Source: a virus
Lineage: Duplodnaviria; Caudoviricetes
Length of the DNA: 37,342 bases
Strand: one strand, 5' to 3'
IMG/VR virus record: IMGVR_UViG_3300006037_000017
Location: 1-37,342 of that record
A program made the position numbers and the translations under genes. Under the pieces are notes generated by a model. That model was not told the DNA's origin. It worked only from the letters and a program-made list of their open reading frames with translations, and did not search any database. Position 1 is the stretch's first letter, and every line of letters starts with the position of its first letter. Positions 1 to 37,342 of this stretch are shown here, piece after piece.

Positions 1-30
1 ACTGATGCTGCTGTTCGGTCAGCATCCACA

Positions 31-58
31 TGTAGGGGGGTGACTGCTTCTGGACAAA
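31..58 (+). other. Probable left terminus of the prophage (TGTAGGGGGGTGAC...)
   Basis: Mu-type elements start with TG. About 440 bp of non-coding, repeat-rich DNA follows. CCACA (26-30) would be the target duplication, which cannot be checked without the right end. Confidence 0.5.
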
Positions 59-82
59 GAGACCGACGCCAGAGGACAGGCC

Positions 83-411
83 CAAGCCTTTGAGAAAGCG
101 CAATAAAAAGGCGTTAAAAGCTGACGGGGGAGTTTGTTGGCGGTGCAGGATGGCATGGGAAAGTGCGGGGAAAGCGCGCGTCTTCCTAACAGGAAACTGC
201 ATAGTGCGCGCAAAATGCTCGCATCGGCCTGCAGAAGCTAACATCGCGGGAAATAAGACTAATATCGGGACAAGGCCGATGGGAGCCGGGCGGGTGGGCT
301 TCAAAAAGGGCCGCCCAAGCTTGGCGGCGAAACTGCTGAGGTCGGAAATCAGTGCCGACCTCAGCAGTTACAGTTCCGACCTGATGCAAGGCTTTGAAAC
401 TGCGTGATAAA
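83..411 (+). repeat. Imperfect 25-bp direct repeat (83-107 and 387-411), each copy containing an IHF-like site
   Basis: CAAGCCTTTGAGAAAGCGCAATAAA vs CAAGGCTTTGAAACTGCGTGATAAA (19/25). Each begins with a one-mismatch match to YAANNNNTTGATW. Confidence 0.55.
302..328 (-). terminator. Putative intrinsic terminator for the leftward (dam) transcript
   Basis: Minus strand reads GCCGCC-AAGCTTG-GGCGGC-CC-TTTTT. Confidence 0.5.
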
Positions 412-456
412 GATGGAAGCCTGTTGGTGGCGCGAAGTTTTGCAAGGTCGGAACTG
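331..456. repeat. Four copies of a CAGTTCCGACCT-like motif, including a perfect 15-bp inverted repeat
   Basis: AACTGCTGAGGTCGG (331-345) pairs with CCGACCTCAGCAGTT (355-369). Further copies are CAGTTCCGACCTGATGCA (371-388) and reversed TGCAAGGTCGGAACTG (441-456). Confidence 0.85.
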
Positions 457-472
457 GTAGAGCGTCAGGAAT

Positions 473-1324
473 TCACGTTTTCAGGGCATCCCTGACACCC
501 AGAGGCCAGTTGGAAATCAGCAGTTCGGGTCGGTTGGTGGCCTCGCCGGAACGGGTGGCGATGCCGTAGGTCGTGGTCACGGCCTCGAGGTGGAAAGCGG
601 CGAATACATCGCGGATTTCGGGCACATCGTTGATCGAGAGGATAAACCGGCCTTGGATATGGCCGAGCTGATCCGCCATGCGCGCAAAGCTGGCACGGTC
701 GAACATCGCCTTGCCGTAGTCGGTTTCGCAGCCCCAATAGGGCGGGTCGCAATAGAAGAGTGTGCCCGGCCCATCGTACCTACGGATGAAGTCTGACCAG
801 TCCAGGCACTCGATCACGACTCCGGCAAGGCGGCTGTGCAGATCTTCGAGCATCGGCTCTAGTGTGGTCAGGTTAAATCGACCTGGGCGGTCCTTGGCGA
901 CGCCGAAGTTACGGCCTGAGACCTTGCCGCCGAAGGCGGTGCGCTGGAGGTAAAGGAAGCGCGCGGCACGTTCGAGATCGGTGAGGGTTTCAGGGTTGGT
1001 ATCGACGAGACGGTTGAACTCTGTCCTAGTTGTCAGCTGGAACCGCAGCACCTCCAGAAACTGCGGATAATGGCGCTGAAGGATGCGAAAGAGATTTGCA
1101 ACATCGCGACCGAAGTCGTTGATCACCTCGGCCTTAGGCCGCTGAGTTCTGCGAAGGAATATGCCGCCCATCCCTACAAAAGGTTCAGCATATGTGGTGC
1201 AAGGCGTGGCGTCGATCATAGCGCATATGCGCTTGGCTAGATTGCGTTTTCCACCGAGCCAAGGGGCGGGTGGATGAGAAGGCTGAATTGGTGTTGACGG
1301 GGCGTTCATCGTGTCCTGCATCAT
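473..1324 (-). CDS. DNA adenine methyltransferase, Dam/D12 class
   Basis: Motifs PWLGGK, EPFVGMGG (SAM binding), VIND and the catalytic DPPY. Start could be at 1324, 1321 or 1309. Confidence 0.93.
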   Translation of the reverse strand: MMQDTMNAPSTPIQPSHPPAPWLGGKRNLAKRICAMIDATPCTTYAEPFVGMGGIFLRRTQRPKAEVINDFGRDVANLFRILQRHYPQFLEVLRFQLTTRTEFNRLVDTNPETLTDLERAARFLYLQRTAFGGKVSGRNFGVAKDRPGRFNLTTLEPMLEDLHSRLAGVVIECLDWSDFIRRYDGPGTLFYCDPPYWGCETDYGKAMFDRASFARMADQLGHIQGRFILSINDVPEIRDVFAAFHLEAVTTTYGIATRSGEATNRPELLISNWPLGVRDALKT

Positions 1325-1338
1325 TGGTGGAGTGATGC

Positions 1339-1353
1339 GAACATACGGGGAAC
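1339..1353 (-). promoter_or_regulatory. Alphaproteobacterial LexA (SOS) box upstream of the methyltransferase
   Basis: GAAC-ATACGGG-GAAC, i.e. GTTC-N7-GTTC on the minus strand, about 15 bp upstream of the first ATG. Confidence 0.75.
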
Positions 1354-1418
1354 ATGCGGGTATGTCACTCGTTTGAACGACTGGTTTGCGACGGTGTTTC
1401 TAAATTAGATACTATAGA

Positions 1419-2033
1419 TCAGCCGTTGGTTGCCCTAATCGATGTCGGGCCACAGATATGCCAATCATGCTGATATCCATACTCGCCGACCTTCGCATAG
1501 CAGTAGTTGAGGCGATTCAACCGCACTGCAACTTCGTTCCTCTGGGTGCAGACAGCAGGATTTTGCGCCCCCTCTGTTCCCCTGCACCTCCCGTCGTAAT
1601 CCGCGTATTGTTTGAGCAGCACGCTTACTTCTGCCGATTTTGCCTCGGAAGCGTTTGCGCCAGATGCGCTTATCTTGGCCCCAGATCGTTCGCACTGTGT
1701 GATGACTGCTGCCTGAGTAGCCCAGTCATGGGCGACCTTCACGACGGAAAATCGATCGAGACCGAATATGCCAATAAATGCATTGCCACGCTCAAAAGTT
1801 GGATCCAGCGACACCATCCCACAAGCAGTGATTGTCTGCTCTTCATTGGTGGAAGCAGCAACCTGGCCCACCAGCAGCAGGTTCGGAAGCCCCGTCGCAC
1901 GACCAACGCCCTCCTGGATCATGGCAAGCTGTTCTCGCGAAAGCTGATACTGGGTAGTGGATGCCGCTGTACTCGATTCTTGAACACATCCAGACATCAA
2001 CACAGCAGCGGAAAAAGCAAACATGCGACGCAT
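1419..2033 (-). CDS. Putative lipoprotein, likely co-expressed with the repressor
   Basis: Start reassigned to ATG 2033 with SD GAGGT. Signal peptide MRRMFAFSAAVLMSG-C has a lipobox cysteine. Several paired Cys residues. Begins 13 bp after the repressor stop. Confidence 0.75.
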   Translation of the reverse strand: MRRMFAFSAAVLMSGCVQESSTAASTTQYQLSREQLAMIQEGVGRATGLPNLLLVGQVAASTNEEQTITACGMVSLDPTFERGNAFIGIFGLDRFSVVKVAHDWATQAAVITQCERSGAKISASGANASEAKSAEVSVLLKQYADYDGRCRGTEGAQNPAVCTQRNEVAVRLNRLNYCYAKVGEYGYQHDWHICGPTSIRATNG

Positions 2034-2046
2034 AAGTACCTCTGAT

Positions 2047-2811
2047 CTAAGGGGTTCGACAGAAATAGACGACTCGCCCGACAACGCGCAGCTGATCAAG
2101 CCGGTCTGACCCGATCACTTCCGGGGCATAGCTGGCATTGTCCGAGATGAGTTCGACCATACCGTCCAATCGGCGTCGGATGCGCTTGACCAGCAAGTCA
2201 TCGCCGATGCCGATCACGGTGATGTAGCCATTCATGATCTCTCGCTGGCTATGATCAACTATAAGCAATGATCCGTCAGGAATAGTTGGTGTCATGCTGT
2301 CGCCGCGCGCTTTGATCACGGTGCATTGGTCTGGTGACGCACCCCTGTCGCGCAGAAACTGGCGGTCGAAGGCGATGACCTCAATCGGATGCTCTGCCTG
2401 CAAAGCTACTCCTGGGCCAGCCGAGGCACTTACCTCATAGCGTGGTAGGCGAATGAAACCCGCGCGGTCAAGATCACTGACCAGAGGATCGGCCTTGCCG
2501 TCAGTCTTTGATGGCCCCTCGTAGGTCGCGACGATAGTTCCGTCCGTCCGGCGCACCTTGGTGCCTACTCGGCGCTCAATATCTTGAGAGTGACGCCCTG
2601 TCAGGACAAAAACAATATCGGCTCCAATATCCCCGATGCGCACTAAATAATCAGAGGTCGGCGCACTTCCTTTCTCGTAAAGCCGCTGCGATCCCTTCGA
2701 AACACCTGATTTGTCAGCAAAATCTACAAGGCTATAGCCCAGTCTTTCGCGTTCAGACCGAATCCTGTCTCCACGATCAATATCTTGATTTTTGGGCGTT
2801 GACGAAATCAA
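2047..2811 (-). CDS. Phage repressor, XRE HTH plus S24 (LexA/CI) peptidase domain
   Basis: N-terminal HTH (RIRSERERLGYSLVDFA...YEKG), Ala-Gly cleavage site (SAGPG), catalytic Ser (GDSM) and Lys (VKRI). TTG start. Divergent from ner. Confidence 0.92.
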   Translation of the reverse strand: MISSTPKNQDIDRGDRIRSERERLGYSLVDFADKSGVSKGSQRLYEKGSAPTSDYLVRIGDIGADIVFVLTGRHSQDIERRVGTKVRRTDGTIVATYEGPSKTDGKADPLVSDLDRAGFIRLPRYEVSASAGPGVALQAEHPIEVIAFDRQFLRDRGASPDQCTVIKARGDSMTPTIPDGSLLIVDHSQREIMNGYITVIGIGDDLLVKRIRRRLDGMVELISDNASYAPEVIGSDRLDQLRVVGRVVYFCRTP

Positions 2812-2819
2812 TATCTTAA
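2576..2819. promoter_or_regulatory. Three putative repressor operators, TCAATATCTT(G/A)A
   Basis: Near-palindromic TCAA-TATC-TTGA at 2576-2587 and 2777-2788; TCAATATCTTAA at 2808-2819. Confidence 0.7.
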
Positions 2820-2827
2820 CCTAACTT
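2799..2827 (+). promoter_or_regulatory. Putative early promoter (Pe)
   Basis: TTGACG-N17-TAACTT, with an operator copy in the spacer, upstream of ner. Confidence 0.65.
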
Positions 2828-2877
2828 CACTGTATGCAGCCGCCAGTTGGCCTCTGCTGTTGTCCATGTGTCACCAA

Positions 2878-2905
2878 TAAAAAGCGGGTGTTCGCGCACC
2901 CGCCT
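2878..2905 (-). terminator. Hairpin in the ner leader; intrinsic terminator form on the minus strand
   Basis: GCGGGTG-TTCGCG-CACCCGC. The minus strand continues with TTTTTATT. Confidence 0.5.
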
Positions 2906-2923
2906 TCCACTGGAGGAAATCCA

Positions 2924-3229
2924 ATGACCCAACGCCCGAGCCCGGCGCTGGACTGGCCCGGCATTGTCGCCGAGCTCCATCGCCGGGGTATGACCCTGAC
3001 CGAACTTGCGCGCCGGAACGGTCTTCACGCTGCCGTCTGTCGGCAGGTCAAAGATCGCACCAACTTCAAGGGTCAGAAGGCCATTGCCGACTTTCTCGAG
3101 ATGAAACCCGAGGCGCTCTGGCCCGACCGCTATCCCAAAGGAAAACCTCGTATTCTGGATACCAACAAATATCCGCCGGTGGCGAGTCTAAAAGCTGACG
3201 CCATCGCTGACACGAGGGCCGCAGCATGA
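2924..3229 (+). CDS. ner: Ner/Nlp-like transcriptional regulator
   Basis: IVAELHRRGMTLTELAR...AIADFLEMKPEALWPDRY is the Ner/SfsB signature. SD GGAGG precedes ATG 2924. Confidence 0.88.
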   Translation: MTQRPSPALDWPGIVAELHRRGMTLTELARRNGLHAAVCRQVKDRTNFKGQKAIADFLEMKPEALWPDRYPKGKPRILDTNKYPPVASLKADAIADTRAAA

Positions 3230-3576
3230 CCCTTCGTTTGTCAATGAATCGCTGCGGCTTTGACATGAATTCGGGCGAGTTGCGCGATGCGATTGCCGAC
3301 TTGACCCGGTCGGCCAGAGAGATCGGCGCGGCCATCGGCATGCTCAACGCGACCGTCTCGGCCCCCCCGGATGAAGTGCGCGCCACCGCGTCTGCCCTGC
3401 GTGTGCATCGCAACTGGTTGCTGGAGCAGGTTGAACTGCTGCGCGCAAAGCTGCGGCTGTGTGAGGCGCGTGCGCGCGAGTCCGTGGTTCGCCGCACCGT
3501 TGAAAGCATGACGGTTACCCTCTTGCCCACGCCCTATGCGCCTGTGAAGGCCCGCGACGAACGGGCGGTGCGCTGA
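3226..3576 (+). CDS. Hypothetical protein
   Basis: ATGA overlap with ner; stop overlaps the next start. Confidence 0.6.
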   Translation: MTLRLSMNRCGFDMNSGELRDAIADLTRSAREIGAAIGMLNATVSAPPDEVRATASALRVHRNWLLEQVELLRAKLRLCEARARESVVRRTVESMTVTLLPTPYAPVKARDERAVR

Positions 3577-3950
3577 TGGGTGGCGTTTTGCAACTGCGGG
3601 TGCCCAGCATCAAACTTGGGCATGATGACGTGATCCTTGTGCCGCGCGAAGCCAATACCGAGACCGCGCGGGCGGTGTTGGCGCGCCCCGATCAGCATAC
3701 CGAAAGCATGGTGCGCGCTGCCTGTATCTGCCTGCGGGACGGTGGCGACTGGATGGATCAGGAACGTGCACGGCACCTGCTGAAGGTTCTGGACCGAGAG
3801 GCCCGCCTGAAGGCTGCCGACGATGCTTGGTGGCTGATTCAGCGGCGCAAGTTGCTTCCGATCGGGCTGTTTGTCGCGGTTTTGGTCATCGGCATCGTCG
3901 TTTTTGATAACGCGTGGGGTCAGCATTTGGCCGCTGGGGTGGCGCGATGA
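3576..3950 (+). CDS. Hypothetical membrane protein
   Basis: TGATG coupling; C-terminal hydrophobic segment LLPIGLFVAVLVIGIVVF. Confidence 0.65.
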   Translation: MGGVLQLRVPSIKLGHDDVILVPREANTETARAVLARPDQHTESMVRAACICLRDGGDWMDQERARHLLKVLDREARLKAADDAWWLIQRRKLLPIGLFVAVLVIGIVVFDNAWGQHLAAGVAR

Positions 3951-4159
3951 GAATGACCGCACAGCAAGCCCATCTTCAAATTTTGATTTTTCAGCAGATC
4001 ACGGGCGAATTTGTCGGTGGACCGCAATGGACACACGGCGTGCCGCAAACGTGGGATGATATCGCCGCCGTCCTGACTGGATGCCTCAATATCGCTCAGT
4101 CAAACAAGGAGTTTGGTCTGAGTTTCCCTGTCGGGGACGGACTTCCAACCCAAGAATAA
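3947..4159 (+). CDS. Hypothetical protein
   Basis: ATGA overlap at 3947; start reassigned from the ORF track. Confidence 0.5.
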   Translation: MRMTAQQAHLQILIFQQITGEFVGGPQWTHGVPQTWDDIAAVLTGCLNIAQSNKEFGLSFPVGDGLPTQE

Positions 4160-4214
4160 CAGCAGCACTGCGCGGCAAACGCGCAGGCATTCCTTTGTGT
4201 TTACAGGCACTAAA

Positions 4215-5057
4215 ATGACAGAAATTCAATACGTTACCCTTGATCATATCGAGGTTCCGTCTGATCGGGCGCGTGATTTCGACCCTTCATGGGCAGAAGT
4301 CTTGGCCGCGATCATCGCGGAGCAAGGCCTTTTGCATCCGATCCGGGTTCGGGCGGATGGCGACGGCTATCGGTTGATCGCCGGTCGCGTGCGCCTTGAA
4401 GCGTATCGCCTGCTGGACAGAGCACATATTCCAGCCACGGTTTCCAATGCCCAAACTGACGACGAGGCTCGGCTGGAAGAGGTGATGGAAAACCTTGGCC
4501 GGTCGGAACTGATCGCTCTGGACCACTGCCATCACCTCTATGATCTGAAGCAGGTTTGGGAGCGCATGCACCCCGAAACCAAAAACGGCGGTGACAAAAA
4601 CGTCAAGAAGGGTCAGGAGGACACCAGATTACCAACTTGGGATTCTGGTAAAGAGGTCTTCGGATTTTCCAAGGCATTCGCGGAAAAGGTCGGCCTAAGC
4701 CGCACGGCAATCTCGCGCGCTGTCAAAATCTGGTCTGACCTGACGCCTGATAGCCGCCAGCGCCTGATGGGCACGCCTTGGGCGGTAAAACAGTCCGAAC
4801 TTGTGCTGCTTTCGGGCGAAAAGCCCAAGCGCCAAGCCGAAATCCTCGACAAGCTGTTGGCGCAAAACGCCCGCGTCTCCTCGGTGGCCGATGCGATGGG
4901 CTTGCTCAATAACGGCGTCATCTTTGATGATGTCGAGCGCAAATTCCTGACGGCCAACAAGGTTTTCGGGAAGCTGGCCGATCCAGTGCTTGATCGCCTG
5001 ATCGCCGCCAACGAGGAACGCATCGTCGCCTCCCTGCAACGTCAGGGTCGCATCTGA
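4215..5057 (+). CDS. ParB/Spo0J-like protein
   Basis: IAEQGLLHPIRVR...YRLIAGRVRLEA, ENLGRSEL, HPETKNGGD and an HTH (AEKVGLSRTAISRAV). Confidence 0.88.
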   Translation: MTEIQYVTLDHIEVPSDRARDFDPSWAEVLAAIIAEQGLLHPIRVRADGDGYRLIAGRVRLEAYRLLDRAHIPATVSNAQTDDEARLEEVMENLGRSELIALDHCHHLYDLKQVWERMHPETKNGGDKNVKKGQEDTRLPTWDSGKEVFGFSKAFAEKVGLSRTAISRAVKIWSDLTPDSRQRLMGTPWAVKQSELVLLSGEKPKRQAEILDKLLAQNARVSSVADAMGLLNNGVIFDDVERKFLTANKVFGKLADPVLDRLIAANEERIVASLQRQGRI

Positions 5058-5524
5058 TGTCACGCCGCCGCGATCCTTTGACCAAAGACCTGTTTAGCTG
5101 GCAGCCGCCTCAGGTGGCTGTGGGCTATGGGGCTGAGGTCATGGGTCGCGGTCGGTTGGACAACAAGATCGCCCGCCTGATCGCCCATTCCCTACGGCAG
5201 GCCCGTGATGAGCAGAAGCTGACGCGGTCTGACGTGGCGCGGCGCATGTCTGAATACCTCGGGCGCACCGTCAGTGAGGCGATGCTGAACAAATGGTCGT
5301 CGGAGGGTTCCGAAGACCACCGCATTTCACTCGATGCCTTCATTGCGCTGGTCGATGCGACCGGGGCGCAAGGATTGCTCGGGTTTGTGCCCGGCGAATT
5401 CGGGCTGACTGTCATCGAGAGCGAATACGCCGAAATGATCGAAGAACAATTGCTTGATGAGCACATTGAAGAAATGCAGGCCCGCCGTGGTGTGTTAGCC
5501 GCCCGCCGGAAGGTGCGGAAATGA
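5057..5524 (+). CDS. Putative DNA-binding protein preceding the transposase
   Basis: Coupled to both parB and A; HTH-like TRSDVARRMSEYLGRTVSEAMLNKW. Confidence 0.75.
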   Translation: MSRRRDPLTKDLFSWQPPQVAVGYGAEVMGRGRLDNKIARLIAHSLRQARDEQKLTRSDVARRMSEYLGRTVSEAMLNKWSSEGSEDHRISLDAFIALVDATGAQGLLGFVPGEFGLTVIESEYAEMIEEQLLDEHIEEMQARRGVLAARRKVRK

Positions 5525-7812
5525 CGCAGGTTTACTTCACAGCGCGTGAGCTGGCTGACTGTGCAGCGAAGCGTGGCATCACGGCTTTTCCACAGACCGA
5601 GCGCGGCGTGCGCATTGTCGCAGAGCGCGAGGGTTGGAACGATCTTCCACCAAACCTTTGCCGTAAGCGTGCCGGGACGGTTGGTGGCGGCGGCCGCGAA
5701 TACCACCAGTCGTTGTTGCCAGAAATGCTTGCTGCGGCTTTGACCAGCACGGATGTCAGAGTGCAACTTACCAAGGTGCATGCCAATGAGACGGCAGCGG
5801 ATGAGCGCCAGATGGCCGCTTTGCGCGCTGCTGCACTGCCAGCCGGTCCGCGTGCGGTGATGCTGGCGCGCGCTGAAATTCTGCGTTCGATTGAAGGCTA
5901 TGCTATCGCCAATGGCGAGAGCAGGGCTTGGGGCATCGCCCGGTTTTTGGATGCGCAAGAGGCATGGGCCAAGCGTCAGGAAATCGAAGCGCGCCGCGAT
6001 ACTGGTTTTTTGCTGACAGGTCGCGAAATCGACAGTCTTGGCCGCGCGCTGGTTTTGACAGGCGATGACGGTTTCCAGATCGCACCCGCCACGGTGGCGG
6101 CGGCGAATGATCGGCGGTCAAAGGCAAAAGTCTCCCGCGCCTCCATTTACGATTGGTTCAAGACGCGTGACGGTAGCGGCGTGTTGGCTTTGGCACCGAT
6201 GCCGCCAAAGACGGCTGAGCCGATCCCGGATGCGTTCTGGGAGTTCATGCGGTTCTATGCATTGCCCGGCAAGCCCTCCGTTTCCGAGGCACATAAGGAT
6301 TATCTGGAAAGTGCAAAGAAGCGCGTAGGCGTGCAGTTGATGACGTTGTCGCTGGACCAGGTCGATCGCATCCTTCGCAAGAAACTCAGCAATATCGAAC
6401 GCAGCGTCGGGCGCGAGGGCATTCTCACGCTGCGTTCGCGCATGGCTTATATCACCCGCACGACCGACGATATGTTGCCGACGTCGGTCTATACCGCTGA
6501 TGGTAAGACCTTCGACGCAGAGGTCGCGGACCCTGTCAGCCGCAAACCCATGCGGCCTGAAATTACCTCCGTCCTCGATGTCGCCACCCGCAAATGCGTC
6601 GGATATGCGGTTTCGCGAAAAGAGAACGTGATCGCGGTCACCGAGGCGCTGCGCCGCTCGTGCTCGACCTATGGCATCTGCGCGATGTTCTACACTGATC
6701 GCGGCGCGGGCTACAAAAACAAGACTTTTGATGGGCGGGATGGTTTCGACGTCTTGGGGCTGATGGCGCGTCTCTCCATCACGAAAATGCACGCATTGCC
6801 CTACAACAGCCAAGCCAAAGGCATCATCGAACGCTTCAACCACGTCTGGAACGACCTCGCCAAACGCATGCCCACCTACATGGGGGCCGATATGGACAAA
6901 GAGGCCAAACAGGCGATCCACAAAGAGACCCGTGGCGAGATCAAGCAATTTGGTGAGGCACGCCGCCTGCCCAGTTGGCAGGATTTCATCCAAGCGGTGG
7001 AAAAGACGATCGCGGATTACAACGATCGCCCGCACTCTGGTCTGCCGCGCTATGAAGATCCTGCCACGGGCAGTTTGCGGCATATGACCCCGAACGAGGC
7101 TTGGGCGATGCATGTCGCCAAGGGCTTCGAGGCGGTCACAATCCACCCCGACGATCTCGACGATCTGTTCCGCCCCTACGAGCTGCGCACGGTCAGCCGC
7201 GCGCAAGTCGAGTGGAACACCAACAAGTATTTCCATCAGGCGCTCGAGCGGTATCACACCGAGCGCGTGGTCGTCGGCTACGATCTACATCAGGCCGACA
7301 AGGTGTGGGTGCGCGAATATGATGTCGCGACCGGTCAGCCGGGTCGTTTGATCTGCGTCGCGATCTTCATGGGCAATGCCACCCGCTACATCCCACTTAC
7401 GGTCGAACAGAAGGCGCTCGAAGATCGCAACAAAGGTGCGCTCAAGCGGCTTGATCGTCACCGTCAGGACAAACTGGCCGAACTCGACACGCCCTATCTG
7501 TTGGATCACCAGCCGGTCGAGATCGCCGACTACATCGACCTTACACCCGCGCCCGCTCAGGTTTTGGCTCCCGTTTTGTTGTCGATCGACAACGCGGGCG
7601 AGGCTGCTGTGTCACCCATGCCGCCGCGCCGCCGCATGTTCCGGTCAGATGAAGAACTGGCGGCTTGGGCGCTGCAGCACCCAGCGGACCTATCCCCCAA
7701 TCAGATCCGGGTTCTCCGGGACTGCGTGAACGATTCAACGGCCCGCAAGGTGCTGGAGATGTCGGGCATCGACACGGAGGCGCTTCGAACCCTCCTCCGT
7801 GCCGCTGCATGA
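5521..7812 (+). CDS. Mu-like DDE transposase (MuA)
   Basis: Mu I-alpha-like N-terminus (FTAREL...GGGGREYH). Catalytic residues in YTADGK, YTDRGAGY and KGIIERFN. YNDRPHS motif and Mu transposase C-terminal domain. Confidence 0.95.
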   Translation: MTQVYFTARELADCAAKRGITAFPQTERGVRIVAEREGWNDLPPNLCRKRAGTVGGGGREYHQSLLPEMLAAALTSTDVRVQLTKVHANETAADERQMAALRAAALPAGPRAVMLARAEILRSIEGYAIANGESRAWGIARFLDAQEAWAKRQEIEARRDTGFLLTGREIDSLGRALVLTGDDGFQIAPATVAAANDRRSKAKVSRASIYDWFKTRDGSGVLALAPMPPKTAEPIPDAFWEFMRFYALPGKPSVSEAHKDYLESAKKRVGVQLMTLSLDQVDRILRKKLSNIERSVGREGILTLRSRMAYITRTTDDMLPTSVYTADGKTFDAEVADPVSRKPMRPEITSVLDVATRKCVGYAVSRKENVIAVTEALRRSCSTYGICAMFYTDRGAGYKNKTFDGRDGFDVLGLMARLSITKMHALPYNSQAKGIIERFNHVWNDLAKRMPTYMGADMDKEAKQAIHKETRGEIKQFGEARRLPSWQDFIQAVEKTIADYNDRPHSGLPRYEDPATGSLRHMTPNEAWAMHVAKGFEAVTIHPDDLDDLFRPYELRTVSRAQVEWNTNKYFHQALERYHTERVVVGYDLHQADKVWVREYDVATGQPGRLICVAIFMGNATRYIPLTVEQKALEDRNKGALKRLDRHRQDKLAELDTPYLLDHQPVEIADYIDLTPAPAQVLAPVLLSIDNAGEAAVSPMPPRRRMFRSDEELAAWALQHPADLSPNQIRVLRDCVNDSTARKVLEMSGIDTEALRTLLRAAA

Positions 7813-7856
7813 AGACCAGAAAAGTCAACGATTTCAGGAATGAGGAAGAGCATATC

Positions 7857-8630
7857 ATGAAACCCACTTTTGTCGAGACGGAGAACGTCAGGGAGTTTTA
7901 TGGCGCGTTGAAGCGCGTGAACGAGCGCGGCGCTGTCGAGGCCTGCCTCGTGGTTGTCGACGGGCAACCCGGCCTTGGGAAGACTACCACGATCCGCCAT
8001 TGGGTGGCGCAAACGGGCAGCCTCTACCTGCGCGCGCAAAAGGGATGGGATTACAGCTGGTTGATCCAAGAGGTGCTGACCTCAATGGGGATCGACGCCA
8101 AGACCATTCGCGGCAAACGGGACCGCTTTGCGCGGGTGCTGGAAGAACTGTCCGAACGTGCCTCGCGCGCGGTGTTCGAGAATAAGACCTTTGGTCTGGT
8201 GATCGACGAATGCGACATGATCTCAAACCGGGCCGAGATCATGGAGGCCGTTCGCGGGATTTCCGATCTGCGCTACATGCCCACGATCCTTGTTGGCATG
8301 GGCAGCCTGCGCGATAATTTGCGCCGCTTTCCCCAGATCGAAAGCCGCGCACCCAACAAGGTGAGCTTCCGCCCAGCTTCGCTCGAGGATGCACGCGCCT
8401 TGATCGATGCGCGCTGCGAAGTGCCGGTCGCGCCCGATCTGACGCAATTTGTTCACCAGCTTTCCAAGGGCTTCAACCGCGAAATCCTTGAAGCGATTGC
8501 ACATATTGAACGCTTCGGCATGCGCGCTGATCCGGGGCCGGAAGGCATCACGATGGCCGATATGGCCGGACAGGTCGTGATGAATGATCGCAACACCGGC
8601 AAGCCGATCCGTGTACCGGGGGCTGCGTGA
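7857..8630 (+). CDS. MuB-like AAA+ transposition ATPase
   Basis: Walker A GQPGLGKT, Walker B LVIDE, ILVGM, R-finger SR. SD GAGGA before 7857; alternative coupled start at 7809. Confidence 0.92.
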   Translation: MKPTFVETENVREFYGALKRVNERGAVEACLVVVDGQPGLGKTTTIRHWVAQTGSLYLRAQKGWDYSWLIQEVLTSMGIDAKTIRGKRDRFARVLEELSERASRAVFENKTFGLVIDECDMISNRAEIMEAVRGISDLRYMPTILVGMGSLRDNLRRFPQIESRAPNKVSFRPASLEDARALIDARCEVPVAPDLTQFVHQLSKGFNREILEAIAHIERFGMRADPGPEGITMADMAGQVVMNDRNTGKPIRVPGAA

Positions 8631-9223
8631 TGGTTGATCGTCATCATCCCGGTTTGGCTCCGACCGCATTGCTGAAACGGCTTTCCGGTGGCGTTTGCCT
8701 GACGACGGATCAGTTGGCCGCTGACCTGGACCTGACCAAACGTCAGGTTTCTGACGCGGCCGCCAATTTGCTGCGCCGTGACTATCTCGAACGGATGGCC
8801 GTTGGCTGCTACCAACTGACCCCTGCTGGCATCAAGGCAGCGGCAGATAGTGTCGTGATCAAGTCTGGCCCCAAAGGGCCGCGCAATCGCGTCCCCGAGT
8901 TCCGCGACACTCTGCAACAGCGCGCTTGGACGGCGATGCGCAACCAGTACGCCTTTAGCATTCCCGATATCGCGCTCCATGCCGCGAAGCCGGGTGATGA
9001 GAGGGCCGAAAGGACCATCGGGCGGTATTTGCACCTTCTGGAAGCAGTTGCCTATGTCGAAGTATCGCCCCATCGCGTGCCTGCAGCGGCACCGACGAGC
9101 AATGGCCACAAGTTCTATCGGGTGCTGCAAAACACTGGCCCGCGCGCACCCGCAAAGCTCTCTAAGGCTGTCGGTATTCACGATTTCAACTTGAAGAGGG
9201 ATGTGTTGTGCAGCCCGCTTTGA
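8627..9223 (+). CDS. Winged-HTH hypothetical protein
   Basis: LTTDQLAADLDLTKRQVSDAAANLLRRDYL...YQLTPAG; GTGA coupling. Confidence 0.7.
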   Translation: MMVDRHHPGLAPTALLKRLSGGVCLTTDQLAADLDLTKRQVSDAAANLLRRDYLERMAVGCYQLTPAGIKAAADSVVIKSGPKGPRNRVPEFRDTLQQRAWTAMRNQYAFSIPDIALHAAKPGDERAERTIGRYLHLLEAVAYVEVSPHRVPAAAPTSNGHKFYRVLQNTGPRAPAKLSKAVGIHDFNLKRDVLCSPL

Positions 9224-9582
9224 ACCTCAATTTGCCCGAGCCGGAATGGATCACCTTGCTGCGTCTTGAGCAGGCGAAGGGCAAATCCATCAGCCAGATC
9301 GCGCGCGAAACCGAAATGAAGCGCCCGTCTGTGTCGATGCTGCTGTCGGGCACCTATCCCGCGCAAAGCCTTGATCTGGCGACCAGCAAGCACGGCTCGC
9401 GCATCCTCAAGCTCTACCGCGACCAGGTGCTTTGCCCTCACCAGCACCGAGGCCTCGAGATCGCCAAATGTCGCGCGCTCGCGTCCGCACCGATGTCCAC
9501 CTCGGATCCCGATCAAATCTCGCAGTGGCGCGCATGCCGCCAGTGCGCCCTGAACCCCCACAAACCGGAGAAAGGCCAATGA
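9208..9582 (+). CDS. HTH protein with Cys-rich C-terminus
   Basis: SISQIARETEMKRPSVSMLLSGTYP; CPH...C...CRQC. Confidence 0.7.
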   Translation: MQPALNLNLPEPEWITLLRLEQAKGKSISQIARETEMKRPSVSMLLSGTYPAQSLDLATSKHGSRILKLYRDQVLCPHQHRGLEIAKCRALASAPMSTSDPDQISQWRACRQCALNPHKPEKGQ

Positions 9583-9908
9583 CCAGAGCGACTTTGGTGG
9601 ACGTCATGGACGCAATCGACTGGTCGCCCAAGGCCGTCCGCTCGATCAACTCCATGCTCGAATTTACGCTTCAGGACGAAGGCGGCGCGGCCGTCATCAT
9701 GGCAGCTGCCCTGATAGTTGCCCGCGAGTTTCCCGCAGAGCAGCGGGGCGCTGACAAAGCCATCGAGCAGATTGGCACCGAGTTTTCCGAACTGATTTCA
9801 GAGGCGAGCAGGTTGATCGCCTTGAAGAAAAAACGCCCGGCGCTGTGCGTCGTTGGCGGCACCGACACCCAAAACAAAGGAACTTCCCATGACCGCGCAA
9901 CAATCTGA
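9579..9908 (+). CDS. Hypothetical protein
   Basis: ATGA coupling; SD-like GGAGAAAGG upstream. Confidence 0.65.
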   Translation: MTRATLVDVMDAIDWSPKAVRSINSMLEFTLQDEGGAAVIMAAALIVAREFPAEQRGADKAIEQIGTEFSELISEASRLIALKKKRPALCVVGGTDTQNKGTSHDRATI

Positions 9909-10548
9909 ATTCAAACCGGCATCCATTCCTGACGGCAAGATCCTCGTGGGTGAGAAGCCCTACATGTCTGACGCCAGAGGGGCGCTTTTGCCGATCGACG
10001 TCATCAAGCCGCAGCACCTTCTGGAAGATCAGATGGTGCGCGGACAGTTTGGCTGGTTTCTCGGCCTCGTCGAGCAGGCTGACCGTTTCCGAGGGCATCT
10101 GTTCACCGATCTCGGCGAATTTGACGCTCTCCTTGCCGAGAAATACGGCGCTGAAAAGGGTGGTCCGAAGGGCAATCGCACCTACTCGACCATTGATGAC
10201 TGCTTCAAAATCAGTGTCCGCGTGCGGGATGAGATCGACTTCGGGCCGGAATTGCAGGCCGCGAAATCGCTGATCGACGAATGTCTGCGCGGTTGGAGCG
10301 AGGACGCTTCGGCACCGCTGCGCGTGATCGTGAACGGCGCTTTCAACGTCGACAAAGAGGGCATGATCAACAAAGCCGAGATTTTCAAGCTGTTGCGCCA
10401 CGACATTGAAGATCCGAGGTGGATTTCGGCGATGACAGCTCTGCGTGATGCAATCCGCATCACCGGCTCGCGGACGTCTTACGAATTCCGCATGCGCTCC
10501 GCCCCCGGTGCACCGCTGATCACCGTCAGCATCACTCCGACTCGGTGA
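9889..10548 (+). CDS. DUF3164 family protein
   Basis: YMSDARGALLP...IKPQHLLED, KGNRTYST, IDFGPELQAAKSLIDECL, AFNVDKEG. SD AAGGA. Confidence 0.85.
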   Translation: MTAQQSEFKPASIPDGKILVGEKPYMSDARGALLPIDVIKPQHLLEDQMVRGQFGWFLGLVEQADRFRGHLFTDLGEFDALLAEKYGAEKGGPKGNRTYSTIDDCFKISVRVRDEIDFGPELQAAKSLIDECLRGWSEDASAPLRVIVNGAFNVDKEGMINKAEIFKLLRHDIEDPRWISAMTALRDAIRITGSRTSYEFRMRSAPGAPLITVSITPTR

Positions 10549-10555
10549 GGCAGAG

Positions 10556-10945
10556 ATGATCCGTTACATCATTCCGCCTGTCGCCGTGCCGCGGGTCATC
10601 TCTGGCACAGCGCTGCAGACCTTCCAAGGTCCGCAGCCGCGCCACGCACAGCCCGGCGAGCGCATTGAACTGGTCGACAATGCCTCGCGCCGTCAGATCA
10701 TCCCGCCACCGCTTTGCACGGCGGTGGTGCGGTGTGAAATCCTTTGGTTTGGCAATCGTATCACCCGCATTCGCGAGGGCGGTGCGGCACTCTTCCACCT
10801 CGACAAGTTCGCGCATGCCTGCGGTTATTCGAACCTTGAAGAGTTGGAAGGCGATTTCGCGCGCCGCTTCAAGCCGACCTACATGGAAGGCTTCCTCGTC
10901 GAGTGGGTGCCGCCAAGTGCTGCTCCTGCATTGGCGGTGGCCTGA
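10556..10945 (+). CDS. Hypothetical protein, possibly ASCH/PUA-like
   Basis: SD GAGG; RHAQPGERIEL...LCTAV...DKFAHACGY resembles phage ASCH-like proteins. Confidence 0.55.
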   Translation: MIRYIIPPVAVPRVISGTALQTFQGPQPRHAQPGERIELVDNASRRQIIPPPLCTAVVRCEILWFGNRITRIREGGAALFHLDKFAHACGYSNLEELEGDFARRFKPTYMEGFLVEWVPPSAAPALAVA

Positions 10946-11196
10946 TGCTTGATCGCAGCACCCTCGAAGAGGATATCGCCGCCGCCCGGATGCAGTTTCC
11001 GCTCGGCAGTCGGGTAATCTACACGCCCGTCAAAGGCGTCGCGAAGTGCGAAGACACGGTTGTGCGCTCTGCGCCTTGGGCGCTCGGTCACGGCGAAATC
11101 GTGTTGAAGATTGAGGGTCGCGCTGGCGGCGTTTCGATCAAACACCTCGCCAAAGTCGTGCCGCCTCGTCACCCCGCAACCAGCATTGGGGAATGA
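10945..11196 (+). CDS. Hypothetical protein
   Basis: TGATG coupling; FPLGSRVIYTP...RSAPWALGHG. Confidence 0.65.
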   Translation: MLDRSTLEEDIAAARMQFPLGSRVIYTPVKGVAKCEDTVVRSAPWALGHGEIVLKIEGRAGGVSIKHLAKVVPPRHPATSIGE

Positions 11197-11822
11197 CGAT
11201 GGCCATTCCCTTCTGGACCCGCAGCGGCACGATCGACCTGTCAGCTTTGCAGCCGCAAGACATGACGGCGGAAATTCTGGCTGACACCTTGTCGAAGCAA
11301 AACCGCTTCGGTGGCCGCACAGCCTCACCGTGGCCGCTGACCTCGCATCTGTGTCTTGTGGCGGCGCTCTGCCCGATCGAGCTGAAAGCATGGGCGCTTT
11401 TGCACGACGCAGGGGCCGCGTTCCTGGGCGAGATCATGTCGCCCGCGCTGGAATTCATTTGCGAGGCTGGCACGCGCACCGCTGTTGAGAACGCCTTCAG
11501 GAACGCTCGCGTTCGGATCAACCGTGCGATCGGTGCGGGTTGGGGCGTCGTCGTGCGCTCTGAAAACCACCGCCTGCTCGATGCCGACCGTATTGCCGTT
11601 CAGGCCGAGGCATTTGTTTTGCTGGGCACGGCCCCGCAGTTCCTGACTACAGCGGACGAGGCGGATTTCGATCTCGCAGTCGCCTTCGTGAAGGTGGAGC
11701 GCGACCTCCATTGGCAAGGGTCGCGCGCCCTCTGGCTCTCCGCAGTCAAAGATCTGGCATCCCTTGGGCAGTTGACGCTGCCCAAGGCTGACGAAGCGTA
11801 CGGCATTGGGCCGGGCGTTTAA
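11193..11822 (+). CDS. HD-domain phosphohydrolase (YfbR/YfdR-like), degenerate
   Basis: LSKQNRFGG...SHL...ALLHDA...FLGEIMSP...DADRIAVQAE. Confidence 0.75.
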   Translation: MTMAIPFWTRSGTIDLSALQPQDMTAEILADTLSKQNRFGGRTASPWPLTSHLCLVAALCPIELKAWALLHDAGAAFLGEIMSPALEFICEAGTRTAVENAFRNARVRINRAIGAGWGVVVRSENHRLLDADRIAVQAEAFVLLGTAPQFLTTADEADFDLAVAFVKVERDLHWQGSRALWLSAVKDLASLGQLTLPKADEAYGIGPGV

Positions 11823-11839
11823 CCCCACTGGAGGAACCT

Positions 11840-12112
11840 ATGGGCACTGTTAACAAAGGCGAAATCATCCGCCAAGTCGCTGAAAAGACGTCGGCACCGC
11901 AAGCCCGCACAAAGGAAATGCTTGATGCATTTCTCGATGCTGTCACCAGCCACGCCGAGGCGGGCGACACCGTCAACTTGATCGGCTTTGGCCGTTTTTC
12001 GGTGAAGGCGCGGGCTGCGCGCACCGGGCGCAATCCGGGAACGGGTCTTCCGATTGAGATCGCCGAAAGTCGGACGCTGACCTTCAAGGCGTCGAAAAAC
12101 AAAACGACCTGA
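11840..12112 (+). CDS. HU family DNA-binding protein
   Basis: NKGEII, LIGFGRF, RTGRNPGTG, FKASK. SD GGAGG. Confidence 0.95.
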   Translation: MGTVNKGEIIRQVAEKTSAPQARTKEMLDAFLDAVTSHAEAGDTVNLIGFGRFSVKARAARTGRNPGTGLPIEIAESRTLTFKASKNKTT

Positions 12113-12120
12113 CGGACCTT

Positions 12121-12188
12121 TGCGAAACCCCGCCCGGATCAAACCGGGCGGCGGTCGGCACGGCGTGGTGGCCCTGTCCTGATGAGCA
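12121..12188 (+). ncRNA. Type II hammerhead ribozyme
   Basis: TGC-GAAA-[stem III, loop ATCAAA]-GTC^-[stem I GGCACGGC/GCCCTGTC, loop GTGGTG]-CTGATGA-GCA. All core nucleotides are present and the element is intergenic. Confidence 0.88.
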
Positions 12189-12202
12189 GCCCGGAGGTAG
12201 AG

Positions 12203-12781
12203 ATGAGCTATATGTTGCGTGACCGCCCCGATGGGCAATTTGAGATCGTGCTGTCTCGGCCGATCCTTGTCGGCATTTTCCCCGAGAAGGATGTGGCATC
12301 GCGGGTGATGTTCTTCCTTCAGGAAGAAGAGATCGTTCTGCCCGAGCAAGCCGTCGCGTCATTCGGTCAGACGTTGCGCGACGCAGCAGCGGCTGAGGCA
12401 GAGACGCAGGATTCGCTTCTGGATGTGGTTGAGGTGAAACGGGCCTCCCCCCCCCTGAGGCATACACCCGCCGTTGTGGCGAAGCCCAAGGTGCCTGCTG
12501 TCAGGCCAAAGACCGCGCCTCTGATGGTCGTCTCCGACCGCCTGACCAGTGTCCAACTCGAAGAGGCTTTCGCGCGTATCGTGAACGGCGAAAAGCTCAA
12601 TGTGATCGCTCCGACCTTCGATCTGACCGTTGGGCAGCTGCGATCAGTCTGGGGTCAGCAATGTCGCAAGCTGCAACAGCATTTGGCGGAGGGCGGTCAG
12701 GTGCCGTGCGCGATGTGTAAAACGCCGTTTGTCCCATCTATTTCTCACCCCGACAGCTGCGCGCGGTGCAGCCGTGACTGA
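12203..12781 (+). CDS. Hypothetical protein with C-terminal CxxC...CxxC
   Basis: SD GGAGGT at 12193-12198, ATG 12203; CAMC...CARC. Confidence 0.75.
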   Translation: MSYMLRDRPDGQFEIVLSRPILVGIFPEKDVASRVMFFLQEEEIVLPEQAVASFGQTLRDAAAAEAETQDSLLDVVEVKRASPPLRHTPAVVAKPKVPAVRPKTAPLMVVSDRLTSVQLEEAFARIVNGEKLNVIAPTFDLTVGQLRSVWGQQCRKLQQHLAEGGQVPCAMCKTPFVPSISHPDSCARCSRD

Positions 12782-13013
12782 TCATCGCCCCTCGCTCGAA
12801 GAATTGAAGCCCAAAACGATTGACGGGCTCAAAGGATTGGCCAAGCGCATCAAAAAGCGTGATGGGATCTCTCACTCTCAGGCGCTGGAGGCAGCAGCGC
12901 AACAGGCCGGGTTTCTGGCCTATCAGGCAGCGCGAAATGCGCTCGTCGAGCCGCAGGATCATACGGAAGAGGTCTTGCCGGGGTCGGCTTTCGAAAGGCT
13001 GTTGCGGCAATGA
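12774..13013 (+). CDS. Small hypothetical helical protein
   Basis: GTG start overlapping the previous gene; TIDGLKGLAKRIKKRDGISHSQALEAAAQQAGF. Confidence 0.65.
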   Translation: MTDHRPSLEELKPKTIDGLKGLAKRIKKRDGISHSQALEAAAQQAGFLAYQAARNALVEPQDHTEEVLPGSAFERLLRQ

Positions 13014-13438
13014 ACACCACAGCGATCATCAACATCGCCAAAGGCCAGTTGAACATGGTCGAGGATGACTATCGCGCCATGCTGGCCCGCGTGACGGGTT
13101 TGGCCAGCTTGCGCGCCATGACCGAGAGTCAGAAAATCACCGTTCTTGACGAAATGAAGCGCCTCGGTTTTCGGGTCAAATCGGGCGGCAAAACCCTTCC
13201 GGCCTCGGTGAAGCCCTATGTGCGGCTGATCCACGCGCTCTGGAAATCCTGCCATCGTCTCGGCGTGATCGACAATGCTTCGCGTCCAGCGCTGCGCGCC
13301 TTCTGCAAGCGTTTTGTCGCCCCCGGCGATGACTCGGTCGCCGTCGATCCCGATCTGCTCGATTCCGTACAGGCCACGCCGATCATCGAAGCGCTGAAAA
13401 AGATGGAACGGCGCGGCCGTGAAAAGAGTGCTGGCTGA
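13010..13438 (+). CDS. gemA: Mu GemA (gp16, DUF1018) family protein
   Basis: INIAKGQLNMVEDDYRAML...VLDEMKRLGF...IHALW...ALRAFCKR...IIEALKKM. Confidence 0.88.
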   Translation: MNTTAIINIAKGQLNMVEDDYRAMLARVTGLASLRAMTESQKITVLDEMKRLGFRVKSGGKTLPASVKPYVRLIHALWKSCHRLGVIDNASRPALRAFCKRFVAPGDDSVAVDPDLLDSVQATPIIEALKKMERRGREKSAG

Positions 13439-13857
13439 TGGACAAGGCAATTCCTGACGCCCAAATCCGCCGCGCTTGGCTCGATCTGTCGATGACGTCG
13501 GCCGAGGCCGCGCGGTCGGTGGGATTGTCTCGGACGGGCCTTTGGGCGCGCGCCAAAAAGCTGACCTTGCCTGCTCGGCCGGAAGGTCGGCGCGAGGTGA
13601 TCCCGCGTGAAATCCTTGCCCCGCTTTGGGCTGCAAACGTGTGTGTTGCTGATATTGCAGCACTTTATCATTGCCCTGATGTGAGTGTCAGCCAAAGTGC
13701 GCGCCGCTATGGTTTGCCGAAACGGCCCAAGGGCAAGCGCCACCTTATTTCGCTGGACGATTACCGCCAGCAGCTCCTGGGCCAGATCATGGCCCGTGAC
13801 GCCGCCGAGGAAGCTCTTGCGCGTATCCCATTTAGAATGGGGATTGCGGCAGAATGA
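13438..13857 (+). CDS. Hypothetical protein with two HTH-like repeats
   Basis: TGATG coupling; repeated ...AKKLTLPAR / ...ARRYGLPKR units. Confidence 0.65.
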   Translation: MDKAIPDAQIRRAWLDLSMTSAEAARSVGLSRTGLWARAKKLTLPARPEGRREVIPREILAPLWAANVCVADIAALYHCPDVSVSQSARRYGLPKRPKGKRHLISLDDYRQQLLGQIMARDAAEEALARIPFRMGIAAE

Positions 13858-14234
13858 ACCCGGATTTCGACGGCCTTCCAGAATCGCTCGTGGACCTTGC
13901 GGAGGCGCTTGGACTGCGCGTCGCATTGGTATTCATGCGCGAATTCGGTGGCCGCGAGATCCGTATCCCCAAAAATCCCGGCGCAGATCATCCCATCATG
14001 AAAGCGCTCGGCGAGGAAGATGGCCGGGCTCTGTGCCATTACATGGTTGATCAGACAGTTTATGTGCCCCATTGCAGAGCTGCTGGACGTCGTCGTGTGG
14101 CTCTGGATATGATCGCGAAGGGCGAAACCCGTGGCGCTATTGCCCGCACGCTGCAGCTTTCAGAGCGCCATGTGCGCCGCATAGCGAACAACACCCCCGA
14201 TAACACCCCCGACCTTTTCTCCGATTTGGACTAA
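13854..14234 (+). CDS. Mor/C-like late transcription activator
   Basis: LPESLVDLAEALG...FGGREIRIPK...IARTLQLSERHVRRI; last gene before the lysis cassette. Confidence 0.85.
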   Translation: MNPDFDGLPESLVDLAEALGLRVALVFMREFGGREIRIPKNPGADHPIMKALGEEDGRALCHYMVDQTVYVPHCRAAGRRRVALDMIAKGETRGAIARTLQLSERHVRRIANNTPDNTPDLFSDLD

Positions 14235-14279
14235 CCGGACACATGTCCGAACCGAAACGCCTCGGGCGCGCGCGATATT
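14234..14279 (+). promoter_or_regulatory. Late promoter 1 (Plys-like), activator-binding palindrome
   Basis: ACCGGACA-CA-TGTCCGAACCGA (14234-14255), 20/22 identical to 21741-21762. Confidence 0.8.
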
Positions 14280-14303
14280 GCGGGCGATCCTCGGGAGCGC
14301 TCC

Positions 14304-14945
14304 ATGTCCAAAGCCGCCATTTCACTGATCCAATCCGGTCTGCGTGACCTCGGATATAATCCGGGGCCGATTGACGGTGTTTTCGGCCGCAAGACCGACG
14401 CCGCCGCCGATCTTTGGTTGATGAACGGCGGTGCCGCCACATCGACCTTGCTGAAGCCCGAAACAGCTCAGATCATGCTGCAAGGCGCTCGGCAGTATTC
14501 GATCGACGAAGTGATCGTGCATTGCAGCGCGACGCGCCCAGATTGGATGGTCAGTGCCCCGTTCTCAGAGCAAGTGGCCGAGATTAAGCGCTGGCATACT
14601 GACCCCGTGGCGAAGGGCGGCCGGGGTTGGCGCAACATTGGTTATCACTGGCTGATAAGCCGCTCAGGTCTGATTTTGGCAGGGCGCAAGGAAACCGAGA
14701 TCGGCGCGCATGTTGAAGGCCACAACAATGGCACGATTGGCATCTGCCTTATCGGTGGCGCGGGCTCGTCAGAGACTGACCGCTTCGACCAGCATTTCAC
14801 CGCCGCGCAAGATACCACCCTCCGTCAGCTTCTGCAGGGCATCGGCATGCGCACCGCGATCAAGAAGATCAGCGGCCATAACCAATATGCTGCGAAGGCT
14901 TGTCCCGGCTTCAATGTTCCCAACTGGCTCAAGGAGGCCGCATGA
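14304..14945 (+). CDS. Endolysin: peptidoglycan-binding domain plus T7-lysozyme-like amidase
   Basis: LGYNPGPIDGVFGRKT; IVHCSAT, GWRNIGYH, GAHVEGHN, GHNQY, KACPGF. Confidence 0.93.
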   Translation: MSKAAISLIQSGLRDLGYNPGPIDGVFGRKTDAAADLWLMNGGAATSTLLKPETAQIMLQGARQYSIDEVIVHCSATRPDWMVSAPFSEQVAEIKRWHTDPVAKGGRGWRNIGYHWLISRSGLILAGRKETEIGAHVEGHNNGTIGICLIGGAGSSETDRFDQHFTAAQDTTLRQLLQGIGMRTAIKKISGHNQYAAKACPGFNVPNWLKEAA

Positions 14946-15316
14946 TGTTGCACGAATTTCTTGGGGCAGTCCTGCCCGCGCTTTTGCAGTTGGCGGGTAT
15001 CGTGCTCGCTGCGGTGATCGGGCAAGCGGCTCTGAAACTCAAATCCCGCTGGGGCATTGATATCGAAAAAGCCCATCAGGACTCGCTGCATCGCGCCCTG
15101 ATGTCAGGGATCAACTCAGCACTGATGCGCAATTTCACCGGCGCATCGGCGGCTGAGGCTGCTGTTGCGTATGCAAAGCGCAGCGTTCCCGATGCCATCA
15201 AGGCGCTTAAACCGGCCTCGGATGTCCTCCGGTCCTTGGCAGAGGCCAAGTTGCGCGAAATTTCACCACGCGATGCCGTTGCCGCGTTCCAGCCCAAAGA
15301 ACGCGCTCGCGAGTAG
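14942..15316 (+). CDS. Membrane protein, putative holin-like
   Basis: N-terminal transmembrane segment; ATGA coupling with the endolysin. Confidence 0.6.
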   Translation: MMLHEFLGAVLPALLQLAGIVLAAVIGQAALKLKSRWGIDIEKAHQDSLHRALMSGINSALMRNFTGASAAEAAVAYAKRSVPDAIKALKPASDVLRSLAEAKLREISPRDAVAAFQPKERARE

Positions 15317-15324
15317 AGGCAAAA

Positions 15325-15567
15325 TTGATTGACTTCAGCCAACATATTCAGCGGATCGACCAGGCGCACCAGCGCCTGGACAAACACGATTCCAGACTGA
15401 TCACGCTTGAGACCCACACCGCCGTCGCGACGGAGCGGGCCAAGAACATCGAGAAATCCCTAGATGATATCAAGGGAGGCCAGACCTGGCTGATCCGCCT
15501 CGTCATCGGCGCAATCTTACTGGGCGTTGTTGCCTTTATTCTGAAAGGGGGCCTCAATGTCTCGTGA
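15325..15567 (+). CDS. XhlA-like membrane protein (holin-like)
   Basis: Coiled coil followed by WLIRLVIGAILLGVVAFIL; SD GAGG and TTG start. Confidence 0.7.
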   Translation: MIDFSQHIQRIDQAHQRLDKHDSRLITLETHTAVATERAKNIEKSLDDIKGGQTWLIRLVIGAILLGVVAFILKGGLNVS

Positions 15568-16057
15568 AGAACCCGACCGCCGCAAAGCCCGGTCAGACTA
15601 CGTTTATCGCCGGATGACGCTTGCCACCATCGCGGTGACCCACAACGTCCACGAAGCGACTGTCGGGCGCTGGAAGAAATCCGCCAAGGATGACGGCGAC
15701 GATTGGGACAAAGCCCGCACCGCGCACGTCATTGCCGGTGAAGGGGTGGAAGTCGTCGTCTCATCCGTCGTCGAAGATTTCATGATCCAAGCGCAGGCCA
15801 TCCTGGACGAAATCAAATCCGGCTCCCACACCACCCAAGAAAAGGTGCAGATGCTGGTGTCGCTTTCGGATGCGATGACGAAAATGGCTGCCAGCGCCAA
15901 GCGTTTTGCTCCGAAGATCAGCGAACTCGGCGTGGCCCAAGACGTCATGGCGAAGCTGCTGGAGTTCGTGCGCGAAACCTTCCCGCAATATTCGGCGATG
16001 ATCCTAGAGATCATCGAGCCGTTTGGTGAGCATCTGGCGGGGATCTATACCACATGA
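15557..16057 (+). CDS. DUF1804 protein (Mu gp27-like, putative small terminase)
   Basis: ARSDYVY...TVGRWKK...GDDWDKAR; directly precedes terL. Confidence 0.85.
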   Translation: MSREEPDRRKARSDYVYRRMTLATIAVTHNVHEATVGRWKKSAKDDGDDWDKARTAHVIAGEGVEVVVSSVVEDFMIQAQAILDEIKSGSHTTQEKVQMLVSLSDAMTKMAASAKRFAPKISELGVAQDVMAKLLEFVRETFPQYSAMILEIIEPFGEHLAGIYTT

Positions 16058-17712
16058 GCACGCGGCCAAAGCTGAAGGCCGCGCTCAGCCAGAAGGATTT
16101 CCGCGACAAGATCGCGGAGATGGCCAATGAATTCGCGCGCCATATCGAACTGAACGTCGAGGCCTTTTCCGCTGATCCTGCGGCAAAGGCTGCGCGTCTT
16201 GCTCTGGTCAAAAAGCCTGACGGTTTCCAGTCGTTCATGGAAATCTACCTGCCGCACTACGTTCGTGGTGAGCATAGCCTGTTTCACCAGCATATTTTCG
16301 CCCGTATCCCCGAAATCCTTGAATCGCCCAAAGGTGCGCGGGATCTGTTCATCGCACCTCGCGGTGCCTCGAAATCGACCCACCTGTCATTGGGCTTTGC
16401 GCTTTATTGCATGATGCTGGGCATCAAGCGCTACATCATTGAGGTTTGCGACGTCTACGAACAAGCCGCCTTGCTGATTGAGGCGATCAAGGCTGAGCTC
16501 ACCACCAACATTCGCCTGCAAAACGACTTTCCTGAAGCCACCGGCAAGGGTCGGGTTTGGCGCGAGGGCGAGATCGTCACGCGCAACAACATCCGCGTCG
16601 AAGGTCTTGGCGCTGCCAAGAAGATCCGGGGCCGTCGTCACGGTCCTTATCGCCCCGATCTACTGTTCCTTGACGATATCGAGAACGATGAAAGCGTCAA
16701 CTCGCCCGATCAGCGCAAGAAACTCTGGAACTGGATCGTGCGCGCCGCCCTGAAGGTTGGCCCACCCGATGGCAGCATGGATGTGATTTACGTCGGAACG
16801 GTTTTGCATTTCGACGCCGTCATCGTGCGCGCCGCCAAACACCCGACTTGGAATGTGACCAAGTTTCAGGCGGTGGTGAAATTCCCCGATCGCATGGATC
16901 TCTGGGATAAGTTCGAAGAGGTTTATCACAACGACGGCGAAGAGGCGGCGAAGGCGTTCTACCACGCACGCAAAGCTGAAATGGATGCCGGTGCCGTGGT
17001 CAACTGGCCGTCAGTGCAACCGCTGCTTTGGCTCATGCTCGAGCGCGCCGCAGACCTCGCGGCGTTCCTGACCGAATACCAGAACGAGCCGATCAGTGAA
17101 GGCAACCCGTTCGGCAATCTGACCTATTGGGTCCAGCCAATGCGAGAGTGGATCCATTTTGGCGGAATCGACCCGTCGCTTGGCGGGAAACGCAAGGGCA
17201 GCGACCCGTCAGCAATCCTGATCGGTGGCTTTGATCGGCTGTCAGGCATCATGGACGTGGTCGAGGCATCGATCCGCAAACGGCTGCCTGACATCATCAT
17301 TTCTGACACCATTCAGTTCCAGCGAGATTATCGCTGCCTGCTTTGGTTCGTTGAGAGCGTCCAGTTCCAAGAGTTTCTCCGCACGACGCTGATGGTCGAG
17401 GCGGCAAAGAAGGGCGTCGGTATCTCGGCTGTGCCGATCGTGCCGAGCGCGGACAAGAATTTGCGCATTGAGCGCCTTCAGCCCCCGGTCGCCGCCGGGC
17501 TGATCCGGTTCAACACCGCGCATACAACGCTGCTGCAGCAGCTGCAGCAATGGCCGAATGCCGATCATGATGACGGCCCGGATGCACTCGACATGCTTTG
17601 GCAGAACACCCTGTTCTATGCCGGTGGTGGTGCGGCGGGCCAGATGCAGACTGCGTCGGCCGTTGCCGGAAATGATCCATTAAGCGGCTATCGGTTGGGA
17701 GGGCATCGGTAA
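16054..17712 (+). CDS. Terminase large subunit (Mu gp28-like)
   Basis: APRGASKST, RGRRHGPYRPDLLFLDDIEND, GGIDPS, HDDGPDAL. Confidence 0.93.
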   Translation: MSTRPKLKAALSQKDFRDKIAEMANEFARHIELNVEAFSADPAAKAARLALVKKPDGFQSFMEIYLPHYVRGEHSLFHQHIFARIPEILESPKGARDLFIAPRGASKSTHLSLGFALYCMMLGIKRYIIEVCDVYEQAALLIEAIKAELTTNIRLQNDFPEATGKGRVWREGEIVTRNNIRVEGLGAAKKIRGRRHGPYRPDLLFLDDIENDESVNSPDQRKKLWNWIVRAALKVGPPDGSMDVIYVGTVLHFDAVIVRAAKHPTWNVTKFQAVVKFPDRMDLWDKFEEVYHNDGEEAAKAFYHARKAEMDAGAVVNWPSVQPLLWLMLERAADLAAFLTEYQNEPISEGNPFGNLTYWVQPMREWIHFGGIDPSLGGKRKGSDPSAILIGGFDRLSGIMDVVEASIRKRLPDIIISDTIQFQRDYRCLLWFVESVQFQEFLRTTLMVEAAKKGVGISAVPIVPSADKNLRIERLQPPVAAGLIRFNTAHTTLLQQLQQWPNADHDDGPDALDMLWQNTLFYAGGGAAGQMQTASAVAGNDPLSGYRLGGHR

Positions 17713-17900
17713 TGGTGGACAGACCTGAACTCGACAACGAAGACGCCATCGCGATCGGGCTCAAGATTGTGGAAATGGCTGACCGGCTCAAGCCCATGAA
17801 CGCCGTGATGCCGGGCACTGAGGCGACTTGGGCATTCGAGATGGACGATCATAGGTTTGTTGTCTCGATGACAATGGCCACAAAGCAAGAGGGTAATTAA
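17712..17900 (+). CDS. Small hypothetical protein
   Basis: TAATG coupling; fills the terL-portal gap. Confidence 0.6.
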   Translation: MVDRPELDNEDAIAIGLKIVEMADRLKPMNAVMPGTEATWAFEMDDHRFVVSMTMATKQEGN

Positions 17901-17901
17901 G

Positions 17902-19293
17902 ATGAGCCGCCGCAAGCAGAAATACCGCGCGCCGGTCCGTCAAACCGCCTTTGCTGACGAAGGCCGCAAAAACCTGCCCGCCGATCAGCGCAACCTGATC
18001 GCCTCAGTTGCCAACGACATCACCATCCCGTTTTTCAGCGGCGTCATGCAGCACGCCGACGAAACTCTTATCGCCCAAGGTGGCGGCAAGGGTCTTGCGA
18101 TCTATGACGAGATCGAGCGCGATACCCACGCCGGTGCGATGCTCGACAAACGCAAGAGCGCGCTGATCTCGCGCGATTGGGAGGTTGAGCCAGGTGGTGA
18201 CCAGCCGGTCGACAAAGAGGCCGCAGATTTTGTGGCTGAGTGTATCGATGCACTGCCTTTCGATCGGGTCTGCCGCGACCTCCTCGATGCCACCCTGAAG
18301 GGTTATGCCGTCGCCGAAATCGTCTGGGCGCGGGAAGGCAATCGCATCAAGCCGGTCAAGGTGAAGGATCATGTGCAACAGCGCTTCGTCTTTGACCGCG
18401 ATTGGAATTTGCGCCTTCTCACCTGGACGAATTTGACCGAGGGCGAGCTGCTTCCCGATCGCAAATTCATCGTCCACCGGGTCAATGTGAAGGGGAACAA
18501 CCCTTACGGCTTGGGGCTGGGCAACAGTCTGTTTTGGCCGGTGTTGTTCAAACGCGAGGGCGTTACGTTCTGGCTGCACTTCCTCGAGAAGTTTGCAGGC
18601 CCCACGGTCGTCGGCAAAACGCCTTACGGCATGGTCACCGAAGAGCAGAACCGCCTTCTGAACACCCTGACCCAAGTGCGCACCAGTTCCGCGATCACCG
18701 TGCCGATCGGGACCGACGTGGAGTTTCTGGAAGCGTCTCGCGGCGGCACCGTGAACTATCAGGATTTTATCAATTATTGGGATACCCAAATCTCAATCCG
18801 CACGACCGGCGAGACGCTGACCAGCCAAGTGACCGCAGGCGGTGGCAACCGCGCCTTGGGCGAGGTTCACGCTGATCAGTTGGAAACCCGCGCGGATTCG
18901 GACGGCGATCAGCTGACCGACACGTTCCGCGACACGCTTTGCCAATGGATCGTGGATTACAATTTCCCCGGCGCAGCTATGCCTTCGATCCGGCGTTTGC
19001 GCCCCAAGAACGAACTCAAAGCTGCTGAAGCGCGCAAAGCCAAGGCTGAAGCCGCAAAAGTGTCAGACGAGGCTATCGCGGCCGTCGTCAAGCAATCTGC
19101 GAAATTCGAAGATGATCAGGTCGCGCGGGAATACATTGTCAGCTTCGATGTGACCGATGGCCTGTCTGATAAGACGATTGACGCCTTGGTTGCTGCCCGG
19201 AAGTTGTTTGCCGGTGATCCGGCGCAGCCCGACCCGTTCATCACCGCCGATCCGGCGCTGTTTTCGGCAGCTTGGCTCAAAAAAAAACACTGA
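17902..19293 (+). CDS. Portal protein (Mu gp29, DUF935)
   Basis: YDEIERDTH, LKGYAVAEIVW, NPYGLGL, FLEKFAGP, GETLTS, RALGEVH. Confidence 0.93.
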   Translation: MSRRKQKYRAPVRQTAFADEGRKNLPADQRNLIASVANDITIPFFSGVMQHADETLIAQGGGKGLAIYDEIERDTHAGAMLDKRKSALISRDWEVEPGGDQPVDKEAADFVAECIDALPFDRVCRDLLDATLKGYAVAEIVWAREGNRIKPVKVKDHVQQRFVFDRDWNLRLLTWTNLTEGELLPDRKFIVHRVNVKGNNPYGLGLGNSLFWPVLFKREGVTFWLHFLEKFAGPTVVGKTPYGMVTEEQNRLLNTLTQVRTSSAITVPIGTDVEFLEASRGGTVNYQDFINYWDTQISIRTTGETLTSQVTAGGGNRALGEVHADQLETRADSDGDQLTDTFRDTLCQWIVDYNFPGAAMPSIRRLRPKNELKAAEARKAKAEAAKVSDEAIAAVVKQSAKFEDDQVAREYIVSFDVTDGLSDKTIDALVAARKLFAGDPAQPDPFITADPALFSAAWLKKKH

Positions 19294-20873
19294 CGCATCG
19301 GCACGTTTGCTTCGCTGAAGAGGGTGGGCCGATCCAGCGCATCACCGATCAGGCGATAGCAGCGGCGGAGCAGCACTTTGCGCGCCGCGTTTCGGCAATC
19401 CGCCAAGTCATCAACGACGCGATCAACTGGAGCCCGATAGACGAGGTTGAGGCCAATGTTCTTGCCGGGCTGCTTGATCTGGCTGCTCGTTGGACGCCCG
19501 CACCACTCGGCCACCTGCTAGACCAGGCGCAGCAGCTGGCGGCGCTGGAGGGGCGAGAGGCAGTCTATGCCGATGCAGAGCCCGCGCGTTTTGCAGATGA
19601 AATCACGCTGACCCGTCAGGAATTCAAAGAGCAGATCGACTTCCTGACGCAAAAGCGCGGCAAGCCCACCCGCGTCTGGACCGATGCAATGCACGGCGAT
19701 CATGACCGGGCCTTCGTCGTTGCGGGCGTCACCGATCTTGCCATGCTTGAGGAGTTTCAGGCGGCGACCGTCGAAGCCGCCCGAACTTACGATTTGCAGA
19801 AGTTCGGCAGTGAATTTGACCGTCTCGTCGAGAAATACGGCTGGTCCTACAATGGCGGGCGGAACTGGCGGGTACGTACGATCTTCGAGACCAACATCCG
19901 CACCAGCTACATGGCGGGTCGGTTGCGCCAGATGCGCGACCCGGATGTTGTCAAACTCCGTCCCTACTGGCGGTATCGCCATGCTGACACCCGCGTGCCG
20001 GAGAATCCGCGCCCGGAACACGTCGCCTTCGATGGCTTGATCCTGCTTTGGAGTGATCCTTGGTGGGAGAAATACTTCCCCCCGAACGATTGGAAATGCT
20101 CTTGCGGCGTCGACACATTGTCGCGCGGTGATCTGCACCGATTGGGCAAGTCGGGGCCAGACAAGGCTCCTGATATCGTCATGCGGCCTCACCTCGACAC
20201 CACAAGCGGTCAACAGGTCATGCTGCCAGAGGGCATCGGATTTGGTTGGGATTATATGCCCGGCGATAAATGGGAGCGTGGCCTCGTGCCATCTGCACTC
20301 ATCGACCACGAAGCGGCAACTGCGACCGGAGATGCGAAAGGGCATCATCTGGTTTCGATCGACACACCTGAGCCAATGGCAGATCTGCTTGCCGCAGCGC
20401 GCCCGTTCGCATCCCCAGTAATGACGCCGGGCCTGCAAGCCGAAGACTATGTCCGTGCTTTCCTCGCGCCCTTCGGTGCCGATTTGGGCAAGGCCGTTCT
20501 ATGGAATGATCCAGCGGGATCGCAGATCGTCATTTCCGAAGATTTGTTCCGCGAGCATTCGGGGGCTTGGAAAATCGCCAAGCGCGGCCGCGATGTTCAC
20601 GCGGCGCAGCTCGCAGAGGCAATCCTGGACCCCGACGAGATCTGGCTCGGTGTCCGCGAGGTGCCGGTAGACAGCCAACCCGGTTACGTCGAGCAGATGA
20701 TCACAAGGCGCTACATCCGGGTCGATCCTGACACCGCGCTCTATGTGATGTTCGAGGTCGGCCGTCGCGCATGGGGCGCGGTCACCGGCTACGCATCGTT
20801 CAATCGGTCAAAGCCGGATTATCGGCACATCGACAAGCAAAGGGTCGGAAAGTTGCTCTGGAAAAGAAAATAG
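19272..20873 (+). CDS. MuF (gp30) head morphogenesis protein with C-terminal PBECR2-like nuclease fold
   Basis: RAFVVAG, RTIFETNIRTSYMAGR, RPEH, FPPNDWKCSCGV; C-terminal LAEAILDPDEIW...RRYI. No SD at the TTG start. Confidence 0.85.
   Translation: MAQKKTLTHRHVCFAEEGGPIQRITDQAIAAAEQHFARRVSAIRQVINDAINWSPIDEVEANVLAGLLDLAARWTPAPLGHLLDQAQQLAALEGREAVYADAEPARFADEITLTRQEFKEQIDFLTQKRGKPTRVWTDAMHGDHDRAFVVAGVTDLAMLEEFQAATVEAARTYDLQKFGSEFDRLVEKYGWSYNGGRNWRVRTIFETNIRTSYMAGRLRQMRDPDVVKLRPYWRYRHADTRVPENPRPEHVAFDGLILLWSDPWWEKYFPPNDWKCSCGVDTLSRGDLHRLGKSGPDKAPDIVMRPHLDTTSGQQVMLPEGIGFGWDYMPGDKWERGLVPSALIDHEAATATGDAKGHHLVSIDTPEPMADLLAAARPFASPVMTPGLQAEDYVRAFLAPFGADLGKAVLWNDPAGSQIVISEDLFREHSGAWKIAKRGRDVHAAQLAEAILDPDEIWLGVREVPVDSQPGYVEQMITRRYIRVDPDTALYVMFEVGRRAWGAVTGYASFNRSKPDYRHIDKQRVGKLLWKRK
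19279..19333 (+). other. Putative -1 frameshift/slippage signal (A9 plus downstream stem-loop) joining portal to MuF
   Basis: CTC AAA AAA AAA CAC TGA. The MuF ORF is open in the -1 frame across the run. Stem ATCGGC(19297-19302)/GCCGAT(19328-19333). Confidence 0.65.
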
Positions 20874-20974
20874 CGATCCGGGTGTTCGGATCGCCGCGTC
20901 GGCAGGACTATAAGGGCACGCACCGCCACATCCGATCGACACACTGAAAATAGGACAAAAGGCAGGAAAACTCA

Positions 20975-21544
20975 ATGGCCGGAATCTCCATCAGCATCGA
21001 TCTCGTCCAGGACGAAGCCCGCGCGAGCCTGCGTGCCTTGCTTGATCGCATGGATAACCGTTTGCCGTTCTTCAATGCGGTGGGCGAGCGGATGTTGGCA
21101 TCCACAAAAGACCGCTTTCAAACCGAAACGGCACCCGACGGAACCCCTTGGGCACCGCTCAGCCGGAGCCGGATCAAACAGCGCGAAGCGGCCAAACTTA
21201 CCCCTATCCGCATTTTGCGTGCACGCGGATATCTGGCAGGGTCAATCAACTACCAAGCAACCGCAGATGAAGTCGCAATCGGCTCGCCGGTGGAATCGGC
21301 CGCAGCTCATCAGTTGGGCGCTGCGATCCAGCAATCGGCGCGGCCCGCAAAGATCTATCGCAAGCGCGGTGCGGATGGCAGTGTTGGGCGGCGCTTTGTC
21401 CGCAAGTCTGAAGCCGATGTCGTCACCGACGTGACGATGCCAGCGCGCACCATCAATCTCCCGGCGCGGCCATTTCTTGGCCTGACTGCCGCAGATGAAA
21501 TCGGAATTTTGGAGGATGCAGAGCATTGGTTGCTGGGCCAATAG
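20975..21544 (+). CDS. Virion morphogenesis protein (Mu gpG / Phage_tail_S)
   Basis: RFQTETAPDGTPWAPL...AAAHQLG...LPARPFLG. Confidence 0.9.
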   Translation: MAGISISIDLVQDEARASLRALLDRMDNRLPFFNAVGERMLASTKDRFQTETAPDGTPWAPLSRSRIKQREAAKLTPIRILRARGYLAGSINYQATADEVAIGSPVESAAAHQLGAAIQQSARPAKIYRKRGADGSVGRRFVRKSEADVVTDVTMPARTINLPARPFLGLTAADEIGILEDAEHWLLGQ

Positions 21545-21740
21545 CGCCCCCCCGGCAAAAATCGCCACAGGCGCGCGTGGCAACCCTCCGTGTCTGTCGG
21601 GGCGTGAAAACCCGCCAAAGGGTGTTAGCCCCCCGTTAGGATCGCTGTCAGGCGCGATCCGAGCGGGCTTGGCGGATCGCGATTGACCGGTGGGGGCAGA
21701 CTGGCGCAATGTGCGCGCGAGACATCCGCCTTTCGTCCCG

Positions 21741-21786
21741 ACCGGACAGGTGTCCGAACCGATCCCCCCTCACAGCATGCGAAACA
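21741..21786 (+). promoter_or_regulatory. Late promoter 2 (PI-like), activator-binding palindrome
   Basis: ACCGGACA-GG-TGTCCGAACCGA; GCGA lies at the same spacing as in promoter 1. Confidence 0.8.
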
Positions 21787-21816
21787 GCTTCGGTAACCTG
21801 ACCGAGCTGGATTTCC

Positions 21817-22920
21817 ATGCCCAAAAATATCACCGCCCGTATTGAGGTGTTTCGTCCCGGCACCTTCCGCCCCATGTCTGGCGAGCCGATTACCTATTCG
21901 GCCGCCGATCTTTTGGCTGTGGCGGATGCATACGATCCGCTGACCGCGCCCGCACCGATTGTCGTGGGTCACCCAGATATCGACGCTCCGGCCTTTGGCT
22001 GGGTCGAGAGCTTTGATTATGACGCCAAGTCCGAGCGGTTGTTTGCCAACCTGCACGAAATCGAGCCGACCTTTGCCGAAGCCGTGAAGGGCGGGCGCTA
22101 CAAGAAGGTCTCTATGGCCTTTTTCGGCCCCGATCAGAGCCACAATCCGCAACCTGGCACCTGGTATCCCAAGCATGTCGGCTTCTTGGGTGCTGCGGCA
22201 CCGGCTGTCAGTGGCCTGAAGAACGTCAGCTTTGCGGGCGCTGCTGGTGCGACCTTCATGGCAGCCTTTGGTGCTGGTTCTCAATCCGCCTCAATCTTCC
22301 GCCGCCTGCGCGACTGGATCATTGATCGGGACGGGCTGGAGGCAGCCGACAAGGTGCTGCCCGCTTGGGAGATCGACTGGCTCGACGATACCGACGACGC
22401 AAAGCAGCCGCATTTCGCGGCTGATCCGACTCCCCCAACCAAACCGAAAGAGGATCCCGCTGTGACCCAACAGCCTGACCCGGCCTTCGCTCTGCGCGAA
22501 GCCGATGTAAATGCGCGCGAGAAGCGTCTTACCGATCGTGAGACGGCGCTGAATCACACCGACAACGTCAGCTTTGCGGAGCAGCTCGTCCAGGACGGCC
22601 GGTTGATCCCCGCGCTCAAAGACAAAGTGGTCGCAATCTTTGACAGCTTGCCGAGCCATGCCTCGATCAGCTTTGCGGAAGGTGCCGAGAAGATCACCGC
22701 TGGCGCTGCGTTGCGCGAAGTGCTGCAGGCGCTGCCCAAGGTTGTCGCCTTTGGCGAGATGGAACTGGGCGATGAACCTGGCAAAGCCAAGACCGCCGCC
22801 TTCGCCGCCGATGGCAAGCAGGTCGACCCTGCCAGCCTCGTCCTTCAACAAAAGGCGCTGGCCTATCAGCGTCAGCACCCCGGCATGGCGTTCATGGACG
22901 CCGTGGCCGCTGTTTCCTGA
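21817..22920 (+). CDS. Prohead protease/scaffold (Mu I-like)
   Basis: IEVFRPGT, APIVVGHP, PAFGWV, YKKVS, HVGFLGAAAPAVSGL. Confidence 0.88.
   Translation: MPKNITARIEVFRPGTFRPMSGEPITYSAADLLAVADAYDPLTAPAPIVVGHPDIDAPAFGWVESFDYDAKSERLFANLHEIEPTFAEAVKGGRYKKVSMAFFGPDQSHNPQPGTWYPKHVGFLGAAAPAVSGLKNVSFAGAAGATFMAAFGAGSQSASIFRRLRDWIIDRDGLEAADKVLPAWEIDWLDDTDDAKQPHFAADPTPPTKPKEDPAVTQQPDPAFALREADVNAREKRLTDRETALNHTDNVSFAEQLVQDGRLIPALKDKVVAIFDSLPSHASISFAEGAEKITAGAALREVLQALPKVVAFGEMELGDEPGKAKTAAFAADGKQVDPASLVLQQKALAYQRQHPGMAFMDAVAAVS
22462..22920 (+). CDS. Putative internally initiated scaffold protein (Mu Z-like)
   Basis: In-frame GTG at 22462 preceded by SD GAGGA, after a Pro-rich linker. Confidence 0.6.
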   Translation: MTQQPDPAFALREADVNAREKRLTDRETALNHTDNVSFAEQLVQDGRLIPALKDKVVAIFDSLPSHASISFAEGAEKITAGAALREVLQALPKVVAFGEMELGDEPGKAKTAAFAADGKQVDPASLVLQQKALAYQRQHPGMAFMDAVAAVS

Positions 22921-22930
22921 GGAGCCATCG

Positions 22931-23275
22931 ATGCAGTTTTACCAAGATGTCCTGACGGACACCGTGATCTCCACCAGCTTGTGGGAGGCCTACGATCTCG
23001 TCAGCTACGCCGGTGCCAAGATTACTGCAGCGGACGCTGTGGTGGCAGGCGTTGCCAAGCACCCGAACACCGTGATCGGCGATCCCGGCGCGATCATGCG
23101 TATCGGCATGGCCCGCGTGAAGGCCGTTGGTGCCATCGCCGCTGGCGCAAAGGTGGTGTCCGCTGCCGCAGGCGGTGTCCAAACCGTTGGCGCTGGCACC
23201 AATTCCTTCGGGCGCGCCCTGAACGCCGCCGCTGATGGTGAATTCGTCACCGTCGCATTCTCCACCGTCAACTGA
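22931..23275 (+). CDS. Capsid decoration/cement protein (DUF2190-like)
   Basis: SD GAGGAG; Ala/Gly-rich GAIAAGAKV...GRALNAAADGE. Confidence 0.8.
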   Translation: MQFYQDVLTDTVISTSLWEAYDLVSYAGAKITAADAVVAGVAKHPNTVIGDPGAIMRIGMARVKAVGAIAAGAKVVSAAAGGVQTVGAGTNSFGRALNAAADGEFVTVAFSTVN

Positions 23276-23285
23276 GGAGCATTAC

Positions 23286-24230
23286 ATGACCCCGCTGAAT
23301 ACCCGTACCGCCCAGGTCGTCGATGCTATCCTTTCGACGCATGCGCGCGGTTATCGCAACGCCGAGTTCATCTCGCATCTGCTGTTCCCGCGCGTCACCG
23401 TGCCGAACCGCTCTATGCGTGTTTTGAAGTTCGGCAAAGAAGCCTTTCGGATGCTGAATACCAAGCGCGCTCCTGGTGCTGACAAAAAGCGTGTCCAATA
23501 CGGTTTCGCATCCGATGCCGTATCGCTGATTCAAGATGCCTTGGAAGGTGTGGTGCCGATCGAGCATCAGGAAGAAGCCATGTCCATGCCCGGCATCAAT
23601 CTTGGCCAAGGCGCAATCAACATGGTGCTGGACTCGGTTGATTTGGGTCTCGAGTACGATTGCTCCCAAATGGCCCGCAATGCCGCAAACTACGCGGCCT
23701 CCAACAAAGTGACGTTGACAACCACCGCGCGCTGGACCGATCCGGCTTCGACGCCAAAAGCCGACATCAAAGAGGGCAAGGAAATTATCCGGCGCATGAC
23801 GGGCCGTTATCCGAACACTCTGATCCTTGGCCCTAACGGTGCCAATGCGCTGACCGAGCATGCTTCGATCAAGGACCAGTTCAAATACACCTCGGCCGAC
23901 TCCATCACGTTCGCGATGTTGGCGCGCGCCTTGCAACTCGACAACGTGATTTCCGGCAATGCCGTCTACTTGCCCGAAACCGCCACCGACGCAACGGCCG
24001 CGACTGACGTTTGGGGCGATGACGCGATCCTCGCCTATGTGCCCAAGGGCGAAAACTACCAGGTGCCAGCCTATGGCTACACCTACGAGCTTTCGGGCTA
24101 TCCGCAGGTCACGAAACCCTATTTCGAGGACCGCAACGACAGTTGGATTTATCCGACCAAGACCGAACGCCGTCCCTACATCTTGGGCGCGGATGCTGGG
24201 TTCCTGTTCACCAACGCGGGGCAATCGTGA
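23286..24230 (+). CDS. Major capsid protein
   Basis: SD GAGGAG, 314 aa, position in head module; ARGYRNAEFI...LFPRV...FGKEAF. Confidence 0.88.
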   Translation: MTPLNTRTAQVVDAILSTHARGYRNAEFISHLLFPRVTVPNRSMRVLKFGKEAFRMLNTKRAPGADKKRVQYGFASDAVSLIQDALEGVVPIEHQEEAMSMPGINLGQGAINMVLDSVDLGLEYDCSQMARNAANYAASNKVTLTTTARWTDPASTPKADIKEGKEIIRRMTGRYPNTLILGPNGANALTEHASIKDQFKYTSADSITFAMLARALQLDNVISGNAVYLPETATDATAATDVWGDDAILAYVPKGENYQVPAYGYTYELSGYPQVTKPYFEDRNDSWIYPTKTERRPYILGADAGFLFTNAGQS

Positions 24231-24787
24231 TGCCGGGTGACAAGATCAACGTTTGCCTGATCGGCCCGGCTAAGATCGGCGCGCGCTGGCTGAGGCAAGG
24301 TGAGCAAGGCGTCACTGCCGACGAGAAGCTTGCTCTGGAAGAGGCCGGGATGCTGGTTCCCGATGATCTGGCGGCCGCGCTGATCGCCGCCTCAGGTAGC
24401 CCGCAGCTAGCCATCCCCACGGGGACGGAGATCACTTTCGATCAGGAAGCCTTTAATGCGGCGGTCTCGGCAGAGGCCATCAAGCTCGCCCGTCAAGCTT
24501 TCGACGGCGAACTCGACAAGATGGAAGCCGAGCTGAAAGACATCGCCGAGCTGGGCGAAAAGGAAAAGGCCGATCTACGGACGCTCCTTGAGGAGACCAG
24601 CAGGCTGCTCGCCAACGAGCGTCAGAAATCTGCCGATCTGGCCGAAAAGCTGACGGCTGCAGACGCAGAGCTCACCGCTCTGAAGGTCGCACAGCCGGTA
24701 ATTCAGGCACAAACCGATACCCCCCCGAGCGAGAAGGTCGCAAAGACCGCCCCCAAGAAGGCCGCAGCGACCGCCCCCAAGGGCTGA
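24230..24787 (+). CDS. Hypothetical coiled-coil protein (head-associated)
   Basis: TGATG coupling with the capsid gene. Confidence 0.7.
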   Translation: MPGDKINVCLIGPAKIGARWLRQGEQGVTADEKLALEEAGMLVPDDLAAALIAASGSPQLAIPTGTEITFDQEAFNAAVSAEAIKLARQAFDGELDKMEAELKDIAELGEKEKADLRTLLEETSRLLANERQKSADLAEKLTAADAELTALKVAQPVIQAQTDTPPSEKVAKTAPKKAAATAPKG

Positions 24788-24797
24788 CAGCCCCGCG

Positions 24798-24826
24798 CCG
24801 GGGGCGGTGCCTGTCGCCCCCGGTTT
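24798..24826 (+). terminator. GC-rich hairpin, possible weak terminator
   Basis: CCGGGGGCG-N8-CGCCCCCGG-TTT. Confidence 0.4.
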
Positions 24827-24851
24827 CCCCTTCCAACCTCAAGGAACGCAA

Positions 24852-25130
24852 ATGCGCATTTCCCTTCGACCGATGGTTTCTCTCGGCCTCGTCGCAATGG
24901 CTTGGGCCACGTCTCTTTCCACCTTCTTCACCGATCTCGGCTTCCTGATTTTCAGTTGCATTCGGGAAGCCATGATCTGGACCTTCGATTTCATCCCACG
25001 CTTGGCCGAGCATGCGCGGCCGCTCCGCCAGATCGGGATGGCCGCCACCGCGCTCAATGGTCGCCAAGTTGGCGGGGTGCGCATCCACGGTTACCTCGGC
25101 CGCCCGGCCGTTCGGATGCTCGCTGGCTGA
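24852..25130 (+). CDS. Hypothetical membrane protein
   Basis: SD AAGGA; hydrophobic N-terminal half. Confidence 0.55.
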   Translation: MRISLRPMVSLGLVAMAWATSLSTFFTDLGFLIFSCIREAMIWTFDFIPRLAEHARPLRQIGMAATALNGRQVGGVRIHGYLGRPAVRMLAG

Positions 25131-25149
25131 AACGCGGATTTGATCTGGT

Positions 25150-25178
25150 CGGGGCGGTCTTCGGAGCGCCCCGTTTCT
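25150..25178 (+). terminator. Putative intrinsic terminator
   Basis: CGGGGCG...C-TTCG-G...CGCCCCG-TTTCT. Confidence 0.55.
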
Positions 25179-25259
25179 CCCGCCCTCCGGCCGACGCACC
25201 AGACTTAGCCAGATGCGTCTACCCGAGTGCAGGTTTCCCCAATTCTCAGGACGTCACCA

Positions 25260-25685
25260 ATGCCCTACGCAACTCTCACCGATCTGATCGAGCGCGCCGG
25301 TGAAACCGAGATCCGGCAGATTGCTGACCGCGATCGCGACGGCACGCCGGATCCGGCCGTCGTTGACGCTGCACTCACCGATGCTGACAATGCGATCGAC
25401 GGCTATGTGTTCGCCCGCTATGCCCGCCCATTGCCCTCAATCCCTCCCGTCCTGAAAACTTGGGCGGTCGCGATCGCCCGCTACATCCTTCATCGCAACG
25501 GCGCACCGGATCACGTCGCACAAGACTACAAGGATGCCATCGCTTCCCTGAAGGATGTGGCGGCGGGCCGCTACTCTCTGCCAGTTGCGCCCGATGACCC
25601 CGCGCCGGTCAGCCAGACAGGTCAGGTGATGGCATCGCATCCCGACCAGGTGTTCACGCAGCAACGCTTGGCGGGGTGGCGCTGA
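25260..25685 (+). CDS. Head-tail connector (Mu gp36, DUF1320)
   Basis: MPYATLTDL...ALTDADNAIDGY...IARYIL...YKDAI. Confidence 0.9.
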   Translation: MPYATLTDLIERAGETEIRQIADRDRDGTPDPAVVDAALTDADNAIDGYVFARYARPLPSIPPVLKTWAVAIARYILHRNGAPDHVAQDYKDAIASLKDVAAGRYSLPVAPDDPAPVSQTGQVMASHPDQVFTQQRLAGWR

Positions 25686-26119
25686 TGTTGGCGGAGATCC
25701 GTGATCGCCTCGAGAGCCAGTTGTTGGGTCTTGGCCAGTGGCATGGCGTCGAATTCGCTGAAGATATCGACGCCATGTCTGATGCTGCGGCGCGGGCTGA
25801 CACCTGCACCGCCATTGTTGCACCGTGGCGTGAGCGCGCTGGCGACCAAACCCTTGCGTCTGGCGGTCATCGTCAGCTGGTCAAGGAACAGTTCTTGGTG
25901 GGCATCGTCGTGCGTGAGTATGACGGCGACCTGCCTGCGGAGCGGGCATCACGCTTTGACACCCTGAAATCCGACGTTGAGACCGCGCTGGCTGGCTGGG
26001 AGCCGGGCGCTGCGTTCGATCCCTGCCAACTGGTCGATGGAGAGAGCAGCCCGGTGACCACAGGTGTCAGCATTTACGTTCAAACTTGGCAGACCAGCCG
26101 TTTACTAACAGGAGCTTGA
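25685..26119 (+). CDS. Tail terminator/neck protein (gp37-like)
   Basis: Position after gp36; ALAGWEP motif. Confidence 0.7.
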   Translation: MLAEIRDRLESQLLGLGQWHGVEFAEDIDAMSDAAARADTCTAIVAPWRERAGDQTLASGGHRQLVKEQFLVGIVVREYDGDLPAERASRFDTLKSDVETALAGWEPGAAFDPCQLVDGESSPVTTGVSIYVQTWQTSRLLTGA

Positions 26120-26121
26120 CG

Positions 26122-26295
26122 ATGAAATTCCCCACCACCGGTGGCAGCCACGTCCGCGACGAGCGCGGCAAGCTGACCCAAGTTGAGGCCCCCACCAAGC
26201 CTGCGCCGGGACCAGGCGAAGATCTGGCACGGGCACCTGAAGCCCCGGCCGAGTCCGAGGCTGTTTCTGCTGTCAAATCCAGAGGAGCGAAATAA
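26122..26295 (+). CDS. Small hypothetical protein
   Basis: SD AGGAG; PTTGGSHVRD; TAATG coupling to the tube gene. Confidence 0.65.
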   Translation: MKFPTTGGSHVRDERGKLTQVEAPTKPAPGPGEDLARAPEAPAESEAVSAVKSRGAK

Positions 26296-27215
26296 TGCGC
26301 CGTTTCCGCAAGCTCGCGATCCTGCACAAGATCGAAACCACCTATGGCGTCAGCTCCGCGCCGATTGCCGCGAATGCGATTGTCGGCACCAACGTGACGT
26401 TTACGCCGATGGAGGGCGAAGAGGGCAGCCGCGATCTGCTGTTGCCATATCTCGGCAATCAGGGCGTGGTGCTGGCCGGTTTGCACGCCAAGCTGGAATT
26501 TGAGGTCGAAATGGCCGGTGCTGGCGCTGCTGGCTCCGCCCCGAAATACGCCTCCTTGCTGCGCGCCTGTGGCTTTGCCGAAACGCTGGCAGTCGGTGTT
26601 TCGGCCTCCTACTCGATCGTTGAAGACGGTGTTGAGAGTTCGACGCTGTTCTTCGAGATCGACGGCGTGCGTCACATCATGCTCGGAAGCCGGGGCGCAA
26701 TGAGCCTGAGCGTGAGCCCGAAGGGTATTCCCCGCTATCGTTTCACCCTGACTGGCCTTCTGAGCACGATCACGGATGAAGCTTTGACCTCTGTGACCAT
26801 GACAGGGTGGAAAACGCCTCTGGTGGCCTCGTCGGCAAACACCACGATGAGCCTGCACGGCTGGAGCGCAATCGCGGAATCACTGTCGATCGATTTAGGC
26901 AACGTGGTGACACCGCGTTTCCTGATCGGCTCGGAATCGGTGATCATCTCGGATCGCAAAGCCACGGGTCAGGCAGTTGTCGAAGCGAAATCGCTCGCCA
27001 CGATCGACTGGTTTGAGATTGCCCTCGATCGCACGCGGGGCGCGCTTTCGCTCGTGCACGGCAAAACCGCTGGCAACATCGTCGAAATCACCGCGCCAGC
27101 TGTTGAGATCGGCAAGGTCACCCAAGGCCAGACCAACGGCATCCTGAATTATTCGCTTCCGCTCTCGTTCTGCCCGGTCAACGGGCTGGACGAACTTCTG
27201 ATCGTCGTGAGGTAA
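26295..27215 (+). CDS. Major tail tube protein
   Basis: KIETTYG, LLRACGFAET, HGKTAGN; lies before the chaperones and tape measure; no sheath gene. Confidence 0.82.
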   Translation: MRRFRKLAILHKIETTYGVSSAPIAANAIVGTNVTFTPMEGEEGSRDLLLPYLGNQGVVLAGLHAKLEFEVEMAGAGAAGSAPKYASLLRACGFAETLAVGVSASYSIVEDGVESSTLFFEIDGVRHIMLGSRGAMSLSVSPKGIPRYRFTLTGLLSTITDEALTSVTMTGWKTPLVASSANTTMSLHGWSAIAESLSIDLGNVVTPRFLIGSESVIISDRKATGQAVVEAKSLATIDWFEIALDRTRGALSLVHGKTAGNIVEITAPAVEIGKVTQGQTNGILNYSLPLSFCPVNGLDELLIVVR

Positions 27216-27219
27216 CGCC

Positions 27220-27594
27220 ATGCAGTTCAAACTTTCCAAGTCGCACCGTTATTGGTGGCCGGTCACGGTTCTCATCCCCGACCCCGAAAACGCCGGCGTA
27301 TTCATCAAACAGGAACTCAAGCTCCAGTTTGAGCCGCTGGGGCGCGACGAGCAGCTGGCGGCGCAGGCAGAGGCCGCGAAACTCGTGACGATGGATGCGC
27401 TGATCGCGCACGAGGCCAAGCAGTCCATGCGGTTCATCAAGAACTGGGACGGCGTGGTCGACGACGACGGCCTACCCATCCCGTTTACGCCGGAACTCTT
27501 CGATCAGGCGATGCAGCAATCGTGGTTCCGGCAAGCGGTTCAAGAGGCGCTGCAGCAGTCGATGACGGGTGACAAGGCCCGGTTGGGAAACTGA
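27220..27594 (+). CDS. Tail assembly chaperone (lambda G analogue)
   Basis: NWDGVVDDDG.PIPFT; ends in slippery G GGA AAC TGA. Confidence 0.82.
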   Translation: MQFKLSKSHRYWWPVTVLIPDPENAGVFIKQELKLQFEPLGRDEQLAAQAEAAKLVTMDALIAHEAKQSMRFIKNWDGVVDDDGLPIPFTPELFDQAMQQSWFRQAVQEALQQSMTGDKARLGN

Positions 27595-27968
27595 CAGCCG
27601 CCGCGAGGGCATGGGCGCTCTCGCGGATCGGCCGCGCCGACACCACCGTCCCGGTCGAAGTGGATGACGATATCGCCGCCCAATTCGCCCGCTTGGGGGC
27701 GGTCGTGCCCAAAGACAACATCCCGGCCGAGATCGAAGCCGTCGAGATCATGGCCGGGAACCACGACACCTTCAGCGCTTGGCTCGCCTGCGAAACGCAG
27801 TGGCGCATGCGGCAGGGGATGGGGCCGCTCGTCCATGACGGTCTCGACTACAGCGCGGTCGACGTGGTGCTGCGCCGGTCGCGGCTGGAAGACCCCGACA
27901 CGGTCTTTAACGAGTTGCGGATGATGGAAGACGCGGCATTGGCCGCATTCAGGGAGACGGACAGGTGA
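27585..27968 (+). CDS. -1 frameshift extension of the chaperone (GT analogue, DUF1799-like)
   Basis: GGGAAAC at 27585-27591; the -1 frame is open (KLTAAARAW...TQWR...GLDYSAV...MEDAAL) to 27968. Confidence 0.82.
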   Translation, partial: GKLTAAARAWALSRIGRADTTVPVEVDDDIAAQFARLGAVVPKDNIPAEIEAVEIMAGNHDTFSAWLACETQWRMRQGMGPLVHDGLDYSAVDVVLRRSRLEDPDTVFNELRMMEDAALAAFRETDR

Positions 27969-30900
27969 GCGGCCAATCGCAGTTTAACATCGCGATGATC
28001 TTTCGGGCCGACGTCGCCGGTGCCAAGACCGGCGTCGGTGAAGTCACGACCTCAATGGATACTTTGTCGGCTGCCGCCACAAAGGCGACCGGTGTCACCC
28101 GTCAGCAGACCGCTGAGCTTCAAAGTCTAACACAGGCGGCCGCCAAGGCCGTTGGCGCGCAAGATCAGCTGGTGGCGGCTGAAAAGCGTGCAAGCGACGC
28201 GCGTGCGCGCGCAATGGTCGCGCCTTTGGCTAATCCGGCTGGATCGGTAGCACCGCTTCAAGCAACCTACAAAACAACCGAAACTTCGGTCGGATCGCTG
28301 CAACGGGCGATGACGGGCTTCACTGCCACGCTCGGCTCGCAGGGTCAGGAGATGCTCGAGCAGGCCGCAGCCACGCGGGTCTATCAATCTGCGCTGGACG
28401 ATGTTCGTGCGACTTTTAACCCGCTGTTTGCGGCGTCGCGCCAATATGAACAGCAGCTCGAACGCATTGCGCAGGCCGAGAAGATCGGCGCGATCAACGC
28501 GCGGGAAGCCGCTGCGGCGCGCACAGGCGCGGCTGAACGCTTGATGCCGACGCAGCCGGGGCAGCAACGTCCGGGTGGGGCGTCCAGCGCCTATGCGGCC
28601 AATATTGGCGCGCAAGGGTTTGACGTTGGTGTGACAGCCGCAATGGGCATGCACCCTGCAATGATCGGTCTGCAACAGGGTTCGCAACTGGCGGGCATTG
28701 CCCAGCAGATGGGTGGTGGGGCGACCGCTGCCAAGGCGATGGCGCAGGGGCTTCTGTCGATCTTCAACATGACCAGCCTCGTTACGATTGGTTTGGTGAC
28801 GCTGGGGGCAGTTGGTATTCAGGGACTGATGTCTCTCGCAGGCAACGCCAAGACGCTTGAAGAGCGAATGGGCGATCTGACCACGGCCTTTGAGCGATAC
28901 AAGTCCACAGCCGACCTCGCAGGCAGCAGTTCGGCAGATCTTGCCAGACAATTTGGTGCCGGAGCCGGAGCAGCCCAAGGCCTGTACACCATCCTAGCCA
29001 ATCTGGACCGGCTCTCACTCGATCAGAAGCTGAAAGCCACCAGCTCGGCTATCCGCGAAACGCTGGGCACGATGGCTGTCGACAATGGGCGCGGCGCAAA
29101 CGCGTCACAAATCACTGAGTTCTTCGCACTGCCCAATGCTGGCTATGGTGGGCGGAGCCCCTATGCCAATAGCCTGTCGTCTCTTGATCAATCGGTGCGC
29201 GATTTCGAGAAGGCTGATGGGATCGATGCACAGACAGCGGCTATGCAGAAGCTGCTCGGGCAGGTCAGTTATCTGGCCACTCTGAAGGGCGGTATTTCCG
29301 AGCAGGAACAAGGCTTGATCGACCTGATCAAAGAACAAGCTGACGTTCTGCTGGGCATTCAGGCTATCGAAACCGCCCGCAAAGAGACGATCAAACGTCA
29401 AGTCGAAGAGATGGTGCTGGGCTATCGGCAAGAAGCGGCCTTGCTGTCCGCAACAGCACAGTTCGGAGCCGACAGCTTGGCGGTTGAGAAGCTGAAAGCC
29501 CAGCAAGCCAGTGAAAATCTGGATATCCGGCTCGAAGAAATGGGCGTGCAGAAGGATAGCGCGCAGTGGCAAGAAGCCCATAACGCCCTGACAGAACAGC
29601 AGGCCGAACTGCTGAAGGCAGTTGTCGAGGCGGGTCGCGACCGCATTCGCGATCAACAGGATCAGCTTGCAGCGATTCTGCGCGAAACCTCTCTGATCGG
29701 GGCCAGCAATGCCGAGCGCCAGAAGGCGAATGCTCTGGCTGAAGCAGAAATCGAGATCCGCAAGCGGAAGCTGGTCGGGCTTGATGCAGAGGTGGAACGC
29801 TTCAAGGCAATCCAGAAGGCCGCGGCTGAGGCGCAGCGCGACGAGCAAAAAGCATTGGCCGATACCGTCAACCGCGCTGCAGGCGACGCATTCGACGCCC
29901 GGATTGCCGCTGAGTTGAACCCCTATGTGCGCGCCCAAATCGAGGGCGAAAAGGAATACGCTGCCCAGATCGCAAACAGCGCCAGCGAACAGGTCGCGGC
30001 GGCTGAAGCGGCTCGGGTGCGGGCGCGGGCTTTGTCGGAGCTCGAACAAACGCAGGCGGACTACCTGCGCACTCAGGCAGAAAGCACGCAGCAGCTCCAG
30101 TTGGAGATAGCCCTCATGGGGCAATCGGAGGCCGTCCGCACGCGCGTGCTGGCACTGGCACAGGCTGAACGCGAGATTGCCCGTCTTGGTCTTTCTGGCG
30201 ATCAGGCCGAACTCGTGCGGCGCAACACGGTCGCCCAGGTCGAAATGTCGCGTGAGATCGAGGCACAGGCCGACGCTTGGAAGCGCGTGCAATCTGCCGG
30301 AGAGGGCGCGATCGACGGCGTACTCGACAAGCTGCGCGGGGGCGATATCGGCGGTGCATTCGAGGAAATGATTGGCGAGATCGAAAAGGGCTTCTTCGAT
30401 CTTGCGGTGCGCAATCCTCTGAAAAACGCCCTGTTCGGCACCAATCTTGGCACGCTTGGCGATGTTGGCGGGCTGCAAGGCATCTGGGCGCAACTGAGCG
30501 GGAAACGCCCGGTGGATGAGGCGGCACTGGTATCGCGGGCGACGACTTCGGTGCAATCCATGACGGTCAGCGCGATGAATCTGACCCTGACCGGACCCGG
30601 TTTTAGCTCGCTCTTGTCTGCCAACGGTGCTGCAAATATGGCTGGAGCGCCTCTCGGTGCCGGTATTGGCGGGCTGTCAGGTTCGGGTGATGTTCAATCA
30701 CAGGTGTGGTCATACTTTACCGCTAAGGGTCTCGCGCCTCATCAGGTCGCGGCGATCATGGGCAATGTTCAAGGCGAGAGCGGCTTTAATCCGCTGGCAG
30801 TTGGTGACGCTGGCACGTCTTTCGGGCTGTTTCAGCATCATGCCGGGCGGGGCCAAGGCCTGCTGAATGCCGTCGGCGGGCAATCTGGCTTGGGCAATGT

Positions 30901-31636
30901 GAACGCCCAGCTTGAGTATGTCTGGAAGGAGTTGCAGACCTCAGAAAACGGTGCGCTGCAGAAGCTGCTGGCCTCAACCAATGTCGGCGATGCGACGAAC
31001 GCTTGGATGCGTGGCTTCGAACGCCCGTCCAACGATGCGATGGCCGAAAGCTGGCCTAAGCGCCTTGGCGCTGCAGAAGCGGCGCTGGCAAAGTTCCAGA
31101 ACACCACCACCACGACGGCGCAAGGGCTAGGCACGCTCGGCACCGGCTTTGACGTGTTCGGGTCTGCGCTTGCGCAGGGTCTTTCCGGTGCTGGCAACGG
31201 CGGCGGCTCGGGTGGCTTTCTGTCGGCGCTCATCGGCAGTCTCGCCGGTGCTATCGGCATTCCCGGTTTTGCCGATGGCGGGGACTTCTGGGGCGGTCTG
31301 CGCATCGTTGGCGAAAACGGCCCCGAACTGGAGGCAACCGGCGCGTCGCGGATTTGGACCGCGTCGCAGACCCGCGATATCCTGACATCGCGGAGCATGC
31401 CGAACGCCGCCAACAGCAATGGATCAGTCATCCAGTTGCAGCCGGTGCTGGTCAACAACACCTCGCGTCCGGTCGATCTGCAAGTTGAGGAAACTACGGA
31501 TGCACGCGGTCAGCGCCAGCAGCGCTGGATTGTTTCCGAGCTGGTTGGCGAAGGCATGGCCACGCCGGGCGGCAAGGGTGCCAAGACCATGAAATCGACC
31601 TTCGGCATGACCCGTGTCGGCAGGAGCCGGACATGA
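27965..31636 (+). CDS. Tape measure protein with phage tail lysozyme domain
   Basis: 1223 aa, Ala/Gln-rich; lambda-type GLQQGSQL motif; AAIMGNVQGESGFNP...FGLFQH...GFERP. Confidence 0.93.
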   Translation: MSGQSQFNIAMIFRADVAGAKTGVGEVTTSMDTLSAAATKATGVTRQQTAELQSLTQAAAKAVGAQDQLVAAEKRASDARARAMVAPLANPAGSVAPLQATYKTTETSVGSLQRAMTGFTATLGSQGQEMLEQAAATRVYQSALDDVRATFNPLFAASRQYEQQLERIAQAEKIGAINAREAAAARTGAAERLMPTQPGQQRPGGASSAYAANIGAQGFDVGVTAAMGMHPAMIGLQQGSQLAGIAQQMGGGATAAKAMAQGLLSIFNMTSLVTIGLVTLGAVGIQGLMSLAGNAKTLEERMGDLTTAFERYKSTADLAGSSSADLARQFGAGAGAAQGLYTILANLDRLSLDQKLKATSSAIRETLGTMAVDNGRGANASQITEFFALPNAGYGGRSPYANSLSSLDQSVRDFEKADGIDAQTAAMQKLLGQVSYLATLKGGISEQEQGLIDLIKEQADVLLGIQAIETARKETIKRQVEEMVLGYRQEAALLSATAQFGADSLAVEKLKAQQASENLDIRLEEMGVQKDSAQWQEAHNALTEQQAELLKAVVEAGRDRIRDQQDQLAAILRETSLIGASNAERQKANALAEAEIEIRKRKLVGLDAEVERFKAIQKAAAEAQRDEQKALADTVNRAAGDAFDARIAAELNPYVRAQIEGEKEYAAQIANSASEQVAAAEAARVRARALSELEQTQADYLRTQAESTQQLQLEIALMGQSEAVRTRVLALAQAEREIARLGLSGDQAELVRRNTVAQVEMSREIEAQADAWKRVQSAGEGAIDGVLDKLRGGDIGGAFEEMIGEIEKGFFDLAVRNPLKNALFGTNLGTLGDVGGLQGIWAQLSGKRPVDEAALVSRATTSVQSMTVSAMNLTLTGPGFSSLLSANGAANMAGAPLGAGIGGLSGSGDVQSQVWSYFTAKGLAPHQVAAIMGNVQGESGFNPLAVGDAGTSFGLFQHHAGRGQGLLNAVGGQSGLGNVNAQLEYVWKELQTSENGALQKLLASTNVGDATNAWMRGFERPSNDAMAESWPKRLGAAEAALAKFQNTTTTTAQGLGTLGTGFDVFGSALAQGLSGAGNGGGSGGFLSALIGSLAGAIGIPGFADGGDFWGGLRIVGENGPELEATGASRIWTASQTRDILTSRSMPNAANSNGSVIQLQPVLVNNTSRPVDLQVEETTDARGQRQQRWIVSELVGEGMATPGGKGAKTMKSTFGMTRVGRSRT

Positions 31637-32052
31637 TCATGGAATGGCCCCCCACCTTGCCCCGGCCGGAGCGCTCCAGTTGGCAGCTCACCTCGCAGGA
31701 TGCGCGCCGCAAGCGTCAATCCGATGCAGGGCCTCCGGCTTACCGTCGGCGGTTTTCGTCGGTGGCAAAGCTGGTGACGTTGTCGCTCGTGCTGACGCGC
31801 GGCCAGCGTCAGGTTTTCGACCAGTTTTTCCACGACCACTGCTCCGAGGGTTCGCGGCTGTTCTACATGCCCGATCCCACCACGGAAGGTTGGCCACTGC
31901 TGACCTCTGAAGGCGTGCCGCTGCTGGTGTCACCCGGCGTGCCACTGCTGCTGTCGGGCCGCTGGCTCTGTGCGTGGGGTGATCAGGTGCCGACAGAGAC
32001 GGTGCAGGGCCGCGAATTCCGCAAGGCGTTCGGCGTCGTGGTGCTGCCATGA
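31633..32052 (+). CDS. Distal tail protein-like
   Basis: WPPTLPRP, DAGPP..RRRFS; follows the tape measure gene. Confidence 0.7.
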   Translation: MIMEWPPTLPRPERSSWQLTSQDARRKRQSDAGPPAYRRRFSSVAKLVTLSLVLTRGQRQVFDQFFHDHCSEGSRLFYMPDPTTEGWPLLTSEGVPLLVSPGVPLLLSGRWLCAWGDQVPTETVQGREFRKAFGVVVLP

Positions 32053-32576
32053 GCCGCCGCCTCTCCCTCAATGCCCGCCAAGCCCAGGACGCGATGGCTT
32101 CCTCCGAGATCGAGGTGGCGCTGATCTTGGTCGAACATCCCGACCTTGCAGCGCCGATCCGGCTCTCGACTGACAACACCGAACGGATTTCTGAGGATCC
32201 GCTCTATTATGGCACCCGCTCGAACTGGCGCGGCGCGAACCCGGTGACGGAACCATTCCTTTGGGTCATCGCCTCGGCCGTGCTGCCCGGCGATGCAGAT
32301 GACGCACCCGCCAGCGCCCGGATCGTGGTGGCAAACCTCGATAGCGAAATGGTCTCGCTGCTGCGCTCGTTCACCGATCCCGCCACGATCAGCATCGCCG
32401 TGGTGATGGCCGACACGCCCGATCTGATCGAAGCGGAATGGGGCGGGCTGCAGCTGGTCTCGGCCGACATCAACGCGGGCGAGATCACGCTGCAGATCAG
32501 CCGCGACGAGGTCGAGCTTGAAATGTTTCCCCCCGGCCGCATGACGCGGATGAACTTTCCGGGGCTGCACCCATGA
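32049..32576 (+). CDS. Tail tip protein (DUF1833-like)
   Basis: EHPDLAAPIRL...LPGD...TPDLIE...FPGL. Confidence 0.72.
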   Translation: MSRRLSLNARQAQDAMASSEIEVALILVEHPDLAAPIRLSTDNTERISEDPLYYGTRSNWRGANPVTEPFLWVIASAVLPGDADDAPASARIVVANLDSEMVSLLRSFTDPATISIAVVMADTPDLIEAEWGGLQLVSADINAGEITLQISRDEVELEMFPPGRMTRMNFPGLHP

Positions 32577-32597
32577 CCTCAAAGCAAAGGGAGAAGC

Positions 32598-32933
32598 CTA
32601 TGCAGGTTCAGAACTATCTTGCTCGCCTTTGGCAGCTTGTTCGGCGGCGCGTTTCGACGACACCTCCGCATTTTCCTGTTCAATCGCGTCTGCAAGATCT
32701 CGAAAAAAGGCTGGAAGCGCTTGAGCAGCTAAATCTTCGACCTTCCGATAAGTGTGATCTGAGCCGTCGAGTTGCACGGGTAGAGTTATCCGGATTGTGT
32801 TCTCAGCCGCTGCACGTTCGTTCCCGTGGACGCAGGCAATGAGAAAGGTGGCCTCGAAGAAATCGCGCTGCTCATCTTCGCCGTCGGCGCGGTTAAAGCA
32901 GATGCTGCCATTCTGCATCGAAGTAATTTCCAT
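32598..32933 (-). CDS. Antisense moron, hypothetical acidic protein
   Basis: SD GAGAGGA and a leader hairpin upstream; natural-looking composition; inserted between tail genes. Confidence 0.65.
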   Translation of the reverse strand: MEITSMQNGSICFNRADGEDEQRDFFEATFLIACVHGNERAAAENTIRITLPVQLDGSDHTYRKVEDLAAQALPAFFRDLADAIEQENAEVSSKRAAEQAAKGEQDSSEPA

Positions 32934-33044
32934 TCAAATCGTCCTCTCGTGGGTGAAACGCGGGTGGATGAAGGTCGCGGAGCGGTGCTCGAACACCCTC
33001 CGCGACCGACGCTACACGGCCTTTTGCCAGACTGCGAGTCTGCG

Positions 33045-33464
33045 ATGAGCTGGTCTGACGCCTACATCGGCATCCCCTTCGCTGATCTCGGTCGCTCCCG
33101 CTCGGGCGTCGATTGCTATGGCTTGGCCTGTGTAATCTATGCGGGTGATCTGGGCATCGCTCTGCCCGATTATGTTGGGTCATATGCTTCGGCAACCGAG
33201 CGTGCCGAGATTTCCGCCCTGATGAAAGGGGCGACGGGAAGCTGGCGAGCCGTGACAGGCAAGGCTGCGCCTTACGATCTGGCGGTGTTCCGGCGTGGCA
33301 AGCTGACCACGCATGTAGGTATCGTGATCCGCCACGGCATGATGATCCACATGGAAGGCGAAGACGCGGCCAAGGTCGCAGATTATCGCAGCGGGCGCTG
33401 GAGCAGCCGTTTTGTCGGCCATTACAGGCACCATTCAAGAGCCGTTGAAGGGGGTATGCAATGA
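33045..33464 (+). CDS. NlpC/P60 tail tip protein (lambda K-like)
   Basis: YIGIPF..GRSRSGVDCYGL...HVGIV...MIH; start reassigned to 33045. Confidence 0.9.
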   Translation: MSWSDAYIGIPFADLGRSRSGVDCYGLACVIYAGDLGIALPDYVGSYASATERAEISALMKGATGSWRAVTGKAAPYDLAVFRRGKLTTHVGIVIRHGMMIHMEGEDAAKVADYRSGRWSSRFVGHYRHHSRAVEGGMQ

Positions 33465-36400
33465 CCGGCATCCCCGTCCTTGCCGCCACCTCCATCGACC
33501 CCGGTTGCGCTCGCATTGAGATTACGCTGCCTGAGGGCCTGACGATTGAGCAGATTGTCAGGGCCACGTTGCCCGGTCTCACCGACGCGAACATGGATCG
33601 ATGCCGCGTCGCACTGGTGACACCGCGCGGCACCGCGATGATCTTGCGGGCAGACTGGCACCGGGTGCGTCCAAACCCCGGCGTGCGGGTGGTCATCCGT
33701 CTGATCCCCGGCGAAGGAGGGCTTAAGAGCATCCTGTCGATTGTGGTTTCCATCGCCGCCGTCGCGCTTGGCACGATGTTTGGGGCCCCCTTTGCGGCGA
33801 TGCTCGGCATCACCGGCGCGAACGCCGCAGCGATTGGCGGCGCTTTGATCAGCGTCGGCGTCAATCTCCTAGGCAACATGTTGATCAATGCGCTGATCCC
33901 GCCGGTAAAAGAGGAAAAGCGCCCGAACTACCAGATCAGCGGCTGGCGCAATCGCATGGACCCGGACGGGGCTGTGCCGGTGGTGCTGGGTGAGCTTCGC
34001 TATGCGCCGCCCTTCGCCGCCCGGTCTTGGACTGAGATCATTGGCGATTGGCAGTATGTCCATGCCTATTTCAACTTCGGGGAAGGGCAGCTCGAGCTGT
34101 CAGAATTCCGTATCGGTGAGACCGCGATCACCGAATATGACGAGGTCGAAAGCGAGATCCGGCTTGGTCTCACCAGTGACGATCCGATCACGCAATATCT
34201 CTATCAGATCCTTGAAGAGAGCATTGGCGTCGAAGTCACGCGCCCGCTGATCCGCGACGATCTGGGCGAACCAGTCGATGGTGATCCTACCGAAGAAAAA
34301 CCTGTGGTCCGCACCACCGGCGCTGATGCCAGCCAAGCCTCCATTATTCTGGCGTGGCCCGCTGGACTGGTCAAAATTAACGACAAGGGCAAGCGGCGCA
34401 CCCGGAGCGTCAGTATTCGCATCCGGCAACGGCTTGTCCAAGACGAGGATTGGCTCGATGTCACCACGCTGACGATCAGCGCCAAGAAGGCCGAAGGTTT
34501 CTACCGCCAGCACACTTGGGCGCTGCCCAGCCGGGGCCGTTGGCAGATCGAGCTGACCATGCTGACAGATGAGACCGATAGCACCTCGGTTCAGCAACGC
34601 ACGGTGTGGGCAGCACTGCAAACCATCCGGCCAGAGAAGCCGATCAACTATCCGCACCCCTTGGCGCTGGTGGCGTTGCGGGTCAAAGCCACGCATCAGC
34701 TCAATGGTGCGCTCGACAATTTCAGCGCACTGGTGAAGCGGGTTTGCCTCGATTGGGACCATGTCACCAGCGCTTGGGTGATGCGCGCCACCTCGAACCC
34801 GGCGAGCCTGCTGCGCTTTGTGCTGCAGTGCCCCGCCAACCCGAAAATCCCGGCCGACGCAGAGATCGATCTCGAGTTGCTGGCCGAGTGGCATGATTTC
34901 TGCCGCCTGCGCGGTCTGCATTACAACCGGGTGCTGGAGCAAGCGGGCAGCACCCTGCGCGATATCCTGACGGAGGTGGCAGCAGCCGGTCGCGCCACAC
35001 CACGCCATGACGGTTTGCGCTGGGGCGTCGTCATCGACCGCCCGGCCGAGCTGATCGTCGATCACATCAGTCCGCGCAACAGCTGGAACTTCAGTTGCCG
35101 CCGCACCTATGCCGAAAAGCCGCATGCCTTCGTCGTCAAATTCGCGGACGAGAGCAACGATTTCAAAGAGGCGCAGCGCATCATCCGCCGCCCCGGTTAC
35201 GGCGGCGATATCACCCTGTTGGAGACGCTCGATCTGCCCGGCCTGACCAATGCCGAGATTGTATACCGCGAAGCATTGCGGCGGTTCTTTGAGGCCGAAT
35301 ATCGCCCGGATGTGTTCGAGATAACGCAGGAGAGCGCGATCCGCGCCGCCACGCGCGGCGATACGCTGGCGATGAGCCATGACGTGCTCACCAGCACCCA
35401 ATGGGCAGGCCGGGTGCGCGGCGTTGTGGGCAATCTCGTCGAACTGGACGAGACGGTGACGATGGTCGAAGGCCAAACCTACGGCCTGCGCTTTCGCGTC
35501 GGCTTGACCGAAGAAGACACCATCGGACAGAGCCTCGTGCGCACCGTCGCCACGGCGGCCGGGGAAACCAACACGCTTATGCTGACCGGCACCGGCGCTG
35601 TGCCGGATTTCGGTGACATCGTGCATTTCGGCCCGGCCGCGTCAGAAAGCGCGATGGTGATCGTCACCGGCGTCGAGACGACGCAGGATCAGTGCTCGAT
35701 CATCCGCGCCGTCGCCGCCGCCCCGGAAATCGACACGCTGACCGCCGAGGCGGTAGTGCCAGAATGGTCAAGCCGCGTCGGTAGTGATCTGGACCCGTCA
35801 GCTTTGGCACCGGCAACGCCGTCTTTCGCCTCCATCGTATCTGGTGTGGACGGCACCGATGACCCTGACCTGATCATCCTACGGTTCGCGGCGGGGGAAG
35901 GGACGATCTCGCCCGCCAGCTATCAACTCGACCATCGCCTGTCGGGCGCGGGCAGTTGGACCACGGTCACGATCTCGGCCGCAGAGGGCGGCGCTGAGAT
36001 TGCCAGCTATGTTCACAGTGACCTTGTGCAATTCCGCCTGCGGGCGGTATCGGCGGCGGGCGTGCAGAGCGGCAATTCCACGACGGTCACCATCACGGTC
36101 GGCGGTAGTGATTTGCCGCTGCCCGGATCGCTCGGCACCGGCATCACGGTCGAGACCCTGCTCGGCGGCGCGCGCCTGACCGTCATCACGCCGGTGGACG
36201 CCAATCTGGCGCAGGTTCAGATCTACCATTCGCTGAGCGGCACCTTGAACCGGGCGACCGATGCTTACGGGTCTGCCTATGCCGCAGAGGGGGCGCGCAG
36301 CTATCTGTTGCCGGTGGGCGATCAGACCCGCGTCAACAAATTCGCCAATCCGGCATTTTCTGACGCCTCCGCTTGGACGATCCCGACGGACGTCTCCATC

Positions 36401-36796
36401 GCTTCGGGCGTGGCCACCAAGGTCGCAGGTGCTTCGAACCGGCATTTGACGCAAGCCCCGGCACTGACGGCCGGAGATACGCTGCGTGTGGCCTTCGGCC
36501 TCACGGCGTGGACGGCTGGCAATGTGCGGATGCGCTGCCTTGGCACCACGACAGCAGACGCGATTGTCTCCTCGGTGGATGGCAACTATCGCGGCAGCTT
36601 GGTCGTCCCCAGCACGCCCGGCGCAATCGGCCCGCTGTTTAACGCCACCTCGGCAGGCTCGATCGACAATGTCATCGCTTATATCGCCACCCCGGCCTGT
36701 CTGCCGCAAGGCCTGCAGTACCTCTGGCTTGAACCCCAAAACAGCGATGGCGCACCCGGCCCGGTGGCTGGCCCCTTCGCAATCACAATCGACTAG
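33461..36796 (+). CDS. Central tail tip / host specificity protein J-like, with N-terminal I-like region
   Basis: VPVVLG, TSNPA, FN3-like and carbohydrate-binding-like C-terminus (NPAFSDASAW); 1111 aa. Confidence 0.85.
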   Translation: MTGIPVLAATSIDPGCARIEITLPEGLTIEQIVRATLPGLTDANMDRCRVALVTPRGTAMILRADWHRVRPNPGVRVVIRLIPGEGGLKSILSIVVSIAAVALGTMFGAPFAAMLGITGANAAAIGGALISVGVNLLGNMLINALIPPVKEEKRPNYQISGWRNRMDPDGAVPVVLGELRYAPPFAARSWTEIIGDWQYVHAYFNFGEGQLELSEFRIGETAITEYDEVESEIRLGLTSDDPITQYLYQILEESIGVEVTRPLIRDDLGEPVDGDPTEEKPVVRTTGADASQASIILAWPAGLVKINDKGKRRTRSVSIRIRQRLVQDEDWLDVTTLTISAKKAEGFYRQHTWALPSRGRWQIELTMLTDETDSTSVQQRTVWAALQTIRPEKPINYPHPLALVALRVKATHQLNGALDNFSALVKRVCLDWDHVTSAWVMRATSNPASLLRFVLQCPANPKIPADAEIDLELLAEWHDFCRLRGLHYNRVLEQAGSTLRDILTEVAAAGRATPRHDGLRWGVVIDRPAELIVDHISPRNSWNFSCRRTYAEKPHAFVVKFADESNDFKEAQRIIRRPGYGGDITLLETLDLPGLTNAEIVYREALRRFFEAEYRPDVFEITQESAIRAATRGDTLAMSHDVLTSTQWAGRVRGVVGNLVELDETVTMVEGQTYGLRFRVGLTEEDTIGQSLVRTVATAAGETNTLMLTGTGAVPDFGDIVHFGPAASESAMVIVTGVETTQDQCSIIRAVAAAPEIDTLTAEAVVPEWSSRVGSDLDPSALAPATPSFASIVSGVDGTDDPDLIILRFAAGEGTISPASYQLDHRLSGAGSWTTVTISAAEGGAEIASYVHSDLVQFRLRAVSAAGVQSGNSTTVTITVGGSDLPLPGSLGTGITVETLLGGARLTVITPVDANLAQVQIYHSLSGTLNRATDAYGSAYAAEGARSYLLPVGDQTRVNKFANPAFSDASAWTIPTDVSIASGVATKVAGASNRHLTQAPALTAGDTLRVAFGLTAWTAGNVRMRCLGTTTADAIVSSVDGNYRGSLVVPSTPGAIGPLFNATSAGSIDNVIAYIATPACLPQGLQYLWLEPQNSDGAPGPVAGPFAITID

Positions 36797-36805
36797 GAGA
36801 GCATC

Positions 36806-37342
36806 ATGGACGCTGGCTTAACAACTGACCAACTGGACCCGGCCACCGTCGTGGACAGCATTCTGGCCAATCGCAACGGCTCGACGGTGCAGATCGATCT
36901 GATCCGGTTTCTGGCCCTGCTCGCCGCGATGTTGGGGCCAAGCTATGCCACGCGGGCCGAACTCTATGCCGATCTGAACTGGCCAGCCGGTGCGCCCGGC
37001 TATGTGCGCGGCGATGCGACGACCGCCTATAACGGCGTCTACAAGAAAGCCGGGGCTTTCGGGGAAGGCAGCTGGGGACGGATTGGCGATTTGCCGTCGG
37101 GGGCCGTCGAGGCGGCACAGCTTGCGGAGCTTGAAGACGCCGTCGCGCTGCGGGCTCTGTCGGCCAGCCCCGAGCTGACCGGCACGCCCACGGCTCCGAC
37201 CGCAGCCCCCGGCACCAACACGACCCAGATCGCCACCACGGCGTTCATCAAGGCGGCGTTGGACGCCTTGGTCGCAGCAGCGCCGGGGACGCTCGACACG
37301 CTGAATGAGCTGGCAACGGCTCTGGGCGGGGACGCCAACTTT
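36806..37342 (+). CDS. Tail fibre protein, truncated by the window end
   Basis: SD AGGAG, ATG 36806, open to the end; SPELTGTPTAPTAAPGTNTTQIATTAF...APGTLDTLNELATALGGDANF is a P2 H-like fibre motif. Missing from the ORF track. Confidence 0.85.
   Translation, partial: MDAGLTTDQLDPATVVDSILANRNGSTVQIDLIRFLALLAAMLGPSYATRAELYADLNWPAGAPGYVRGDATTAYNGVYKKAGAFGEGSWGRIGDLPSGAVEAAQLAELEDAVALRALSASPELTGTPTAPTAAPGTNTTQIATTAFIKAALDALVAAAPGTLDTLNELATALGGDANF

Follow-up and report, generated by a model that had tools for sequence, protein, structure and literature searches.

The closest described relatives of the element reported here are the type II hammerhead ribozymes of Perreault et al. 2011 (RF02276, PMC3088659), which share with it the permutation, the core, a 2-bp stem II, a prophage setting and, as a prediction for our copy, the pairing of loop I with the 3' tail in a pseudoknot. 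Type II copies from a phage context cleave in vitro and in E. coli, and the processing of long phage transcripts was already proposed in that paper. Among genes found near bacterial hammerhead and twister ribozymes, the strongest association is with Mu-like phage genes, for a reason left unexplained (PMC10085705, citing Roth 2014 and Weinberg 2015), and what self-cleaving ribozymes do for bacteria and phages is described as unsettled (PMC6765202, PMC10085705). Desulfovibrio vulgaris has hammerheads of the same type near phage-like and DNA-binding genes; their cleavage was demonstrated in total RNA as well as in vitro (PMC8782182), whereas cleavage of our copy is predicted. A more distant parallel is the RiboJ insulator, in which self-cleavage leaves a hairpin-capped, fixed leader before the ribosome binding site, with mRNA raised about 2-fold and protein 2-10-fold (PMC6206723). 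RiboJ was engineered by joining a hairpin to an sTRSV ribozyme and is placed after a promoter, whereas the present element is natural, is internal to an operon and would cap the upstream piece as well; the likeness is one of functional analogy, not of membership.

The element lies in a viral sequence of 37,342 nucleotides (IMGVR_UViG_3300006037_000017), analysed over its full length and called the window below. The window is an RcapMu-type transposable phage, with transposases A and B, a ner-like repressor, GemA, Mor/C and a Mu-like gene order. The assignment is based on phrog_310, 296, 769 and 836, on PF06252 and PF08765, and on a gene order as in RcapMu: repressor, ner-like gene, transposase A and B, DUF3164, HU, gemA, one Mor/C, then lysis and virion genes. 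Since the phage is most closely related to Rhodobacteraceae prophages, such as one in Cypionkella aquatica (GemA 87% identical), we infer that the host probably belongs to this group. Accessory genes encode a DNA methyltransferase (473-1324, minus strand, to the left of the repressor region), a ParB-like protein ahead of the transposase (4197-5057) and a deoxyribonucleoside monophosphate phosphatase-like protein ahead of HU (11193-11822). The features around the ribozyme are the following.

9853-10548: DUF3164 gene (Pfam annotation)
11840..12112, plus strand: gene for an HU-family DNA-binding protein (PF00216, E 2.9e-26; phrog_379), whose stop ends 9 nt before stem II
12122..12191, plus strand: type II hammerhead including the pseudoknot tail (RF02276, 56.5 bits, match 12120-12195; covariation)
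12193..12198, plus strand: Shine-Dalgarno (SD) of the downstream gene (sequence)
12203..12781, plus strand: gene for a 192-aa protein, the first of the predicted 3' product (phrog_23215, E 1.8e-5; 93% identical in the Cypionkella prophage L179)
13010..13438, plus strand: gemA (PF06252, E 9.8e-25)
13854..14234, plus strand: Mor/C-family late activator (phrog_836; PF08765)

No Pfam match was obtained for the 192-aa protein. The statement that the phage has one Mor/C homologue was borne out within the window, where a tblastn search with Mor/C returned only itself. At 90 nt, the gap that the ribozyme occupies is the widest from ner to Mor; with longest-ORF starts, all other genes there are at most 37 nt apart or overlap. 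A promoter and terminator scan of 2000-15500 stayed near shuffle level (6 vs 3.7 and 13 vs 14.7, respectively) and gave nothing at the ribozyme site; the promoter scan is neutral on a single transcript across the site. Downstream, the 69-nt gap between Mor/C and the amidase gene (14235-14303), the expected place of a Mor/C-dependent late promoter, contains by eye a short GC-rich inverted repeat.

The identity of the element, predicted from the letters alone as a complete type II hammerhead between HU and the next gene, is confirmed by Rfam: Hammerhead_II (RF02276) matches 12120-12195 on the plus strand with 56.5 bits against a gathering threshold of 37 (E 3.1e-9, full model 1-66 of 66). This is the sole Rfam match, no other family exceeding its own threshold in the window, and no second hammerhead copy was found there (next-best score with our own model 15.9 bits, E 0.5). 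Direct inspection of the sequence recovered all the elements of the original prediction at their coordinates. The core nucleotides by which PMC3088659 defines hammerheads in its methods are present at 12179-85, 12124-27, U12155 and C12156, that is, C3 U4 G5 A6 N7 G8 A9, G12 A13 A14, A15.1-U16.1 and H17. The three stems abut the core with standard pairs; stems I and III are looped and stem II is open. The parts, all on the plus strand, are as follows.

12122..12123, plus strand: 5' strand of stem II, pairing with 12186-12187, 2 bp conserved (C-G in 26 of 26 and G-C in 25 of 26 homologues; outer pair G-C in 162 of 164 copies)
12124..12127, plus strand: core G12-A13-A14-A15.1, GAAA (sequence; invariant across 26 aligned homologues)
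12127..12155, plus strand: stem III hairpin, 11 pairs from A12127-U12155 to G12137-C12144, with C12152 bulged and loop 12138-12143 (covariation, fold)
12154..12156, plus strand: GUC triplet, predicted cut 12156/12157 (sequence; GUC in 159 of 164 copies, the search pattern itself demanding NUH)
12157..12178, plus strand: stem I hairpin, 8 positions, with a C.C mismatch 12161/12174 and loop 12165-12170 (covariation, per-pair counts)
12179..12185, plus strand: core C3-U4-G5-A6-U7-G8-A9, CUGAUGA (sequence; invariant bar position 7 in 26 homologues)
12189..12191, plus strand: 3' tail, the putative partner of loop I 12167-12169 in a 3-bp pseudoknot (89% of cells paired; published for the family)

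With the GUC at 12154-56 and a canonical core, cleavage is predicted after C12156, as originally proposed. Two details had to be corrected. Stem II had been drawn with three pairs, TGC/GCA, and only two are conserved (12122-23 with 12186-87). A conserved third pair was rejected, as the position just 5' of the GC varies among the 164 unique copies (A in 90, T in 50, C in 24); the U12121-A12188 pair is possible in the window copy, and the tail base is almost always A across copies. Also, the RNA runs through the pseudoknot tail to 12191 and thus ends 1 nt before the SD at 12193-98, not 5 nt. The loop and tail of the window copy match the consensus letters of Rfam. Its departures from the type II ribozymes of PMC3088659 are that it is single and not clustered, that it has the C.C mismatch in stem I, and that its pseudoknot has 3 bp. 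In the portion of the PMC3088659 supplement covered by our search, entries from the genus Rhodobacter or from Paracoccus and the terms 'GemA' and 'Mu-like' were all absent, and it may be that the window copy is not listed there.

The minimum free energy (MFE) of the single-stranded ribozyme region alone is not significant (z -0.64), so that the case for a ribozyme is carried by the covariance model and by covariation; stem III does fold well by itself (12113-12156, -22.5 kcal/mol, z -2.6). The C.C mismatch at 12161/12174 is rare (2 of 164 copies). The closest relatives have C-G at this position, but wobbles where the window copy has Watson-Crick pairs. Two wastewater contigs across the site agree at the mismatch position, and it is thus probably not an assembly error. 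Contigs from four sequencing runs, probably of DNA, have ends clustering at 12144-12153 and at 12191; we considered these as a trace of the cut site and rejected the idea, the ends fitting a shared repeat instead. In 12 of 165 copies, A9 is separated from stem II by an additional U (L003, L129, L134, L135, L138, L147, L149 and L171 among the carriers).

Covariation across related prophages, proposed earlier as a check, was found for stems I and III in an alignment of 26 of the 28 copies detected with Rfam, L144 (long stem III) and L161 (a near-duplicate of L141) being omitted. In this alignment, 93.6% of cells are paired, and two-sided changes occur at 15 of 25 pairs: 9 of 11 in stem III and 6 of 8 in stem I. 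None of 500 shuffles matched these paired and two-sided values, and slid controls dropped to 23-48% paired. The core is invariant in these 26 homologues apart from position 7; the pattern-selected set (at least 121 loci, of an estimated 180 or so) fixes loop I and the core by construction and was excluded from this measure of conservation. For the suggested pairing of loop I with the 3' tail, the outcome is mixed. Such a pseudoknot is published for the type II family (PMC3088659), three pairs are possible in the window copy (a fourth would be U.C), and 89% of cells pair in the 26 homologues, all in agreement with the proposal; all the changes are one-sided, however, and two-sided covariation was not seen.

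Relatives were picked by their GemA or HU protein, not by RNA. The GemA search led to 49 viral loci, L129, from the HU search, replacing L132 on the same contig; 48 were scanned with Rfam and L178 with our own model only. A ribozyme follows HU in all 24 HU-bearing viral loci, with 178-259 nt between them in two cases, and one further locus has a ribozyme with HU cut off. None was found in the other viral loci, comprising 13 that lack HU although upstream sequence is present, 5 distant and 6 truncated ones. Among 31 genomic loci, the ribozyme is present in 17 of 17 with HU and in 0 of 12 without, two being truncated. Because the viral and genomic sets overlap through shared prophages, and the HU-less loci belong largely to one rhizobial clade, the co-occurrence of HU and ribozyme does not count as independent support for their being functionally linked. 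The notion that another ribozyme class replaces the hammerhead in HU-less relatives was rejected, there being no Rfam match and no match to our own model better than E 0.06.

Named phages with the ribozyme are RcapMu, RcWaterboi, RS1, vB_PeaS-P1, D3112, JBD30, MuM16-1, Vibrio 1.028.O and a Ralstonia phage; a gene other than HU precedes the ribozyme in D3112, JBD30, MuM16-1 and the Vibrio phage. No ribozyme was detected in the early regions examined of Mu, StopSmel, vB_RhkS_P1, POA1180, vB_E274 and Komp_PAO1_1. RcapMu, D3112 and JBD30 carry the element at the equivalent junction, where their records have no annotated feature. In D3112 (L210:9439-9510) and JBD30 (L212:5612-5683), this unannotated orthologous ribozyme lies two genes upstream of gemA; the ATG comes only 4 nt past the tail, with no separate Shine-Dalgarno, so that a ribosome binding site, if any, would overlap the ribozyme core. 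The association of hammerheads with Mu-like phages is already published, and the window copy is in its usual setting. What is added here is the junction, now pinned after HU or its neighbour and 0.3-2.8 kb before gemA, in RcapMu, D3112 and JBD30 among others. Literature listings, with subscription papers outside their scope, gave no paper on a ribozyme in these three phages or on the stop-codon adjacency described below, and the word 'ribozyme' occurs nowhere in PMC4378225; these loci or the adjacency may already be in Roth 2014, Weinberg 2015 or their supplements.

Several other RNA elements were encountered. In the non-Mu actinophage Diane of Streptomyces (NC_054663.1; L006:1388-5200), small hypothetical genes near the genome end are interspersed with seven type II hammerheads, none of them annotated. 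IMGVR_UViG_3300017605_000570 (L020:521-5919, minus strand) has 16 of them in 5.4 kb, mostly 150-440 nt apart and most directly 3' of a small ORF; neither L020 nor L019 gave matches to the 16 query proteins from the early region of the window. In one relative, a C4 antisense RNA (RF01695, 61.2 bits; L142:3757-3841) lies between the ribozyme and gemA. The gam-gp11 gap of phage Mu (L211:6366-6400) holds a plain hairpin ahead of the next SD, with no hammerhead match and a non-significant fold (z -1.7).

The geometry of the junction was measured on 164 unique copies, most of them from a pattern scan; 10 had no callable upstream ORF, leaving 154. Of these 154, 92 have the upstream stop codon at most 1 nt from the ribozyme and 137 at most 10 nt, and by upstream gene family the median stop distance is at most 1 nt in 33 of 49; the spacing of the window copy is 9 nt. 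The distance from stop to first SD base at ribozyme-free junctions, a rough control with crude gene calls, a different kind of element and related copies, is at most 1 nt in 15 of 123. On the other side, the SD starts at most 5 nt from the tail in 113 of 141 copies, and the leader from cut to start has a median of 48 nt (46 in the window copy). The neighbours are varied, with 49 upstream families among the 154 copies and 52 downstream families among the copies with an SD-led gene (up to 141). In Mu-like loci with both genes visible, the ribozyme is upstream of gemA in 42 copies (284-2790 nt) and of Mor in 36 (1150-3504 nt).

The window ribozyme is real, conserved and very likely functional. 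As to its function, the reading that we favour, with a probability of roughly 55%, is by analogy that of a built-in insulator, which would cut the early mRNA constitutively after C12156 and leave a protective hairpin on both new ends. Sequence, family match, position, conservation and covariation can be read directly; that the window copy cleaves, that one transcript spans the site and that stability is affected is what we infer. Hammerhead cleavage yields a 2',3'-cyclic phosphate and a 5'-OH. It follows from this chemistry that the cut, as originally proposed, would divide the early mRNA in two, the downstream piece having a 5'-OH end. Since a type II cut puts stem III upstream and stem I downstream, both new ends would be capped and the downstream cassette given a fixed leader. 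The mRNA would be cut soon after synthesis. The upstream piece, which runs from the transposition genes to the end of HU, would have the stem III hairpin and a cyclic phosphate at its 3' end; the downstream piece, carrying the 12203 gene, gemA and Mor/C, would have the stem I hairpin with its 5'-OH at the front, within a leader of some 46 nt. Decay and translation of one half would likely no longer depend on the other, and the downstream half would probably be steadier or more abundant whichever accessory genes are swapped in.

An insulating role is consistent with the full core within the RF02276 match, the presence in every HU-bearing locus of the two overlapping, protein-chosen sets, the covariation that no shuffle equalled, the filling of the largest ner-to-Mor gap, and a geometry that stays fixed while flanking genes vary. 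Stem III is long and stable across copies (median 23 nt, -16 kcal/mol), the arrays of Diane and L020 punctuate small genes, and cleavage is documented for type II copies from phage contexts and for those of D. vulgaris, as mentioned above. Several points stand against it. Stem I of the window copy is weak, with its mismatch (-9.9 vs a family median of -15.5 kcal/mol), and when the 69-nt 3' product is folded, the MFE belongs to another structure, in which stem I is open and part of the SD is paired, so that a 5' cap hairpin is not guaranteed in this copy. Many Mu-like phages, Mu included, are without a ribozyme, and conservation points to selection, but not to which effect is selected. The suggestion that the 5'-OH end may resist RNase E agrees with the cyanobacterial enzyme, for which 5'-OH RNA is a poorer substrate than 5'-P RNA in vitro (PMC10939160), but gives a partial picture: RNase J, a 5'-3' exonuclease, is likewise present in Rhodobacter (PMC4179960), and in hosts of this clade it could attack such an end.

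The alternative that survives best, although it is rather unlikely, is translation-gated cleavage, in which a ribosome terminating on the upstream gene would cover stem II, the GAAA strand and the start of stem III, so that the cut would couple downstream output to upstream translation. The tight stop-codon spacing and its excess over the control speak for this. The control is crude, however, and compares a different kind of element among related copies; compaction, or a stop codon travelling with the cassette, would give the same pattern; and the window copy itself is spaced at 9 nt. In 50 distant cases, an unused stop triplet was found at the stop-codon offset in 7, vs 4 at control offsets. 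Extended to the Mu-like phages as a class, with hammerheads gated by ribosomes and pinned to the upstream stop, and with cleavage and gemA-Mor/C output reading out upstream translation, the idea appears unlikely.

The same 5'-OH end could also have the effect opposite to insulation, a possibility that we regard as distinctly unlikely: cleavage would uncouple the downstream genes from the translated message and expose them to RNase J or direct-entry RNase E, curbing potentially toxic accessory genes. A precedent exists in Bacillus, where glmS cleavage triggers decay. RNase J is present in Rhodobacter (PMC4179960), and the shorter 3' fragments of D. vulgaris were read by their authors as possibly less stable (PMC8782182). 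However, RNase J acts on few R. sphaeroides transcripts (PMC4179960), and a strong SD is retained right behind the ribozyme. The element is also kept in phages of Pseudomonas, Vibrio and Shewanella, hosts not known to have RNase J.

Cleavage might instead be incidental, the element serving at the DNA level as a homology anchor or selfish cassette boundary for the exchange of accessory genes. Many gene families flank it on either side, and a comparison with the Cypionkella prophage (L179:4771-5712 against window 11840-12781) gives 186/273 identical positions in HU (68%), 66/70 in the ribozyme (94%) and 529/579 in the downstream ORF (91%), which suggests, in this one example, a recombination point just 5' of the ribozyme. 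This explanation is very improbable, however: the stems vary in sequence yet stay paired and the catalytic core is invariant, so that selection bears on RNA structure and catalysis and not on DNA identity.

Equally improbable is the timer of the early-to-late switch put forward in the original prediction, in which a stabilised 3' piece would let the single Mor/C activator build up with a delay, replacing the middle operon of Mu. The position upstream of gemA and Mor, the lone Mor/C gene of the window and the lack of a ribozyme in two-activator Mu would fit. However, the ribozyme is also absent from the 13 viral and 12 genomic HU-less relatives, most of which have one Mor-like match after gemA, and from StopSmel, vB_RhkS_P1, POA1180, vB_E274 and Komp_PAO1_1, with one annotated activator each in the stretch examined (for these comparison phages, a single activator was read from the annotation or from tblastn over the roughly 5-6 kb next to gemA and not from whole genomes). 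Moreover, the Mor spacing varies over a threefold range with varying genes in between, some relatives have several copies per operon and Diane, a non-Mu phage, has an array, and the structure offers no hint of a time-dependent switch; the link to a single Mor/C gene is unsupported. Finally, a regulated ribozyme or riboswitch sequestering the SD, an idea prompted by the MFE of the window's own sequence, was rejected, the homologues giving no significant support for a conserved pairing of 5' flank and SD (-4.44 vs permuted -4.28 kcal/mol; 10% of 5000 permutations as low, n=141).

The window copy is itself ordinary, and what it leads to is independent of it. In the cultured phages JBD30, D3112 and RcapMu, a single-copy element lies at the orthologous junction, so that the role of the ribozyme is testable there by one point mutation in a real lytic cycle.
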